IMG/VR virus record: IMGVR_UViG_2740892370_000019
Length of the DNA stretch: 9,625 nt
Source of the DNA: a virus
Lineage: Duplodnaviria > Heunggongvirae > Uroviricota > Caudoviricetes
Reading direction: 5' to 3' (one strand)
Part shown: positions 1 through 9,625 of the stretch, in pieces
How positions within the stretch are numbered: position 1 is the stretch's first letter
How the letters are laid out: each line of letters begins with the position of its first letter
Translations under genes and position numbers: made by a program
The notes under the pieces: generated by a model
Databases searched by the model: none
Told to the model about the DNA's origin: nothing
The model's input: the letters and a program-made list of their open reading frames with translations, nothing else

Positions 1-251
1 GGTCATGGCCTCCATAGTGATGGCGGGTCCTCCTTGTGGGGTGCCCTGCCACGGGGCGGGAGCATCGCGGAAAAAGGCTAGTTTTTGCATTTTTATTCGT
101 CATCACCACCAATGCAATATATTGATATGACTTGATGTTTTATTTTTCGGTGTCGATTTCGATTGTTTTTTGTTCATCACTGACGCATAACGCCCACCAG
201 CGCAACGCTGAAAGCCAGTCAGTAAACTGGCTTCGGTCATTGTGCACTACG

Positions 252-794
252 TTACTTGTCTTTATCCGGCTGAAACTTATCAGGCACATTTCCGGTAGTT
301 TCCATCAGATAATCGGACAGCATTCGCGGGATGTTTTCATCAAGTTTTGTGCATGCGTTACAGGCTCTGACAACTTCTTTTTTCAGGCCATCCAGCATGA
401 CGGGGGTCATCTGTGGGAAGCTCCTTTGCATAGTAAGCGGGAGGCTGTCCATGATTGATGAAATCTGACTCGCCAGTTTTGAAAGGGCGTACATGCAAAA
501 CTCTGTATCAATCACGTCACCGCGATCGCGCTCGTTTTTAAGTTCCTGCGCCTCCGCCTGTGCTGTCAGTAATCTGATCCTGACTCGTAAGAGTTCATCA
601 TCATCAATCTCGCCTTTGTCGTTTGTAAGCTGGCTAATTGCATTGTTAACCCTATTGTCTATCACGCTGGCAACATCATAAAACGCCTCACGGCCTTTAC
701 GTTCAACGGGAGTCACTCCCCACTTGTCGAATGCTGTAGCACTTACCCGGCAGCTTTGCGCCATGGTTTTTTTGTTCATCAGGTGCGATTTCAT
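252..794 (-). CDS. Terminase small subunit, lambda Nu1-like
   Basis: Translation aligns along its length with lambda Nu1 as I remember it (181 aa), e.g. LTAQAEAQELKNERDRGDVIDTEFCMYALSKLASQISSIMDSLPLTMQRSFP versus lambda LTRAQADAQELKNARDSAEVVETAFCTFVLSRIAGEIASILDGLPLSVQRRFP. It lies immediately downstream of a lambda-type cos site, as Nu1 does in lambda. The track start at 797 is a TTG; the first ATG is at 794 with GGGA upstream, and another ATG at 779 gives MNKK, matching the lambda N-terminus VNKK. Confidence 0.85.
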   Translation of the reverse strand: MKSHLMNKKTMAQSCRVSATAFDKWGVTPVERKGREAFYDVASVIDNRVNNAISQLTNDKGEIDDDELLRVRIRLLTAQAEAQELKNERDRGDVIDTEFCMYALSKLASQISSIMDSLPLTMQRSFPQMTPVMLDGLKKEVVRACNACTKLDENIPRMLSDYLMETTGNVPDKFQPDKDK

Positions 795-860
795 CAATAT
801 CCCAACTTGGTCAAGGTTTCAGGTTGGTGTGTTGGTGTTATCTTTCCCTTTTTATTCATG

Positions 861-985
861 GAGATAGAGCAAACAACAAAACCACCACCACCACCCTGAA
901 AAAGCTCATAAATAGCGAAAAACCGCGAGGTCGCCGCCCCGTAGCCTACCGGATCGCCGGAAAGGACCCGCCAGCCAGAACGGGC
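861..985 (-). other. Lambda-type cohesive-end site (cosQ-cosN region conserved, cosB side diverged)
   Basis: The reverse complement of 928..975 reads GCTGGCGGGTCCTTTCCGGCGATCCGGTAGGCTACG followed by GGGCGGCGACCT. This nearly matches the lambda right end GGGTCCTTTCCGGTGATCCGACAGGTTACG joined to the 12-nt cohesive end GGGCGGCGACCT (here at 928..939). The next 25 nt toward the TerS gene (CGCGGTTTTTCGCTATTTATGAG) also match the lambda left end, after which the sequence diverges and includes a (CCA)n/GGTGGTGGTGGTGG tract at 881..896. Confidence 0.8.
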
Positions 986-995
986 CCTAATTTCA

Positions 996-1379
996 TCAAC
1001 CAATCAACTTATAGCGACCATCCCGTGCATTGCGACGTACACGCTCAATCTTGAGGCATAGCGCCGCATCTGGCTTTTTTGGGACAGGTACGCGGCAATA
1101 TTCAGAAGCTCGAGGAATATTGTTTATCCAGTCGATCACTTCACTTAAATACCAGGCCTTACGCCCTTCCGTAACCTGTACGCGTTCGGGGAACTCTCCG
1201 CGAGCCTCAAGGTTTAGCAATGTGCGACGGCTAAGGGTAGTAAGTTCCATCACCTGATTCATATCAACAAGGCGTTCACTTAAACGCATTTTGTCAGCAA
1301 TAGCCTTTAATTCCTCTACTGCTGGATCCGGATACATCATTTCGGCAATTGGCTTAAGGTCATTGTAATGATTCTGCAT
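996..1379 (-). CDS. AlpA-family (phage excisionase/regulator-like) HTH protein with N- and C-terminal extensions, 127 aa
   Basis: The central segment LTTLSRRTLLNLEARGEFPERVQVTEGRKAWYLSEVIDWI fits the AlpA/Xis-type winged-helix signature (hydrophobic HTH, GxFP, R..W..SEV..W). The ATG at 1379 is preceded by AGGGGG at 6 nt and sits 11 nt after the stop of the upstream decoration gene, suggesting coupled expression. The stop abuts the cos site. Confidence 0.65.
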   Translation of the reverse strand: MQNHYNDLKPIAEMMYPDPAVEELKAIADKMRLSERLVDMNQVMELTTLSRRTLLNLEARGEFPERVQVTEGRKAWYLSEVIDWINNIPRASEYCRVPVPKKPDAALCLKIERVRRNARDGRYKLIG

Positions 1380-1390
1380 TGTATCCCCCT

Positions 1391-1732
1391 TTACACACGA
1401 GCCAGCGGCTGAACAGAAATACCTGAGCCAACAAACGCGGCAACCTTTGCCGACAGTTCTTTTACAGACTCAGGCCAGTTCAGAGCATCAACATTTAAAA
1501 CACCTGTCTTATAAACCTGTGCCTGTGTTTTTTTCGCTGTGTCGATTTGTACAGCGGAAACATAAACCGCTTTGCCTGCGCTCGTTCCATCCCATACCAC
1601 TAGCGCACCAGTTGCATCTTCCTGCATCAGTGGCGTAAACGCAGGTATTACCCCTTTATTGGCTGAAAATATCCCCAGCGTAGTAACCAGTGCTTCAGTG
1701 CCAGACATGAGTTCAGTGTAATGAGTAGCCAT
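1391..1732 (-). CDS. Head decoration protein, lambda gpD-like (113 aa)
   Basis: TPLMQEDATGALVVWDGTSAGKAVYVSAV...YKTGVLNVDALNWPES...AAFVGSGISV matches remembered lambda gpD ([29 protein letters not shown]...YKSGTFRYEDVLWPEA...AFAGTAISIV). Size matches gpD (about 110 aa). GGGGGAG Shine-Dalgarno before the ATG at 1732; 9 nt from the capsid gene stop. Confidence 0.85.
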   Translation of the reverse strand: MATHYTELMSGTEALVTTLGIFSANKGVIPAFTPLMQEDATGALVVWDGTSAGKAVYVSAVQIDTAKKTQAQVYKTGVLNVDALNWPESVKELSAKVAAFVGSGISVQPLARV

Positions 1733-1741
1733 TGCTCCCCC

Positions 1742-2788
1742 TTAGCCAATGCGAACGGTAACAAAACGATTGATGCGGGCCGGTATTGGCTGTGGTGCTG
1801 AATGTGTCTGCACATATTCAATAGCCGGATCACCAGGCACAATATAGTTTTTCGGTGCAAGTTCGGCTTTAGTCAGCCCCATCCGGATTAGCTCCGGATC
1901 CTGAATACCGCCATAAGCGACAATCCCCTGAAGAGCCGTATTGCCAAGCACCATCAAATCAGGATCAAGGAAATATTTTTCAGTTCCGTCCTCGTCGGTA
2001 TAACGCCCGCTGTAAACAACAATCGCAACATCGCCCATATACCCTTTAAAACTCACCGAATCACCAAGGTCTTTAAGGGCCGTTTCCAGTTCGGAATTAG
2101 AACCACGACGAGTATCCAGAGCCTCTTTTATCGCCCTGAATGAACGGTATTTCTTCCATACATTACCGCCCATAATGATAATATTAGTGACGCCCTCACT
2201 AAATTCTGCGTAGCTCTCAATATCATCATTTGGATCAAAAGCTTCTTTATCCTTACCTGACCACTCAGCACCGCCAGACTGAGTGATGATATTTTGTGGT
2301 TTAATATTCCAGTCCAGCTCATAACGTTCAATACCATCGCCCTCAATGATATTTTTCCCCGTTGTGATTGCCTGAACGGCAAGCCATTCAATACGTGCAC
2401 GAATAGCTTTAGCCTGATTTACAATCGCCTGTTTAACTTTAATATTACGCGCTCCAAAAGCATTGTATTGCTCAGGTGATACACCAGCAGGGCGCACAGC
2501 TAACTTATTTGGATCAATGCTGCTTTTCGGTTTCATATAGCCAGGGCGAATTGTTTTTGATTCGTATCCCTCATCTCGTGAAACTTTACTGCCCACCATA
2601 GGAGAGCAAAACGCCGCGATCGGGATATTTGGATCGTCGATCGTATCAAGAATAATTTCTCTCGATTCAAACATTACCGAGCGAGTGAAAAACAAACTGG
2701 TAAACAACGCATTTAATTTTTTTTGCACATCTTCAGCATTAGCCACCTGCACAAGCTGTGTAGGCGAATATAAGTCAACCATACTCAT
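1742..2788 (-). CDS. Major capsid protein, lambda gpE-like (about 347 aa)
   Basis: Long collinear similarity to remembered lambda gpE: N-terminus MSMVDLYSPTQLVQVANAE versus MSMYTTAQLLAANEQ; core NIITQSGGAEWSGKDKEAFDPNDDIESYAEFSEGVTNIII...FRAIKEALDTRRGSNSELETALKDLGDSVSFKGYMGDVAIVVYSGRY versus lambda NITQSGGTEWSKRDKSTYDPTDDIEAYALNASGVVNIIV...FKAVKEKLDTRRGSNSELETAVKDLGKAVSYKGMYGDVAIVVYSGQY. The track ORF (to 2869) is over-extended upstream; the true start is the ATG at 2788 (MSM...) or at 2782, the latter having AAAGAGG at ideal spacing. Confidence 0.9.
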   Translation of the reverse strand: MSMVDLYSPTQLVQVANAEDVQKKLNALFTSLFFTRSVMFESREIILDTIDDPNIPIAAFCSPMVGSKVSRDEGYESKTIRPGYMKPKSSIDPNKLAVRPAGVSPEQYNAFGARNIKVKQAIVNQAKAIRARIEWLAVQAITTGKNIIEGDGIERYELDWNIKPQNIITQSGGAEWSGKDKEAFDPNDDIESYAEFSEGVTNIIIMGGNVWKKYRSFRAIKEALDTRRGSNSELETALKDLGDSVSFKGYMGDVAIVVYSGRYTDEDGTEKYFLDPDLMVLGNTALQGIVAYGGIQDPELIRMGLTKAELAPKNYIVPGDPAIEYVQTHSAPQPIPARINRFVTVRIG

Positions 2789-2953
2789 CCTCTTTACATT
2801 CATTACAAATAATTGTGAATATATTCTATTACCGATGTCTGCTATGCGAATACATGCAACCAAGTGCAATGTTGTATAAAATATGCCGTGACAACTTCAG
2901 TGCTGATAATTCGTGTTAATGTATTTACTTCCTTTGGTCGGGATTTATGTAGC

Positions 2954-2994
2954 ATGCCGGAAAATCTATTTTTTTCCGGCATCTTTTTGTTTGC
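2954..2994 (+). terminator. Strong stem-loop with T-tract (intrinsic-terminator-like) between the SSB and capsid genes
   Basis: Perfect 11-bp inverted repeat ATGCCGGAAAA (2954..2964) / TTTTCCGGCAT (2972..2982) with a 7-nt loop, followed on the plus strand by CTTTTTGTTT. It is canonical only for plus-strand transcription; read on the minus strand the stem lacks a downstream U-tract, so any termination of the ssb transcript would be weak or factor-dependent. Confidence 0.45.
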
Positions 2995-2999
2995 AGAAT

Positions 3000-3422
3000 T
3001 TAAAACGGTATATTATCGCCGTACGGATCATCATTCCCCGACTGTTGTTTTGCCCTGTTCAGTGCGTCAGTGGCCTGCCCCTGCTGGCCTTTTTTGCCGC
3101 CCGGTCGCGCTGTTCGCGCACTGATCACGCTGTCTGCGATAACCTGCCAGCCCTGCCGCGTTTCGCCGTTCTGGCCTGTCCACTGGCTTACCTGCATGTT
3201 ACCCGCCACGCTCACCAGTTCGCCTTTGTGGTGTTTTGCCAGTGCGTCGGCCTGTCTGCCAAACGCCAGGACGGATAACCACATCATCGCCGTTCCGTCA
3301 TCTGCCTGGCTGCACGGAAGGGGGACCGCCATACTAGCCATCGCCATTTGTGTACCCTTGCTGGTGGTCTTTAACTGCGGGTCAGCCACCAGCCGTCCGT
3401 AAGCCGCTATCTGTGCTGTCAT
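3000..3422 (-). CDS. ssb: Single-stranded DNA-binding protein (SSB-like, OB-fold, 140 aa)
   Basis: OB-fold region (GRLVADPQLKTT..., WLSVLAFGRQADALAKHHKGELVSVAGNMQVSQWTGQNGETRQGWQVIADSV) aligns with remembered E. coli SSB ([50 protein letters not shown]). Gly/Gln-rich linker and acidic C-terminal tip ...NDDPYGDNIPF resemble the SSB ...DDDIPF tail. The start overlaps the stop of the upstream 80-aa gene (ATGA). Confidence 0.75.
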   Translation of the reverse strand: MTAQIAAYGRLVADPQLKTTSKGTQMAMASMAVPLPCSQADDGTAMMWLSVLAFGRQADALAKHHKGELVSVAGNMQVSQWTGQNGETRQGWQVIADSVISARTARPGGKKGQQGQATDALNRAKQQSGNDDPYGDNIPF

Positions 3423-3661
3423 GCTGTCTGCTCTCCGGTTTTAACGTTGATGGTTGTCACCTGTTCCGCTTCGGCAATCTCCCGTTCTGTCAGCGTGGCA
3501 AAGTTTGCAGCTGCCGTTGTCATGAATGCGCTTATCAGTTCGGGATGTGCTTTTGCATATCCTTCCCCCGTGTTTCGGTCGATGATTTTTATCGCCACTC
3601 TCAGCCAGTGCTCTGTAAGGTCAATAGCGCGGTAGTGTGGTTGTTTGCGGTTTGCCTTCAT
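3419..3661 (-). CDS. Hypothetical protein (80 aa), translationally coupled to the SSB-like gene
   Basis: Intact ORF starting at an ATG (3661) and ending in an ATGA overlap with the ssb start; the upstream Shine-Dalgarno is weak (GAGA). No family recognised from the sequence MKANRKQPHYRAIDLTEHWLRVAIKIIDRNTGEGYAKAHPELISAF... Confidence 0.5.
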   Translation of the reverse strand: MKANRKQPHYRAIDLTEHWLRVAIKIIDRNTGEGYAKAHPELISAFMTTAAANFATLTEREIAEAEQVTTINVKTGEQTA

Positions 3662-3701
3662 AGTTCAGATCTCAATTTTTCGTATATATATACAAAACAG
3701 T

Positions 3702-4024
3702 GCGGGTTATGCGGGTTAGCGGGTTAGCGGGTTATCTTCGCTTGCTAAGTATTTTTTATTCCTTAATATCAATACATTACAAAATTAACTGTTTACTGTT
3801 TAGCCGTGGCGTAACCCGCAAAATGCTCAAAATAACCCGCAAACGGGGTTTTTTCTGCGGGTTACGCGTGGCTGTTTGCTGTCACTTCCTGTTATTCATC
3901 TGCGGGTTATAATCGCACTTTTGCGGGTTATAACTGCCGTTTTGCGGGTTACGTGCGAGTTATTGATTTCCTTTTTATTCATGCAGTTAATGCACTTATA
4001 CACAGAGTAACCCGCATAACCCGC
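3702..4024. repeat. Iteron array and AT-rich region, putative replication origin
   Basis: Twelve copies of the 8-bp motif GCGGGTTA or its complement TAACCCGC: four tandem copies at 3702..3734; complement copies at 3812..3819, 3833..3840, 4008..4015, 4017..4024; direct copies at 3857..3864, 3902..3909, 3923..3930, 3944..3951, several extended to TTTTGCGGGTTA. They flank an AT-rich stretch at about 3735..3800, directly downstream of the primase-like gene. Confidence 0.7.
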
Positions 4025-4047
4025 AACTTTTCACCTCACACAGGGGG

Positions 4048-6171
4048 TTAATCTTCTGCCTCAGGCTGGAACATCAGCACGTAAAAAACATGCTGCTTCC
4101 CCCCAATTTTGCCGAGAGCCTTTTTCTTGTAACGGCGATCGTTACCCGCTTCCAGCATTCCGGCAGCACTCAACGCGCGGGCAAAGTGGGACGGGTTAAA
4201 TCCCTGTGCGATCTCCCCCTCAAACACATGAGGAAACGTGTAAAAACGGAACTCATCATCTTCATTTCTGATACTCCCCTTTCTGTATCCGGCAAGGTCT
4301 TTAATCGGTAAATCACGTTCATCACTGTTTGGGTAAGGAAGGTATCGACTGAACCCGAACGACGACAAAAACGCCTCAGCCTGTTCAACCATCTGTTTAA
4401 ATTCCCTGTTACCCGTGCCGAACTCCTTCACCCAGGCATTAAAGTTATGCTGTATTGCGTCCCGGCATTCCTGCGCGGCCCAGCCAGTTACATGACCGGA
4501 AAGCACAAGCGCGGCCTCCAGTATGGCGAAACGCTCACCCACGCGGTGGACCTGCTCGCCGTAGCTCTCCGGTATCAGGTTGCGCCACCGTTCGCGGCAT
4601 TCCCTTACCGTATCCTTTGCCTCCTGCTGGTGGCCTGCCAGCCATTTAACCCACTCACGACCCGCTGCCCCGTGATTTTCTGTCCAGGCATCCTTTAACG
4701 CGTCTGCGTGCGCCTTTCCGGTGCTGTATTCGTGAAAGTGCGTGGCTTTTTCCATCGGAACGTTAAGCAGGCGGACAAGCTGCCCCGCTTTGACTTTTAT
4801 CCCCTCCGTTTTGAGGAATGTCTCAACGTCCATTTCTCCGGTGCTGATTGCCACCGTGCGCCAGTGTTTTATCTCCCGGTTGCCGCCGTCCTTCGCCCCC
4901 TGTAATTTCCCGGAACCGTTAAACAACGTATAGGCTGACGTGGACACCTCCCGCGCGTTTCCGGCCTGGCCTATTTCATCCAGGGGTAACAGCCCGTCGT
5001 TGTGCGCCTCTGCCTCGTTAGCGATACCTAACGCTGTGCCGTACCAGGTCAGCCGTTGTGCGTCCGGCTCTCCCCATAAACTTGATGCGATGTTCTGCGT
5101 GGTGGTTTTCCCTGCCGATGACTGTTCGAAAAGATGTACCCCGAAGCCGTCAGCACCAACAAGGCCAATCAAAGGTGCTGCCAGTGACGTGGCAACACCC
5201 AGCATCATGGACGGATTGCCACCAGCCAGCCGCGCCACGCAGTCGCGCCAGCCCTCCGCCGTACCCGCAACCGAATAGCCATTAACAGCGGCACTTTTTC
5301 CGGTAAACAGGATCGGTTTTTCAGAATCACCAATGATTGAGCCGTCCGGCATGATATACGCGCCAAAATGCCAGCCCGTTGTTGTGCTTAGCTGCCATTC
5401 CTCATGGCTTCCGCTTAACTGCATCCAGTCAGCCAGGATAGCCCTGTATTTGCCGTTTGTTGTCACGTTCAGCCCGTGATCTTTAAGCAACCGCCAGCCG
5501 TCACGGTCGCCAATGCCACCACACGGGATCGCCATTGTGATGACTTCATGGTTTGCTAATTTTTTCCAGCGCATCACGCGGTAATGCTCTTTACCGATCG
5601 TCCCCGTTCCCAGTAGTTCAAGCGGAGAACATAACCACGTCTCAGGCCGGATAATTTCGCCTGACTGCTTATCCACTTTGGGCGTTACCCAGAAAACACC
5701 ATCGACGCGACTTTCAACGCGGGGCTTTAATTCATCATCCTGATAGCATGGCTCTTTTTTCTTTACAGGCAGTTCAACTACCTTTTTCTTTTCCGCCTGC
5801 TCTGCCCGTTCACGTTCCAGATATTCGCGCCAGTTCTCCCGTTTCTGGCTGTGCATTCCTTCAGGGTAATAATCAGCATCCCTGACACCTGCCGCTGCCA
5901 GTTTCTGCCCGATGGTATTAACAAGCCCCGGACGCAATAACCCCGCCTGGTAGAGACGCACGCGATAGCGTCCGTCCGGTACGATTTGCAGGTTGTCCAG
6001 TTCGGCAAGTTGTTGCTCTCCAAGCCAGACAGGTGGCACGTTATCGCCAGCCAGTCGCCCGTCCTGTTCCTGCCACTGCTTCGCATGTGCCCACGCATCA
6101 CTACCCGCAAAAATGATGACTTCCGTCATTTTGTCACGCGGCTGGTGTTTTAAATTTGGCGCTTTTTTCAT
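4048..6171 (-). CDS. Replication protein, primase/helicase-like (P4 alpha / D5-type family assignment tentative), about 707 aa
   Basis: Large ORF with a central P-loop-like motif FEQSSAGKTT. It is the last gene of an operon beginning near the operator region and lies next to the iteron array, the layout expected for a satellite pri-rep gene. The track start at 6186 is a GTG; the ATG at 6171 (MKKAPNL...) has GGAGAG at about 8 nt and overlaps the stop of the upstream gene. Family membership was not verified. Confidence 0.75.
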   Translation of the reverse strand: MKKAPNLKHQPRDKMTEVIIFAGSDAWAHAKQWQEQDGRLAGDNVPPVWLGEQQLAELDNLQIVPDGRYRVRLYQAGLLRPGLVNTIGQKLAAAGVRDADYYPEGMHSQKRENWREYLERERAEQAEKKKVVELPVKKKEPCYQDDELKPRVESRVDGVFWVTPKVDKQSGEIIRPETWLCSPLELLGTGTIGKEHYRVMRWKKLANHEVITMAIPCGGIGDRDGWRLLKDHGLNVTTNGKYRAILADWMQLSGSHEEWQLSTTTGWHFGAYIMPDGSIIGDSEKPILFTGKSAAVNGYSVAGTAEGWRDCVARLAGGNPSMMLGVATSLAAPLIGLVGADGFGVHLFEQSSAGKTTTQNIASSLWGEPDAQRLTWYGTALGIANEAEAHNDGLLPLDEIGQAGNAREVSTSAYTLFNGSGKLQGAKDGGNREIKHWRTVAISTGEMDVETFLKTEGIKVKAGQLVRLLNVPMEKATHFHEYSTGKAHADALKDAWTENHGAAGREWVKWLAGHQQEAKDTVRECRERWRNLIPESYGEQVHRVGERFAILEAALVLSGHVTGWAAQECRDAIQHNFNAWVKEFGTGNREFKQMVEQAEAFLSSFGFSRYLPYPNSDERDLPIKDLAGYRKGSIRNEDDEFRFYTFPHVFEGEIAQGFNPSHFARALSAAGMLEAGNDRRYKKKALGKIGGKQHVFYVLMFQPEAED

Positions 6172-6467
6172 TTCTGCTCTCTCCACGCGGCAATCATGTT
6201 TTTCAGTTCCTGTAGTTTTTTATCAACATCCATACATGACACATGGTTATTTCTGGAAGGCGGGATTTCCCGCCGGAATCTGCAAATAAAGATCTCCACG
6301 TTCAGCGAGCTATGAAATGAATAGCCATCACGAATAAAATACACACGGTCAAACATTATCGATTTTACTGTTACTCTGTTGCCGTTCTTATCCCAATAAA
6401 TAGCGCCGGGGATAATTTTGGGGTGTGCATAACCGCTGGCAGTCAAGCCAGATAAATATGTTCTCAT
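6168..6467 (-). CDS. Hypothetical protein (99 aa), AT-rich, coupled to the primase gene
   Basis: ATG at 6467 with GGGGA upstream; 6-nt gap from the preceding gene; stop overlaps the primase start. Visibly lower GC than the flanking primase gene. No family recognised. Confidence 0.6.
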   Translation of the reverse strand: MRTYLSGLTASGYAHPKIIPGAIYWDKNGNRVTVKSIMFDRVYFIRDGYSFHSSLNVEIFICRFRREIPPSRNNHVSCMDVDKKLQELKNMIAAWREQK

Positions 6468-6473
6468 GATTAT

Positions 6474-6794
6474 TTATCCCCGATTTGAATCAGTATTCGC
6501 TTTCTTTATGGCATTTAATGCATTTGTGGCATTTTCAATGGTGCACCGTAGCGAAATATCAAAATGCCCAAGCATTGCCAGTAACAAACCAATATTACCC
6601 ATATCAATGCGCATGGCCTTTTCGTCATAGTCCTCATTTTCTGACGCATGCCACATCAGGCTACCAATTGACGCAACAGCCATTGATATATTGTCAGTAG
6701 CCCCATCCGCAGCGGAATAAACCTTTTTAGCAATATCATGCTCACAGTTAAAATGCGGATTAATCAGGTACTGGTAATTTGACATATCAGGCAT
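6474..6794 (-). CDS. Hypothetical protein (106 aa), AT-rich
   Basis: The ATG at 6794 overlaps the stop of the upstream small ORF (ATGCCTGA overlap); compact operon arrangement. No family recognised. Confidence 0.6.
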   Translation of the reverse strand: MPDMSNYQYLINPHFNCEHDIAKKVYSAADGATDNISMAVASIGSLMWHASENEDYDEKAMRIDMGNIGLLLAMLGHFDISLRCTIENATNALNAIKKANTDSNRG

Positions 6795-6990
6795 GGAACA
6801 CCCCCTGACGAATACGGGCGGCGAATACCATCACGCAGCCAGCCGGGGATTGCTGGCGTGCTTCCTGTTCGCTGCTGGCCTCAATGGTAATCACGCGCGG
6901 TTGTGCCGTACTCAGGGCGATAAAACGCCAGATGTATTTATTCAGGTTGTGCGAGTCCCGCCCTTGCGGGTGTGTGGTATGATTTAGCAT
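6787..6990 (-). CDS. Hypothetical small protein (67 aa), first gene of the replication operon
   Basis: ATG at 6990 preceded by GAGGT at 5 nt; the stop overlaps the next gene start. The track shows this only as the C-terminal end of an implausible 367-aa read-through ORF. GC-rich, and an opposite-strand ORF (6793..6987) exists, so coding status is uncertain. Confidence 0.35.
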   Translation of the reverse strand: MLNHTTHPQGRDSHNLNKYIWRFIALSTAQPRVITIEASSEQEARQQSPAGCVMVFAARIRQGVFHA

Positions 6991-7087
6991 AGCTACCTCG
7001 ATAATCTTTCTATCGTTGGTGGTTAGAAGCCCGGTTAGTGTTAGCGCACTGCCGGGTTTCGTCGTTTCTGCACCTTGCATCAACAAG

Positions 7088-7160
7088 GTGTTAAACACCA
7101 ATTTAAGCCTAGGTGTTAAACACGTCAAGTGTTGAACACTTATTTTTTTTCCTGCATACT
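7088..7160. promoter_or_regulatory. Three palindromic operators with an overlapping candidate promoter for the plus-strand regulator gene
   Basis: GTGTTAAACAC at 7088..7098 and 7113..7123, and GTGTTGAACAC at 7129..7139; each has half-sites GTGTT/AACAC forming an inverted repeat. Centre spacings are about 25 and 16 bp. TTGAAC (7132..7137) lies inside the third operator, then a 17-bp spacer and CATACT (7155..7160), about 30 bp before the ATG at 7190. Confidence 0.55.
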
Positions 7161-7189
7161 GCATTTGTTTTTTGTAAGGGGTACACAAC

Positions 7190-7369
7190 ATGGCGACAAA
7201 AGCAGTAAACGCAAAATCACAAACAGTTGCGGCAAGGGTTCCGCATGAAGTTATGAACAATGTTGAGGCGGTAAAAATGCCTGGTGAAAGTACAGGGCAG
7301 TTTGTAACAGCAGCATTAAAGCGAGAAGTTGAATACCGCCAGCGTCGCAAGGCCAAAGAGCAGGAGTAA
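7190..7369 (+). CDS. Small ribbon-helix-helix-like DNA-binding protein (59 aa), candidate repressor
   Basis: Not in the ORF track (under 60 aa). MATKAVNAKSQTVAARVPHEVMNNVEAVKMPGESTGQFVTAALKREVEYRQRRKAKEQE: a TVAARVP beta-strand followed by two short helices fits the RHH (CopG/Arc-like) pattern. AAGGGG Shine-Dalgarno about 9 nt upstream; sits directly downstream of the operator triplet. Confidence 0.5.
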   Translation: MATKAVNAKSQTVAARVPHEVMNNVEAVKMPGESTGQFVTAALKREVEYRQRRKAKEQE

Positions 7370-7426
7370 CCATCACCAGCGCCGTGGTGCGGTGAACTGT
7401 GGCGCACAGGGTTACAGGTATCTACG

Positions 7427-7624
7427 ATGACTGACAAATCATTAAAGAAATTATCCTCATCCAGGGAAAAACAACGCAAAAACGCGGTAAGCGAACAAGA
7501 ACAGGAAAGATTCGCACCATGTGCGTTTGTCCTTGAGAAGTTCCTTAAAGAGTACAGGCGCACAAAAATGGGATCGCATACCTGGAAAACATCGCAGCAT
7601 GGCGATGCTAAAGAGCAGGAATAG
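7427..7624 (+). CDS. Hypothetical small basic protein (65 aa)
   Basis: ATG with AGG at about 7 nt; charged, Lys/Arg/Glu-rich composition. Lies between the RHH-like gene and the plus-strand terminator. An overlapping opposite-strand ORF (7457..7645) looks like low-complexity hydrophobic read-through. Confidence 0.3.
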   Translation: MTDKSLKKLSSSREKQRKNAVSEQEQERFAPCAFVLEKFLKEYRRTKMGSHTWKTSQHGDAKEQE

Positions 7625-7712
7625 CCCACCAGCAAGCCAGCACACTGATCACATTGCCCACCAGCCAGCAAATCGCTATGATGTTCGGGCTTATGTTTAG
7701 TGTTTTCCCATT

Positions 7713-7740
7713 GGCGACCGCCCCCGGTCGCCTTTGTTTT
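7713..7740 (+). terminator. Rho-independent terminator
   Basis: Perfect 8-bp GC-rich stem GGCGACCG (7713..7720) / CGGTCGCC (7725..7732) with loop CCCC, followed by TTTGTTTT (7733..7740). Placed where the plus-strand small genes converge on alpA. Confidence 0.65.
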
Positions 7741-7759
7741 ATGTGTCATATGCTCCCCT

Positions 7760-7969
7760 TTACGCTGCCTTTCCTGAATTAATGCGATCCCGGCTTTTAA
7801 CCCATTCCATAACCTCAGACTTAACCCAGCCAACCGAACGACCTCCAAGACTGATACGGGAGGGAAAGCGGCCTTGTTTTTCCATCTCATAACGAGTTGT
7901 ACGGCAAACGCCTGTTAGCTCTCTGCATTCTTTTTCACGGATTACACGATCTTCATTTATTTCGCGCAT
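7760..7969 (-). CDS. alpA: AlpA-family prophage regulatory protein (69 aa from the ATG at 7969; possible longer form from GTG at 8053)
   Basis: CRELTGVCRTTRYEMEKQGRFPSRISLGGRSVGWVKSEVMEWV matches the AlpA signature (HTH, G.FP, R.VGW..SEV.EW). Adjacent to and co-oriented with the integrase, as in CP4-57/P4-like elements. The track N-terminus starts at a GTG. Confidence 0.8.
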   Translation of the reverse strand: MREINEDRVIREKECRELTGVCRTTRYEMEKQGRFPSRISLGGRSVGWVKSEVMEWVKSRDRINSGKAA

Positions 7970-8053
7970 AAAAAGCCCTACATAAAATTTACGTATAGAA
8001 ATTTTTGTTTCGCTGTGGATATACGGGAAGGAATACTTCTTAGCTTTTTTCAC

Positions 8054-8386
8054 CTCTTAAATTGAATACGTAACCTTTCTGAACTTTATGTTCGTCAAAG
8101 TTCGCTAGAGTTTGCTGCTGTTCATAAAATCGTGTCACGAGTTTTTAAGCGACGCAACAAAAAATGTCGTCATTTGGCATGATACTTGAATTATCTTATT
8201 AAAAACAAATAGATAAACCATCAGGTGTTGGAATAATCAAGAAACAGAAAATAAGAACTCAGAAGAAGATATTTCAATTTTTTCGATGGTTGACACATAT
8301 AAAGTGAAGATATTTGCAGATATTTTCTGATATTCTACGATTTATTCACGGCTGTAATCTCTTAAAGAAAAAACAGCCGTAATTTG
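8054..8386. promoter_or_regulatory. AT-rich intergenic region between int and alpA carrying phased short repeats
   Basis: 333 bp with no convincing ORF. Three GATATT copies at 8309..8314, 8319..8324 and 8329..8334 with exact 10-bp phasing; a consensus TTGACA at 8290..8295; an inverted repeat CGGCTGT...ACAGCCG at about 8349..8379 just downstream of the int stop. Confidence 0.35.
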
Positions 8387-9625
8387 TCAAGAATTTTGGG
8401 TGTAAATTCGCGGGGTCATAACAACGATTTTTTCATCATTGTTCTGGAGAAGCTCGAGACGGTCTACCCATAGATTAAGAGCATCACGTTTTGCATCAAG
8501 ATAGCGGGAGTGGTTATAGACTCGTTGCATCCCTGGCATCTGGTGGGCTGTAAGCTGCTCGACAATATGCGGATCCACGCCTAAATCGTTCAGCATGGTT
8601 GTAAATGTGTGCCGGATATCGTGTAACGTCCAGGGGGCTTGATTAATTCGTCTGTGCGCTGTTCTTCCGTACTCTGCTACCGAAGATTGTCCTTTCAGTT
8701 CACCAAGCAATAAGCCCGTGTGTCTGTTCTGCTCCACCAGCTGCGTGATGAACGGCAAAATGCTTTCCGGTATTGGCCTGAATATGGCGACCTTCGTTTT
8801 GCTGTGCTCCTTCGGTACCGTCCAGAGCATTTCTTTAAAATCCCACTCCTGCACCTCAGAGCGCCTTAGCTCGGTGGTACGGCATCCGAAAACAATCAGG
8901 AGGCGAATTAGGGCGCTGTAGTACGGCGGGAATATTTTGTCATCCAGGGCGCGGAGTAATTCCCCAAGCTCCTTGTTTGTTAGTACGCGCTCGCTCACTT
9001 CTGCTTTTTTTCCCACATCACCGACAACCATATCATCAAGAACGTTGCTGATTGCGTATCGTCGTTTTCGGCAGTACTTAAGCGCCTGTTTGCATACCTG
9101 TAGCAAAAATCCGGCAGATACTGGGCTTCGCTTTGCCATCTGGTCAAAACATGCCAACCAGTGCCGTAGCTCGCATTTTTCCAACGGCAAAGCGCCAATC
9201 TGGCTGATTATGTGTTTATTGATCCGGCTTTTCAGTGATTCGTAGTCAGTGCGCTTTTCCTTTGCATACGATTCAAGCCAGTAAGTGAGCGCTTCCTTAA
9301 CTGTCACGGGGGCTAACGCATCCTGTACAGCACGATTAAGCTCATAGCGCGGATTTTTCCCCTCAGCCAGCCAGGCGCGACACTGTGCTGCTATTTCCCT
9401 GGCTGCTTTCAGGCTCAGATCGGGATAATTGCCCAGTCTCAGACGTTCCGGTGATACCTGCCTACCAGTTCCGGCCCTGTAAGTGAAATACCAGGTTAAC
9501 AGGCCGCTGGTGGAATGTCTTACGCTAAGATTGCCACCGTCATTAAAAAAGGCGTTTTTTGTGGTTGGTGATCCGCTTAATTTTCGTAAAAGAGTGTCGC
9601 TAAGTCTATGAATTGCGCTGCTCAT
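8387..9625 (-). CDS. int: Tyrosine site-specific integrase, P4-type (412 aa)
   Basis: Full-length ORF with the start at the window edge. The C-terminal catalytic region contains LHDIRHTFTT and ...GMQRVYNHSRYLD (His-x-x-Arg and the catalytic Tyr context). Size and the adjacent alpA are typical of P4-like integrase modules. Confidence 0.9.
   Translation of the reverse strand: MSSAIHRLSDTLLRKLSGSPTTKNAFFNDGGNLSVRHSTSGLLTWYFTYRAGTGRQVSPERLRLGNYPDLSLKAAREIAAQCRAWLAEGKNPRYELNRAVQDALAPVTVKEALTYWLESYAKEKRTDYESLKSRINKHIISQIGALPLEKCELRHWLACFDQMAKRSPVSAGFLLQVCKQALKYCRKRRYAISNVLDDMVVGDVGKKAEVSERVLTNKELGELLRALDDKIFPPYYSALIRLLIVFGCRTTELRRSEVQEWDFKEMLWTVPKEHSKTKVAIFRPIPESILPFITQLVEQNRHTGLLLGELKGQSSVAEYGRTAHRRINQAPWTLHDIRHTFTTMLNDLGVDPHIVEQLTAHQMPGMQRVYNHSRYLDAKRDALNLWVDRLELLQNNDEKIVVMTPRIYTQNS

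Follow-up and report, generated by a model that had tools for sequence, protein, structure and literature searches.

The 9,625-nucleotide stretch of DNA analysed here (the window) very probably represents ~89% of an E. coli Gram-negative phage-inducible chromosomal island (PICI), a phage satellite of the EcCICFT073/EcCIIHE3034 family, integrated at cspD-clpS and following the life cycle proposed below. The architecture of this family has already been described, and the finding is real but ordinary.

Location, composition and known relatives

The island lies between clpS and cspD/yljB on the E. coli chromosome. Comparison with the empty K-12 site provided the boundaries that the preliminary description had proposed to determine: the integrated unit measures 10,804 bp and has an 11-bp att core, ATAACTATCAT (= ATGATAGTTAT), both copies of which are perfect. 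Host genes flank it on both sides (clpS/clpA and yljB/cspD/macB), with no prophage around it. Outside the window are ~1 kb at the terS-distal end, with one further conserved gene, and ~0.18 kb beyond int; the att core and the integrase arm repeats are just beyond the window edge.

Pfam/PHROG and sequence searches recovered every component named in the preliminary description (int, alpA, a switch region, a primase with iterons, an SSB, E, D, cos and Nu1), with the nearly one-stranded layout that it had noted, just two small genes (7190-7369 and 7427-7624) being on the plus strand. The base composition shifts between modules as described (GC 0.55-0.59 in the primase and SSB genes, 0.40-0.42 in the DUF4222 and 106-aa protein genes, 0.42-0.49 in the head genes and 0.32 in the int-alpA spacer), and the element is indeed a mosaic of modules. 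All five "Type A" PICI core components (de Sousa et al. 2023; SatelliteFinder) are present in the window, and profile searches of its ORFs found none of the components that SatelliteFinder forbids in PICIs; the P4-like and cf-PICI readings were not supported. The island is a Gram-negative PICI sensu Fillol-Salom et al. 2018. With host genes at its flanks and no P4, tail, portal or terL genes, it is neither a classical P4 nor a lambdoid prophage, as had been proposed. The earlier reading as a satellite therefore stands, but its implied novelty does not, because this exact layout has been published as a Gram-negative PICI family (PMC6092414, PMC6739421, PMC10085698), a case that the preliminary description had itself named as refuting.

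The int-alpA-...-pri-SSB-capsid-decoration-cos order is found in EcCICFT073, the model Gram-negative cos PICI (PMC6092414, PMC6739421), which is collinear with the island and has homologues for most of its genes, in the common order int-alpA-(small plus-strand genes)-icd-...-DUF4222-pri-hyp-SSB-capsid-decoration-X-cos-packaging gene-hyp. Its Icd, YlcI/YnfO and AlpA proteins are 98%, 61% and 56% identical to those of the island, and its cosQ and cosN are lambda-identical, as in the island. It differs in its att site (ycfD-phoQ rather than cspD-clpS), its cosB, and the presence of perC, which is absent from the island. Its capsid (c1499) and decoration (c1500) proteins are 55% and 54% identical to the island's, which form a second E/D lineage, and at the position of c1501 the island encodes an AlpA-like 127-aa protein (HTH127). 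Finally, EcCICFT073 carries rppA (144 aa, without the TerL-binding tail) and needs a helper TerS, whereas the island has a full-length Nu1 homologue.

EcCIIHE3034 and EcCI18098 (PMC6092414 Table S1) have an att core, ATGATAGTTAT, and a cspD-clpS site identical to those of the island. EcCIIHE3034, which adds terS, also agrees in gene order, cosB and three GTGTTnAACAC operators, with identities of 99% (int), 98% (YlcI), 93% (Icd), 89% (SSB), 87% (alpA) and 87% (terS). It departs from the island in replication (a D5_N-type primase without GCGGGTTA iterons, versus a DUF927 Rep with them), in its E and D alleles (just 55% and 54% identity), in a c1501-like protein instead of HTH127, and in an intact cos2, which is degenerate in the island. 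EcCI18098, compared by att, site and size (10.8 kb, equal to the island's), could be the same variant as the island.

Integration and regulation

The integration and regulation features are the following:

8387-9625, minus strand: int, tyrosine integrase with an arm-binding domain (Phage_integrase 1.9e-18; Arm-DNA-bind_3)
7760-7969, minus strand: alpA (Phage_AlpA 1.6e-17)
7427-7624, plus strand: 65-aa protein, function unassigned (phrog_21027 4e-46)
7190-7369, plus strand: YlcI/YnfO-family protein, 59 aa, divergent from icd (NCBIfam YlcI_YnfO_N 2e-16)
6991-7139, no strand: switch region with a candidate cis-antisense RNA and three GTGTTnAACAC operators
6787-6990, minus strand: Icd-like protein, 67 aa, leading gene of the leftward operon (NCBIfam phage_ICD_like 1.7e-19)

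By homology, alpA is probably the activator of the island's cycle, a role demonstrated for AlpA in EcCICFT073 (PMC6092414) and different from the regulation of pac-type SaPIs, which is by Stl. The switch region has divergent promoters (6991-7189), a candidate cis-antisense RNA (6991-7063, plus strand) and three GTGTTnAACAC palindromes where 0.4 would be expected; these putative operators, at 7088-7139, overlie a promoter-like site of the icd operon. A strong hairpin terminator (7713-7732) follows the 65-aa gene.

The P4-type arm-binding integrase, AlpA/Vis-family regulator, Icd-like gene and primase could suggest a P4-like satellite in which lambda-family head genes have replaced sid, psu and delta, and according to SatelliteFinder int, alpA and primase alone would fit P4 too. 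However, Pfam/PHROG searches found psu, sid, delta or epsilon in no window ORF, the P2/P4 cos was not found even when 3 mismatches were allowed, cosN is that of lambda, the helicase domain is of the DUF927 and not the D5_N/Pox_D5 type, and Fillol-Salom et al. explicitly set such islands apart from P4 (PMC6092414). We consider a P4-like satellite extremely improbable, and a PICI remains the preferred reading.

Replication module

The replication module and its neighbours comprise:

6474-6794, minus strand: 106-aa protein, function unassigned (phrog_15327 1e-70)
6168-6467, minus strand: DUF4222 protein, translationally coupled to pri-rep (DUF4222 2.9e-17)
4048-6171, minus strand: pri-rep, fused primase-replicative helicase, 707 aa (DUF927 2e-47; phrog_1139 'DNA primase' 1e-180)
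3702-4024, no strand: predicted replication origin (12 GCGGGTTA iterons in both orientations, flanking an AT-rich core)
3419-3661, minus strand: conserved 80-aa protein, function unassigned (phrog_1231 7e-49)
3000-3422, minus strand: SSB (Pfam SSB 1.7e-15)

The P4-type replication suggested earlier is not what we find: judging by profile and structure matches, the helicase domain of pri-rep is DUF927 (SaPI-Rep/Cch-like), matching a staphylococcal 'pathogenicity island protein' (PDB 8tch, 4e-15), and so related in type to the SaPI Rep helicase, as well as the Cch helicase (5dgk). Likeness to the EcCICFT073 primase is confined to the N-terminal ~370 aa (37%). All 12 exact GCGGGTTA iterons, compared to 0.34 expected, fall inside 3702-4024, immediately 3' of pri-rep, which is the position of the PICI ori (PMC6092414), and an IHF-consensus site (3767-3779) lies in the AT-rich core of this putative origin. 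The iteron is restricted to islands with the DUF927 Rep. The DUF4222 gene has an equivalent position in EcCICFT073 and EcCIIHE3034, both of which also encode a counterpart of the 80-aa protein, with 92% identity. A PADLOC search gave no defence-system match for the 106-aa protein.

Capsid, decoration and HTH127 genes

Three genes and the spacer ahead of them make up this part of the window:

2783-2999, minus strand: AT-rich spacer ahead of the capsid operon (GC 0.375; hairpin; promoter-like site)
1742-2782, minus strand: major capsid protein, lambda E family, 346 aa (Phage_cap_E 1.5e-41)
1391-1732, minus strand: head decoration protein, lambda D family, 113 aa (HDPD 2.3e-15; phrog_49)
996-1379, minus strand: HTH127, AlpA-family winged-helix protein, 127 aa, last gene of the trio (Phage_AlpA 1.4e-8; phrog_2790 1.8e-48)

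The capsid protein covers positions 4-327 of the 329 in the Phage_cap_E profile, and its best match among 50,697 phage records is lambda E, at just 41.5% identity. TerS is closest to N15 gp1 (47.5%), with ~37% identity to lambda Nu1. Calling the head and packaging module lambda-derived was thus an overstatement; the capsid and TerS are old satellite-borne lineages and not a recent capture. HTH127 matches an AlpA-family structure (PDB 8c3t, 1.6e-10); nearly all of its 99 homologues are 127 aa long, and it is co-inherited with the E/D lineage of the window in four other genera. The closest relatives of the trio beyond E. coli (capsid 79-86%) include two islands, in Cedecea and Kosakonia, that interrupt the E gene of a lambda-like prophage, as helper-embedded PICIs of the 11capE kind (PMC10111431). 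The integrases of these two islands have ~42% identity to that of the window, whose site is chromosomal and intergenic. In the spacer, the hairpin (2954-2982) and the −35/−10-like site (2850-2823) are consensus matches only.

Across five genera the trio's ORF lengths are unchanged and the dN/dS values are low (capsid gene, 0.02-0.07; decoration gene, 0.07-0.11; HTH127, 0.09-0.17), and this strong purifying selection indicates that all three are functional. Since deletion of the capsid or decoration gene of EcCICFT073 left transfer and lambda interference unchanged (PMC6092414), a capsid role of the E/D genes is only putative; most likely, the trio would contribute to head assembly with particular helpers, or remodel it.

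An island with its own major capsid, decoration, terS and cos, and with satellite-specific capsid and decoration lineages under strong selection, might also be a capsid-forming PICI or an intermediate, making its own small heads and taking only tails from the helper. Nevertheless, the defining portal, protease/scaffold, head-tail adaptor/connector, terL and HNH genes are absent from a coding space that is fully accounted for, and the DNA packaged for EcCICFT073, whose E and D genes are arranged alike, is phage-sized. We therefore regard a capsid-forming element as very unlikely. No homologue of the SaPI proteins Ppi or Cpm was found in the island.

cos, cosB and the small terminase

The packaging end of the window contains:

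928-975, minus strand: cosN with a cosQ-like GGGTCCTTTCCGG upstream (cosN, 928-939, is the exact lambda GGGCGGCGACCT)
795-927, minus strand: cosB-like region between cosN and terS, with (GGT)4, TTGTTGTTT and an inverted repeat
252-794, minus strand: terS, full-length Nu1-family small terminase, 180 aa (Phage_Nu1 9.8e-23; phrog_57 6e-52)
22-95, plus strand: degenerate inverted second cos (cos2 remnant), with a cosN-like GGGCGGGAGCAT at 54-65

The cosN, flanked by lambda-like cosQ and I2, is that of lambda, while N15 differs at 2/12 positions. A 69-aa ORF (794-1003; phrog_11159) overlaps the cosN site; it is unannotated in RefSeq and may be no gene. TerS has the C-terminal motif LDExIPxxLxxY common to lambda and N15, and, as in N15 gp1, a deletion where lambda Nu1 has residues ~49-59. 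Counted from the first base of cosN, (GGT)4 occupies positions 48-59, followed by TTGTTGTTT; the inverted repeat is TTTCAGGGTGGTG / CACCAACCTGAAA. The R3 site of N15 is at bp 48-59 (Feiss et al. 2015; PMC4669245), where the island carries this G-rich triplet repeat with a sequence match of 7/12, and from this position and resemblance we infer that the region is the TerS site. A search of cosB gave no match to the IHF consensus. The region is common to EcCIIHE3034 (terS type), and unlike the cosB of EcCICFT073 (rppA type) or of a lambdoid prophage. In another strain the late-module similarity ends ~20 bp beyond cosN, with cosB and terS jointly absent.

As compared to the N15 terminase, no large terminase is encoded by the island. 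The island's TerS may redirect that of the helper, a strategy like that of pac-type SaPIs with their own TerS, although packaging is headful in those SaPIs and of the cos type here. The cos2 remnant can be aligned both to the cos2 of EcCICFT073 and EcCIIHE3034, which is inverted and intact, and to the island's own cos1; in the latter alignment GGGCGGGAGCAT differs from cosN by one gap and two substitutions, and cos2 is therefore probably non-functional.

Spread and mobility

Seven complete genomes carry copies of the island with 99.6-99.9% identity. Their sources include human, cattle and water buffalo, and one of the strains is O103:H2 and another is named ST361. Among 5,426 complete E. coli genomes, the late module is found in 264 and terS of the window type in roughly 970, and modules are reshuffled among islands at the cspD-clpS site.

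Transfer of EcCIIHE3034 and EcCI18098, the nearest relatives for which it was assayed, from their native strains is very poor (<1 to 110 CFU, versus 10^3 to 10^5 for EcCICFT073; PMC6092414 Table 1), which may mean that TerS-type islands have low mobility or that those strains lack a helper. Together with the degenerate second cos, this could point to a defective, immobile satellite or prophage remnant, inherited merely with the chromosome. Such a remnant is improbable, however, given that the genes are all intact, both att cores are perfect, the near-identical copies come from varied sources, modules are reshuffled between islands at one site, purifying selection is strong, and iteron copy number still varies among otherwise identical copies.

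Proposed life cycle

For a mobile PICI, a helper lambdoid phage would switch on alpA, and AlpA would activate the island, as shown for EcCICFT073 and proposed here by homology. The integrase would then excise a ~10.8-kb circle at the ATGATAGTTAT att cores, and DUF4222, pri-rep and SSB would replicate it from the GCGGGTTA iteron origin, whose iterons co-vary with the Rep type. The N15-like TerS would bind the island-specific cosB and, through its conserved Nu1-type C-terminus, recruit the helper large terminase to cut the lambda-identical cosN. Considering the size of the island and the phage-sized packaging of EcCICFT073, helper-built heads would be filled by concatemers of ~four units (43.2 kb, 89% of the lambda length). 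The differences between this island and EcCICFT073 or EcCIIHE3034 are module swaps only.

The island and its place among the PICIs

Comparison with the empty K-12 site delimited an island unit of 10,804 bp whose junctions share 11 bp (ATAACTATCAT), which settles the att boundaries that the preliminary description had left to be determined. The 11-bp att core is ATGATAGTTAT, and the island, bounded by direct repeats, occupies a chromosomal site of its own. In strain 2015C-3163 it lies between clpS and yljB/cspD, in the order ftsK ... clpA, clpS, island, yljB, cspD, macB, and either flank is core chromosome over 12 kb; the att site falls between genes, and the window contains no tRNA or tmRNA gene. 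The window falls short of the whole island by about 1 kb at the end distal to terS, where there is one further conserved gene of 94 aa, and by about 0.18 kb past int. Since core genes stand on both flanks of an att-bounded unit, the island is free-standing and lies outside any prophage. A lambdoid prophage was rejected, given these 12-kb core flanks in place of a full set of morphogenetic, lysis and immunity genes. The Cedecea (L011) and Kosakonia (L012) relatives, each inserted into gene E of a lambda-like prophage, resemble the described helper-embedded PICIs (PMC10111431); for the E. coli copy this arrangement is excluded, as the insertion is intergenic and chromosomal.

A tandem repeat, ATTAACTACACCATT(A/G)ACTACACCG, is present inside both island ends, just beyond the ends of the window (11085-11109 and 21657-21681 of L001, the locus with the whole island). 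It is likely an integrase arm-type site, and its reverse complement is what the 2018 catalogue gives as the EcCIDI14 "att core".

The window contains 16 credible genes, 14 of them on the minus strand. Searches against Pfam, PHROG and NCBIfam bore out every component named in the preliminary description, and the shifts in base composition between modules that it described are real.

Principal genes of the window (coordinates; strand or orientation where given; product; search)
8387-9625; minus; tyrosine integrase with arm-binding domain (int); Pfam, PHROG
7760-7969; minus, same strand as int; alpA; Pfam, PHROG
7427-7624; divergent from the Icd-like gene; 65-aa gene
7190-7369; divergent from the Icd-like gene; YlcI/YnfO gene
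6787-6990; divergent from the YlcI/YnfO and 65-aa genes; Icd-like gene; NCBIfam
6168-6467; DUF4222 protein
4048-6171; 707-aa primase-helicase (pri-rep)
3000-3422; single-stranded DNA-binding protein (SSB)
1742-2782; major capsid protein, lambda E family
1391-1732; decoration protein, lambda D family
996-1379; minus; AlpA-like 127-aa protein (HTH127)
252-794; small terminase, Nu1 family, 180 aa (terS)

Pfam and PHROG scans of all 16 genes found no tail, holin/lysis, portal, head-tail connector or large terminase gene, and none is annotated by RefSeq anywhere in the island. Defence cargo was also sought, with no convincing PADLOC match among the small ORFs or in the primase; HTH127 gave two marginal matches only (E 0.003-0.005).

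The PICI core set comprises an integrase, an alpA-type regulator, a primase-replicase, a capsid morphogenesis gene and a small terminase (PMC10085698), and islands with all five components (n=375) are found to 97% in E. coli (de Sousa et al., PMC10085698). The present island carries five of the five and none of the forbidden components, with int at the end adjoining alpA, a primase next to its putative ori, and capsid genes together with terS and cos. It could have been a P4-like satellite, yet psu, sid, delta and epsilon are absent from every ORF, the P2/P4 cos is absent even when 3 mismatches are allowed, and the helicase domain is DUF927, the wrong type for P4; this reading is excluded. A capsid-forming PICI (cf-PICI, as defined in PMC10085698) is excluded as well, because its hallmarks (portal, protease, head-tail adaptor/connector, terL/HNH) are missing and only capsid, decoration and terS genes are present.

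Two catalogued PICIs, EcCIIHE3034 (10.5 kb) and EcCI18098 (10.8 kb), are listed at cspD-clpS, each with ATGATAGTTAT as its core (PMC6092414, Table S1), and thus match the window island in att core, insertion site and size. Gene-by-gene comparison with EcCIIHE3034 gave identities of 99% for the integrase, 87% for AlpA, 98% for YlcI, 93% for Icd, 89% for SSB and 87% for terS. The same comparison with the model island EcCICFT073, whose capsid and decoration genes were described in 2018 by Fillol-Salom et al. (PMC6092414), found homologues of most window-island genes in preserved order (capsid c1499 55%, decoration c1500 54%). The window island therefore adds one more member to a family of Gram-negative PICIs, Type A in SatelliteFinder terms, that is catalogued and in part characterised. 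The preliminary description was right to suspect a satellite that is neither a classical P4 nor a lambdoid prophage, but with all five core components present and none forbidden, its layout is that of an already known family and is not new. The classification itself carries little weight, as a large proportion of E. coli genomes carry members of the family, and detection tools already cover it.

Replication module and switch region

Directly 3' of pri-rep, at 3702-4024, lie 12 exact copies of the iteron GCGGGTTA, where 0.34 would be expected by chance. The iteron occurs only in islands with a DUF927 protein and so co-varies with Rep type, which supports the assignment of this array as the candidate cognate origin of the DUF927 protein. 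Whereas EcCICFT073 and EcCIIHE3034 have a D5_N/Pox_D5-type helicase part, the DUF927 helicase part of the window island matches in the PDB a staphylococcal "pathogenicity island protein" and the SCCmec Cch helicase. The window and the 2015C-3163 copy are separated by exactly one 8-bp GCGGGTTA unit (window position 3735) and one substitution, indicating that iteron number varies among otherwise identical islands.

In the switch region, three GTGTTnAACAC palindromes (7088-7139; 0.4 expected) lie over a promoter-like site of the icd operon. They are conserved in the four cspD-clpS islands and absent from EcCICFT073, and on this pattern of conservation they look like operators, candidate targets of an island-specific regulator. 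A candidate cis-antisense small RNA was also noted on the plus strand at 6991-7100, opposite the leader of the Icd-like gene. Its folding energy is -50.3 kcal/mol on the plus strand (z -7.7) versus -36.1 on the minus strand (z -3.4), and its hairpins persist across six islands: six pairs are doubly compensated, and there are many G-U pairs that are valid on the plus strand only. In Rfam it gave a sub-threshold match to SymR (34 bits, where the gathering score is 61; E 0.0018).

Origin and maintenance of the head genes

The best match of the capsid protein among 50,697 phage records was lambda E, at 41.5% identity, and that of TerS was N15 gp1 (47.5%), ahead of lambda Nu1 (about 37%). Judged by these identities, the head genes are not recent captures from lambda, and the "lambda-derived" head and packaging module of the preliminary description does not hold in the sense of a recent acquisition. 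When bacterial species were scanned with one genome each, the same trio (capsid, decoration and HTH127 genes) was found in Kluyvera, Superficieibacter, Cedecea and Kosakonia, with identities to the window of 79-86% for the capsid, 68-77% for the decoration protein and 64-72% for the AlpA-like protein.

Across the five genera the ORF lengths of the trio are identical, and dN/dS, approximate here since dS is saturated, is about 0.02-0.07 for the capsid, 0.07-0.11 for the decoration protein and 0.09-0.17 for the AlpA-like protein. The relatives from other genera were used for these estimates because the near-identical E. coli copies held too few substitutions. Low dN/dS together with constant ORF length indicates that the trio proteins are kept by selection in satellites. 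Deletion of the capsid and decoration genes of EcCICFT073 gave no phenotype with lambda (PMC6092414).

The window island differs from EcCICFT073 and EcCIIHE3034 by replacement of whole modules. Its capsid-decoration pair represents a second allelic lineage, and the decoration gene is followed by the AlpA-like protein, in contrast to the c1501-type protein of the other two. Such mosaicism is expected, as several allelic types of AlpA and Pri-Rep had already been noted in E. coli PICIs (Fillol-Salom et al., PMC6092414). A role for HTH127 as an Rpp-like or scaffold-like protein was rejected, there being no BLASTP similarity to RppA, c1501 or lambda Nu3; its AlphaFold model, built from a 20-sequence alignment, had a pLDDT of 50. 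A 137-aa protein, c1501 (L003 14084-14497 in EcCICFT073), takes the HTH127 position in EcCICFT073 and EcCIIHE3034; its match (E 1e-8) is to the C-terminal part of the head maturation protease family of PHROG. As a Nu3-like scaffold it was dismissed, since it has this PHROG match only and no pairwise similarity to lambda Nu3.

The genes after the capsid trio differ among related islands: a 382-aa ORF, TIR-like by eye on sequence, in Cedecea (L011 12106-13254, minus strand); an ORF resembling lambda gpI by eye on sequence in Kluyvera (L009 12062-12661, plus strand); and DUF262 and HEPN genes, by RefSeq annotation, in E. coli strain 104 (L014 1-1385).

Some part of the window was matched in 2,425 of the 5,426 complete E. 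coli genomes, its terS in about 970 (including Nissle 1917, ATCC 25922 and O157:H7 strains) and the late module in 264; the whole mosaic, at coverage of at least 80%, was found in 15. Seven complete E. coli genomes carry the window at 99.6-99.9% identity. It is possible that the island is an inert remnant, in line with the weak transfer of its closest tested relatives (PMC6092414), but its genes and att sites are intact, the seven genomes with near-identical copies come from varied sources, modules have been reshuffled at the same site and selection on the genes is strong, all of which argues against this reading.

A cos region with its own small terminase

A single copy of the lambda cohesive-end 12-mer, GGGCGGCGACCT, is present on the gene strand (928-939), where it separates the AlpA-like gene from terS. 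It is flanked by sequences like lambda cosQ and I2, and cosQ, cosN and I2 are all conserved with lambdoid phages. Spanning the cos site is a TTG-initiated ORF of 69 aa (794-1003, minus strand), which matches phrog_11159 (E 1.5e-40); it has no RefSeq annotation, and its conservation may merely mirror that of the cos DNA. Downstream of terS, at 22-95 (plus strand), is an inverted, degenerate cos2 with a cosN-like GGGCGGGAGCAT at 54-65; the inverted cos2 found at this place in EcCICFT073 and EcCIIHE3034 is intact.

EcCICFT073 is without terS; in a heterodimer with its RppA, the TerS of the helper is redirected to the island cosB (PMC6739421). That the gene after cos in the window encodes such an Rpp was rejected: it aligns as a full-length, 180-aa Nu1 homologue, whereas RppA, at 17% identity, aligns only with its N-terminal DNA-binding part and without the C-terminal third. 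A PDB search with this gene returned no match to RppC or Nu1. Relative to lambda, residues ~49-59 are deleted in the island TerS as they are in N15 gp1, and the part of the protein that binds the large terminase retains the C-terminal motif LDExIPxxLxxY of the lambda/N15 type. The mechanism of EcCICFT073, based on an Rpp with a TerS-like DNA-binding domain and no TerL-binding tail, thus does not fit the window island.

The ~110 bp past cosQ/cosN/I2 are common only to the terS-type EcCIIHE3034, not to EcCICFT073. In strain 104, similarity to the late module breaks off about 20 bp beyond cosN, where another gene set takes over, so that cosB and terS behave as one exchangeable unit. In the window island, (GGT)4 is found at bp 48-59 from the cohesive end, the location of R3 in N15 (PMC4669245), and the region is bracketed by the inverted repeat TTTCAGGGTGGTG / CACCAACCTGAAA; no IHF site was found in cosB.

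From these sequence features, the island TerS would bind its private cosB and recruit the lambda-type large terminase of the helper, a route that would mirror, in a cos-type system, the TerS strategy of SaPIs. Multimers would then be packaged into helper-sized heads, as in EcCICFT073; four island units amount to 43.2 kb, or 89% of the length of lambda, which fits such packaging. We tentatively propose, while holding it somewhat less probable than its opposite, that TerS-type cos PICIs use a second hijacking route, in which an N15-like TerS and a private cosB with (GGT)4 and inverted repeat take the helper large terminase directly, and that the trio is a capsid-assembly module which matters only with certain helpers.

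The questions of terS-type packaging and of satellite head genes are both of modest weight. If the proposal is true, TerS-type islands would stand mechanistically between the classical and the capsid-forming PICIs. The window island is a convenient test case for the role of satellite-specific capsid and decoration genes, and for how cos islands with a full TerS compete with their helper for packaging.

Follow-up and report, generated by a model that had tools for sequence, protein, structure and literature searches.

A lambda-like cos with an N15-like cosB and its own small terminase gene in a probable EcCICFT073-type PICI of Escherichia coli

How might an element be packaged that carries the cohesive-end sequence of phage lambda and a small terminase gene next to it, but no large terminase gene? 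The question is raised by positions 252-990 of a viral record of 9,625 nucleotides, the whole of which we refer to as "the window". We read this segment, with a probability of about 0.68, as the packaging module of an EcCICFT073-type PICI of E. coli, in which the island's small terminase (TerS) would act on its own cosB and a helper phage would supply the large terminase (TerL). The probability covers the proposed mechanism as well as the identity of the element.

Complete E. coli chromosomes contain sequence 99.9% identical to the window, which in E. coli strain 2015C-3163 belongs to an island of ~10.5 kb flanked by clpS and cspD. The anatomy of the island can be read directly from the sequence. 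Its genes run in the order integrase - AlpA - Icd-like - DUF4222 - DUF927 primase-helicase - SSB - capsid genes - cos - TerS, and the distal part, taken gene by gene, is gpE-like major capsid protein (MCP) - gpD-like decoration protein (Dec) - AlpA-family HTH - cos - TerS - 94-aa gene - clpS. A Pfam search agrees with every one of these assignments. The regulator and the replication module, with DUF4222 and SSB also encoded, lie entirely on the minus strand. The features outside the packaging module to which we refer are:

8387-9625: integrase (Pfam, annotation)
7760-7969, minus strand: AlpA (PF05930)
4048-6171, minus strand: DUF927 primase-helicase (Pfam, annotation)
996..1379, minus strand: AlpA-family HTH protein of 127 aa, abutting cosQ on its upstream side (PF05930; PDB 8c3t, AlpA, 1.6e-10)

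Large terminase, portal, protease, tail and lysis genes are absent from the island (annotated region plus 9 kb flanks), and its only phage-structural genes are those for MCP, Dec and TerS. An earlier note on this DNA had called the element a satellite, and had named a helper-type large terminase gene just past the window edge as the observation that would suggest an ordinary prophage instead. Past the left edge comes a single 94-aa gene and next to it clpS; neither a large terminase nor portal or tail genes are encoded there. The satellite claim is borne out because the ~10.5 kb between clpS and cspD hold no large terminase. All five PICI core components are encoded (int, alpA, pri-rep, a capsid gene and terS), and the island is small, occupies a specific chromosomal att site and carries its integrase at one end, as in the PICI definition. 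Two other kinds of satellite were considered. A cf-PICI was rejected, as only MCP, Dec and TerS are encoded of a capsid and packaging set that includes portal, protease, TerL and connectors, and a P4-like satellite was rejected on gene content.

The features of the packaging module are, in the direction of transcription:

963..969, minus strand: cosQ (GGGTCCT), which precedes cosN by 23 nt, the same spacing as in lambda (aligns to lambda 48473-48479)
928..939, minus strand: cosN, the 12-nt cohesive-end sequence GGGCGGCGACCT, identical to that of lambda, with flanks conserved from -30 to +45
870..901, minus strand: R3-equivalent of cosB, TTTCAGGGTGGTGGTGGTGGTTTTGTTGTTTG, cos bp 39-70 (alignment with N15 and with satellites L009, L015 and L064-69)
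817..839, plus strand: candidate inverted R2-like site, TTTCAGGTTGGTGTGTTGGTGTT, cos bp ~101-123, opposite in orientation to the R3-like site
796..808, minus strand: possible R1-like direct site, AAGTTGGGATATT, weak and degenerate in the window, abutting the TerS start codon
252..794, minus strand: terS, a 180-aa Nu1-family small terminase (RefSeq "terminase small subunit", WP_000835287.1)

The cos core is of the lambda type, as the earlier note had proposed. When the two ends of NC_001416 are joined to restore the lambda cos junction, window positions 970..895 align locally with lambda -30 to +45 at 67/76 identities, a stretch that takes in cosQ, cosN and ~33 bp of the cosN-proximal right arm. 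Identities per 20 bp near cosN are 16, 19 and 17, and past +45 they are at chance level (6-11/20). The composite GGGTCCT-N23-GGGCGGCGACCT has one exact match, at 928-969 on the minus strand, and was found in none of 200 shuffles. For comparison, the cosN of N15 differs from that of the island at 2 of 12 positions.

The segment between cosN and the TerS start differs from lambda cosB, which has the arrangement R3-I1-R2-R1, in having neither lambda-type R3, R2 and R1 sequences nor an I1 consensus. No match to the lambda R consensus with up to two mismatches occurs in 790-930 (three unrelated matches lie elsewhere in the window), and the IHF (I1) consensus, with up to one mismatch allowed, is absent from the cosN-TerS segment, including the interval between the R-like sites, which weakens the model. 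The earlier note had described this segment as unrelated. The description stands as far as the missing lambda R sites and the presence of a (GGT)5 tract are concerned, but not as a whole, in that the island cosB is by its sequence N15/Monarch-like rather than an orphan, with a TTGTTGTTT block and an inverted pair of R-like sites.

Within the R3-equivalent lie (GGT)5, at 895..881, and, at 871-879, the TTGTTGTTT block, which also occurs in N15 R3. In N15 a single critical site, R3 (bp 48-59, GAGGTTGTTGTT), has been mapped experimentally, and GTTGTT is its most important part (PMC4669245). The satellites that encode an N15-type DNA-binding domain all carry (GGT)n and then TTGTT(G/A)TTT at the same position, and in a MAFFT alignment this block falls opposite N15 R3. 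The TTGTTGTTT block of the island occupies bp 61-69, 9 bp farther from cosN than in N15, and a common variant (L067) is missing two GGT units; both facts weaken the model, because they are awkward if the spacing between cosN and R3 is as strict as in lambda.

The R3-like and R2-like sites contain the arms of a 13-nt inverted repeat. One arm, TTTCAGGGTGGTG, spans cos bp 39-51 and the other bp 111-123; the two are complementary at 12 of 13 positions and 59 nt apart. The inverted pair reads CAGGGTGGTG (889-898) and CAGGTTGGTG (820-829), and the exact pattern CAGGKTGGTG occurs in the whole 9.6-kb window only at these two places, 820-829 on the plus strand and 889-898 on the minus strand. The distal arm, ACACC(A/C)ACCTGAA, is kept in the E. 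coli variants and in Superficieibacter despite diverged flanks. Some variants have an extra direct R1-like copy just ahead of the start codon, and L067 and L068 carry AAGTTGGTGTATT at the R1-like position, where it pairs at 12 of 13 positions with the R2-like site. The resulting layout of R3, inverted R2 and R1 is like that of the Monarch group, which Feiss et al. (2015) describe as having N15-type R sequences and a complex cosB; here the comparison is with that description only (PMC4669245). By-eye inspection of the equivalent position inside terS revealed no remote rR2 of the N15 kind.

The terS gene follows directly upon cos, and its product is a Nu1 homolog, as had been claimed. BLASTP aligns it with lambda Nu1 at 2e-35 and 37% identity, and Pfam Phage_Nu1 (PF07471) scores 81 bits against a cut-off of 30, although the Pfam match is confined to the central domain (residues 63-147) and leaves the DNA-binding domain unaligned. 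The protein can be divided into an N-terminal DNA-binding domain of the N15 type, an assembly domain in the centre that is conserved, and a C-terminal tail that has diverged and carries an extension of 12 aa. Counted with lambda domain boundaries, identity to Nu1 in the DNA-binding domain (lambda residues 1-68) is 17/49 (35%), with 19 columns of gaps; it is 12/28 (43%) in the linker, 21/41 (51%) in the assembly domain (100-140), and 14/41 (34%) in the last 41 residues, the segment proposed to bind gpA in lambda (PMC9026076). N15 gives the same values for the assembly domain and the tail, whereas lambda and N15 agree with each other in the tail at 33/41 positions (80%). The earlier note's asymmetry, in which the N-terminal part was the most diverged and the gpA-contacting C-terminal part the best conserved, did not survive this comparison: the tail is about as diverged as the DNA-binding domain, and the best conserved part is the centre.

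Nor is the N-terminal part an orphan. The nearest phage TerS is N15 gp1, which is 47.5% identical overall and 57% identical (28/49) in the DNA-binding domain, and the putative recognition helices, VSATAFDKW in the island and ISVQAFDKW in N15, differ at 3 of 9 residues. An AF2 model of low overall confidence (pLDDT 63) gives residues 5-56, with local pLDDT ~70-80, the order beta-alpha-alpha-beta-beta-alpha, which is winged-helix-like. A Foldseek search with this low-confidence model returned no significant match, the top ones being MerR-type winged helices at E = 0.09-0.8. A PDB sequence search with TerS retrieved neither the Nu1 DNA-binding domain nor Rpp, a result that fits a DNA-binding domain of non-lambda type but tells little else.

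In a collection of 50,697 phage records, the highest identity to the island TerS was 47.5% over the whole protein and 56% in the C-terminal half. The latter value belongs to the TerS of phage PhiR5_1, which marks no more than the nearest class. The motif [DE]x[IL]Px[ML]Lx[DE]Y[IL] is common to the island, lambda and PhiR5_1 proteins. The N-terminus of the PhiR5_1 TerL is unlike that of lambda over its first ~35 residues, a difference that is consistent with the existence of TerS-TerL docking classes. Because the gpA-binding tail has diverged, the argument for a kept contact with lambda gpA is weaker than first stated, and the helper is probably a phage other than lambda itself, given also that the nearest C-terminal half is that of PhiR5_1. 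The island resembles N15 in its DNA-binding domain and in the TTGTTGTTT core of R3, but differs from it in being a satellite with no TerL gene after terS and in having a TerS tail unlike those of N15 and lambda (14/42).

Comparison with sibling islands suggests that the part of the module that would determine specificity is exchanged as a unit. This unit is:

570..901, minus strand: exchangeable specificity cassette, consisting of cosB and terS codons ~1-75 (sibling comparison; breakpoint at ~565, codon ~75-77)

Against sibling island L006, window positions 560..171 are identical at 39-40 of every 40 positions, while 794..570 and cosB are at chance-level identity, and because of this difference cosB and the DNA-binding domain appear to move jointly onto a fixed, satellite-type C-terminal half. 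A sibling TerS of 194 aa (P0097), from islands at the phoQ site, has a lambda-like DNA-binding domain on the same C-terminal half, and the cosB ahead of it is likewise lambda-like, with an R3-like GTCAGTTCTTCTTGT and an R2-like AAGAAAGAAACGACATC; the cosB of this type of sibling is almost identical to that of phage PhiR5_1. The two components co-vary across the family: satellites with the N15-type domain all have a GGT/GTT cosB, and siblings with the lambda-type domain have a lambda-like R3/R2 cosB. The proposal that cosB and the island's own TerS form a specificity pair is backed by this co-variation, and together with the cassette swap it is the strongest argument from sequence, among those given here, for a cognate relation between TerS and cosB.

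We put forward only tentatively, with rather more doubt than confidence, the broader view that E. coli PICIs carry a swappable specificity cassette with a fixed breakpoint, that the N15/Monarch type of cassette confers one-way insulation, and that the satellite C-terminus represents a TerL-docking class. If this view is correct, helper terminases of the lambda and 21 types could not initiate on an island with an N15/Monarch-type cassette, whereas the island TerS, working with a helper TerL, could start packaging of the island and perhaps also of helper DNA. The C-terminus peculiar to the satellites would in that case form a separate docking class that sets the helper range, and a full-length TerS would make a candidate alternative to Rpp.

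The mechanism that we favor may be outlined as follows. Once a lambdoid helper has induced the island, the island TerS would bind its own cosB, and its C-terminal half would recruit the helper's gpA-type TerL. TerL would then nick cosN and package island concatemers into heads made by the helper, and termination would occur at the next cosQ/cosN; with cosQ and cosN so like those of lambda, the large terminase of any lambdoid helper might nick and terminate there. We infer DNA binding by TerS, recruitment of TerL and the nature of the helper from the comparisons given above. Direct binding of TerL is putative, because the tail is 34% identical to its lambda counterpart and bears a 12-aa extension, and the nearest phage C-terminal half is 56% identical. 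It also counts against the model that the two TerS-encoding E. coli islands tested, those of strains IHE3034 and 18098, failed to transfer when their resident prophages were induced (Fillol-Salom 2018, PMC6092414).

By analogy, this scheme would be the cos-phage equivalent of the TerS strategy of the SaPIs. The pac SaPIs (TerS_S) likewise combine a satellite small terminase, a satellite-specific site and a helper TerL (bioRxiv 10.1101/2022.09.14.508007). They differ in using headful (pac) packaging where the island has a cos, whose cut and termination sites are helper-compatible, only cosB and the DNA-binding domain being different; a Ppi-like partner was not identified in the island.

Among the closest described systems are EcCICFT073 and other Rpp-type cos PICIs of E. 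coli. EcCICFT073 adjoins phoQ in strain CFT073 and has the same order, int-alpA-icd-DUF4222-pri-SSB-MCP-Dec-X-cos-[rpp/terS]-93aa. The two elements share homologous MCP and decoration proteins and a downstream protein of 93/94 aa that is 71% identical, and both combine lambda-like cosQ/cosN with a non-lambda cosB, a difference that is exploited by Rpp in EcCICFT073 (PMC6739421). The cosB sequences are not the same. EcCICFT073 cos1 has ACCACCACC at bp 55-63, whereas the island has (GGT)n/GTTGTT in one orientation and an inverted partner. The place of the island terS, directly downstream of cos, is occupied in EcCICFT073 by a 144-aa rppA. A helper deleted for terS does not support transfer of EcCICFT073. 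Rpp proteins are 135-153 aa long, compared with 180 aa for the island TerS, a full-length Nu1-family protein, and BLASTP detects no similarity between TerS and the RppA of CFT073 (L014 25660-26094; E = 1.3). In our preferred reading the island TerS would take the place of the Rpp adaptor.

The shared locus nevertheless invites the main alternative, namely that TerS is itself an adaptor of the Rpp kind, co-assembling with the helper TerS through its central domain to form a mixed oligomer that reads the island cosB through the island DNA-binding domain, while the helper TerS contacts TerL and helper packaging is poisoned. EcCICFT073 Rpp, encoded at the same locus, does act via heterodimers with phage TerS (PMC6739421, PMC9026076), and the pattern of conservation in TerS, highest in the central domain (21/41 to both lambda and N15) and lowest in the gpA-binding tail (14/41), is what such a protein might display. 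An adaptor would not, however, be expected to retain a full-length C-terminal half with its IPxxLxxY-type motif, nor to resemble RppA so little, and the near-invariance of this half across islands that differ in DNA-binding domain suggests a specific partner of its own. We consider the adaptor mode unlikely.

A second alternative dispenses with TerS as the specificity factor: the helper terminase would use the island cos directly, by way of cosN/cosQ alone or of a relic second cos, and TerS would mainly interfere with the helper or be dispensable. The relic in question is:

25..65, plus strand: "cos2", a degenerate inverted second cos with cosQ GGGTCCT at 25-31 and a cosN-like GGGCGGGAGCAT at 54-65 (8/12)

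This possibility draws on the finding that the cloned EcCICFT073 cos, with its foreign cosB, is transferred at reduced frequency by lambda or phi80 alone (PMC6092414, PMC6739421), and on the intact second cos, with a lambda-like cosB, that is retained by sibling islands (EcCICFT073 and siblings L064/65/67 have it intact). In the island, however, the cosN of cos2 is degenerate, and neither lambda nor 21 terminase packages N15 DNA, with its N15-type cos (PMC4669245). The co-variation of cosB and the DNA-binding domain as a cassette would also be unexpected were cosB irrelevant. Direct use of the island cos thus appears quite improbable, and we retain the reading in which TerS and cosB are a cognate pair.

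Much of this scheme has precedent, and the idea of a satellite cos with its own TerS, put forward in the earlier note, had already been published (PMC6092414, PMC6739421, PMC9026076; bioRxiv 10.1101/2022.09.14.508007). A different cosB beside conserved cosQ/cosN has been described for PICIs of E. coli (PMC6092414, PMC6739421, PMC9026076), E. coli PICIs with a TerS were noted in 2018 (PMC6092414), and TerS is core component v of PICIs in SatelliteFinder, where it is taken to redirect packaging (bioRxiv 10.1101/2022.09.14.508007). We did not find in the literature searched the assignment of cosB and the DNA-binding domain to the N15/Monarch type, the inverted R-like pair, or the exchanged cassette and its breakpoint, and these putative additions are incremental and of modest size. 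Their import is also modest: a very common type of E. coli island is placed in the known PICI packaging scheme, and no new class of system is opened. These additions offer concrete candidate sites, namely the R-like pair, TTGTTGTTT and the exchange point at ~codon 77, for work on the cos PICIs of the TerS type, a group for which the 2018 study settled neither helpers nor mechanism. The cassette swap could help to predict which helpers mobilise which islands, and could guide the design of cos-based delivery particles with orthogonal specificity.

The module is widespread. The segment comprising cosB and the TerS N-terminus (570-990), scored as present at a coverage of at least 80%, occurs in 763 of 5,426 complete E. 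coli genomes (14%), and strains of O157:H7 and O55:H7 are among those with this island type. Within E. coli the MCP-Dec-X-cos-TerS module is found at three att sites (clpS, phoQ and ccm-proximal) with differing replication modules, and it is also present in Enterobacter-type contigs and in Superficieibacter. That the module once formed the left end of a lambdoid or N15-like prophage that has since decayed, and is now functionless rather than part of a satellite, can be dismissed as extremely improbable: TerS, the gpE-like MCP and the gpD-like decoration protein are all phage-derived, but MCP-Dec-X-cos-TerS is not a phage order, the integrase, AlpA and primase-helicase modules are intact with all ORFs open, the compact 10-kb layout turns up repeatedly, at several att sites, across several genera and among complete E. 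coli genomes, of which 14% carry it, and the island fits the published PICI definition (PMC6092414; bioRxiv 10.1101/2022.09.14.508007). A tblastn search with lambda gpA gave no match in a related satellite locus (L015). Among the matches listed in a GTDB scan, most were lambda-like prophages and lambda contamination.

The (GGT)n tract of the main cosB (881-895 in the window) differs in length between islands. In L067 (6862-7003; TerS P0076), a common variant, it is shorter by two GGT units and the GTTGTT block lies 6 bp nearer to cosN, a loss that is odd if the spacing between cosN and R3 is as strict as in lambda. The cos1 of EcCICFT073, a published E. coli PICI of the Rpp type (L014, 25558-25625), carries ACCACCACC at bp 55-63, the complement of the window island's tract and roughly as far from cosN as that tract is. 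This complementarity may be coincidence, or it may reflect common ancestry of the two cosB types.

A second cos, inverted and degenerate, was observed in the window and is referred to as cos2.

Elements of cos2
25-127, plus strand: cos2 as a whole
25-31, plus strand: cosQ, GGGTCCT
54-65, plus strand: cosN-like site, GGGCGGGAGCAT, matching at 8 of 12 positions
about 101-108, after the cosN-like site: CACCACCA
115-127, minus strand: exact match to the IHF consensus TATCAATATATTG

The spacer from cosQ to the cosN-like site is 22 nt. In contrast to this degenerate copy, the inverted cos2 is intact both in EcCICFT073 and in the sibling TerS islands L064, L065 and L067; in L065 and L067 its cosB is lambda-like, CCGTTCTTCTTC.

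Genes of the window
1-15 (and 8698-9015, minus strand, in locus L002): conserved 94-aa gene downstream of terS
996-1379, minus strand: second AlpA-family HTH protein, 127 aa
1391-2782, minus strand: gpE-like major capsid protein (346 aa) and gpD-like decoration protein (113 aa)
7190-7624, plus strand: YlcI/YnfO family protein and hypothetical protein, two small genes between alpA and the Icd-like gene

The 94-aa gene, which begins with a hexanucleotide repeat, (ATGACC)5, coding for (MT)n, is 71% identical to the gene that follows rppA in EcCICFT073, and a Pfam search with it returned no match. The HTH gene ends 27 bp ahead of cosQ; its position is taken by an unrelated 137-aa ORF in the sibling islands. 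Apart from the plus-strand pair, which EcCICFT073 also has, every gene of the island is transcribed in one direction. A 367-aa ORF at 6787-7890 on the minus strand, taken from a mechanical ORF listing, is probably spurious.

Annotation and Pfam indicate that the satellite has major capsid and decoration genes but no portal, protease or scaffold. The EcCICFT073 homologs of these two proteins have been studied by deletion (PMC6092414), and a preprint on helper-embedded satellites describes PICI capsid genes as dispensable for transfer (10.1101/2022.07.18.500453). The same satellite module adjoins a lambdoid capsid gene E, truncated at its 5' end, in loci L009-L011 (~8100-12500), where FI, FII, Z, U, V, G, T and H follow. 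The arrangement is that of a helper-embedded satellite, with gene E as its integration site, as already reported (bioRxiv 10.1101/2022.07.18.500453).

Follow-up and report, generated by a model that had tools for sequence, protein, structure and literature searches.

The stretch of viral DNA analysed here, 9,625 nucleotides long and termed the window below, is a Gram-negative PICI (phage satellite) with the four-zone layout described for such elements (PMC6092414, PMC10111431). Its long genes are all carried by the minus strand, as are the other features located below. In the order of transcription, an integrase gene (8387-9625) is followed by a short alpA (7760-7969), the candidate master regulator/RDF of the satellite, by an Icd-like gene, a DUF4222 gene and a DUF927 primase gene (4048-6186), and then by an iteron-rich origin, an 80-aa gene and an SSB gene. 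Next come a lambda gpE-like major capsid gene (1742-2782, with the PGAP start), a lambda gpD-like head decoration gene (1391-1732), a second AlpA-type gene termed alpA2 here (996-1379), a lambda-type cos and a Nu1-like small terminase (TerS) gene. The major capsid protein shares 42% identity with lambda E and 55% with c1499 of EcCICFT073. A lambda-like capsid gene is present in most Gram-negative PICIs, usually together with a decoration gene (PMC6092414, PMC10111431). Within E. coli chromosomes, copies of the island at 99.9% identity reside between clpS and cspD and are flanked by the 15-bp direct repeat ATTAACTACACCATT. Rfam and tRNA scans returned no matches.

The alpA2 reading frame (127 aa) is genuine, as PGAP calls the identical frame in the 99.9%-identical E. 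coli chromosomes. Its ATG (1379) is preceded at a distance of 5 nt by the strong Shine-Dalgarno sequence AGGGGG (1385-1390), which lies directly after the TAA stop codon of the decoration gene (1393-1391). The coupling to the decoration gene put forward in the preliminary description holds as far as the shared operon is concerned, but the two frames do not overlap and are separated by an 11-nt gap. The island does harbor two AlpA-type genes, the integrase-adjacent product and AlpA2 being 30% identical over 56 residues. In the databases, relatives of AlpA2 are named only "helix-turn-helix transcriptional regulator" or "AlpA family".

The cos following alpA2 is a genuine one: its 12-nt cohesive end at cosN, GGGCGGCGACCT (939-928), is identical to that of lambda, and the stretch from cosQ to cosN aligns with the right end of the lambda genome. 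The cosQ-like GGGTCCT (969-963) forms the 3' arm of a 10-bp hairpin, and a candidate satellite-specific cosB, a (GGT)n run (881-896), occupies the position of lambda R3, about +45 to +58 as counted by hand. Farther on, the full-length TerS gene (252-794, 180 aa) fills the slot held by Rpp in EcCICFT073. The end of alpA2 is indeed close to cosQ, with 26 nt between its stop codon and cosQ and 56 nt to the nick, but this abutment is not conserved. The stop codon is found ~26-60 nt 5' of cosQ in 11 of the 13 cassettes whose downstream DNA was inspected, while a 131-aa ORF is inserted between the AlpA2 orthologue and cos in Pluralibacter satellites. The intervening DNA is short and not fully conserved across lineages, with a recurrent GGCCCG...CGGGTCC hairpin.

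AlpA2 comprises an AlpA-type DNA-binding core flanked, as noted from the outset, by extensions of ~40 residues: 35 amino acids precede the core (residues 36-85) and 42 follow it. The core matches the Pfam family Phage_AlpA (PF05930) with an E-value of 1.4e-8 and 34.9 bits for a cut-off of 21, over positions 2-51 of the 51-position profile, and PHROG 2790 matches the protein end to end (1.8e-48). The nearest solved relative is the excisionase of GIsul2 (PDB ID 8C3T; 40-44% identity), which is matched at 1.6e-10 by AlpA2 itself and at 2.6e-13 by its family profile, and which is the only solved protein that this profile matches. A first AlphaFold2 model of AlpA2 was too poor for use (pLDDT 58.7); a deeper alignment raised this value to 75.2. 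In the resulting model, the predicted core is a near-perfect fold match to 8C3T and its winged helix-turn-helix (HTH) is superimposable on solved Phage_AlpA/MerR-like members.

The structural matches are restricted to this core. From the N- to the C-terminus, the model assembles a two-helix extension (residues 1-35, with helices 8-15 and 19-33), the winged HTH (36-85), a linker and a basic helix (~105-119), and neither the two N-terminal helices nor the C-terminal helix has a counterpart among the structural matches. The basic helix is conserved and displays the motif L-x-L-K-x-E-R. Both extensions are kept in homologues of 127 aa across the Enterobacteriaceae, in genera that include Escherichia, Enterobacter, Citrobacter, Klebsiella, Salmonella, Pluralibacter and Kosakonia as well as Kluyvera, Cedecea, Buttiauxella, Scandinavium, Serratia and others. 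When 1.84 billion representative proteins were searched exhaustively by HMM, 2,255 AlpA-type proteins were retrieved, and since the extensions are covered in only ~5 clusters the architecture of AlpA2 is narrow. Compared with the small single-domain Phage_AlpA/RDF-type proteins of ~60-90 aa, AlpA2 thus exhibits an atypical architecture, still within the Phage_AlpA domain family. NCBIfam contains no match to AlpA2, and a tblastn search against GenBank phages likewise found none. A protein in which the C-terminal tail of AlpA2 seemed to be attached to another domain (P0120) proved to be a capsid-AlpA2 deletion chimera and was rejected. No published function was found in the literature for this protein, nor any paper on a late-zone AlpA paralogue or a phased hexamer array.

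The genomic setting of AlpA2 was compared in 17 loci (the window, L003-L010, L029, L058, L063, L072, L130, L132 and L136-L139), which include two distant AlpA2 lineages at ~50% identity, one of them from Serratia. Viral and metagenome scans for orthologues of these two lineages found none. In 17/17 loci alpA2 comes immediately after the capsid and decoration genes, at intergenic distances of ~6-13 nt, and the same five elements form an invariant cassette: a hairpin, a promoter, the major capsid gene, the decoration gene and alpA2. The surroundings of the cassette, from which the TerS gene of the window is excluded, differ widely. Primases are of the DUF927, D5_N/Pox_D5 or Toprim types; integrases are 41-51% identical or without detectable relation; at least four integrase/att types occur, namely clpS-cspD, a prophage capsid gene, a site next to fis and a site near rpoD; and the integrase-adjacent regulator belongs, depending on the locus, to the AlpA type or to the HTH_17 type. 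Split lambdoid prophage capsid genes flank L003, L007, L010, L058, L072 and L132, which belong to the helper-embedded PICIs (PMC10111431). Three kinds of packaging arrangement are found 3' of alpA2: a Nu1-like TerS of the satellite itself combined with a (GGT)n cosB, Rpp, or a complete helper-type cosB (lambda-like R3, R2 and R1) with no specificity gene. As integrases, att sites and packaging kinds vary, AlpA2 co-varies with neither integration nor packaging but only with the capsid genes, and it is the only DNA-binding protein common to all cassette carriers. The cassette has been shuffled among satellites that differ in their integration, replication and packaging modules. Of 5,426 complete E. 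coli genomes, 398 carry its lineage, which extends to at least 15 other enterobacterial genera. EcCICFT073 provides a control: next to its 55%-identical capsid gene there is no AlpA2 and no phased pattern of the kind described below, and a PerC-like regulator is found upstream instead.

Between the SSB gene and the capsid promoter of the window lies a stable hairpin (2954-2982, z = -4.9). A GC-rich hairpin separates the replication module from the capsid gene in every locus, and in several relatives it is followed by a T-run. Downstream of the hairpin, an array of four hexamers at exact 10-bp phasing (2844-2879) constitutes the proposed AlpA2 sites: TTATAC (2879-2874), TTGCAC (2869-2864), TTGCAT (2859-2854) and TCGCAT (2849-2844), spaced by AACA, TTGG and GTAT. 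After 15 nt follows the -10-like hexamer TAGAAT (2823-2828), homologous to the TGnTAnnAT of related loci; upon hand inspection the -10 is TG-extended in most loci and not in the window. The same inspection revealed nothing resembling a -35 element in the capsid promoters of the loci examined. Related cassette promoters contain 2-5 TTRYAC hexamers at the same exact phasing. Nine other loci of the main family display TTATAC and three TTGCAY, then ~25 nt and a TGn-extended -10, while the P0117 lineage has CTATAC, TTGCAC, TTATAC and TTGCAT, and the Buttiauxella and Scandinavium arrays contain TTATAC twice. Among ten diverged main-family loci, the information content reaches 1.68 bits in the hexamer columns as compared to 0.93 in the spacers and 0.59-0.78 in the flanks, which are otherwise unalignable. 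The distance from the array to the -10 is 14-15 nt in the window and the Serratia lineage versus ~25 nt in most relatives; the difference amounts to roughly one helical turn and so leaves the array on the same face of the helix. If the -10 is set at -12 to -7, the array extends from about -73 to about -38 in most relatives and from about -63 to about -28 in the window. In the Serratia lineage, five phased hexamers (TTAGAC, TTAGAC, TTGGGT, TTGTGC and TTGTGC) accompany an R52Q exchange in the recognition helix, whereas the lineage that keeps R52 keeps TTGCAC/TTATAC; this represents a possible co-variation of recognition-helix residue and hexamer sequence, observed as a single event.

Within the window, TTRYAC-N4-TTRYAY yields two overlapping matches, for 0.04 expected, both 5' of the capsid gene. 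Even with one mismatch the phased pattern occurs nowhere else in the whole island and its att flanks, and it is similarly confined to the capsid promoter in each related locus of 16-20 kb. Helper genomes were represented by two sequences, lambda and a 49-kb stretch of CFT073 that covers the late end of EcCICFT073 as well as a large part of its helper prophage, and the pattern was found in neither. The hexamer motif alone is not diagnostic, since at least 120 stretches were retrieved from viral contigs in a search for exact triple hexamers, just 5 of them belonging to an AlpA2 cassette. In Cedecea a canonical terminator lies 3' of alpA2. This terminator, the upstream hairpin, the lack of a -35 and the mostly TGn-extended -10 together mark out an independent transcription unit. 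The comparison identifies the capsid and decoration genes of one widespread lineage as an autonomous unit with its own promoter, conserved operator-like array and regulator.

It had been suggested that AlpA2 might be a packaging-redirecting factor resembling Rpp, and profile comparison speaks against this. Rpp proteins are 135-153 aa long and are composed of an N-terminal winged helix and a TerS-like oligomerization domain (PMC6739421, PMC9026076); they are encoded directly after cos, where Nu1 is found in lambda (PMC9026076), an arrangement confirmed in EcCICFT073 and Pluralibacter. AlpA2 lacks this domain order, its HTH being central, and alpA2 is located upstream of cosQ, the Nu1 slot of the window being taken by the 180-aa TerS. 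BLASTP gave no match between AlpA2 and Rpp, and the AlpA2 family aligned to a profile of 14 Rpp sequences with an hhalign probability of only 0.2%. The Rpp profile retrieves RppC (PDB ID 6HLK) at 5e-43 and DNA-binding domains of lambda-type TerS at ~0.03, and therefore works, whereas the AlpA2 profile finds neither. Moreover, a Pluralibacter gergoviae satellite encodes an AlpA2 orthologue (74% identity) alongside an Rpp 70% identical to RppA. With no sequence or profile relation, a position on the wrong side of cos and coexistence with a true Rpp, the tempting Rpp assignment is removed. Other candidate relations were rejected as well. A lambda gpFI-type packaging chaperone is disfavored by the lack of a Pfam Packaging_FI match and an hhalign probability of 0.2%; the relation to Nu1 (1.5%) is at most a trivial HTH alignment, as is that to lambda Xis. 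In CFT073, the EcCICFT073 genes are ordered capsid, decoration, c1501, cos and rppA, and c1501, despite occupying the same slot as alpA2, is unrelated in sequence.

The other role proposed at the outset, that of a late-operon activator, is the favored one: alpA2 is invariably the third gene of the capsid-decoration operon, the phased repeats are conserved and a -35 is lacking, activation itself being a deduction. We estimate at roughly 45% the probability that AlpA2, encoded by the cassette itself, is a self-reinforcing activator of the capsid operon of the satellite. Both the binding to the hexamers and activation as the sign of the regulation are inferred, the former from co-inheritance within one cassette lineage. 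According to this scheme, the central winged helix would recognize the TTRYAC hexamers, 2-5 copies exactly one helical turn apart, and the protomers would stack head to tail as in winged-helix proteins of the Xis/RDF/BldC type, possibly aided by the N-terminal helices. Direct repeats one helical turn apart are typical sites of Xis/RDF-type proteins, several of which regulate promoters (PMC7498355, PMC11963761, PMC5859096). BldC binds direct repeats as head-to-tail multimers (PMC5859096), and RdfS, which also binds promoters, possesses an extra N-terminal helix for oligomerization (PMC11963761). By analogy with RdfS, the N-terminal helices of AlpA2 are a candidate oligomerization part, and its basic C-terminal helix is a candidate contact to RNA polymerase. 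An array upstream of a -10 without a usable -35 has the geometry expected of an activator that recruits RNA polymerase, and the AlpA of PICIs is itself an activator (PMC6092414). AlpA2 would activate the promoter driving the capsid gene, the decoration gene and alpA2; since alpA2 occupies the final position in the operon under its control, a positive feedback loop would result. Slight read-through from the early operon or basal transcription may prime this loop, leading to high capsid and decoration expression late in induction. AlpA2 would then be an extended AlpA-type protein turned resident regulator of a mobile capsid cassette, its domain family being well known and the class of mechanism not new. 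This provides a testable hypothesis on the mode and timing with which satellites produce capsid proteins of their own, and a handle on when and why they do so in the form of one protein and one 36-bp array.

Several observations weigh against activation and lead to other readings of the same promoter. Linkage alone could yield the association of protein and sites, and an operon dependent on the product of its own last gene raises the question of priming. The hairpin 5' of the window promoter has no U-tract in the direction of the operon, so that read-through from the replication module is possible and a dedicated activator may be less necessary. The pay-off of regulating capsid genes is also doubtful, since those of EcCICFT073, capsid and decoration alike, are dispensable for transfer and interference (PMC6092414, PMC10111431). 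AlpA2 might instead bind the same phased hexamers as a negative autoregulator that caps capsid and decoration expression, which we consider unlikely. In the window and Serratia lineages, where the array is one turn closer, the proximal hexamer overlaps the -35 position and would suit a repressor too, and an extended -10 could allow activator-independent activity. Many RDF-type proteins, Cox and Vis among them, repress promoters. Apl is a further example (PMC7498355). In most loci, however, the array ends at about -38 and covers neither the -10 nor the start, and there is no -35 to occlude. Slightly less unlikely is that the repeats are read by another factor (a helper CII-like activator, the satellite master regulator or a host protein) and that AlpA2 regulates elsewhere, for instance helper genes. 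Regulation of helper late genes by satellite-encoded proteins is frequent, as exemplified by P4 delta. The hexamers could indeed be bound by a helper factor: TTGCAC-N4-TTGCAC contains the half-site arrangement TTGC-N6-TTGC of lambda CII, present at pRE, pI and paQ, and the helper factor inducing Gram-negative PICIs is still to be named (PMC6092414). Despite this literal match, CII itself was rejected as the binder: from the end of the proximal TTGC to the -10 there are 13 nt in pRE as compared to 27 nt in cassette promoters, the hexamers TTATAC, TTAGAC and TTGTGC lack TTGC, and 2-5 copies contrast with the fixed pair of a CII site. A satellite master regulator fits poorly as satellites of both kinds, with alpA-type or HTH_17-type regulators, have retained the array, and a helper target of AlpA2 is unsupported by the two helper sequences scanned.

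Readings in which AlpA2 acts on the ends of the element fare worse than the activator reading. It is improbable that AlpA2 is a second excisionase/RDF bending att DNA and steering the satellite integrase to excision late in the cycle, even if its fold class fits. A standard excisionase with an att site nearby had been named as the outcome contrary to the initial proposals, and this picture holds by half, the nearest solved relative being an excisionase, but no att site being near: the distance from alpA2 is 7 kb to int and 1.9 kb to the nearest att core, and neither att site of the window island has TTRYAC-type phased hexamers in its vicinity. Every satellite possesses another AlpA or HTH_17 gene adjacent to int, and the HTH of AlpA2 is nearly invariant in spite of the diverged integrases and the various att sites. 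The doubled att-arm motif of helper-embedded PICIs was rejected as an AlpA2 site, given its 12-bp spacing and its absence from non-embedded carriers of the cassette. A packaging role at or near cos, in which AlpA2 would mark the right genome end/cosQ or bind the satellite or helper TerS/terminase in an Rpp-like or FI-like manner, is more improbable still. The proximity of its stop codon to cosQ in most cassettes, the MerR-like winged helix common to AlpA2, the TerS DNA-binding domain and Rpp, and extensions free for such a role are in its favor. Besides the profile results above, it is countered by the Pluralibacter satellites, in which AlpA2 coexists with Rpp and is parted from cos by another gene, by the absence of TTRYAC-type phased hexamers between the AlpA2 stop and cosQ in the related loci and the window island, and by the lack of co-variation with packaging specificity. 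As AlpA2 accompanies Rpp, own-TerS and helper-type cosB systems alike, it is unlikely to bind the helper TerS and redirect it to the satellite cos. A related idea, that AlpA2 is an exapted excisionase-type late switch whose extensions, beyond a part in oligomerization, contact a helper or host component (RNA polymerase, the helper terminase/TerS or the procapsid), appears as improbable as the excisionase role. If true, such contacts would couple satellite capsid expression with the late phase of the helper or with packaging at the neighboring cos, and AlpA2 would be a dual regulator/packaging-coupling factor without described counterpart in PICIs.

If AlpA2 activates the capsid operon, a parallel in genetic layout is P4 delta, an Ogr-type zinc-finger activator of helper and satellite late promoters encoded in the sid-delta-psu operon. 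Both would be satellite activators within their own capsid-related late operon next to cos, but the fold of delta is unrelated to that of AlpA2, for which no helper target was found. With proteins of the AlpA/Vis/Xis type AlpA2 shares a core above the Pfam threshold and candidate direct-repeat sites one turn apart (PMC7498355); it differs in being twice the usual size and in being encoded last in a capsid operon and not beside the integrase/att. The integrase-adjacent AlpA of EcCICFT073, an activator of the satellite cycle (PMC6092414), has in common with AlpA2 the domain family, the kind of element and a probable activator role. AlpA2, however, belongs to a late-zone module, is only 30% identical over the HTH to the AlpA of its own island, is also found in satellites with an HTH_17-type rather than AlpA-type master regulator and is absent from EcCICFT073. 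RppA and RppC are likewise small satellite proteins with a MerR-like winged helix encoded near cos (PMC6739421, PMC9026076), from which AlpA2 is distinguished by the absence of detectable homology, by a central instead of an N-terminal HTH, and by a gene upstream of cosQ instead of downstream of cos. BldC, RdfS and Apl of phage 186 are small MerR/Xis-like regulators of promoters that assemble head to tail on direct repeats (PMC5859096, PMC11963761, PMC7498355); they have no close sequence relation to AlpA2, whose binding is putative, and act in another biological setting. Finally, the name shared with the AlpA of P. aeruginosa is coincidental: that protein is 21Q-like, consists of eight helices and has its HTH at residues ~128-142 (PMC9371919), and this published architecture sets its antitermination activity apart from AlpA2.

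In satellites encoding their own Nu1-like TerS, a (GGT)n stretch, e.g. GGTGGTGGTGGTGG, takes the position of lambda R3, about +45 to +58 relative to the cohesive end. It is found at 881-896 on the minus strand of the window, and triplet-repeat stretches are likewise observed downstream of cosN in the related loci L003, L006 (about 2307-2325), L007, L009, and L132. Farther from the cohesive end follows a CACC-rich stretch, CACCAACACACCAACC in the window and CAATACACCCACC in its relatives. In the Rpp-type satellite, the complementary CCACACCACCACCAC is located at +50 to +64. The own-TerS and Rpp specificity systems may therefore recognize related triplet repeats, each reading them in the orientation opposite to the other. 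A third situation is met in six satellites (L008, L029, L058, L063, L072, and L130), in which the DNA downstream of the AlpA2 orthologue encodes neither TerS nor Rpp. Their cosB is lambda-like and complete, with matches to R3, R2, and R1, and therefore their packaging enzyme is presumably the unmodified terminase of the helper.

The Pluralibacter satellite, which possesses a genuine Rpp, harbors a 131 amino-acid ORF between the AlpA2 orthologue and cos (L006 1848-2243, equivalent to 8389-8784 in L004/L005). In its C-terminal half it is similar to the RppA C-terminal region that contacts TerS (tblastn, 35% identity over 78 residues, E = 4e-10), and it is devoid of the Rpp HTH; its product could represent a decoy or a partner derived from Rpp.

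The end of the capsid operon may lie at cos or within it. A 10-bp hairpin (window 945-990, minus strand), of which cosQ forms the 3' arm, starts just past the AlpA2 stop codon and is followed by UUUCC, with a z of only -0.9. At the equivalent place in Cedecea (L010 10372-10396), a canonical terminator is found, composed of an 8-bp GC stem and U6. At the other end of the operon, the mechanical ORF list starts the capsid ORF at a TTG at 2869, within the hexamer array, adding 2783-2869 to the gene. This longer ORF is spurious, because the start called by PGAP, at 2782, is preceded by a good SD (AAGAGG) and agrees with all relatives.

Truncated forms of AlpA2 exist in nature as 73-94 residue fragments (P0089, P0090, P0092, P0095, and P0097), P0092 comprising 31 member sequences. 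Together with a capsid-AlpA2 deletion chimera (P0120), also found in nature, they could act as natural knock-outs. EcCICFT073 (L011), unlike the window, lacks AlpA2: just upstream of its own capsid operon it has a PerC-family regulator gene (13960-14208), and irregular TTGCAA/ATGCAA-like words (14300-14440) followed by TATAAT. This combination may be an alternative solution to the problem of regulating the capsid operon.

Several cassette carriers (L003, L007, L010, L058, L072, and L132) are helper-embedded PICIs inserted in a prophage major capsid gene. The capsid protein is split around them, residues about 1-86 being encoded upstream of int and about 83-346 after the satellite, and both satellite ends bear the doubled TGTATTGC motif described for such PICIs (PMC10111431). 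The att core of the L001 island, ATTAACTACACCATT, is located outside the window at both island ends (3085-3108 and 13657-13671), and ATTAACTACACC is tandemly duplicated at the clpS side.

Just downstream of the primase gene (window 3700-4030), TGCGGGTTA(Y) iterons cluster in both orientations, at what would be the expected PICI replication origin. Finally, AGGTGTTAAACAC occurs three times at 7086-7139, in the interval separating the Icd-like gene from the divergent YlcI/YnfO-family gene. Every copy is close to a palindrome, and the copies resemble operators belonging to the early regulatory region.

Follow-up and report, generated by a model that had tools for sequence, protein, structure and literature searches.

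The coat gene, its neighbours and the island that carries them

The DNA analysed here, a stretch of 9,625 nt referred to as the window, carries on its minus strand a gene for a gpE-like major capsid protein (E), followed by genes for a gpD-like head decoration protein (D) and a second AlpA-like protein, a cos site and a gene for a Nu1-type small terminase subunit (TerS). Table 1 lists the features. The features are arranged as int, alpA, (icd-like, DUF4222), primase, ori, ssb, E, D, AlpA-like gene, cos and TerS, with int at one end of the window and alpA nearby, both on the minus strand; the plus strand holds two small ORFs only. The E-then-D order, reversed relative to lambda, and the tight packing of the pair into one block with the AlpA-like gene and cos had been pointed out in a preliminary description of this DNA and are confirmed on the sequence.

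In complete genomes the element is an island of 10.8 kb between clpS and cspD (the full element with its flanks is in NZ_CP027219). It is bounded by direct repeats of a 22-nt att core, which was defined by comparison with the empty K-12 site and lies at ~10996 and ~21800 in the numbering of a longer genomic sequence, L001. An att candidate starting ATTAACTACACC..., at 11085 and 21657 in the same numbering, was dropped because the empty K-12 site places the 22-nt core elsewhere; the dropped repeats are internal to the element, close to its two ends, and may represent integrase arm sites. Pfam and PHROG scans of the ORFs found the PICI core genes in the window. The element is a classical Gram-negative phage-inducible chromosomal island (PICI) of the EcCICFT073 type, from E. 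coli, and its earlier designation as a satellite stands. To the left of the window ~985 bp of the element remain; they hold one 94-aa ORF, and clpS and clpA come next, so that the suggestion of further head genes past the left edge does not hold. To the right there are ~190 bp of the element, followed by yljB and cspD, with attR ~170 nt past the window edge.

Genes for portal, protease and scaffold were said to be unrecognisable in the window, and we found none there or in the rest of the 10.8-kb element; the same is true of the large terminase subunit (TerL). Annotation and ORF lists of the full element contain no lysis genes, no tail genes and no complete head module, and hence not the contiguous lambda-like head set with tail and lysis genes that would mark a degraded prophage. 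The complete element also lacks the set typical of capsid-forming PICIs (TerL, portal, head protease, head-tail connectors). Sid, Psu, Delta and an alpha-type primase had no Pfam or PHROG match in any ORF scanned, and the element is accordingly not P4-like. The head genes depart from the lambdoid order Nu1-A-W-B-C/Nu3-D-E-FI-FII, E preceding D and B, C, FI and FII being absent. Scans of the window for tRNA genes and Rfam families gave zero matches.

E, D, the AlpA-like gene, cos and TerS together form the late module of the island, for morphogenesis and packaging. Its cos region is 88% identical to lambda from -31 to +45 across the cohesive end, and cosN, an exact match to that of lambda, is present in a single copy in the whole element. 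Similarity to lambda ends at the segment between cosN and the TerS start, from which the lambda R3/R2/R1 sites are absent and which is presumed, from its sequence, to act as a satellite-private cosB. TerS is 37% identical to lambda Nu1 and 47.5% identical to N15 gp1; its C-terminal half is Nu1-like, its N-terminal DNA-binding domain is satellite-specific, and it has no detectable similarity to RppA of EcCICFT073. Together, the lambda-type cosQ/cosN, the private cosB and the Nu1-type TerS would make up a device for hijacking helper packaging. The AlpA-like protein following D shows no similarity to c1501 of EcCICFT073, and AlpA-like genes hold the same post-D position in Serratia and Salmonella satellites. 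The iterons 3' of the primase gene presumably mark the replication origin.

Table 1. Features of the window; a dot marks a feature given without strand
Feature	Position	Strand	Evidence or detail
TerS, Nu1-type small terminase subunit, 180 aa	252..794	-	Pfam Phage_Nu1 E=1e-22 (C-terminal half); PHROG 57 E=6e-52 (full length)
Presumed satellite-specific cosB, between cosN and TerS start	798..894	-	direct repeat ACACCAAC-ACACCAAC
cos: cosQ-like region, cosN (939-928) and ~33 nt beyond	895..970	-	exact 12-mer GGGCGGCGACCT
Second AlpA-like HTH protein, 127 aa, adjoining D downstream	996..1379	-	Pfam Phage_AlpA E=1.4e-8; PHROG 2790 E=2e-48
D, gpD-like head decoration gene, 113 aa	1391..1732	-	Pfam PF02924, PHROG 49
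E, gpE-like major capsid gene, 346 aa	1742..2782	-	Pfam PF03864, PHROG 29; alternative ATG 2788
Sigma-70-like promoter candidate upstream of E, in 217-nt low-GC gap after ssb	2823..2850	-	9/12 consensus matches, weak
ssb, single-strand DNA-binding protein gene, replication zone	3000..3422	-	Pfam SSB E=2e-15
Iteron arrays, presumed replication origin 3' of primase gene	3702..4025	.	GCGGGTTA x4, 21-nt unit x2.4, TAACCCGCA x2
DUF927 primase/helicase (pri-rep)	4048..6171	-	Pfam DUF927 E=2e-47; PHROG 1139 'DNA primase' E=1e-180
alpA, PICI activator/excisionase-type regulator	7760..7969	-	Pfam Phage_AlpA E=1.6e-17; RefSeq annotation
Tyrosine integrase (int)	8387..9625	-	Pfam Phage_integrase and Arm-DNA-bind_3

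Structure and lineage of E and D

Both proteins belong to the lambda head protein families. E, encoded in an open frame from 1742 to 2869, matches Pfam Phage_cap_E over residues 14-345 (E-value 1.1e-41) and PHROG 29 'major head protein' (1.9e-89); its score of 143 bits against PF03864 lies above the curated cut-off of 22.9 and places it in the gpE family. Identity is 42% to lambda gpE, taken across the full length, and 54% to c1499 of EcCICFT073 (PDB 3BQW). The AlphaFold model of E (pTM 0.81) superimposes with a TM-score of 0.84-0.88 on lambda gpE and of 0.89 on PDB 3BQW, and as modelled E is a complete HK97 fold that includes the E-loop and the spine helix region. D matches Pfam HDPD (PF02924; E-value 2.3e-15) and PHROG 49 'head decoration' (1.2e-26), and is assigned to the gpD family by 57.2 bits against a curated cut-off of 29.1. 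It is 40% identical to lambda gpD across 78 residues, matches the structures of phage 21 SHP and lambda gpD with E-values of 3e-16 to 1e-12, and has a satellite-specific N-terminus and a C-terminal SVQPL tail.

The two genes are separated by 9 nt, each is preceded by a Shine-Dalgarno sequence, and neither contains an internal stop. Both are intact on the minus strand with full-length family matches, and the inactivating truncations that would have spoken for a degraded pair are absent. The span of 1391-2788 first given for the pair is right at its 1391 end; the start of E is more likely the ATG at 2782 than that at 2788, given the RefSeq call, the resulting length of 346 aa and an AAGAGG ~7 nt upstream. 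A promoter and terminator scan around E gave hits no more numerous than those in shuffled sequence, for which reason the promoter in Table 1 is kept as a weak candidate. An E-D read-through fusion was also considered, since the genes are in frame 9 nt apart and a database protein of 463 aa (P0005) is fused in this way; it was rejected because relatives have spacers of 9, 11 or 12 nt and the EcCICFT073 pair is not in frame.

In a tree, 39 non-redundant satellite E proteins separated from 28 phage E proteins with a bootstrap of 100/100, the window E fell in the satellite-specific clade, and identity between the groups was 36-48%. The best phage E in a collection of 50,697 phage records was 41.5% identical to the window E. 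E preceded D in all contexts checked, all of them satellites, from E. coli, Salmonella, Serratia, Edwardsiella and Lelliottia. Estimates of dN/dS were 0.06-0.13 for E and 0.06-0.30 for D, which points to strong purifying selection on both genes, and E and D distances co-varied (r=0.75-0.92), as would be expected of proteins that co-diverge. A conserved satellite-specific motif, FCSPMVGS.V.RD.GYE, sits in the E-loop of E; the N-terminus of satellite D is also unlike that of phage D, and in lambda the E-loop and the neighbouring N-arm pair with the N-terminus of gpD (PMC5701804). One satellite carries a gpC/Nu3-type protease-scaffold gene directly 3' of D. The relatives from Edwardsiella and Salmonella sit within the late genes of prophages, and the E of the Edwardsiella satellite is just 46% identical to that of its surrounding prophage.

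Two sets of database records were set aside. A protein that is 100% lambda gpE for its first ~235 residues and window-type E thereafter (P0046), on a 4.4-kb metagenome scaffold, is probably an assembly chimera formed at the most conserved E segment and not a phage-satellite exchange. The 19.9-kb 'phage' records with the top E bit score come from partial myoviruses whose head modules have the normal D-then-E order; they are not satellites.

By these sequence comparisons the E/D pair forms a satellite-specific lineage that is old, co-evolves and is under strong constraint; it is neither a relic nor recently captured. The separate satellite E clade, the constancy of gene order across genera, the purifying selection and the E-D co-divergence are what the present analysis adds.

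Possible functions of the satellite head proteins

A satellite with its own lambda-like coat and decoration genes has been documented for this family since 2018, when the coat (c1499) and decoration (c1500) homologs of EcCICFT073 were described (PMC6092414), and 21 of 29 reference Gram-negative PICIs contain a capsid gene (PMC10111431). The starting premise of the preliminary description, that classical PICIs do without a coat protein, is therefore false. Coat-protein homologs are the commonest late gene in Gram-negative PICIs, and the architecture of the window is the known one, correctly annotated, not a new kind of system. Deletion of c1499 or c1500 in EcCICFT073 left both transfer by the resident helper and interference with lambda unchanged, and an island with c1499 replaced by cat was still transferred at up to 1e6 per ml. 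When the genes downstream of ori were expressed singly only c1503 (RppA) blocked lambda, and deletion of c1503 restored lambda plating. EcCICFT073 DNA packaged with lambda was phage-sized, and the review by Dokland has this island going into normal-size capsids. These deletion, replacement, expression and DNA-size results leave a structural role without a demonstrated phenotype, and in the literature since 2020 we found no function for PICI coat homologs. In these negative tests the islands carried their disruption within the late module itself (c1501::tetA or c1499::cat), and the helper was for the most part lambda, which is non-native. An E/D lineage that is old, co-evolving and strongly constrained must have some selected function, a question that our analysis narrows without answering.

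The reading we favour, and hold to be moderately probable, is that the window contains the late module of an EcCICFT073-type island which is packaged by its helper through TerS and cos, and whose E and D act as structural proteins. Taken by itself, the structural role of E and D is likely. A lambdoid helper with a lambda-type terminase would induce the island, whose TerS would bind the private cosB and recruit helper TerL to the lambda-like cosN/cosQ, leading to packaging of island concatemers. E and D, produced from one gene block, would serve as structural proteins: E, although only 41% identical to the helper's coat, would join shells built with helper portal, protease/scaffold and connectors, and the cognate D would cement E-containing shells via the co-diverged surface of E-loop and N-arm. 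Candidate benefits are extra or satellite-private shells, or altered shell properties. We regard one specific version of this as unlikely, namely that satellite-private shells form on helper portal and scaffold, either smaller (two copies, 21.6 kb) or normal-sized but preferentially filled by satellite TerS and helper TerL, and that the published lack of phenotype is an artefact of the in-block markers and of non-native lambda. If it were true, the widespread PICIs would make up a class that is capsid-forming in part and stands between pure pirates and cf-PICIs.

It is similarly doubtful that the pair redirects capsid size, the model put forward in the preliminary description. Satellite E, stabilised by satellite D, would then replace or mix with helper gpE to give smaller shells (e.g. 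T=4) with room for one or two copies of the island but not for the helper genome of 40-50 kb. Missense mutants of lambda gene E alone reportedly yield small heads, a finding ascribed to Katsura in 1983. On arithmetic only, two copies of the island (2 x 10.8 = 21.6 kb) would come close to the ~21 kb expected of a lambda-type shell with T=4, on the assumption that capacity goes with T^1.5. PmCI172 has a coat homolog and forms small capsids, and Ccm of SaPIbov5, also a coat homolog, enters small capsids (PMC6893505), as this reading envisages for E. The in-block markers and the lambda helper of the published tests likewise leave room for it. Against it stand the results for EcCICFT073, namely phage-sized DNA only when packaged with lambda, normal-size capsids, and deletions of c1499 or c1500 without effect on transfer or interference. 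A normal lambda head moreover accommodates four island copies (43.2 kb), which removes the need for small heads.

We think it rather improbable that E and D function outside the island's particles, as decoys, sensors or poisons directed at defence systems or non-helper lambdoid phages, or as regulators. Anti-phage functions are common on PICIs, EcCICFT073 yielded no structural phenotype, and genes so clearly under selection must do something, all of which would suit such a role. A cognate decoration protein, however, is worth keeping only where E assembles into an expanded lattice; gpD binds trimer sites made by three capsomers (PMC5701804). The conservation of the whole HK97 fold, E-loop and spine helix region included, the addition of a protease/scaffold gene beside D in one satellite, and the failure of c1499 or c1500 expressed alone to inhibit lambda also argue against it.

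A decaying lambdoid prophage remnant, or freshly captured helper genes without a function of their own, is very improbable. E and D are homologous to lambda head genes, and a capture of PICI late genes from helper prophages has been proposed by Mageeney et al. This reading is already contradicted by the island, clade and selection results: a clean att-bounded 10.8-kb island between housekeeping genes with the PICI core genes present, the order E-D and not D-E, no phage E above 41.5% identity among the 50,697 records, a monophyletic satellite clade with dN/dS of ~0.1, and the 46% identity between the Edwardsiella satellite E and that of its host prophage. A capsid-forming PICI with portal, protease, connectors and TerL beyond the window, suggested by a coat gene and TerS and nothing more, is already refuted by the complete element, whose remaining ends (985 bp with one 94-aa ORF, and ~190 bp) are known.

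Relation to known satellites and to lambda

The closest counterpart is EcCICFT073 of E. coli CFT073, the prototype classical Gram-negative PICI (Fillol-Salom 2018, 2019). The two elements share the order int, alpA, icd-like, DUF4222, primase, ori, ssb, E, D, small gene, cos, packaging-specificity gene and conserved 93-94-aa ORF, and both have a lambda-type cosN and homologs of E and D. With E and D each only 54% identical between them, the window element belongs to another sub-clade. It has a full Nu1-type TerS where EcCICFT073 has RppA and an AlpA-like protein where EcCICFT073 has c1501, one cos site instead of two, and a DUF927 primase instead of a D5-type one, and it is integrated at clpS/cspD and not at roxA/phoQ.

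Ccm of SaPIbov5 is likewise a satellite-encoded paralog of a helper HK97-fold coat in a cos-packaged (staphylococcal) island, but it has no partner decoration protein and is unrelated in sequence to the window E. Ccm turns prolate into small isometric capsids with strong helper interference, effects that the coat homologs of E. coli PICIs are not known to have; EcCICFT073, the closest studied relative of the window element, was negative with lambda. The cf-PICIs of the EcCIEDL933 family have the same backbone of int, alpA and rep with their own coat protein and TerS; they add portal, protease, head-tail connectors, HNH and TerL, genes missing here, and assemble complete small capsids. The division into four zones and the placing of a coat gene in the Late zone are shared with helper-embedded PICIs such as 11capE (Mageeney et al. 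2023); these sit in a helper gene, while the window element occupies a chromosomal intergenic site. P4 resembles it as a satellite that supplies a capsid-decorating protein (Psu) and alters the use of helper heads; it has no coat homolog, and its external scaffold Sid and Psu are unrelated to gpE/gpD. Lambda D and E, finally, are of the same families and folds at 40-42% identity, but their order is reversed; the window pair has no adjacent C/Nu3, B, W, FI or FII, diverges from lambda in the N-terminus of D and the E-loop of E, and falls in a distinct clade.

Gene layout and limits of the element

The preliminary description had reported a gpE-like gene (E) followed by a gpD-like gene (D), and profile matches, identity, fold and spacing confirmed this pair, the sole adjustment being the E start, which more likely lies at 2782 than at 2788. 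The E-like protein matched Pfam Phage_cap_E across its whole length (E=1e-41) as well as PHROG 29 (E=2e-89), and was 42% identical to lambda gpE. Its AlphaFold model (pTM 0.81) contained the long spine helix, the E-loop and the A and P domains, and superposed on lambda gpE with a TM of 0.84-0.88; the best structural match was PDB 3BQW, the crystal structure of the coat homolog c1499 from EcCICFT073, the prototype classical Gram-negative PICI of E. coli CFT073. The D-like protein scored above the Pfam HDPD cut-off and matched the decoration-protein structures solved for phage 21 and lambda. Spacers of 9 nt (E to D) and 11 nt (D to the AlpA-like gene) separate the three genes, each of which is preceded by a Shine-Dalgarno sequence. 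E and D share one reading frame, a stop codon and 9 nt apart (window 1733-1744), and one database protein, P0005 (463 aa), is an E-D fusion with both Pfam domains; programmed E-D read-through is unlikely, since spacing and frame differ among relatives.

Features of the window and paired cosN sites in related loci
Feature	Coordinates	Strand	Remark
Tyrosine integrase	9625-8387	-	Pfam Phage_integrase and Arm-DNA-bind_3
alpA	7969-7760	-	
Hypothetical gene	7427-7624	+	
YlcI/YnfO-like gene	7190-7369	+	
icd-like gene, 106-aa ORF, DUF4222 gene		-	between alpA and primase gene
DUF927 primase/helicase	6171-4048	-	
Iteron arrays	4025-3702		after primase gene
80-aa ORF		-	between iterons and ssb
ssb	3422-3000	-	
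Low-GC gap			217 nt, between ssb and E
gpE-like gene (E)	2782-1742	-	
gpD-like gene (D)	1732-1391	-	
Second AlpA-like gene	1379-996	-	
cos site	970-895	-	
Nu1-type small terminase gene (TerS)	794-252	-	
Paired cosN, L004	17559 and 18309		
Paired cosN, L008	7320 and 8198		
Paired cosN, L009	7252 and 8130		

All substantial genes of the window lay on the minus strand, and tRNA and Rfam scans of the window returned no tRNA gene and no match, respectively. A 367-aa minus-strand ORF (6787-7890) that overlaps the icd-like gene and the two small plus-strand genes is absent from the RefSeq annotation and is probably not a gene. The iteron arrays together are presumed to be the replication origin. Their 8-nt unit GCGGGTTA (window 3702-3734; 15711-15742 in L001, the NZ_CP027219-type locus with the complete element and its flanks) has one copy more or fewer in the window than in NZ_CP027219, an otherwise 99.9% identical element, and coordinates past this array are all offset by 8 nt as a result; further arrays up to 4025 comprise a 21-nt unit (x2.4) and TAACCCGCA (x2).

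Several complete E. coli chromosomes contained a segment with 99.9% identity to the window, and in NZ_CP027219 the element lies between clpS/clpA and yljB/cspD. Comparison with the empty K-12 site gave an insert of 10.8 kb with a duplicated core of 22 nt, so that ~985 bp of element lie left of the window, holding one 94-aa ORF (71% identity to the final EcCICFT073 ORF), and ~190 bp lie to its right. The complete 10.8-kb element contained no portal, protease, scaffold, connector or large terminase gene, which refutes both a capsid-forming satellite continuing past the left edge and a degraded lambdoid prophage, the two possibilities raised earlier. Just inside both element ends (L001 11085-11141 and 21657-21713) a repeated ATTAACTACACCATT(A/G)ACTACACC motif may provide arm-type binding sites for the integrase; it is not the att core. 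A GGTCAT hexanucleotide microsatellite (L001 11971-12000) adjoins the left edge of the window, a short way upstream of where the element's last ORF is annotated to begin; read as part of a longer alternative ORF, it would give a Met-Thr repeat.

A separate satellite lineage of E and D

E and D are gpE and gpD family members in a satellite architecture, and form a separate lineage under selective constraint. A database search with the window E returned two clearly separate groups, one 49-99% identical to it and the other, of phage gpE-type proteins, at most 44%. In a tree of 39 non-redundant satellite-group and 28 phage-group E proteins, from which one chimera had first been taken out, the groups split at 100/100 bootstrap, the window E belonging to the satellite clade. 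Identity was 36-48% between groups and 46-93% inside the satellite group, and none of 50,697 phage records held an E more than 41.5% identical to that of the window.

Every satellite-group context examined (four further E. coli sites, Serratia, Salmonella, Edwardsiella and Lelliottia) was a satellite, with int, alpA, primase or helicase, then E, then D. The Edwardsiella satellite (L011 765-12681) is embedded in a prophage, whose portal gene it splits; this prophage carries a D-then-E pair itself, and the E proteins of satellite and prophage were only 46% identical. In the Lelliottia satellite the gene immediately after D (L012 11409-12752) encodes a gpC/Nu3-type S49 protease-scaffold protein with 50% identity to lambda C. 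This PICI also carries a head-closure-like gene (Phage_HCP) beside alpA, and its set of head genes falls between those of classical and of capsid-forming PICIs. The Salmonella satellite (L014 4292-13978), carrying E then D, is likewise embedded in a prophage, one with a P2-like tail, between its tail-fibre and tail-tube genes.

Among close pairs dN/dS was 0.06-0.13 for E and 0.06-0.30 for D, and the pairwise divergences of E and D were correlated (r=0.92 overall, 0.75 without near-identical pairs). The satellite E group has its own invariant motifs, one of which, FCSPMVGS.V.RD.GYE, is situated in the E-loop. Common to satellite D proteins are a short N-terminus (consensus PY.EL.AGT) and an SVQPL tail at the C-terminus, and the DPAHTAT motif of phage D is missing from them. 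The N-terminal strand of lambda gpD contacts two adjacent gpE subunits, pairing with the E-loop of one and with the N-arm of the other (PMC5701804). Such divergent surfaces are as would be expected if satellite D fits satellite E and not helper E. One database protein, P0046 (L016 2801-3829), consists of lambda gpE over its first ~235 residues (100%) and window-type E over its C-terminal third, on a 4.4-kb metagenome scaffold that runs through lambda B-C-D and P0046 into satellite D and an AlpA-like gene. This protein is probably a chimera created by assembly across the best-conserved stretch of E, and less probably a real phage-satellite recombinant.

Coat genes in PICIs and the role of E and D

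The premise that PICIs lack coat proteins was wrong, since c1499 ('putative capsid protein') and c1500 ('head decoration protein') of EcCICFT073 had already been described by Fillol-Salom et al. 2018 (PMC6092414), and 21 of 29 reference Gram-negative PICIs have a major capsid gene, their commonest late gene (Mageeney et al. 2023, PMC10111431). What the preliminary description noticed is real, and belongs to an architecture that was known before. Of 5426 complete E. coli genomes, 395 carried this E-D allele at a coverage of 80% or more, and more distant E-then-D pairs occurred in many others, O157:H7 among them. Most Gram-negative PICIs retain a private coat and decoration pair.

We infer that E and D act as structural proteins, because a matched decoration protein would be worth retaining only where E forms an expanded lattice; the protease-scaffold gene occasionally added points the same way. 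Satellite E would be assembled with helper portal and scaffold, and the cognate D would cement shells containing it. No E/D phenotype was seen in EcCICFT073, the sole relative tested: with c1499 or c1500 deleted, plating of lambda was not restored, and transfer by the resident helper was unchanged. When genes downstream of ori were expressed singly, only c1503 (RppA, the packaging-specificity protein) inhibited lambda, and c1503 deletion brought back lambda plating.

The preliminary description had further proposed that satellite E and D yield a smaller capsid. For EcCICFT073 with lambda this is contradicted, since packaged DNA was phage-sized (PMC6092414) and the capsids, according to the Dokland review, were of normal size. 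The marked EcCICFT073 islands were c1501::tetA, an insertion directly downstream of D, or c1499::cat, and therefore the late module was never intact in them, a caveat not discussed in the passages of these papers that were consulted. Because the E sub-clade, packaging gene and natural helper of the window element all differ from the EcCICFT073 case, and the tested constructs were disrupted within the module, we consider size redirection by the window element unlikely rather than dismissed.

Packaging signals and comparison with known islands

Around cosN, 76 nt were 88% identical to lambda positions -31 to +45, the exact 12-nt cohesive end included; beyond them lambda similarity ends, and the lambda R3/R2/R1 sites are absent past cosN. 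TerS is full length. Its C-terminal half, the TerL-binding part of Nu1 in lambda, was 41% identical to Nu1, the N-terminal DNA-binding domain only 29%, and the linker is 13 residues shorter. Conservation of this N-terminal domain reaches 93-98% even between PICIs with E proteins of only 54% identity. The closest phage TerS was N15 gp1 (47.5%), and similarity to Rpp of EcCICFT073 was undetectable. One E. coli PICI (L015 12138-12722) has an inverted TerS gene of mosaic appearance: the N-terminal domain of its product resembles phage Nu1, and the C-terminal half resembles satellite TerS (65% identical to that of the window). Four island copies amount to 43.2 kb and would fill a lambda-size head, which is arithmetic, not evidence.

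In the most economical reading, the island's own TerS would bring the helper large terminase to the island's own cos. The layout of EcCICFT073 matches that of the window element gene for gene. Related PICIs carry two inverted lambda-type cosN sites, one on either side of the TerS or Rpp gene (in EcCICFT073, cos1 and cos2), whereas the window element and its relative L006 have a single cosN. In the proposed scheme the island TerS would be an alternative to the Rpp of EcCICFT073, and the cos-phage counterpart of the SaPI TerS strategy.

What the first reader, a model, noticed from the sequence alone, without database searches (positions are those of the whole stretch)
2954..2994. Strong terminator-like hairpin at the boundary between the replication and head modules, oriented for the opposite strand
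An 11-bp perfect stem with a T-tract sits exactly between ssb and the capsid gene, but its U-tract is on the plus strand while all flanking genes are on the minus strand. It may insulate the head operon from antisense transcription, act as a weak or conditional terminator separating early from late expression, or mark an undetected plus-strand transcript.
Basis: seen in the sequence. Interest (0 to 1): 0.4.

Follow-up and report, generated by a model that had tools for sequence, protein, structure and literature searches.

The report
Terminator of a hidden satellite small-RNA gene
The hairpin is real and most likely is the stop signal of a short, unannotated RNA gene that points away from the capsid genes of an E. 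coli phage satellite; a terminator is ordinary, but this RNA gene has not been described.

Summary
Window 2954-2982 is a perfect 11-bp stem with a 7-nt loop, followed on the + strand by CTTTTTGTTT. It is the only such inverted repeat in the window, and 4 of 300 shuffles give one.

The window is an EcCICFT073-like phage-inducible chromosomal island (PICI) of E. coli. The hairpin lies 17 nt past the ssb stop codon and 171 nt upstream of the capsid start.

In 14 lineages of the capsid-upstream region (E. coli, four other enterobacterial genera, metagenomes, IMG/VR), one layout recurs in the window's + orientation:
- two or three RTGCAA repeats at 10-bp spacing;
- in most lineages a TGTATAAA(A/G)T box;
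- about 95-125 nt of sequence;
- a hairpin plus T-tract.

The hairpin sequences are unrelated between lineages. In all 14 the T-tail scores better in the + orientation. In the non-E. coli lineages the interval is a structured RNA whose helix shows compensatory changes and presents a CCUCC loop.

I conclude that the hairpin terminates a roughly 100-nt + strand transcript, a candidate small RNA. Neither Rfam nor the papers searched describe it. The promoter, its expression and its target are inferred, not shown. On the minus strand the hairpin has no U-tract, so at most it is a leaky end for ssb transcripts.

The parts
2954..2982 (+). Terminator hairpin: 11-bp perfect stem ATGCCGGAAAA/TTTTCCGGCAT with a 7-nt loop
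   Evidence: About 130 E. coli-type copies keep the core GCCGGAA/TTCCGGC. Changes occur only in loop length and at the stem ends.
2983..2992 (+). T-tract CTTTTTGTTT, the U-tail of the terminator. It ends 8 nt before the ssb stop codon.
   Evidence: Tail score -3.76 against -1.83 on the other strand. All E. coli-type variants keep at least 5 consecutive T.
2889..2992 (+). Candidate small non-coding RNA of about 100 nt. The 5' end is inferred, not mapped.
   Evidence: Bracketed by the conserved box and the terminator. There is no conserved ORF: a 16-codon ORF in the window is cut to 7 codons in E. coli group B. The first ~45 nt align with the structured RNA of relatives. No Rfam match.
2927..2937 (+). 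CU-rich motif ACTTCCTTTGG, counterpart of the (U)UCCUCC(A) loop of relatives
   Evidence: In the window type it is not held in a supported helix.
2873..2882 (+). Conserved box TGTATAAAAT, the putative -10 region of the + strand promoter
   Evidence: Nearly invariant across genera while the flanks diverge. It is below consensus as a sigma-70 promoter and was not listed by the scan.
2844..2869 (+). Three direct repeats ATGCGA / ATGCAA / GTGCAA at 10-bp spacing: putative regulator sites shared by two divergent promoters
   Evidence: 3 matches, 0.56 expected. Two or three RTGCAA repeats are present in all lineages fetched through the capsid gene. They lie about 25 nt upstream of the capsid-side -10 and 5 nt upstream of the + strand box.
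2823..2850 (-). Promoter-like site of the capsid operon (TTCGCA, 16 nt, TAGAAT)
   Evidence: The -10 region (GATAATGCTATCAC in relatives) is conserved. In CFT073 the capsid-operon genes c1498-c1501 are reported as a co-regulated group (PMC12890032).
3000..3422 (-). ssb, last gene of the replication module, convergent with the candidate RNA
   Evidence: RefSeq annotation of an identical locus. Similarity to other PICIs ends at its stop codon.
1742..2782 (-). Major capsid protein gene, first gene of the late module, divergent from the candidate RNA

Best explanation
The hairpin with its T-tract is a Rho-independent terminator that works on the + strand. It ends a short transcript of about 100 nt (roughly 2889-2992). 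That transcript starts at a promoter whose -10 region is the conserved box TGTATAAAAT (2873-2882). It runs away from the capsid operon and towards ssb. The unit behaves as a small non-coding RNA gene belonging to the capsid module of EcCICFT073-like PICIs. What is shown: the hairpin, its orientation, the recurrence of the box-interval-terminator layout across lineages, and the structured RNA in relatives. What is inferred: that the box is an active promoter, that the RNA accumulates in E. coli, and what it does. Two possible functions remain open. It could be a trans-acting regulator that uses the CU-rich, anti-Shine-Dalgarno-like motif. Or it could be a cis-antisense RNA, like lambda OOP, that pairs with minus-strand transcripts reading through from ssb into the late genes. 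The RTGCAA repeats lie at about -38 to -63 of the capsid -10 and at -18 to -43 of the + strand -10. One bound protein could therefore switch on the capsid operon while occluding the RNA promoter. This is speculation. As a side effect the same stem-loop forms at the 3' end of ssb transcripts. Without a U-tract it should terminate poorly there.
For: (1) The hairpin is real and not a chance feature. (2) Orientation: tail score -3.76 on + against -1.83 on -. (3) The whole intergenic region occurs in 366 of 5426 complete E. coli genomes and always intact. PICIs with the same ssb but another late module lose similarity exactly at the ssb stop codon, so the hairpin goes with the capsid side. (4) Capsid relatives from Kluyvera, Superficieibacter, Cedecea and Kosakonia, from metagenomes and from IMG/VR were examined. 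All 14 lineages have RTGCAA repeats, then about 95-125 nt, then a hairpin plus T-tract in the window's + orientation. The TGTATAAA(A/G)T box itself is kept in most of them (9 of the 12 lineages fetched through the capsid gene; L045, L012 and L053 carry variants). (5) The hairpin sequences are unrelated between lineages: ATGCCGGAAAA, GCGGG...CCCGC, AAGCAGC..., GGTCGGAA.... Yet the + tail beats the - tail in 14 of 14. That fits a structural RNA signal and not a sequence-specific DNA site. (6) In the non-E. coli lineages the interval is a structured RNA. Covariance model R1 finds 27 copies with E from 4e-28 to 8e-5. Eight of 15 pairs show changes on both sides. 96-99% of cells pair, against 36-59% when partners are slid, and 0 of 500 shuffles reach the observed values. 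Wobble pairs inside the helices are all G-U on the modelled strand. (7) EcCICFT073-type loci have a consensus-grade + promoter at the matching place (TTGACT, 17 nt, AATTAT, with TG) back to back with a minus-strand promoter. About 95 nt downstream sits a + terminator, and next to it a separate minus-strand terminator for ssb. (8) No + strand gene follows the terminator in the window or in relatives, and the transcript has no conserved ORF. (9) All neighbouring genes to the left are on the minus strand. A + terminator here therefore only makes sense if there is a local + promoter.
Against: No expression data were available. The window's + promoter is weak by consensus: about 7 of 12 hexamer matches, and the scan lists it neither in the window nor in L010. 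Model R1 does not detect the window-type sequence at E <= 10. Only the first ~45 nt align with relatives. The CCUCC-presenting helix is missing in the window type, and RNAalifold finds no supported internal structure there. Within the E. coli type the hairpin shows no compensatory changes, only invariance or losses at the stem ends. Its support is therefore positional conservation, not covariation. The IMG/VR loci were fetched with a pattern containing the repeats and the box, so they are not independent evidence for those elements. The alignments used for pair counts were fitted to the model. No convincing target was found. The published description of Gram-negative PICIs says they are transcribed unidirectionally (PMC6092414).
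Confidence: 0.6

Rival explanations
1. The hairpin works mainly on the minus strand. It would be the 3'-end stem-loop of the early (replication) operon after ssb. There it would act as a leaky or conditional terminator, or as a barrier to 3' exonucleases, setting how much early transcription reads into the capsid operon. This does not exclude the + strand role.
For: It starts 17 nt after the ssb stop codon and folds well on the minus strand (-16.2 kcal/mol, z = -4.7). Related PICIs place a canonical minus-strand terminator right after ssb, so the early operon commonly ends here. In several relatives the RNA terminator is nearly symmetric, with an A-tract upstream and a T-tract downstream (L045, L049, L013). 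It then sits just past the stop of the upstream gene. AlpA-family proteins can act as processive antiterminators in Pseudomonas (PMC7969949 and PMC9371919), which would make such a boundary conditional.
Against: The minus-strand tail GCTACATAAATCC has no U-tract and scores -1.83. The group B variants improve the + tail to TTTTTTTATT and leave the minus tail poor at -2.13. Sequence similarity breaks at the ssb stop codon, so the hairpin did not travel with ssb. All 14 lineages favour the + orientation.
Confidence: 0.2
2. The terminator is a relic. It arrived with the capsid module from an ancestor that had an active small-RNA gene. In the E. coli lineage the promoter or the RNA is no longer functional, and the hairpin persists only because the lineage is young.
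For: The window type has lost the CCUCC helix and is not detected by model R1. Its + promoter is below consensus. E. coli copies are 85-100% identical, so conservation among them says little.
Against: The window type and group B differ by about 14% across the region, yet both keep the box, the core stem and a tract of at least 5 T. Group B even lengthens the T-tract. The segment just upstream of the hairpin (CCTTTGGTCGGGATTTATGTAGC) is the least variable part of the intergenic region. The terminator was replaced by a different, functional-looking one rather than decaying.
Confidence: 0.12
3. The inverted repeat is a DNA-level site: an operator for a dimeric regulator, or part of cos, of the replication origin or of a recombination site.
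For: A perfect 11-bp palindrome with a 7-bp spacer could bind a dimer. It lies in a regulatory intergenic region.
Against: cosN (GGGCGGCGACCT) is at 928-939. The origin iterons (TGCGGGTTA, at least 13 copies) are at 3701-4026. The palindrome sequence is not conserved between lineages, while position, stem-loop character and T-tract orientation are. Loop length varies by T-run slippage, which would change half-site spacing. It lies about 105 bp from the capsid promoter -35.
Confidence: 0.04

Closest known systems
Rho-independent terminators of enterobacterial small-RNA genes and of convergent gene pairs
   Same: A stem-loop with G-C pairs (-15.4 kcal/mol) directly followed by a U-rich tail. It sits at the end of a roughly 100-nt unit and faces the end of a convergent mRNA.
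   Different: The stem is A/U-rich at the top, with only 5 G-C pairs in 11. It is not bidirectional, because there is no A-tract upstream. No 3' end has been mapped.
Lambda OOP RNA (from my own knowledge: a 77-nt antisense RNA transcribed against the pR operon, overlapping the 3' end of cII and triggering RNase III cleavage)
   Same: A short RNA with its own promoter and intrinsic terminator, pointing against an otherwise one-directional operon. It lies at a boundary between functional modules and converges on the end of an upstream gene.
   Different: The candidate RNA stops 8 nt before the ssb stop codon. It would overlap only the 3' untranslated part or read-through RNA, not coding sequence. 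There is no sequence similarity, and the mechanism is untested.
SviR, the small RNA of the Vibrio cholerae satellite PLE (bioRxiv 10.1101/2022.04.08.487710)
   Same: A small RNA encoded by a phage satellite. That paper presents SviR as the first small RNA shown to act in a satellite-phage conflict.
   Different: A different satellite family and host, with no sequence relation tested here. SviR has experimental targets in both genomes. This candidate has none.
P4 CI RNA and P1/P7 C4 antisense RNA (CI and seqA homologues are reported in some PICI Bro genes, PMC10111431)
   Same: Small regulatory RNAs of satellites and phages of enterobacteria that act by base pairing through exposed loops.
   Different: Those RNAs are processed from a co-directional leader in the immunity region. 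This unit is a separate divergent gene beside the capsid operon. Rfam, which holds the C4 family, gives no match.
EcCICFT073, the reference Gram-negative PICI (PMC6092414, PMC6739421)
   Same: The same island type: int, alpA, primase with origin iterons, ssb, capsid (c1499-like), decoration (c1500-like), a wHTH gene, cos and terS.
   Different: EcCICFT073-type loci have an extra small gene before the capsid gene and a different intergenic region. That region carries two convergent terminators instead of one. The papers read here do not describe any + strand RNA in this region.

Membership tests
Intrinsic (Rho-independent) terminator, + strand | Stable stem-loop containing G-C pairs | tested here: met
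   11 perfect pairs, 5 of them G-C, 7-nt loop, -15.4 kcal/mol.
Intrinsic (Rho-independent) terminator, + strand | U-rich tract directly 3' of the stem | tested here: met
   CTTTTTGTTT, tail score -3.76. Variants have TTTTTTTATT.
Intrinsic (Rho-independent) terminator, + strand | Lies at the end of a transcription unit on that strand | tested here: inconclusive
   The conserved box 70 nt upstream and the same layout in 14 lineages argue for it. The promoter is below consensus.
Intrinsic (Rho-independent) terminator, + strand | RNA 3' ends map to the U-tract | not testable with these tools
   Needs Term-seq, 3' RACE or a Northern blot.
Bidirectional terminator | A-tract 5' of the stem, giving a U-tract on the other strand | tested here: not met
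   The upstream sequence is GGGATTTATGTAGC. The minus-strand tail score is -1.83. Some relatives (L045, L049) do meet this feature.
Base-pairing small RNA (trans-acting, Hfq-type) | Stand-alone non-coding unit with its own promoter and a terminator ending in a U-tail | tested here: inconclusive
   The terminator and the absence of a conserved ORF are met. Promoter activity is untested.
Base-pairing small RNA (trans-acting, Hfq-type) | Conserved structure presenting a conserved single-stranded seed | tested here: inconclusive
   Met in relatives: a helix with 6 of 8 pairs changed on both sides presents a CCUCC loop. Not met in the window type, where only a CU-rich motif remains and no helix is supported.
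Base-pairing small RNA (trans-acting, Hfq-type) | Conserved complementarity to a target mRNA | tested here: inconclusive
   No translation-start region stands out from background. There is a weak lead to the Shine-Dalgarno sequences of the decoration and 127-aa genes in the E. coli and L013 types only. No complementarity to coliphages was found.
Cis-antisense RNA of the lambda OOP kind | Overlaps a convergent mRNA | tested here: inconclusive
   It does not overlap the ssb coding sequence, since the T-tract ends at 2992 and the stop codon is at 3000-3002. It would be fully complementary to any minus-strand read-through RNA, whose existence is untested.
Any Rfam 15 family | Covariance-model match | tested here: not met
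   No match within 2850-3000 at E <= 5 in the window. No match at the RNA locus in 11 relatives at E <= 1.
cos site of a cos-packaged PICI | cosN cohesive-end sequence | tested here: not met
   The only GGGCGGCGACCT is at 928-939 on the minus strand.
PICI replication origin | Iterons 3' of the primase gene | tested here: not met
   The TGCGGGTTA iterons lie at 3701-4026, not at the hairpin.
Operator palindrome | Half-site sequence and spacing conserved among relatives | tested here: not met
   Stem sequences are unrelated between lineages and loop length varies.

The most novel reading that the evidence does not exclude
Enterobacterial PICIs that carry a lambda-type capsid gene also carry a conserved, so far undescribed small-RNA gene, transcribed divergently from the capsid operon. 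Most lineages present an anti-Shine-Dalgarno CCUCC loop; the E. coli type is a remodelled version ending at this hairpin. Together with the RTGCAA repeats it would form a switch. The RNA is made while the island is quiescent or early. It then either represses translation of island or helper late genes, or destroys early-to-late read-through transcripts. When an activator occupies the repeats, the RNA is shut off and the capsid operon is turned on.
Probability: 0.3. Interest if true: 0.65.

Novelty: new member of a known kind. Interest (0 to 1): 0.42.

Why it matters
Gram-negative PICIs are described as transcribed in one direction, and how their late (capsid and packaging) genes are controlled is not settled in the papers read here. 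A conserved RNA gene placed back to back with the capsid promoter and sharing its repeat elements gives a concrete, testable regulatory candidate. The island family it belongs to is present in about 7% of complete E. coli genomes. It would also be the first small RNA of the PICI family proper; the only satellite small RNA with a shown role that I found is SviR of Vibrio PLE. If the RNA turns out not to be made, the finding reduces to an ordinary orphan terminator.

Tried and rejected
- Rfam scans of the window and of 11 relatives gave nothing at the locus.
- Whole-RNA duplex searches against island sequences gave only long spurious duplexes.
- The RNA body scored against start regions of island genes gave a best of -26.1 kcal/mol for terS. 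That is only the 5th percentile of background.
- Seed-only scoring put the decoration and 127-aa genes on top in the E. coli and L013 types, but not in the CCUCC-loop lineages. I kept this as a lead, not a claim.
- blastn of the RNA body against 50,697 phage records found no coliphage complementarity.
- Capsid start regions share only a 4-bp GAGG/CCUC match with the loop (read from the sequences).
- A small protein was rejected. The 16-codon ORF in the window is cut to 7 codons in group B, and indels are not in multiples of three.
- cos and origin were rejected.
- RNAalifold on ten E. coli-type variants found no pair with compensatory change.
- I first read L163 as a recombinant showing that the hairpin travels with the capsid module. 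Its new flank is in fact an IS200-like insertion in the T-tract, so I dropped that argument.
- Counting G-U against A-C cells to diagnose the strand gave 23 against 14. All A-C cells are at helix ends, so this is only modest support.
- The complementarity between 2878-2888 and 2977-2987 is absent in group B and is probably chance.

Full report
**What the window is.** The 751 bp around the finding are 100% identical to chromosomal loci of many E. coli strains. In strain 2015C-3163 the element lies between clpS and cspD. It encodes, all on the minus strand:
- integrase
- an AlpA-type HTH protein
- an Icd-like protein
- a DUF927 primase
- ssb (window 3000-3422)
- major capsid protein (1742-2782)
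- head decoration protein (1391-1732)
- a 127-aa wHTH protein (996-1379)
- terS

This is the gene set of EcCICFT073-like Gram-negative phage-inducible chromosomal islands (PMC6092414; PMC6739421). Two further landmarks fit that identity:
- cosN (GGGCGGCGACCT) lies at 928-939.
- At least 13 TGCGGGTTA iterons lie at 3701-4026, just 3' of the primase gene.

**The observation.** Window 2954-2982 is ATGCCGGAAAA-TCTATTT-TTTTCCGGCAT, followed by CTTTTTGTTT.
- It is the only perfect inverted repeat of at least 9 bp with a short loop in the window. Four of 300 dinucleotide shuffles produce an 11-bp one.
- The stem alone folds at -15.4 kcal/mol.
- The T-tract is on the + strand only. The tail score is -3.76 there, against -1.83 for the minus-strand tail GCTACATAAATCC.
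- The hairpin begins 17 nt after the ssb stop codon and lies 171 nt upstream of the capsid ATG.

**Which module owns the hairpin.**
- The complete ssb-capsid intergenic region occurs in 366 of 5426 complete E. coli genomes and always as a whole.
- About a thousand further genomes share ssb but not the spacer. Their similarity to the window stops at query position 301 or 297, which is the ssb stop codon.
- In those EcCICFT073-type islands ssb is followed by a canonical minus-strand terminator (GCCGGAGCAATCCGGC then TTTTTT).
- Further towards the capsid genes they have a second terminator that points the other way, like the window's.

So the early operon can have its own terminator. The + oriented one belongs to the capsid side.

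**Comparison across lineages.** Relatives of the capsid protein were fetched from three sources:
- Kluyvera, Superficieibacter, Cedecea and Kosakonia genomes
- 56 metagenome contigs
- IMG/VR, through the pattern TGCAA-N4-RTGCAA-N3-TGTATAAA

Read in the window's + orientation, every genuine lineage shows the same order of elements upstream of the capsid start:
1. two or three RTGCAA direct repeats at 10-bp spacing (window 2844-2869);
2. the box TGTATAAA(A/G)T (window 2873-2882), kept in 9 of the 12 lineages fetched through the capsid gene;
3. 95-125 nt of sequence that differs between lineages;
4. a hairpin plus T-tract.

The hairpins are unrelated in sequence. Even so, the + tail scores better than the minus tail in all 14 lineages tabulated. 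A site kept for its DNA sequence would not behave this way. A terminator would.

No + strand gene follows the terminator in the window or in relatives, and the interval holds no conserved ORF. All genes to the left of the hairpin are on the minus strand. A + terminator here is therefore pointless unless transcription starts locally.

**The interval is a structured RNA in relatives.** A covariance model built from five sequences recovers 27 copies in other loci, with E from 4e-28 to 8e-5. Two helices are supported:
- an 8-bp helix presenting a (U)UCCUCC(A) loop;
- the terminator stem.

| Measure | Result |
|---|---|
| Pairs with changes on both sides | 8 of 15 |
| Cells forming a standard pair | 96-99% |
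| Cells paired when partners are slid 1-3 columns | 36-59% |
| Shuffles reaching the observed values | 0 of 500 |

The alignments were fitted to the model, which favours the structure. However, the stems really differ between lineages (UGUUAUUU/AAAUAACA, UUACUGUU/AAUGGUAA, CUGUUACU/GGUAACAG). Wobble pairs inside the helices are all G-U on the modelled strand. Rfam has no family for this RNA. Searches of the paper library found no small RNA described for E. coli PICIs. The only satellite small RNA with a shown role is SviR of Vibrio PLE.

**How the window type relates to that RNA.**
- Shared: the repeats, the box, a GGUGA motif and a GUGUUAAUGU motif at the same distance from the box.
- Different: the model does not detect the window type, the CCUCC helix is gone, and only a CU-rich stretch ACUUCCUUUGG (2927-2937) remains.
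- The terminator is a different one.
- RNAalifold on ten E. coli variants finds no pair with compensatory change.
- Among about 130 E. coli-type copies the stem core and a run of at least 5 T are constant. Loop length drifts by T-run slippage.

For the window itself, the evidence that the hairpin is a terminator is thus its anatomy and the positional conservation, not covariation.

**The promoter.**
- In EcCICFT073-type loci the matching position has a consensus-grade + promoter (TTGACT, 17 nt, AATTAT, preceded by TG). It stands back to back with a minus-strand promoter.
- In the window the best reading is ATGCAA, 17 nt, TAAAAT. That is about 7 of 12 matches and below the scan threshold.
- The capsid-side promoter-like site is TTCGCA, 16 nt, TAGAAT at 2850-2823.
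- An RNA-seq study of CFT073 reports c1498-c1501, the capsid-operon genes, as a co-regulated group (PMC12890032). This fits an independent late promoter.
- The repeats lie at about -38 to -63 of the capsid -10 and about -18 to -43 of the + strand -10.

One protein could therefore activate one promoter and occlude the other. This is inference only.

**Function of the RNA.** I could not establish it.
- Duplex predictions against island start regions do not rise above background.
- There is no complementarity to known coliphages.
- The CU-rich motif pairs best with the AAGGGGGA Shine-Dalgarno sequences of the decoration and 127-aa genes in the E. coli types.
- The L013 loop UUACUCCU is exactly complementary to its decoration Shine-Dalgarno AGGAGUAA.
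- The CCUCC-loop lineages do not show this.

A cis-antisense role is equally possible. Any minus-strand transcript that reads through the U-less hairpin from ssb into the late genes would contain a perfect 100-nt complement of the RNA. That would resemble lambda OOP (my own knowledge).

**The minus strand.** The stem-loop also forms on ssb transcripts (-16.2 kcal/mol) but lacks a U-tract. It may stabilise the 3' end or terminate weakly. AlpA-family proteins are processive antiterminators in Pseudomonas (PMC7969949 and PMC9371919). Early-to-late read-through could thus be regulated in PICIs, but this is untested.

**Verdict.** The hairpin is a genuine, conserved, + strand intrinsic terminator. 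The ordinary part is the terminator. The interesting part is what it terminates: a candidate small-RNA gene that published PICI maps do not show. I put 0.6 on this explanation. The rivals are:

| Rival explanation | Confidence |
|---|---|
| Mainly a minus-strand role | 0.2 |
| Relic without an active promoter | 0.12 |
| DNA-level site | 0.04 |

Noticed in passing
window 3701-4026: At least 13 copies of the iteron TGCGGGTTA in both orientations, just 3' of the primase gene. This is very likely the island's replication origin.
   Followed up: partly
window 928-939 (minus) and 996-1379 (minus): A lambda-type cosN (GGGCGGCGACCT) sits between terS and a 127-aa wHTH gene. That protein matches PDB 8c3t, 'AlpA family phage regulatory protein' (E 1.6e-10). 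It may be an Rpp-like packaging redirector or a second AlpA-type regulator.
   Followed up: partly
window 6991-7063 (+): A sub-threshold Rfam match to the SymR antitoxin RNA (34 bits, E 0.0018, gathering score 61). It is antisense to the start of the Icd-like gene, so it may be a second + strand antisense RNA in the island.
   Followed up: no
window 7087-7135 and 7190-7732: Three GTGTTAAACAC-like repeats lie between the Icd-like operon and two + strand genes (a YlcI/YnfO-family protein and a hypothetical protein). Those genes end at a strong + terminator at 7713-7732. The island is therefore not strictly unidirectional.
   Followed up: no
L002 1472-6000 and L003 1274-6000: The same PICI type is embedded in the major capsid gene of a lambdoid prophage, next to FI, head-tail joining and tail genes. 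It carries cargo in place of terS: a TIR-domain protein in L002 and DUF3892 in L003. This matches the published helper-embedded PICIs (PMC10111431).
   Followed up: partly
L163 about 3600-3950: An IS200-like element, with its own left-end hairpin and a TnpA start (MGNEKSLAHTRWNCKYHIVFAPKY), is inserted right in the T-tract of the E. coli-type terminator. That copy also has a C-to-A change in the stem.
   Followed up: partly
window 2878-2888 and 2977-2987: The inferred 5' end of the candidate RNA (AAAATATGCCG) is 91% complementary to the 3' arm of the terminator plus the start of the T-tract. This is absent in E. coli group B, so it is probably chance.
   Followed up: partly
window 1733-1745 and 1380-1392 (minus-strand start regions): The decoration gene and the 127-aa gene both use an unusually G-rich Shine-Dalgarno, AAGGGGGA. 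It is the best predicted partner of the CU-rich motif of the candidate RNA, at -14 to -17 kcal/mol.
   Followed up: partly

Follow-up and report, generated by a model that had tools for sequence, protein, structure and literature searches.

The window, by which we mean the whole stretch of 9,625 nucleotides that was analysed, carries on its minus strand a gene for a single-stranded DNA-binding protein (SSB) and, overlapping the start of this gene, a second one for an 80-aa protein. The pair sits where the original prediction had put it, between an iteron origin and head genes, the latter being homologues of lambda gpE and gpD that lie downstream (Table 1). We built the gene map from six-frame open reading frames (ORFs) combined with family scans against Pfam and PHROG. 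The genes int, alpA and pri-rep and the origin all share one direction (minus) on an island of ~10 kb at a specific att site, which is the layout of a GN-PICI. Structural genes are confined to an E-like capsid and a D-like decoration gene, and the capacity to hijack packaging would be represented by a Nu1-like (Rpp/TerS-like) gene.

Table 1. Features mapped in the window, in order of position
Feature	Position	Strand	Basis or remarks
Nu1-like small-terminase/Rpp-type protein, 181 aa	252-797	-	PF07471 1e-22, C-terminal part only
Second AlpA-like regulator	996-1379	-	ORFs and family scans
gpD-like decoration protein	1391-1732	-	PF02924
Lambda gpE-like major capsid protein	1742-2782	-	PF03864
Hairpin, 11-bp stem	2954-2982		18 nt downstream of the ssb stop codon
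ssb, 140-aa SSB	3000-3422	-	PF00436, TIGR00621, phrog_44; SSB in RefSeq (WP_000126634.1)
ATGA stop/start overlap, 4 nt	3419-3422	-	Read from the sequence; links translation of the 80-aa gene to that of ssb
80-aa gene, phrog_1231 family	3419-3661	-	phrog_1231 7e-49; predicted helical hairpin
Non-coding gap, 386 bp	Between pri-rep and the 80-aa ORF		Holds the iteron origin
Replication origin, 12 exact GCGGGTTA iterons	3702-4024	Both orientations	Two sets, with an AT-rich stretch at ~3740-3800 between them
pri-rep, DUF927 primase/helicase-type initiator	4048-6171	-	PF06048 2e-47; phrog_1139 'DNA primase' 1.4e-180; DUF927 protein in RefSeq (WP_000710147.1)
DUF4222 protein	6168-6467	-	ORFs and family scans
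AlpA (alpA)	7760-8053	-	ORFs and family scans
Tyrosine integrase (int)	8387-9625	-	ORFs and family scans

Judged by these features, the window is an Escherichia coli phage satellite, a GN-PICI of the EcCICFT073 type. The earlier assumption that the DNA belongs to a satellite therefore held: the same island of ~10 kb is found in the E. coli chromosome NZ_CP071711, inserted with clpS on one side and cspD on the other, and is 100% identical to the window except for a 24-bp indel among the iterons, while other E. coli chromosomes match at 99-100%. EcCICFT073 itself is located at 1377749-1389210 of NC_004431 (Table S1 of PMC6092414). Helper-phage induction, replication and high-frequency transfer have been followed by experiment in EcCICFT073 and a few other PICIs only, and in EcCICFT073 the homologues of the capsid and decoration genes were dispensable for both transfer and interference (PMC6092414).

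Several smaller observations concern the remainder of the island. The 181-aa product matches only the C-terminal half of Nu1 and is in this respect Rpp-like. Among the mechanically listed ORFs, one of 367 aa on the minus strand (6787-7890) is probably spurious, since over the same interval RefSeq annotates an Icd-like gene at ~6787-6990 (minus), a YlcI/YnfO gene at 7190-7369 (plus), a small gene at 7427-7624 (plus) and an alpA-type HTH gene. The initiator gene pri-rep also matches the NCBIfam family of the SCCmec replicative helicase Cch1, at an E value of 6.7e-10 that lies far under the family cut-off, and this weak match connects the initiators of PICIs with the self-loading helicases that staphylococcal elements carry. 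Rfam searches at gathering thresholds returned no RNA element in the window. Base composition is uneven along the island. The GC content is 58.6% in ssb (GC3 65%) and 54% in pri, as against 44-48% in the capsid and decoration genes and 48% in the window as a whole, and it falls to about 0.35 in the origin region. This unevenness between modules suggests a mosaic in which the replication and head modules may have different origins.

The 140-aa protein was readily assigned to the SSB family. It scored 57.4 bits against Pfam PF00436 (E = 1.7e-15; cut-off 26), 59.3 bits against TIGR00621 (cut-off 53.95) and E = 1.7e-38 against phrog_44 ('single strand DNA binding protein'), and all 24 of its matches among PDB sequences were SSBs, the best being that of Thermus (2.9e-10), with E. 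coli SSB (EcSSB) at about 1e-4. The protein consists of an OB domain (approximately residues 1-100), across which it is 26% identical to EcSSB, a short basic, Q-rich linker and the C-terminal tip PYGDNIPF, which has fewer acidic residues than the sequence DFDDDIPF. An OB-fold SSB with an acidic, IPF-type tip had been predicted, and these matches, together with the DNIPF end, bear that out. Proper alignment of the OB-fold residues that bind single-stranded DNA (ssDNA) gave a more divided answer: the equivalents of EcSSB W54, F60 and W88 (W48, F54 and W81) are kept, being invariant or nearly so in ~100 family clusters, whereas W40 is replaced by a conserved cysteine (C37), such that three of the four aromatic DNA-contact residues are retained. 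In addition, H55 of the tetramer interface is replaced by L49. Binding mode and oligomeric state may therefore differ from those of EcSSB. A C-terminus of the D-x-I-P-F type closes about 95% of 120 SSB-related clusters. By homology, then, the 140-aa protein is a true OB-fold SSB, if a divergent one, and the invariance of the three aromatic positions and of the IPF tip indicates purifying selection that would act on DNA binding and on the docking of partners. Two plus-strand ORFs that cross the gene pair (3070-3402 and 3350-3727) were rejected as antisense artefacts of this GC-rich stretch, the homology lying wholly on the minus strand.

The 80-aa protein had been described as having no recognisable family. 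This is correct for named families, with no match in Pfam, NCBIfam or PADLOC, but the profile search that had been proposed for it did find a home in PHROG 1231 (E = 7.3e-49, residues 3-79 aligning with profile positions 6-82 of 83), a family that carries no annotated function. Its close relatives, 163 clusters at 73-97% identity, come almost exclusively from Escherichia or Shigella. When 1.84 billion representatives were searched with a profile, a further 671 remote relatives emerged, mostly of 70-130 aa, that share the motif ID..FGEGYAK.HPELIAAFM.TAA.DF; all ten of those tested matched phrog_1231. One C-terminal segment, EAEQVTTINVK, hardly varies within the close Escherichia family but is unconserved in the remote relatives. 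AlphaFold2, run with a deep alignment, predicted a hairpin of two helices (residues 8-31 and 40-78; mean pLDDT 78.6, core above 90). Foldseek searches with this model gave no PDB match and, in BFVD, uncharacterised phage proteins only, and a profile search of PDB sequences returned nothing below E = 0.6.

Genomic context was no more telling. We examined phrog_1231 relatives at 21 genome loci and on 6 metagenome contigs, and their neighbourhoods were heterogeneous: the remote members lie beside DUF927 primases (in Nitrosomonas and Xenorhabdus), SMC, RadA, a CoA-transferase, an autotransporter and many small hypothetical genes, with primases next to only some of them. Guilt by association was ruled out as a route to the function of the family by contexts this varied. 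The primases in question are large and of the Toprim-DUF927 kind, and the bacteria that have them are unrelated. In Nitrosomonas (loci L005 and L006) the phrog_1231 relative lies upstream of the primase that it adjoins, and in a cf-PICI-like element of Xenorhabdus (L012) it lies downstream. This hints at a link between phrog_1231 and the DUF927 class of initiator rather than the SSB.

Translational coupling of the two genes, which the original prediction had proposed, is evident from the ATGA overlap, with a GGAG placed 10 nt ahead of the ssb start codon (ATG). EcCICFT073 (L004, 7785-8042 and 8039-8449) and a capsid-forming PICI (cf-PICI) of Shigella (L016, 5950-6228 and 6225-6530) share this overlap of 4 nt. 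Conservation of the overlap in these three elements would be expected if the 80-aa protein were a dedicated SSB partner, that is, a loader, chaperone or regulator that functions only as part of the pair. Coverage of both genes in 33 of 40 places, sampled across the spread of E. coli matches, points the same way, as does the EAEQVTTINVK segment that sets the close Escherichia family apart. The two genes nevertheless come apart in both directions. One cf-PICI (L026) has an SSB gene 94% identical at the DNA level directly after the same GCGGGTTA origin, and another element (L027) has an SSB gene behind a Toprim-DUF927 primase with different iterons, both lacking the 80-aa gene. In two further islands of E. 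coli (L035 and L036) the SSB gene is coupled instead to an unrelated 102-aa ORF, while a phrog_1231 paralogue, 58% identical to the protein of the window, is found 3.3 kb downstream, itself coupled to a different gene. Finally, there was no SSB gene near the remote phrog_1231 relatives at any of the 19 genome loci outside Escherichia and Shigella or the 6 metagenome loci. Because each gene occurs without the other, the 80-aa protein is, on this comparative evidence, not an obligate SSB partner, and a function restricted to the pair seems quite unlikely. The coupling described in the original prediction is real, then, but the notion of a partner was overstated, and we read the overlap as probable lineage-specific co-expression, with no evidence of an obligate complex.

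The origin upstream of the pair is sharply defined. The iteron GCGGGTTA occurs 12 times against 0.34 expected by chance, with every copy in the origin and none elsewhere in the window, and the layout agrees with that of the GN-PICI origins in Fig. 2 of PMC6092414. The 24-bp indel that distinguishes the window from NZ_CP071711 falls at 3710-3734, where the left set has four GCGGGTTA copies in the window and seven in NZ_CP071711; it is iteron copy-number variation, with three tandem GCGGGTTA fewer, in otherwise identical islands. On the other side of the pair, the replication module gives way to the head-gene module at the strong hairpin below ssb. This hairpin has its T-run on the plus strand, which makes it terminator-like for transcription antisense to the island genes. 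A sigma-70-like promoter site for the minus strand was seen at 2850-2823, upstream of the capsid gene.

The original prediction held that an SSB is not a typical satellite gene. This did not survive comparison with other islands, since SSB is standard in PICIs of the EcCICFT073 type and has been annotated there already. For EcCICFT073, Table S2 of Fillol-Salom et al. 2018 (PMC6092414) gives the corresponding gene, c1497, the label 'ssb' and shows orthologues of it across many PICIs, among them Z1845 from an element of EDL933 that was later studied as a cf-PICI. A 2023 study files SSB under the PICI category 'Replication', beside Primase and DUF5906, and in its supplement genes are arranged, for example, as '...DUF4222, Primase, SSB, ..., Phage_capsid...' (PMC10111431). 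RefSeq, too, annotates the pair on NZ_CP071711, as 'single-stranded DNA-binding protein' and 'hypothetical protein'. The anatomy of the locus is thus already known: it is another c1496/c1497 module, with a different initiator and integration site.

A query with both genes found 2635 places in 1869 of 5426 complete E. coli genomes, roughly one third. Among 50,697 phage records, by contrast, neither gene had a close relative; tblastn with the 80-aa protein found nothing there, and the best SSB matches were about 30% identical and came from Gram-positive phages. PICI-type SSBs were found in 52 of 72,556 plasmid records, mostly at below 60% identity. To judge from these counts, the enterobacterial SSB clade is essentially, in practice, a PICI/cf-PICI gene. 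Its place directly behind pri and ori is kept in the window, in EcCICFT073, in cf-PICIs and in the other variants examined, although the replication functions themselves change: this one clade accompanies at least three types of initiator and iteron, namely DUF927 with GCGGGTTA, D5_N/DUF5906 with GGTAGAC/TA and Toprim-DUF927 with GAGACAAC. The SSB therefore cannot be specific to an origin or an initiator. Two damaged copies, which point to turnover of the module among related islands, were also seen. Most of ssb has been lost by deletion in one E. coli island (L037), where the remnant is fused to a ProQ-like gene, and in the cf-PICI of Shigella flexneri (L016) the gene is broken into two pieces, one of 101 aa and one of 53 aa. 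Selection for ssb is consequently not absolute.

We place the pair at the distal end of an EcCICFT073-type replication module and regard the SSB as a generic, dispensable replication accessory, a reading to which we assign a probability of roughly 0.55. On helper-phage induction, we assume, transcription of the early operon (alpA to pri) would run on through the origin and take in the 80-aa gene and ssb, and the mRNA of these two would be translated as a coupled pair. In vivo the SSB would coat the ssDNA that is laid bare when Pri-Rep opens the iteron origin and unwinds it, and while the island replicates, and its D-x-I-P-F tip would dock the host partners of the chromosomal SSB, for example the Pol III chi subunit and PriA. 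The benefit would be extra SSB capacity while helper and satellite replicate at once. The 80-aa helical-hairpin protein would most likely be a separate accessory of the early or replication module that became coupled to ssb in one lineage. To have an SSB of their own beside the replication genes is common among phages, conjugative plasmids and SCCmec elements. The rep and ori of EcCICFT073 are enough by themselves to maintain a thermosensitive plasmid in DH5alpha (PMC6092414), from which it follows that the SSB is inessential for origin function, as befits an accessory. The searchable literature yielded no experiment on any PICI SSB, and neither a c1496/c1497 deletion nor ssDNA binding is reported there.

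The same divergence of the SSB can be read in terms of conflict. With an IPF tip that is strongly conserved on an OB core only 26% identical to that of EcSSB, the protein might serve mainly as a weapon or shield that titrates host SSB-interacting proteins, depriving the helper phage of them, or else host nucleases and the sensors of defence systems; in a variant of this idea, it would mask satellite ssDNA from defences that sense phage SSB or ssDNA. Lambdoid helper phages rely on host SSB, which makes competition conceivable, and the clade is specific to satellites, its nearest relatives being missing from sequenced enterobacterial phages. What is known of interference points elsewhere, however. 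In EcCICFT073, deletion of rppA (c1503) alone, with c1496 and c1497 present, brings back lambda plaques, at titres near those on an island-free host (PMC6739421), which argues against a major part for the SSB in interference. Moreover, neither of the two proteins matched a defence-system component in PADLOC at E values up to 0.01, and the conserved position of ssb is within the replication module, outside the interference/packaging and accessory regions. We therefore consider a weapon or shield unlikely, and a major anti-helper role for the SSB likewise. The 2019 Mol Cell screen was considered as a direct negative test of SSB interference and ruled out as such, since its individually cloned genes start at c1499 in the primer table and c1496 and c1497 are unlisted (PMC6739421).

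A more elaborate form of the argument would make the SSB, perhaps together with the phrog_1231 hairpin, a selective device, in which the divergent OB core marks ssDNA as belonging to the satellite. The host-like IPF tip could then pull limiting host replisome or repair partners to the satellite origin, to the cost of the helper, or the ssDNA could be hidden from defences that sense SSB or ssDNA. We hold this to be very unlikely; if true, it would add a new layer to the conflict between satellite, helper and host in one third of E. coli genomes.

At the other extreme, the SSB could be a passenger or a decaying gene, acquired with the replication module of another element and contributing nothing. 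Its GC content, well above that of the window and of the head genes (44%), suggests a mosaic origin, some elements have lost or split the gene, and the rep-ori plasmid replicates with no need of it. Such a gene would hardly be expected to remain intact in hundreds of protein clusters with its DNA-contact and tip residues invariant, nor to recur in roughly one E. coli genome out of three, on both PICI and cf-PICI backbones and with different initiators. This makes a mere passenger highly improbable, and a replication accessory that can be dispensed with remains the reading we prefer.

As it stands, the locus is a routine and annotated component of a well-described satellite family; it matters little in itself and will not surprise specialists. 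Its wider interest is functional and lies in the frequency of the pair in E. coli, in the presence of an SSB on a satellite of lambdoid phages that have none, and in phrog_1231 being a widespread family of small phage proteins.

Among named systems the closest is EcCICFT073, which shares with the window the succession of pri, iteron ori, a small ORF of 80-85 aa, a 4-nt overlap and an SSB of 136-140 aa (its own pair being c1496, 85 aa, and c1497, 136 aa), followed beyond the SSB by lambda-type capsid and decoration genes and then a Nu1-like Rpp/TerS gene. The two islands differ in the initiator (D5_N/DUF5906-type in EcCICFT073, DUF927 in the window), in the iterons (GGTAGAC/TA as against GCGGGTTA) and in the integration site (roxA(ycfD)-phoQ as against clpS-cspD), and in EcCICFT073 perC and one more small gene separate ssb from the capsid gene. 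For the 80-aa protein the counterpart is PHROG 1231, which it matches from end to end, the conserved C-terminal segment being peculiar to the Escherichia subfamily. The chromosomal SSB of E. coli has the OB fold, the three aromatic residues and the ...D-x-I-P-F tip in common with the SSB of the window, but besides the substitutions at W40 and H55 it is longer (178 aa as against 140 aa), with a linker of ~60 residues rich in G, Q and P where the satellite protein has a basic, Q-rich one of ~35. SSBs of Gram-positive temperate phages (for example Staphylococcus PVL and StB20-like phages) are the best matches in the phage collection, being full-length, of 130-150 aa and annotated as SSB, but they are only 27-30% identical. 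Mobile-element SSBs beside replication genes are also known from F-type plasmids (Ssb) and from SCCmec, where LP1413 lies next to the Cch helicase. To these the likeness is one of logic: a self-loading helicase or primase on a mobile element comes together with an ssDNA-binding protein of the element's own.

Follow-up and report, generated by a model that had tools for sequence, protein, structure and literature searches.

An iteron array of two tandem modules downstream of a SaPI-Rep/Cch-type helicase gene as the likely replication origin of an Escherichia coli phage-inducible chromosomal island

The window analysed in this study, i.e., the whole stretch of 9,625 nucleotides from the IMG/VR virus record IMGVR_UViG_2740892370_000019, encodes on its minus strand a tyrosine integrase, an AlpA regulator (7760-8053), a DUF4222 protein, a 707-aa protein that is referred to as Rep below (4048-6171), an 80-aa protein of phrog_1231 (3419-3661), an SSB, a lambda-E-type major capsid protein, a lambda-D-type decoration protein, a second AlpA-like protein and a Nu1-type small terminase (252-797). 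An icd-like gene is also found among the island genes of the window. The second AlpA-like gene (996-1379; 127 aa; phrog_2790, "excisionase and transcriptional regulator") is located between the decoration and small-terminase genes. The 367-aa open reading frame at 6787-7890 is probably not a gene, and the equivalent region of the complete island L001 contains a short icd-like gene on the minus strand and two small genes on the plus strand, one of the YlcI/YnfO family and one hypothetical. The integrase and alpA genes, the unidirectional gene order, the size of about 10 kb and the attachment site are those of phage-inducible chromosomal islands (PICIs). In E. coli chromosomes, near-identical islands have cspD on one side and clpS on the other; the published PICIs EcCIIHE3034 and EcCI18098 share this site and gene order, and the gene order is also that of EcCICFT073. 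We assign the window to the EcCICFT073/EcCIIHE3034 family of E. coli PICIs, with cspD and clpS as its flanking genes. When 501 bp covering the repeat array described below were used as a query, matches were obtained in 313 of 5,426 complete genomes, 23 of which had at least 80% query coverage.

The rep gene had been called primase-like in a preliminary description of this DNA, and our analysis does not support that label. Neither a Toprim domain nor a zinc ribbon was detected in the 707-aa protein, and the D5_N, SF3 helicase and Pox_D5 domains were likewise undetected; all five were detected in the P4 alpha protein. Profile comparison of Rep with P4 alpha revealed no similarity (hhalign probability 0.3%), and P4 was not among the matches when Rep was searched by tblastn against phage records. 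Instead, Rep matched Pfam DUF927 with an E-value of 2e-47, and a phmmer search against the PDB returned 8tch, the SaPIbov1 Rep, with an E-value of 4e-15 over aa 218-602, and 5dgk, Cch, with an E-value of 3e-3. The match to the NCBIfam model Cch1 had an E-value of 6.6e-10, yet it was far under the 700-bit cut-off of that model. Rep is homologous to the hexameric-helicase-type initiators of the SaPIs, and these matches predict it to be a SaPI-Rep/Cch-type (DUF927) helicase-initiator. The full-length AF2 model of Rep had a pLDDT of 51 and is usable for the N-terminal third only; Foldseek with this model returned Cch and SaPIbov1 Rep among its matches despite the poor quality of the model.

The two ends of Rep differ in kind from this central part. 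The N-terminal part of about 145 aa, encoded at 5737-6171, is common to the Pri-Rep protein of EcCICFT073 (hhalign E-value 3.5e-41); aa 1-145 had no match in Pfam and no fold match, and were modelled with high confidence as an alpha/beta domain. Judged from these profile comparisons, Rep is a mosaic in which a PICI-specific N-terminal domain is fused to a SaPI-Rep/Cch-type helicase-initiator. Because the N-terminal domain is common to otherwise unrelated Reps, PICI Reps look like one N-terminal domain combined with interchangeable helicase-origin cassettes. The C-terminal domain (aa 590-707), encoded at 4051-4404 on the minus strand, is the putative iteron-recognition domain. Its model has a winged-helix-like fold of moderate confidence (pLDDT 66.7); a profile of this domain found chance-level matches only among PDB sequences, and the kinship to winged-helix domains is visible at the fold level only.

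Directly downstream of rep is a dense array of one 8-mer. The motif GCGGGTTA occurs exactly 12 times in the 9,625-base window and all copies are located within 3702-4024 (323 bp), with eight on the plus strand (starts 3702, 3711, 3719, 3727, 3857, 3902, 3923 and 3944) and four on the minus strand (starts 3812, 3833, 4008 and 4017). No copy was found in the rest of the window. The number expected by chance is far lower, since 200 dinucleotide-preserving shuffles of the window gave a mean of 0.34 copies and a maximum of 3, and in other E. coli DNA totalling about 133 kb the 8-mer occurred 13 times, always as a singleton; this corresponds to about 1 copy per 10 kb as compared to 12 in 0.32 kb here. 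The preliminary description had reported 12 copies of one 8-mer in both orientations, directly downstream of the large gene, and had named a count of the motif elsewhere as a background check; the number, both strands, the position about 24 bp past the stop codon (4048-4050) and the low background all agree with our results. That description had also seen three clusters around an AT-rich core. The clustering and the AT-richness hold, and the layout has to be redrawn as five groups of iterons with two AT-rich spacers (3735-3811 and 3963-4007). The repeated unit is really 9 bp long, being TGCGGGTTA in 10 of the 12 copies and AGCGGGTTA in the other 2, and a decayed thirteenth iteron, GCGAGTTA, is located at 3955-3962.

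Reading along the gene strand (minus) from the rep stop codon, the array begins with two contiguous iterons at 4024-4008 (minus strand, 9-bp spacing), followed by an AT-rich spacer of 45 bp at 4007-3963 (GC 0.31), which holds a DnaA-box-like sequence TTATACACA at 3996-4004, and by four iterons at 3962-3902 (plus strand), inverted relative to the proximal pair, with starts at 3902, 3923 and 3944 at 21-bp spacing and the decayed copy at 3955, so that the four are spaced by 11, 21 and 21 bp. A single iteron then stands between the modules at 3864-3857 (plus strand) and forms an inverted repeat with 3833-3840 (together 3832-3864). Two iterons in the first orientation come next at 3840-3812 (minus strand, 21 bp apart; forming a 34-nt imperfect inverted repeat with 3920-3953), followed by a second AT-rich spacer of 77 bp at 3811-3735 (GC 0.31), which ranks among the three duplex stretches of lowest stability in the window and holds an IHF-like site TATCAATACATTA at 3767-3779, and by four contiguous opposed iterons at 3734-3702 (plus strand, 8-9 bp spacing). 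Beyond them are a TA-rich box at 3698-3682 (GTTTTGTATATATATAC on the gene strand, minus), which is palindrome-like and of low duplex stability, and the start of the 80-aa gene at 3661, 41 bp past the last iteron. The array is composed of two tandem modules, each with a pair of iterons, an AT-rich gap and four inverted iterons. Opposed sets of at least two iterons on each side of an AT-rich region, as in PICI and SaPI origins, are thus found twice. The outermost double iterons (3701-3718 and 4008-4025) form a perfect 18-nt inverted repeat, and the spaced copies would lie on one face of the helix because the 21-bp spacing corresponds to two helical turns.

The DnaA-box pattern had 3 matches in the window against 1.17 expected, which is weakly above chance, and the box at the position of 3996-4004 is kept in the class-A relatives (the classes are defined below) and in L053, one of the two A2 loci, and is missing from the other A2 locus, L055, and from classes B, C and E. 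The IHF-consensus pattern matched in the distal spacer is likewise weakly above chance in the window. The TA-rich box could be an unwinding element, a promoter -10 element or a priming site.

A search of viral contigs yielded 80 loci encoding relatives of Rep with 58-100% identity, and together with the window 81 loci were compared. An array was found just after the rep stop codon in 80 of the 80 related loci. The arrays fall into six classes by their iteron core, which is GCGGGTTA in class A, GTGGGTTA in class A2, GGGACAAC in class B, TGAACCAAC in class C, TGGGATAA in class D and GTGGTTCA in class E. The order of a pair, an AT gap, spaced inverted copies, a central pair, an AT gap, a contiguous block and the TA box recurs in the six classes, with the exception that the central pair of class B is direct, not inverted; the gene-proximal pair was found in all six classes and the TA-rich box is common to them.

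Among diverged class-A elements, the iteron bases differ at 3 of 96 positions (about 3%) and the rest of the array at 64 of 281 (about 23%; p = 2e-6). The iteron motifs are under purifying selection. Classes A and A2 differ by one identical base change in nearly all copies. The repeats could also be regarded as a non-functional product of slippage or duplication, since the contiguous block at 3702-3734 differs between strains by whole 8-bp units, with 3, 4 or 5 copies (L001 and L011-L024), and single iterons of some strains carry point mutations, such as the decayed copy at 3955-3962 of the window, which is perfect in every other long-form sequence of the alignment (13 class-A and 2 class-A2 sequences, 15 in total). 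But the spacers have diverged about seven times more than the motif bases, the architecture is kept with different motifs over six classes and down to 58% Rep identity, and both the 21-bp phasing and the orientation pattern are conserved, so that this explanation deserves virtually no credence.

When Rep was classified by its last 50 aa, its class agreed with that of the iteron in 81 of 81 loci, and the identity of Rep over aa 1-640 did not predict the iteron class. In L036, which is a natural domain swap, Rep has 92% identity over aa 1-640 and 36% in the tail, and the array is of class B; the breakpoint is located about 330 nt upstream of the stop codon. Conversely, L039 and L043 have 83% identity over aa 1-640, an identical tail and a class-A iteron. 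Similar tails go with similar iterons, the tail identity being 68% between A and A2, 58% between B and D and 64% between C and E. The covariation and the modelled fold both point to the predicted C-terminal winged-helix domain as the part of Rep that would set iteron specificity. Part of this covariation could reflect co-inheritance, not recognition, as only 24 bp separate the tail-coding region from the array. It goes beyond linkage alone, because the gene beyond the array is freely exchanged between iteron classes and the Rep tail never is: the 80-aa gene family adjoins four iteron classes, namely A, B, E and the CFT073-type iterons, and class-A arrays are followed by genes of three different families. 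The preliminary description had proposed a specificity distinct from that of P4, and this is borne out, as GCGGGTTA differs from the P4 iteron TGTTCACC, which is not found among the six classes.

The same comparison bears on whether the repeats are sites for the 80-aa product or for either of the AlpA-like regulators and merely travel with rep. The 80-aa gene starts 41 bp past the last iteron and is inside the cassette swapped in L036, as such a role would lead one to expect. However, the 80-aa protein is 92% identical to its homologue in EcCICFT073, where the iterons are unrelated; its family adjoins four iteron classes, and the gene is missing beside many class-A arrays. The AlpA genes lie at a great distance from the array, and the segment swapped in L036 does not include them. 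It is therefore very improbable that one of these small proteins, instead of Rep, is the reader of the array.

Terminase recognition sites are often short repeated motifs, and the island encodes a Nu1-like small terminase, which would suit a pac- or cos-like packaging site bound by that protein. Locus L002 (NZ_CP069093, locus positions 1-14700) speaks against this, as well as illustrating the modularity of these islands. It is a capsid-forming island with an HK97-type capsid, protease, portal, HNH and large terminase genes, and its cspD-clpS site, integrase type, Rep type and iterons are all as in the window. The same array is thus found there with a different packaging module (a P27-family TerS plus TerL); furthermore, the array class tracks the Rep tail and not the late genes, and terS is about 2.9 kb away from the array. 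We give the packaging site hardly any weight. Since L002 combines the same replication module with other packaging genes, the replication and packaging modules recombine independently.

The position, the purifying selection and the match of Rep tail to iteron class in 81 of 81 loci together argue for what the preliminary description had proposed, i.e., an iteron origin read by the adjacent replication protein, and the position is the one known from EcCICFT073 and the SaPIs. It is very likely, as far as sequence comparison can tell, that the array is the replication origin of this PICI and that the adjacent 707-aa protein is its self-loading helicase-initiator of the SaPI-Rep/Cch type.

Fillol-Salom et al. 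(2018; PMC6092414) described the origins of Gram-negative PICIs as sets of iterons around an AT-rich region directly 3' of rep. The rep-ori segment of EcCICFT073 kept a plasmid at the restrictive temperature and deletion of either rep or ori impaired maintenance (PMC6092414); autonomous replication from rep-ori has been shown there for EcCICFT073, SaPIbov1, SaPI1 and EfCIV583 only. The window shares with EcCICFT073 the island family, the gene order and the location of the origin gap directly 3' of rep and upstream of a small gene and ssb, and with EcCIIHE3034 the attachment site cspD-clpS. The intergenic region of EcCICFT073 begins like that of the window, with a contiguous pair of iterons at 9-bp spacing, an AT-rich stretch of about 40 bp and inverted iterons, and the 80-aa protein of the window is 92% identical to its homologue there. 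In contrast, the remainder of the EcCICFT073 Pri-Rep is P4-alpha-like (D5_N, DUF5906 and Pox_D5) and that of the window Rep is DUF927, and the EcCICFT073 iteron is of the TCTACC type, unrelated to GCGGGTTA. Of the two, the EcCICFT073 origin is the experimentally tested one.

The SaPIs provide a model of the initiator. The SaPI Rep is a self-loading helicase with a C-terminal winged helix that binds the iterons (Ubeda et al. 2007, 2012, as cited in PMC9371898), and that paper gives SaPI origins as six to twelve iterons that directly follow rep and surround an AT-rich centre, on each side of which there are two or more opposed iterons. All of these sequence features are found in the array of the window. 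The differences from SaPIbov1, SaPI1 and SaPI5 are that those reside in S. aureus and not in a Gram-negative host, that their iterons are 5-6 bp long as compared to 8-9 bp here, that they have one AT-centred module and not two in tandem, and that the window Rep, which has low identity to the SaPI protein, carries the extra N-terminal domain common to E. coli PICI Reps.

Classical iteron plasmids such as pSC101, R6K, F, RK2 and pPS10 have iterons of 17-22 bp, mostly as direct repeats, and their Rep proteins are not helicases and recruit the host DnaA and DnaB. The array resembles them in having initiator sites next to an AT-rich unwinding region and to the initiator gene, and in the winged-helix fold of the initiator. 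Opposed sets of 8-9 bp iterons and an initiator with a helicase domain were found here in place of 17-22 bp direct tandem repeats and a non-helicase Rep.

P4 is a looser analogue, and its alpha protein is unrelated to Rep. It is also an E. coli satellite with a tyrosine integrase and with 8-bp iterons in both orientations, and its crr, annotated directly 3' of alpha, consists of two 120-bp repeats, each with two adjoining 8-mers at 9-bp spacing, followed by a T-rich gap and by 8-mers in inverted orientation. The position of an array downstream of the replication gene is by itself no proof of initiation, because this P4 repeat block 3' of alpha is required in cis and is not the start site. The array might accordingly be a Rep-bound control region in cis, namely an analogue of crr or an operator for copy number or transcription, with initiation elsewhere or only indirectly dependent on it. 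The layout of crr is close to the two modules of the window, the distal module directly adjoins the start of the 80-aa gene and comes and goes with that gene, and EcCICFT073 has contiguous cognate iterons just upstream of the homologous small gene. P4, however, has a separate ori, with an iteron cluster 2.1 kb upstream of alpha, and the island has a single cluster, which is internally bipartite like crr: a second cluster is absent from the complete island L001 and from the 2.5 kb on either side of rep in the 80 loci. Deletion of the equivalent region of EcCICFT073 lowered plasmid maintenance (PMC6092414), and a sigma-70-like promoter was not found in a scan of 3400-4300. A control region in place of the origin is improbable on these grounds, and a regulatory role of the distal module can be compatible with origin function.

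The two modules do not occur equally often. About 30 of the 40 class-A loci have the proximal module only and run straight into ssb, and three of these have a 99% identical Rep. The short form differs from the window by one clean indel of 450 bp (3419-3864 of the window as compared with L016 and L025), so that it lacks the single iteron between the modules, the distal module, the TA box and also the 80-aa gene; the small gene and the distal iterons therefore move together as one block. Neither EcCICFT073 nor the short-form arrays have the TA-rich box, and since EcCICFT073 has the gene without the box, the box belongs to the DUF927-type origin cassette and not to the 80-aa gene. As about 30 of the 40 class-A loci carry nothing but the proximal module, this module is probably sufficient.

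Taking the array as the origin, a mechanism can be drawn by analogy with the SaPI work, on which its steps are modelled. The winged-helix-like C-terminal domain of Rep would read the 8-9 bp iterons, and Rep assemblies would form on the opposed iteron sets that flank an AT-rich spacer. The AT-rich spacer would then melt, and Rep would load itself and continue as the replicative helicase. The repeats, the selection on them, their covariation with the C-terminal domain and the homology of Rep are observed here, and binding, melting and the choice of the spacer that opens are inferred. The gene-proximal module is probably the core origin, to which the distal module, along with the TA-rich box and the 80-aa gene, would be an optional accessory; possible roles of this distal module are those of a second loading site, an enhancer like crr, an element of copy-number control or a Rep-responsive operator. 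More tentatively, and with a rather modest chance of being right as a whole, the origin may be bipartite, with the proximal module as the minimal origin, with the distal module, the conserved TA box and the small gene as a portable accessory cassette, and with the six pairs of tail and iteron mutually orthogonal in one scaffold. In such a bipartite origin the distal unit might be a replication enhancer like the crr of P4, or might link the occupancy by Rep to how strongly the downstream packaging genes are expressed.

These results place the putative origin of a common E. coli satellite and identify its probable initiator as a SaPI-Rep/Cch-type helicase and not a P4-type primase, which shows that one PICI family exchanges whole helicase-plus-origin cassettes. 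The design of the origin has already been published for SaPIs and for E. coli PICIs, one of which was tested experimentally, and the current understanding stands; to this, our analysis adds six specificity classes of matched tail and iteron as well as an optional second module. The six classes of tail and iteron offer material to study how a small winged-helix domain reads 8 bp, and they may be of use in predicting incompatibility between co-resident satellites and in building orthogonal replicons.

A full-text search of the literature for the iteron sequence found no paper, and the sequence may be in a published figure. The double iteron TGCGGGTTATGCGGGTTA was also sought in 185,579 representative genomes, where it occurred in 42 stretches from unrelated phyla, none of them with a bidirectional array or a Rep homologue; this number is near the chance expectation of about 17 for an 18-mer, with some 9-bp microsatellites in addition, and the scan is uninformative because the E. 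coli representative is without the island. No RNA family was found by an Rfam scan of the whole window, and the terminator-like matches in 3400-4300 were on the plus strand only, where there is no gene. The inverted repeat at 3832-3864 can form a hairpin in the rep-sense RNA (-18.7 kcal/mol, z -4.35), which is followed by UUAUUUU and may terminate or attenuate transcription between rep and the late genes. In five of the six classes there is a comparable inverted pair whose loop is A-rich; in class B the pair is direct.

Follow-up and report, generated by a model that had tools for sequence, protein, structure and literature searches.

The AT-rich ORF106-ORF99 gene pair at the head of the early operon in an EcCICFT073-type phage-inducible chromosomal island

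Organization of the locus

The window, i.e., the whole 9,625-nt stretch of DNA that was analysed, contains three translationally coupled minus-strand ORFs of 67, 106, and 99 aa, with an operator-like promoter on one side and a primase gene on the other (Table 1). As read from the sequence, the icd-like gene, ORF106, ORF99, and the primase gene form one coupled chain of four: the last 8 nt of icd overlap the beginning of ORF106 (ATGCCTGA, 6794-6787), ORF106 and ORF99 are 6 nt apart, the ORF99 stop overlaps the primase start in the ATGA at 6171-6168, and each start is preceded by a Shine-Dalgarno motif of the GGAG/GGGG type. The same four genes are present in the PGAP annotation of a 100% identical genome, and pairwise dN/dS values of 0.25-0.43, based on few substitutions, served as a check that the genes are real. 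The original prediction for this DNA had placed two genes of 106 and 99 aa, tightly coupled to each other and to the primase gene, between the operator region and the primase, preceded by a possible 67-aa ORF. Coordinates, overlaps, and gap agree with that layout, and the 67-aa ORF proved to be a real gene.

Table 1. Features at the head of the early operon and its upstream region (positions are those of the window)
Feature	Position	Strand	Basis
DUF927 primase/replicase, 707 aa from the annotated ATG	4048..6171	-	PF06048 2e-47; phrog_1139; annotation
ORF99, 99 aa, pI 9.74, DUF4222/RgdR family	6168..6467	-	PF13973
ORF106, 106 aa, pI 4.9, predicted helical hairpin	6474..6794	-	phrog_15327 / phrog_6805
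Icd-like protein, 67 aa, pI 10.0	6787..6990	-	NF033153, phrog_6196, annotation
Operator-like repeats, 3 copies of AGGTGTTAAACAC	7086..7139		2 perfect, 1 at 85%
Sigma-70-like promoter, TTGACG / 17-nt spacer / TAAATT	7100..7128	-	consensus match only
YlcI/YnfO-family gene, 59 aa, divergent	7190..7369	+	NF041551, 2.1e-16

The operator-like repeats lie in the intergenic space from which ylcI and icd diverge, and each AGGTGTTAAACAC copy contains the palindrome GTGTTnAACAC. The sigma-70-like promoter is interleaved with the repeats and directed into the icd operon; the number of promoter-like sites in the operator region did not exceed that in shuffled sequence, so this call is at chance level. The position of the YlcI/YnfO gene is kept in EcCICFT073 and other islands, and its product may regulate the operator region. 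The early (replication) operon of an EcCICFT073-type phage-inducible chromosomal island (PICI) has its 5' end in this region, and there is little doubt about the architecture and the family assignments.

Identity of the island

An island located between clpS and cspD of an E. coli genome matches the window with 100% identity, and gene content and collinearity with EcCICFT073 identify the window as a PICI of that type. PICIs were defined here as islands of ~10-15 kb that carry int, alpA, and their own primase/replicase, lack lysis and tail genes, and occupy a chromosomal att site. The island is ~10 kb long and carries int, alpA, primase, ssb, capsid, decoration, and TerS genes, being otherwise devoid of phage-like genes; it thus has the gene content of a PICI, the class being read from genes and layout. 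What the definition entails beyond gene content was demonstrated with lambda and phi80 in the case of EcCICFT073 (PMC6092414). A P4-like satellite was considered and rejected, as none of the window's substantial ORFs matched psu, sid, delta, or an alpha-type primase; these ORFs encode a lambda-E-like capsid protein, a decoration protein, TerS, SSB, and the DUF927 primase, so that the P4-like set is absent.

The gene order matches that of EcCICFT073, the prototype Gram-negative PICI (Fillol-Salom et al. 2018, PMC6092414), namely int, alpA, divergent ylcI, icd-like, small ORFs, DUF4222, primase, a small ORF, ssb, capsid, and head decoration. The degree of identity varies along this order: 98% for Icd, 92% for the small ORF after the primase, 77% for int, 69% for ssb, and 34% for the DUF4222 protein (C1493 versus ORF99), while the primases are 37% identical in their N-terminal part only. 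The two islands differ in the block following icd, where EcCICFT073 has four unrelated small ORFs (76, 73, 73, and 77 aa) in place of ORF106. A PerC gene is a further difference on the EcCICFT073 side, and blastp retrieved no match to the Nu1-like TerS homologue of the window from the EcCICFT073 proteins that were compared.

The Icd-like gene

The first gene of the operon encodes a basic protein that scored 69.6 bits against the Icd-like model NF033153 (cut-off 25), which places it in this family. It also matched phrog_6196 (1.6e-44), and PGAP annotates it as Icd-like in the identical genome (WP_032162870.1). In P1, the immI operon has ant after icd, with icd overlapping ant. The window gene resembles P1 Icd and the NF033153 family in being the first of its operon, in overlapping the next gene, and in scoring well above the family cut-off, but differs in that the gene following it is not an Ant homologue. 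We infer that the satellite Icd-like protein blocks cell division, for which the growth arrest caused by the ECOR61 locus (see below) is indirect evidence.

ORF99, a DUF4222/RgdR-family protein

To judge by its sequence, ORF99 is a divergent member of the DUF4222/RgdR family: PF13973 was matched at 62.4 bits (cut-off 27; E = 2.9e-17) over model positions 1-52 of 53, phrog_285 at 1.5e-21, and the identity to the RgdR prototype is 34%. Neither gene of the pair had been thought to resemble anything recognisable, a claim that fails for ORF99; this gene moreover belongs to a family conserved in related elements, an outcome that the original prediction had itself named as counting against it. RgdR (ECs1581; O-island 51 / CP-933C; Flockhart et al. 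2012, PMC3378721) is likewise a basic DUF4222 protein of 99 aa, and its gene lies directly upstream of, and overlaps, an island replicase gene, as ORF99 does before the primase gene. The downstream replicase in O157 is a RepA-type helicase, whereas that of the window is of the DUF927 type. The same position is held by the ECs1581-type RgdR of the O157 island and by C1493 of CFT073, and according to the literature every analysed E. coli PICI carries RgdR.

RgdR is an activator of LEE1, a repressor of motility, and a non-specific DNA binder; it works in trans on host promoters even when the satellite is not induced, and its activity is altered by changes at residue 20 (PMC3378721). Where RgdR has RGD, ORF99 has P20-G21-A22 and hence lacks the RGD motif. 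Most DUF4222 family members have PGD at residues 20-22, which makes RGD a mark of the EHEC subgroup rather than of the domain family. The structural model of ORF99 predicts a basic Tudor/SH3-like barrel with a C-terminal helix. This fold class comprises the barrels of the UvrD/PcrA C-terminal domain, the CarD N-terminal domain, KOW, FeoA, and DUF1653, which share 9-16% sequence identity with ORF99, the C-terminal helix being an addition of ORF99. A sequence search of the PDB with ORF99 gave no match, and a search of a viral fold library retrieved uncharacterised and DUF1653-like barrels, with no functional lead. A Tudor/SH3-like barrel for RgdR/DUF4222 could guide mechanistic work on this regulator of EHEC type III secretion.

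The ORF106 family

ORF106 belongs to a family (phrog_15327 / phrog_6805) that is without a Pfam entry. Homologues of the same length (23-66% identity) occur in satellites of Klebsiella, Erwinia, Hafnia, Yersinia, and Superficieibacter, i.e., elsewhere in Enterobacterales, at the same operon position upstream of the replicase; for ORF106, too, the supposed lack of any relative thus has to give way to homologues across genera. Among the loci, which were gathered with sub-alignments of a 12-sequence family, an Icd-like gene adjoins the ORF106 homologue in 47 of 47, a count that is not one of independent cases, as many of these loci are near-identical Klebsiella islands. The adjacency could also reflect merely a shared position at the operon start.

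ORF106 is soluble and acidic, and conservation within the family is concentrated around the tip of the predicted hairpin, residues 43-71. Confidence in the model is low (pLDDT 57), and a fold search with it returned generic helical hairpins only (GPCR helices, ESCRT-III, designed bundles), a non-specific outcome. Scanning all 12 family members against Pfam at E up to 1 yielded scattered single matches, NCBIfam and PADLOC scans of ORF106 yielded nothing, and the best hit of the family profile against PDB sequences had E = 0.25. ORF106 was also considered as a membrane protein, for which the usual Kyte-Doolittle threshold of a membrane span is 1.6; this was rejected, given a top 19-residue mean of 1.47 and the acidity of the protein. 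A further candidate explanation, that ORF106 is a diverged form of the small genes found in this slot in other islands, was rejected because blastp found nothing and the profile-profile probability against the h74/h154 N-terminal family was 0.1.

Base composition and exchange of the gene pair

With GC contents of 0.408 (ORF106) and 0.420 (ORF99) versus 0.569 (icd) and 0.542 (primase), the pair forms a sharp trough whose GC steps coincide with gene borders. The AT-rich composition noted originally is hence genuine, but it is not the only low-GC stretch of the island: the 627-nt trough falls within the lowest 9% of same-size island windows (~1.4 SD below the mean of 0.480), GC is lower still at the 5' end of the capsid gene with its upstream spacer and in the alpA-int spacer, and the GC3 values of the capsid gene (0.386) and ORF106 (0.393) are alike. 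The ORF106 homologues of other genera are not AT-rich relative to their surroundings. In E. coli, both the ORF106 and the ORF99 alleles have a GC of ~0.41, versus 0.48-0.51 for the DUF4222 alleles of alternative modules.

In 5426 complete E. coli genomes, the ORF106 allele was found in 474 (513 places) and the ORF99 allele in 472 (509 places), and the two constitute a co-inherited two-gene module. The icd-ORF106-ORF99 triad also turns up in islands whose integrase, primase, and capsid modules are different. It is one form of a recurrent arrangement, since the standard operon head in E. coli satellites consists of Icd, 1-4 small ORFs, DUF4222, and a replicase, which may be of the DUF927, DNA primase family, RepA helicase, DUF5906, or P4 type. 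This architecture with different replicases was present in ~1,900 E. coli genomes, and parts of the early-operon region matched in about one third of complete E. coli genomes. The comparison of related islands also answers whether the slot varies: small genes between Icd and DUF4222 number from 1 to 4, and the sub-slot is therefore variable.

ORF106 together with this ORF99 allele represents one small-gene module among three or more alternatives, which are swapped by recombination between the conserved icd and the conserved replicase N-terminus; the pattern of blastn matches showed the N-terminal ~140 aa of the primase to be common to other replicase types. The AT-rich pair is thus an interchangeable version of the early-operon small-gene block of a very common E. 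coli satellite. Of the view that a separately acquired cassette of cargo had been inserted here, the separate origin is supported by the linked alleles, their shared low GC, and the different block beside the 98%-identical Icd of EcCICFT073; insertion and cargo are not, as Icd, small genes, DUF4222, and replicase make up the standard head. The apparent anomaly is thereby removed, in that the AT-rich pair is not foreign cargo. A recombination unit reaching from icd to the replicase N-terminal domain explains island mosaicism and could serve PICI engineering.

Possible functions of the module

The best overall explanation, to which we assign a probability of roughly 0.6, is that of an early-operon module with an Icd-centred host takeover and an RgdR-like ORF99. 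The helper phage would switch the satellite on (in EcCICFT073 via AlpA), the operon would be read as one mRNA, and the Icd-like protein would block cell division. ORF99 would act in the manner of RgdR, as a small modulator of low sequence specificity that binds DNA or the transcription machinery and alters host and satellite transcription, with effects on virulence genes as a side effect; this part of the scheme is tentative, the odds being somewhat against it, as the basic pI and the Tudor/SH3-like barrel of ORF99 are in keeping with it whereas the 34% identity to RgdR and the PGA at residues 20-22 count against it. The acidic, helical ORF106 might be a protein-binding partner or modulator in the Icd-centred takeover and growth-arrest step, which is a doubtful assignment.

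The nearest experimental precedent is the six-gene locus of ECOR61, running from an Icd-like gene to a primase, which causes growth arrest upon expression of a phage accessory protein; all six linked genes were needed to rebuild the orf24-triggered arrest, which was lost once the Icd-like gene had been removed (Silas et al., bioRxiv 10.1101/2023.04.06.535777). The likeness to the window comprises an Icd-like gene, linked small genes, and a DNA primase that act as a unit in a prophage-like E. coli island, and was drawn by described gene order rather than by sequence. The ECOR61 form resembles the 134-135 aa annotations of L003 and L004, unlike the 67-aa form of the window. The arrest triggered by phage orf24 also speaks for an anti-phage or helper-interference function, by which the small genes and the Icd-like gene would be an abortive-infection or superinfection-exclusion switch sensing a phage protein. 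PICIs are known to interfere with helper phages (PMC6092414), and the genes that separate icd from DUF4222 differ from island to island, as arms-race genes would. This reading is nevertheless unlikely: PADLOC-DB gave no match for ORF99, ORF106, or the Icd-like protein at E up to 0.1, the conservation of the ORF106 family across genera, at 23-40% identity and in a fixed position, is more core-like than the fast turnover of defence genes, and the lambda interference of EcCICFT073 was later attributed to Rpp, encoded elsewhere in the island (PMC6739421), in a paper that does not mention c1491-c1494.

The coupling of ORF99 to the primase gene through ATGA would be explained if ORF99, and perhaps ORF106, were needed for origin recognition or replicase loading. 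ORF99 is basic and has the fold class of nucleic-acid-associated barrels, and in E. coli islands DUF4222 abuts and overlaps the replicase gene whatever the replicase type. Such a replication role is improbable in view of the ORF106-homologue loci, in 27 of which DUF4222 lies upstream of icd, 0.4-1.6 kb from ORF106 and still farther from the primase; only 5 loci have DUF4222 next to the primase side, and in 17 no DUF4222 was detected. Moreover, the activity of RgdR in trans without satellite induction argues against it, and the replicase N-terminal domain is conserved with or without an adjacent DUF4222. An antirepressor like P1 Ant or P4 epsilon, by which ORF106 would inactivate the repressor of a helper prophage, finds some favour in the place of ORF106 after icd, which is that of ant in P1, in the overlap of the icd stop with the ORF106 start, much like icd/ant in P1, in a small, acidic, probably protein-binding product, and in the variable slot content. 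It is very improbable, as ORF106 has no sequence similarity to any antirepressor family, some related islands have a separate AntA/AntB gene elsewhere, and one ORF106 module occurs with two capsid modules, suggesting different helpers. Scarcely to be expected at all is that the genes came from outside the satellite pool and are irrelevant to the satellite life cycle, even with the sharp GC trough and the effects of prototype RgdR on host virulence and motility genes: both families reside in satellite-type islands, where their operon positions stay the same from genus to genus, the genes are translationally coupled on both sides, and tblastn with ORF106 and ORF99 found no match in 50,697 GenBank phage records.

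Two further proposals can be made. The acidic tip of the ORF106 hairpin and the Tudor-like barrel of ORF99 led us to consider that both might act together on RNA polymerase, the more speculative of the two proposals, which builds on the structural models. It is also conceivable, though rather unlikely, that the ORF106 family is an obligate partner of the satellite Icd-like protein, i.e., an antidote, timer, or co-effector gating growth arrest. If true, icd and ORF106 would form a two-component switch for host takeover or abortive infection conserved across Enterobacterales satellites. The ORF106 family is uncharacterised and satellite-restricted, and being strictly syntenic with Icd-like genes it lends itself readily to direct genetic testing. 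In public records, its Klebsiella homologues bear the label "ubiquinol-cytochrome C reductase".

Island identity and gene content

The window is a satellite-type island of ~10 kb that is read on the minus strand. An E. coli chromosome matches it at 100% identity over 6100-7200; the corresponding island there lies between clpS and cspD, and PGAP calls exactly the genes of the window. EcCICFT073, the prototype phage-inducible chromosomal island (PICI) of E. coli CFT073, carries a capsid-homologue gene and a head decoration gene, is mobilised by both lambda and phi80, and is activated by AlpA, which is turned on by a helper phage (Fillol-Salom et al., PMC6092414). The two islands are collinear (int, alpA, divergent ylcI, icd-like, small ORFs, DUF4222, primase, small ORF, ssb, capsid, decoration), with protein identities of 98% for Icd, 92% for the small ORF after the primase, 77% for int, 69% for ssb, 55% for capsid, and 54% for decoration. 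Given this collinearity and these identities, the window is, by sequence, an EcCICFT073-type PICI. A second AlpA-like HTH protein comes before the Nu1-like small terminase (phrog_57 at 6e-52), and both lack an equivalent-position counterpart among the EcCICFT073 proteins compared, which suggests a packaging hijack other than the mechanism of Rpp, the EcCICFT073 interference protein. Between the converging 65-aa ORF (+) and alpA (-), a GC-rich hairpin of 8 pairs followed by a T run (7713-7732) is likely the terminator that separates the two transcription units.

Genes of the island, from the ORF listing and family scans
Feature	Position	Strand
Integrase	8387-9625	-
AlpA	7760-7969	-
65-aa ORF	7427-7624	+
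YlcI/YnfO family gene	7190-7369	+
Icd-like ORF, 67 aa	6787-6990	-
ORF106	6474-6794	-
ORF99	6168-6467	-
DUF927 primase	4048-6171	-
80-aa ORF	3419-3661	-
SSB	3000-3422	-
Lambda-E-like major capsid protein	1742-2782	-
Head decoration protein	1391-1732	-
AlpA-like HTH protein	996-1379	-
Nu1-like small terminase	252-797	-

ORF106 and ORF99 as an exchangeable module

The original prediction, a tightly coupled, AT-rich gene pair acquired as separate cargo, is partly supported. Its description holds: an 8-nt overlap joins the icd stop to the ORF106 start, 6 nt separate ORF106 from ORF99, the ORF99 stop overlaps the primase ATG (ATGA), and a Shine-Dalgarno-like motif lies 5' of each start. GC content is 0.408 for ORF106 and 0.420 for ORF99 vs 0.569 for icd and 0.542 for the primase, with the steps at the gene borders, and the 627-nt stretch of both genes falls in the lowest 9% among same-size windows of the island. 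This trough is real, but it is not unique, since the island is a mosaic (gene GC from 0.41 to 0.59) in which two other stretches are lower still. Outside E. coli, the GC content of ORF106 homologues equals that of their surroundings (0.42-0.57); AT-richness therefore belongs to the E. coli allele rather than to the ORF106 family.

A sensitive blastn of 5600-7400 gave matches in 1947 of 5426 complete E. coli genomes, and under these the annotation runs from Icd-like through one to four hypothetical proteins and DUF4222 to a replicase of varying type, e.g., DUF927, DNA primase family, RepA helicase, DUF5906, or P4-type primase. In five islands inspected, the small ORFs in the slot belong to other PHROG families (340, 2512/5146/24341, 2196) and were rejected as ORF106 relatives by sequence comparison. 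The conserved block spans the operator and icd and picks up again in the first ~400 nt of the replicase gene. There, ~5751-6171 (primase residues 1 to ~140) retains ~75% or more nucleotide conservation in islands where the rest of the replicase is a RepA helicase or of the DNA primase family; homologous N-termini (MK.APN.K.LPK...AVIFAGSDAW) also occur in other loci with ORF106 homologues. This N-terminal region, which has no Pfam domain and matches phrog_2850, appears to be the downstream boundary of the exchangeable module.

ORF106 and the ORF99 allele of the window are inherited together (474 and 472 of the 5426 genomes, respectively), and the icd-ORF106-ORF99 triad also occurs in islands with another integrase, attachment site, and primase and an HK97-type protease-capsid fusion. 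In two such E. coli islands at the rcnR site, an opposite-strand HEPN-domain gene between primase and fusion (L055 5079-5792; L056 5080-5793) could be cargo with a defence or toxin role. The pair thus stands as a distinct module, co-inherited and compositionally odd (GC ~0.41), and related islands do differ in small-gene content between icd and DUF4222. Synteny that stays fixed across genera speaks against pure cargo. The best description is allelic module exchange in a fixed operon framework, not insertion of foreign cargo.

The ORF106 family and its link to icd

ORF106 has no counterpart among the Pfam, NCBIfam, and PADLOC models or the PDB sequences, but it hits two PHROGs of unknown function. 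A word-indexed search returned only close E. coli relatives, and an exhaustive profile search found relatives of ~100 aa (23-40% identity) in Klebsiella, Erwinia, Hafnia, Yersinia, and Superficieibacter. The Klebsiella cluster (P0025; loci L023-L049) has 287 members, and one of its sequences recurs on 1000 contigs or more. In many NCBI and UniRef entries these homologues are called "ubiquinol-cytochrome C reductase", which looks like propagated misannotation because no domain match accompanies the name. ORF106 is acidic (pI 4.9; family range 4.3-5.9), is not membrane-like by sequence properties, and is predicted with low confidence to form a two-helix hairpin, with the conserved residues gathering at the predicted tip (positions 43-71).

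Distant homologues were placed in 49 loci, two of which duplicate others, annotated by phmmer and HMM searches. Nearly all are islands with int, alpA, primase, and ssb, in which the homologue directly follows the Icd-like segment upstream of the replicase, often with its start overlapping the preceding stop, and is followed by one to three more small ORFs. By an iterated Icd profile, the Icd-like segment adjoins the homologue on the same strand in 47 of 47 distinct loci, which are non-independent samples, many being near-identical Klebsiella islands. Three of these are a different element type with cI/cro-type regulators and the Icd-like gene just downstream. At L053 4400-7300 (also L052 and L054), the homologue shares its locus with an antirepressor and a divergent pair of cI-like (S24 peptidase) and cro-like regulators; the Icd-like ORF comes directly after it, and next a small ORF similar to the 76-aa one of EcCICFT073. 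The pairing of ORF106 with icd is therefore kept when regulatory module and gene order change. DUF4222 is less tightly linked: of the 49 loci, 27 have it upstream of icd and 5 on the primase side, and in 17 it was undetected. Conservation as core genes in related elements, named with the original prediction as refuting it, holds for ORF99 and, at the family level, largely for ORF106.

ORF99 is a divergent member of the DUF4222/RgdR family

ORF99 matches Pfam DUF4222 at 62.4 bits (cut-off 27). The only characterised member, RgdR (ECs1581, O-island 51; 99 aa), is an activator of the LEE1 promoter and of type III secretion and a repressor of motility, and its DNA binding in EMSA is sequence-nonspecific (PMC3378721). 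RgdR is already reported in every E. coli PICI analysed, so ORF99 is a recognisable gene and not cargo that only this island has. As a divergent allele, it shares 34-35% identity with the O157 and CFT073 proteins and has PGA where RgdR has the RGD motif of its name and most family members carry PGD. An AlphaFold2 model based on 30 diverse members of the family (pLDDT ~90 across residues 20-66) predicts four strands, a short helix, a linker, and a C-terminal helix (residues 78-98). The literature already covers the architecture and one of the two proteins; modestly new are the ORF106 family, a satellite family so far unstudied and closely tied to icd, and a predicted fold for DUF4222.

Possible function

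The nearest operon-level experiment is that on ECOR61, where six linked genes, from Icd-like to DNA primase, are needed to reconstitute a growth arrest triggered by a phage accessory protein, with the Icd-like protein as likely effector (bioRxiv 10.1101/2023.04.06.535777). In the preferred reading, satellite induction would express the operon as a unit, the Icd-like protein would arrest division, ORF99 would modulate transcription with low sequence specificity as an RgdR-like protein, and ORF106 might be a protein-binding partner in the Icd-centred step.

Among the alternatives, an anti-phage module is unlikely, though the least so. A role as replication accessory is rather less probable, and an obligatory one is at odds with the variable position of DUF4222 and its frequent absence from non-E. 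coli loci. We consider an antirepressor function very improbable, and pure cargo slightly more so given the fixed synteny.

Operator region and start of icd

The "operator region" between divergent ylcI and icd consists of three AGGTGTTAAACAC copies (7086-7139), each with the internal palindrome GTGTTnAACAC. A minus-strand promoter-like site, a match no better than chance, is interleaved with them, and they overlap its -35 and -10. The repeats probably serve as operator for the regulator of the island, for which YlcI/YnfO and AlpA are candidates. The 67-aa Icd-like form has a Shine-Dalgarno motif of its own and matches the complete family model. On the minus strand, the icd frame stays open farther upstream: a 367-aa ORF (6787-7890) runs across the operator and is antisense to both ylcI and the 65-aa ORF. 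In some genomes (L003 and L004), the Icd-like protein called by PGAP is 134-135 aa long and starts inside the operator region; this form may correspond to the "long N-terminal extension" noted for the ECOR61 protein.

Follow-up and report, generated by a model that had tools for sequence, protein, structure and literature searches.

A 59-amino-acid gene of the YlcI/YnfO family probably encodes an autoregulated RHH repressor, which would act on sites of the form GTG-N5-CAC to hold down the divergently transcribed replication operon of its island, and the gene and its sites would together make up a swappable immunity cassette. What the analysis shows is that the sites exist, are not random, keep their positions and covary with the protein, and that the gene is conserved; binding, the sign of regulation, quiescence and a mechanism of relief are inferred. 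The DNA concerned, a stretch of 9,625 bp that is referred to as a whole as the window, is 100% identical to an approximately 10-kb island that interrupts an E. coli chromosome between cspD/yljB and clpS, and parts of the region are present in 1461 of 5426 complete E. coli genomes.

The island and its divergent control region

Judged by its sequence, the window is a Gram-negative PICI of the EcCICFT073 type; helper-dependent induction, replication and packaging have been published for EcCICFT073 itself (PMC6092414). EcCICFT073, fetched from CFT073, has the same gene order, including the YlcI-like, Icd-like, major capsid and head decoration genes, and its own 59-aa YlcI/YnfO gene (C_RS30120, WP_000190587.1) is divergent from an almost identical Icd-like gene. 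The features of the window needed here are as follows.

4048-6186, minus strand: DUF927 primase/helicase gene of the leftward operon
6168-6467, minus strand: DUF4222 gene of the leftward operon
6474-6794, minus strand: hypothetical gene of the leftward operon
6787-6990, minus strand: icd-like gene (67 aa), first gene of the leftward operon, with its start at 6990 (RefSeq WP_032162870.1)
about 6991-7070, plus strand: candidate cis-antisense small RNA between O1 and the icd-like start codon, with two hairpins and a U-run after the second
7088-7098: O1, predicted operator, GTGTTAAACAC; with flanks GGTGTTAAACACC (7087-7099)
7100-7128, minus strand: PL, predicted sigma-70 promoter of the icd-like/primase operon (TTGACG 7128-7123, 17-nt spacer, TAAATT 7105-7100; 9 of 12 positions matched in a promoter scan)
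7113-7123: O2, predicted operator, GTGTTAAACAC, filling the PL spacer and touching the PL -35
7129-7139: O3, predicted operator, GTGTTGAACAC, abutting the upstream edge of the PL -35 and including the PR -35
7132-7160, plus strand: PR, predicted promoter of the 59-aa gene (TTGAAC 7132-7137, 17 nt, CATACT 7155-7160; 8 of 12 positions matched), with a predicted start at about 7167
7190-7369, plus strand: YlcI/YnfO-family gene (59 aa), predicted RHH repressor, with an ATG start and a Shine-Dalgarno sequence AAGGGG at 7176-7181, 8 bases before the ATG
7427-7624, plus strand: 65-aa ORF, conserved (phrog_21027), presumably co-transcribed with the regulator
7713-7732, plus strand: intrinsic terminator-like hairpin after the 65-aa ORF, GGCGACCGCCCCCGGTCGCC then TTTGTTTTAT, with a T-run on the plus strand only
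7760-7969, minus strand: alpA (AlpA-family HTH), oriented like the leftward operon and converging on the regulator cassette
8387-9625, minus strand: int

Leftward of the 59-aa gene all genes lie on the minus strand, in the order icd-like, hypothetical, DUF4222, DUF927 primase, hypothetical and SSB, and beyond SSB come the major capsid gene, the head decoration gene, a second AlpA-like HTH gene and a terS-like gene. A 367-aa minus-strand ORF called by the ORF finder at 6787-7890 was set aside as an artefact of upstream extension of the icd-like gene. The EcCICFT073 homologue of the 65-aa ORF carries the same motif, ERFAPCAF.LE.FLKEYR, and the gene occupying this slot differs from locus to locus.

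The 199-bp gap between the divergent icd-like gene (minus strand) and 59-aa gene (plus strand) holds all three operators. The first-pass annotation had reported three near-identical 11-bp palindromes in this divergent region, and they are there at 7088-98, 7113-23 and 7129-39. The sequence GTGTTNAACAC occurs in exactly three copies in the 9,625-bp window, spanning 52 bp, and no further copy is found in the window even at one mismatch; about 0.01 exact matches are expected by chance, and none of 200 dinucleotide-preserving shuffles contained three or more exact matches. With their flanks the operators read (A)GGTGTTAAACAC(C), and the centre-to-centre distances are 25 and 16 bp. From comparison with the related loci described below, the general form of the site is GTG-N5-CAC.

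The placement of the sites relative to the predicted promoters is close. O1, starting 2 bp past the predicted PL -10, spans the predicted PL start (~7093). A best minus-strand sigma-70 match at the PL position recurs in 31 of 33 related loci, with scores of 8-10 of 12, and the counterpart in EcCICFT073 is TTGACG-18-TATAGT. PR was picked by eye, its score lying under the threshold of the promoter scanner; a rightward -10 is found at the same position in most relatives, where it is mostly TATACT, with one-base variants such as TATAAT, TATATT and TATTCT. The earlier suggestion that the third palindrome overlaps a candidate -35 element of the 59-aa gene agrees with the position of TTGAAC (7132-7137) inside O3, and this placement is peculiar to the clade of the window. 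A 12-nt inverted repeat in the regulator 5' UTR and codons 3-6 (7157-68/7196-7207) was discarded, its stability being that of shuffled sequence (z = 0.2).

Site positions were compared across loci taken from one genome per species (31 loci), together with E. coli recombinants, EcCICFT073 and contigs of chosen homologues. In 32 loci from about 15 genera the positions are fixed. The O1-equivalent site lies at about -102 from the regulator ATG (range -98 to -112) in 31 of 32 loci, and the O2-equivalent site lies at -76 to -80 (mostly -77) in all 32, directly abutting a GTCAA/TTGAC -35. In most relatives the third site follows closely on the PR -10, at -31 to -35 and usually at -32. A scan allowing three mismatches detects all three sites in 29 of the 32 loci; in one other (L009) the O1 and O3 copies fall just outside that scan and are visible by eye. 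The extra site at -61, which is O3 in the window, is confined to a clade of E. coli, Edwardsiella, Pectobacterium and Kosakonia. Pectobacterium and Kosakonia have both the -61 and the -32 sites, and the -32 site has been lost in the E. coli and Edwardsiella members of the clade; the window, L002 and L035 are without it.

The 59-aa protein and its predicted sites

The first-pass annotation held that the 59-aa gene had been missed by the ORF track. The gene is a real one, as its protein matches NCBIfam NF041551 (YlcI/YnfO) at 59.7 bits against a cutoff of 30 (E = 2.1e-16), with residues 9-50 aligned over the whole 42-position model, and phrog_949 at 5e-22; however, RefSeq already annotates it as WP_000201462.1, YlcI/YnfO family, function unknown, so only the track used in that first pass overlooked it. 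Homologues number 74 at E <= 1e-3 and are spread across the Enterobacterales (Escherichia, Salmonella, Klebsiella, Pectobacterium, Serratia, Proteus, Xenorhabdus and others), in a family that is small, with 81 clusters at 50% identity among 1.84 billion representatives. A tblastn search of 50,697 phage records with the 59-aa protein gave no close relative, and the clade therefore looks specific to satellites or islands. No paper on the function of YlcI/YnfO or of DUF3950 was found in the open-access literature; a 2026 survey has 'YlcI/YnfO, prophage-associated protein' in its list of accessory genes carried by Enterobacter cf-PICIs.

The protein is likely, though not proven, to be RHH-like, as judged from its model and its alignments. 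An AlphaFold2 monomer (mean pLDDT 80) has a flexible N-terminus followed by helices at 19-28 and 35-58, and the best fold matches are all RHH proteins, with low scores. An hhalign comparison with Arc gives a probability of 5% and places K9-V21 on Arc K6-V18, which is the expected register and sets the Arc DNA readers Q9/N11/R13 opposite T12/A14/R16 of the 59-aa protein. The likeness is put no higher because Foldseek of the model against the PDB gave nothing significant, a sequence profile search of the PDB gave nothing relevant, and the Pfam RHH, Arc and CopG models do not match at E <= 0.1. A sub-threshold Pfam Med10 match was dismissed as spurious. In the alignment of homologues M1A2T3, N7, K9, S10, R16, H19, G32E33S34 and Q37F38 are invariant, and residues 11-15 stand out as a conspicuously variable stretch.

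It is with this variable stretch that the sites vary. The N5 core is identical among all copies in one locus and differs between loci together with residues 11-15, giving at least 12 specificity classes of protein/site pairs. The pairs, given as residues 11-15 and then the core, include the following.

QT[VLI]AA: TT[AG]AA
QSLKS and QALKA (the latter in EcCICFT073): TGG[CT]C
QALRA: GTCTA
[KR]KLEA: TCAGC
KKIDV: TCAGA
KRFDV: TCGGA
QKTSV: nnGGA
QK[VL]Q[AT]: GAnTC
QS[LV]TA: xCTTA
QLTTV: TGTTT
QKMSA and QKIQA: outer arms CTG..CAG, not GTG..CAC, with N-terminal arms MTRDNVNN and MTRDHINK, not MATKAVNA

With site classes that had been assigned by eye beforehand and that are not phylogenetically independent, residue 14 says most about the class of site, at 2.25 of 2.5 bits, with residues 5, 13, 4 and 12 next in order, and core identity correlates with identity at residues 11-15 in Mantel tests (r = 0.56, or 0.45 controlling for residues 19-50, with a reverse partial correlation of 0.13 and none of 5000 permutations reaching the observed value). 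Furthermore, three of three core predictions set in advance were met, namely KKLEA (E. coli) with TCAGC, KRFDV with TCGGA and QSVTA with TCTTA, the KRFDV/TCGGA locus being a Salmonella-type contig with a KilA-N neighbour. Across KKLEA/TCAGC, KKIDV/TCAGA and KRFDV/TCGGA, K or R at residue 12 goes with A or G at core position 3, and EA or DV at residues 14-15 goes with C or A at core position 5. This comparison hints at a pairing of core position 3 with residue 12 and of core position 5 with residues 14-15.

Natural swaps of the surrounding genes separate the candidates for a binding partner. Three E. coli arrangements are compared here.

Window: Icd-like type A; regulator type 1; sites type 1; AlpA x; replicase DUF927
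L033: Icd-like type A (92% nt); regulator type 2 (101 aa, QSLTA); sites type 2; AlpA y; replicase RepA
L035: Icd-like type B; regulator type 1 (97% aa); sites type 1, near-identical; AlpA y; replicase RepA

L033 and L035 are 98% identical in nucleotides over the small ORF, alpA and int, and 82-92% identical over the RepA-type replicase, and they differ in the regulator and the sites; conversely, the window and L035 have regulator and sites in common and differ in the icd-like gene, AlpA, replicase and integrase. Taken together, these swaps show the sites tracking the YlcI-like gene only, and not the Icd-like gene, AlpA, the small ORF or the replicase. Thus the earlier proposal that the palindromes are operators tied to the 59-aa protein gains support, within the limits of comparative evidence, both from the covariation of core and predicted strand and from the natural exchange of whole modules.

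The alternative that the palindromes are bound by AlpA, by the Icd-like protein, by the 65-aa product or by the primase/Rep as iterons, with the 59-aa gene a bystander, is not without precedent. The alpha protein of P4 binds repeated octamers at the P4 origin, and phrog_6196, which the Icd-like protein matches, bears the label 'transcriptional repressor'. In addition, AlpA is a DNA-binding activator of downstream genes in islands of the EcCICFT073 type (PMC6092414). Each of these candidates is nevertheless parted from the sites somewhere. The same Icd-like region is found with different sites in L033 and in CFT073 (the Icd-like proteins of EcCICFT073 and the window are nearly the same, whereas the sites and the strand sequence differ), and the module also occurs beside a KilA-N gene where there is no icd-like gene; identical AlpA and small-ORF proteins go with different sites in L033 and L035; and identical sites go with different replicase families, DUF927 in the window and RepA in L035. 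The information on site class is moreover concentrated in the predicted DNA-reading strand of the 59-aa protein. The origin-iteron, AlpA-site and Icd-site readings are ruled out by the swaps, and binding by another protein of the island is, on the whole, very improbable. Still less credence can be given to the idea that the repeats act as RNA, in the form of hairpins or a leader attenuator, or are a product of chance or a relic of recombination. On the minus strand a scanner does report a weak terminator-like hairpin at O1, but the 5-bp core is not self-complementary in most classes (for instance GTG-TCAGC-CAC), so there is no conserved hairpin, and O1 as a hairpin or terminator was rejected on the same ground. 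Position and copy number are kept where the hairpin is not, O2 and O3 lie upstream of both predicted starts, and the expectation of 0.01 copies given above excludes chance. Operators of the 59-aa protein remain the preferred reading of the palindromes.

A candidate antisense RNA over the icd-like leader

Between the operators and the icd-like gene lies a conserved candidate antisense RNA that the first-pass annotation overlooked. An extended -10 for it, TGgTATGAT, is present at 6975-6983, and the RNA would be antisense to the leader and Shine-Dalgarno sequence of the icd-like mRNA. In an Rfam scan at relaxed threshold, the SymR model (RF01809) matches the plus strand at 6991-7063 over the full length of the model, at 34.1 bits and E = 3e-4, the gathering score being 61. 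A match of this type recurs in L044 and L010, and all three scores (34.1, 32.4 and 28.5 bits) are below the gathering threshold, so that the RNA is not a curated member of any Rfam family. The C4 and isrK models of Rfam, which represent the P4/P1 immunity RNA families, gave no match at E <= 1 in the region.

Two hairpins emerge from an alignment of 26 loci, with compensatory changes in 16 of 24 pairs. On the plus strand 96% of alignment cells are paired, and none of 500 shuffles reaches any of the measures; structures shifted by a few columns are only 37-50% paired. The same pairs read on the minus strand are 81% standard, with 93 cells G.U. The RNA is most likely a plus-strand transcript because of this difference in pairing between the strands (96% against 81%, with the 93 G.U cells).

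The likeness to SymR/symE lies in the two-hairpin shape, the very similar loops and the full-length match, and in the target, a small gene with a possibly toxic product that has its 5' leader and ribosome-binding site covered in antisense. The differences are the score, 28-34 bits against 61, and the identity of that gene, which is Icd-like here and SymE in the case of SymR. A looser likeness exists to P1 c4-icd and P4 CI.

Proposed repression and relief, and known switches

Both divergent promoters are overlapped by sites, and the natural reading is therefore that the protein would repress the replication operon and, by negative autoregulation, its own synthesis. In the scheme proposed, a dimer of the 59-aa RHH protein would bind the three GTG-N5-CAC sites, with strand residues 11-15 (chiefly 12 and 14) reading the variable 5-bp core, and the conserved N-terminal arm and R16 reading the conserved GTG/CAC arms. 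Occupation of O1 and O2 would exclude RNA polymerase from PL and so keep the icd-like/DUF4222/primase operon, the replication module, off; occupation of O3 would cover the PR -35 and give negative autoregulation. Operators and gene would thus travel as one exchangeable immunity cassette. As a second layer, the plus-strand antisense RNA may cover the leader and ribosome-binding site of the icd-like gene and block translation of leaky message.

The first-pass annotation had gone further and seen in the protein an autoregulated repressor that holds the element quiescent. The autoregulated repressor fits the sites on both divergent promoters; that it alone maintains quiescence is a weaker proposition, as AlpA is required for the induction of EcCICFT073, over-expression of AlpA alone makes that island excise and replicate, and no report describes a repressor phenotype for it (PMC6092414). 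For these reasons the repressor may be a modulator and not a master switch. The corresponding alternative is that the protein does bind the sites and acts as a transient damper in the manner of Arc or Cro, or as an activator, and that quiescence comes from the absence of AlpA and from the antisense RNA. The RHH protein Arc of P22 serves as a post-infection shut-off and offers a precedent, the antisense RNA would be an independent brake on the operon, and the necessity and sufficiency of AlpA in EcCICFT073 point the same way. Against this, the gene runs divergently to its presumed target operon, as mnt does and arc does not, the PL start and spacer carry sites in every locus, a geometry that suits repression, and the regulator's own promoter has a site, as expected of a steady-state autoregulated repressor. 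We regard the damper or activator as unlikely, though by some distance the most serious competitor to a standing autoregulated repressor.

For the relief of such repression a tentative model can be put forward. Helper phages induce alpA, and AlpA activates its own promoter and downstream genes (PMC6092414). In every examined locus with an alpA gene, that gene lies downstream of the cassette, converging on it and oriented with the operon. Helper-induced, AlpA-activated transcription from the alpA promoter could therefore run leftward through the cassette into the operon, bypassing PL, and as a transcript antisense to the regulator gene it could at the same time damp repressor synthesis. Read-through is proposed because alpA converges on the cassette, because the terminator-like hairpin between them has its T-run on the plus strand only, and because of the analogy to the PLL-vis-eta-alpha arrangement of P4, in which the late promoter PLL, upstream of the alpA homologue vis, reads through into the alpha primase operon (PMC10111431). 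A helper-encoded antirepressor is a further possible means of relief. Direct SOS control is unlikely, since the 59-aa protein has no S24 peptidase or other cleavable domain and no LexA box (CTGT-N8-ACAG) is found near 6990-7190.

The proposal can be widened, tentatively and with more doubt than belief, to the statement that Gram-negative PICIs, EcCICFT073 among them, have a YlcI/YnfO-like RHH protein as their master repressor, that cassette specificity resides in two or three strand residues, that helpers lift repression through AlpA read-through, and that the SymR-like RNA is a fail-safe on the Icd-like gene.

By analogy of function and topology, the nearest models are Mnt/Arc of P22 and Stl of Gram-positive PICIs. 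P22 immI, like the switch proposed here, has a small RHH repressor divergent from the operon it silences and short symmetric operators over the back-to-back divergent promoters Pant and Pmnt, and in Mnt and Arc a few beta-strand residues set specificity, in agreement with the strand register found by hhalign. In contrast, Arc and Mnt have no detectable sequence homology to the 59-aa protein, the P22 operator is a single one of two adjacent half-sites whereas the window has three separated single sites at 25 and 16 bp, and the P22 target is an antirepressor gene and not a satellite replication operon. The same spacings do not fit the adjacent-dimer geometry of Arc, MetJ and CopG.

Stl (Rpr) of SaPIs and other Gram-positive PICIs resembles the present case in its position between int and the replication module, in its divergent arrangement (stl-str), and in the role proposed here, which is to keep replication and packaging genes off until a helper is active (PMC6092414). 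Stl proteins are, however, larger HTH repressors relieved by the binding of a helper protein, whereas the 59-aa protein is a predicted RHH protein without an obvious partner-binding domain, and the documented trigger in EcCICFT073-type islands is helper-dependent expression of AlpA.

P4 shares with the window an alpA homologue upstream of, and co-oriented with, an operon running from an icd/eta-like gene to the primase, as well as a small RNA in the leader. Immunity in P4 is purely a matter of RNA-mediated premature termination, whereas in the window alpA and the icd-like gene are separated by an oppositely oriented cassette for a predicted protein repressor. The P4 and P1 c4-icd-ant systems differ also in their RNAs, in that the C4 and isrK models are unmatched here and SymR alone matches, below threshold. 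Among family members, YlcI (DLP12) and YnfO (Qin) of E. coli K-12 belong to the same NF041551 family, and YlcI has an RHH-like N-terminus (RNIRFPNQMIEQIN); ylcI and nohD point away from each other on either side of a lambdoid prophage cos region, and no triple site comparable to that of the window was seen in its context. The 'putative transcriptional repressor' of EcCIMP1 (PMC11773190) was considered as a relative and put aside as an unrelated PerC-family protein.

The defining feature of Gram-positive PICIs is the master repressor Stl, which is inactivated by helper proteins. The founding paper on the Gram-negative elements left the global repressor unclear and called their different induction strategy a mystery (PMC6092414), and no description of an RHH repressor or its operators in Gram-negative PICIs was found in open-access papers. 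The module described here occupies the stretch of small ORFs that separates alpA from the replication genes and bears on that open question; apart from the one survey that names the family, the PICI papers searched do not take it up. If the protein is a maintenance repressor, it would provide a handle on quiescence, on immunity between satellites and on the engineering of PICI-based delivery vehicles; the natural protein/operator pairs, at least 12 in number, would then be probably orthogonal small repressors and a compact data set for an RHH recognition code. If the reading is true, it would also give a function to the YlcI/YnfO family, which is now listed as uncharacterised.

The island and its packaging genes

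The window (1-9625; L001) is a nearly complete phage-inducible chromosomal island (PICI) of the EcCICFT073 type, the Gram-negative prototype, and its insertion point has cspD/yljB on one side and clpS on the other. The genes that concern us here are as follows.

252-797: terS-like gene
996-1379, - strand: second AlpA-family HTH gene, 127 aa (phrog_2790 at 1.8e-48)
1391-1732: island-encoded head decoration homologue
1742-2869: island-encoded major capsid homologue
7427-7624, + strand: conserved 65-aa ORF (phrog_21027 at 4e-46), following the regulator gene

The terS-like gene is directly preceded by the second AlpA-family gene, which may be a separate regulator for the packaging module.

A candidate RNA antisense to the icd-like leader

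Between the icd-like gene and the regulator, the 59-aa YlcI/YnfO-family gene that is predicted to encode an RHH repressor, lies a further candidate element.

6975-7070, + strand: conserved candidate RNA of two hairpins that has an extended -10 and a terminator of its own

This RNA is complementary to the icd-like gene's leader and ribosome-binding site, and its match to SymR (RF01809) is sub-threshold. Compensatory changes and G.U pairs in the aligned sequences favour the + strand as its source. In Xenorhabdus-type loci (L010, L014, L019, L026, and L027), TTTGGTTAGAC is found upstream of the antisense-RNA terminator hairpin and recurs in the 5' part of the leftward gene's coding sequence, ~45 nt into that gene; the inner copy could be a promoter for the antisense RNA, or else a second target sequence. 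A 367-aa ORF (6787-7890, - strand) that covers the entire switch was also listed by the ORF finder, and was rejected as an artefact of the icd-like frame, which stays open upstream of the true start at 6990.

The regulator cassette in other contexts

The gene in the slot downstream of the regulator varies from locus to locus; the window has the 65-aa ORF there, and ERFAPCAF.LE.FLKEYR is a motif common to this ORF and its homologue in EcCICFT073. The regulator itself has a 101-aa variant in some E. coli islands (L033 2888-3193; L034 2897-3202), consisting of the same RHH-like N-terminal part and a C-terminal extension of ~40 residues, with operator classes of its own (xCTTA; TGTTT). A more distant relative is found in E. 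coli K-12.

L048 4252-4446: K-12 ylcI, distant RHH-like relative

There, nohD and ylcI are divergent, with the DLP12 cos region between them, and no triple site comparable to that of the window was seen upstream of ylcI.

In one E. coli island (L038 1640-2064), the antisense-RNA hairpin occurs a second time, 3' of the first cassette. After this second copy comes a 59-aa RHH ORF of a different, Arc-like type (PFQFRLDPDLREKME), which has a palindrome of its own, TGTGTATATACACA; the arrangement suggests immunity modules in tandem, or remnants of such modules. At L040 167-1377, the regulator/operator module (residues KRFDV with GTG-TCGGA-CAC) adjoins a 302-aa KilA-N gene, with neither an icd-like gene nor an antisense-RNA hairpin beside it, and the regulator/operator cassette is therefore portable between contexts.
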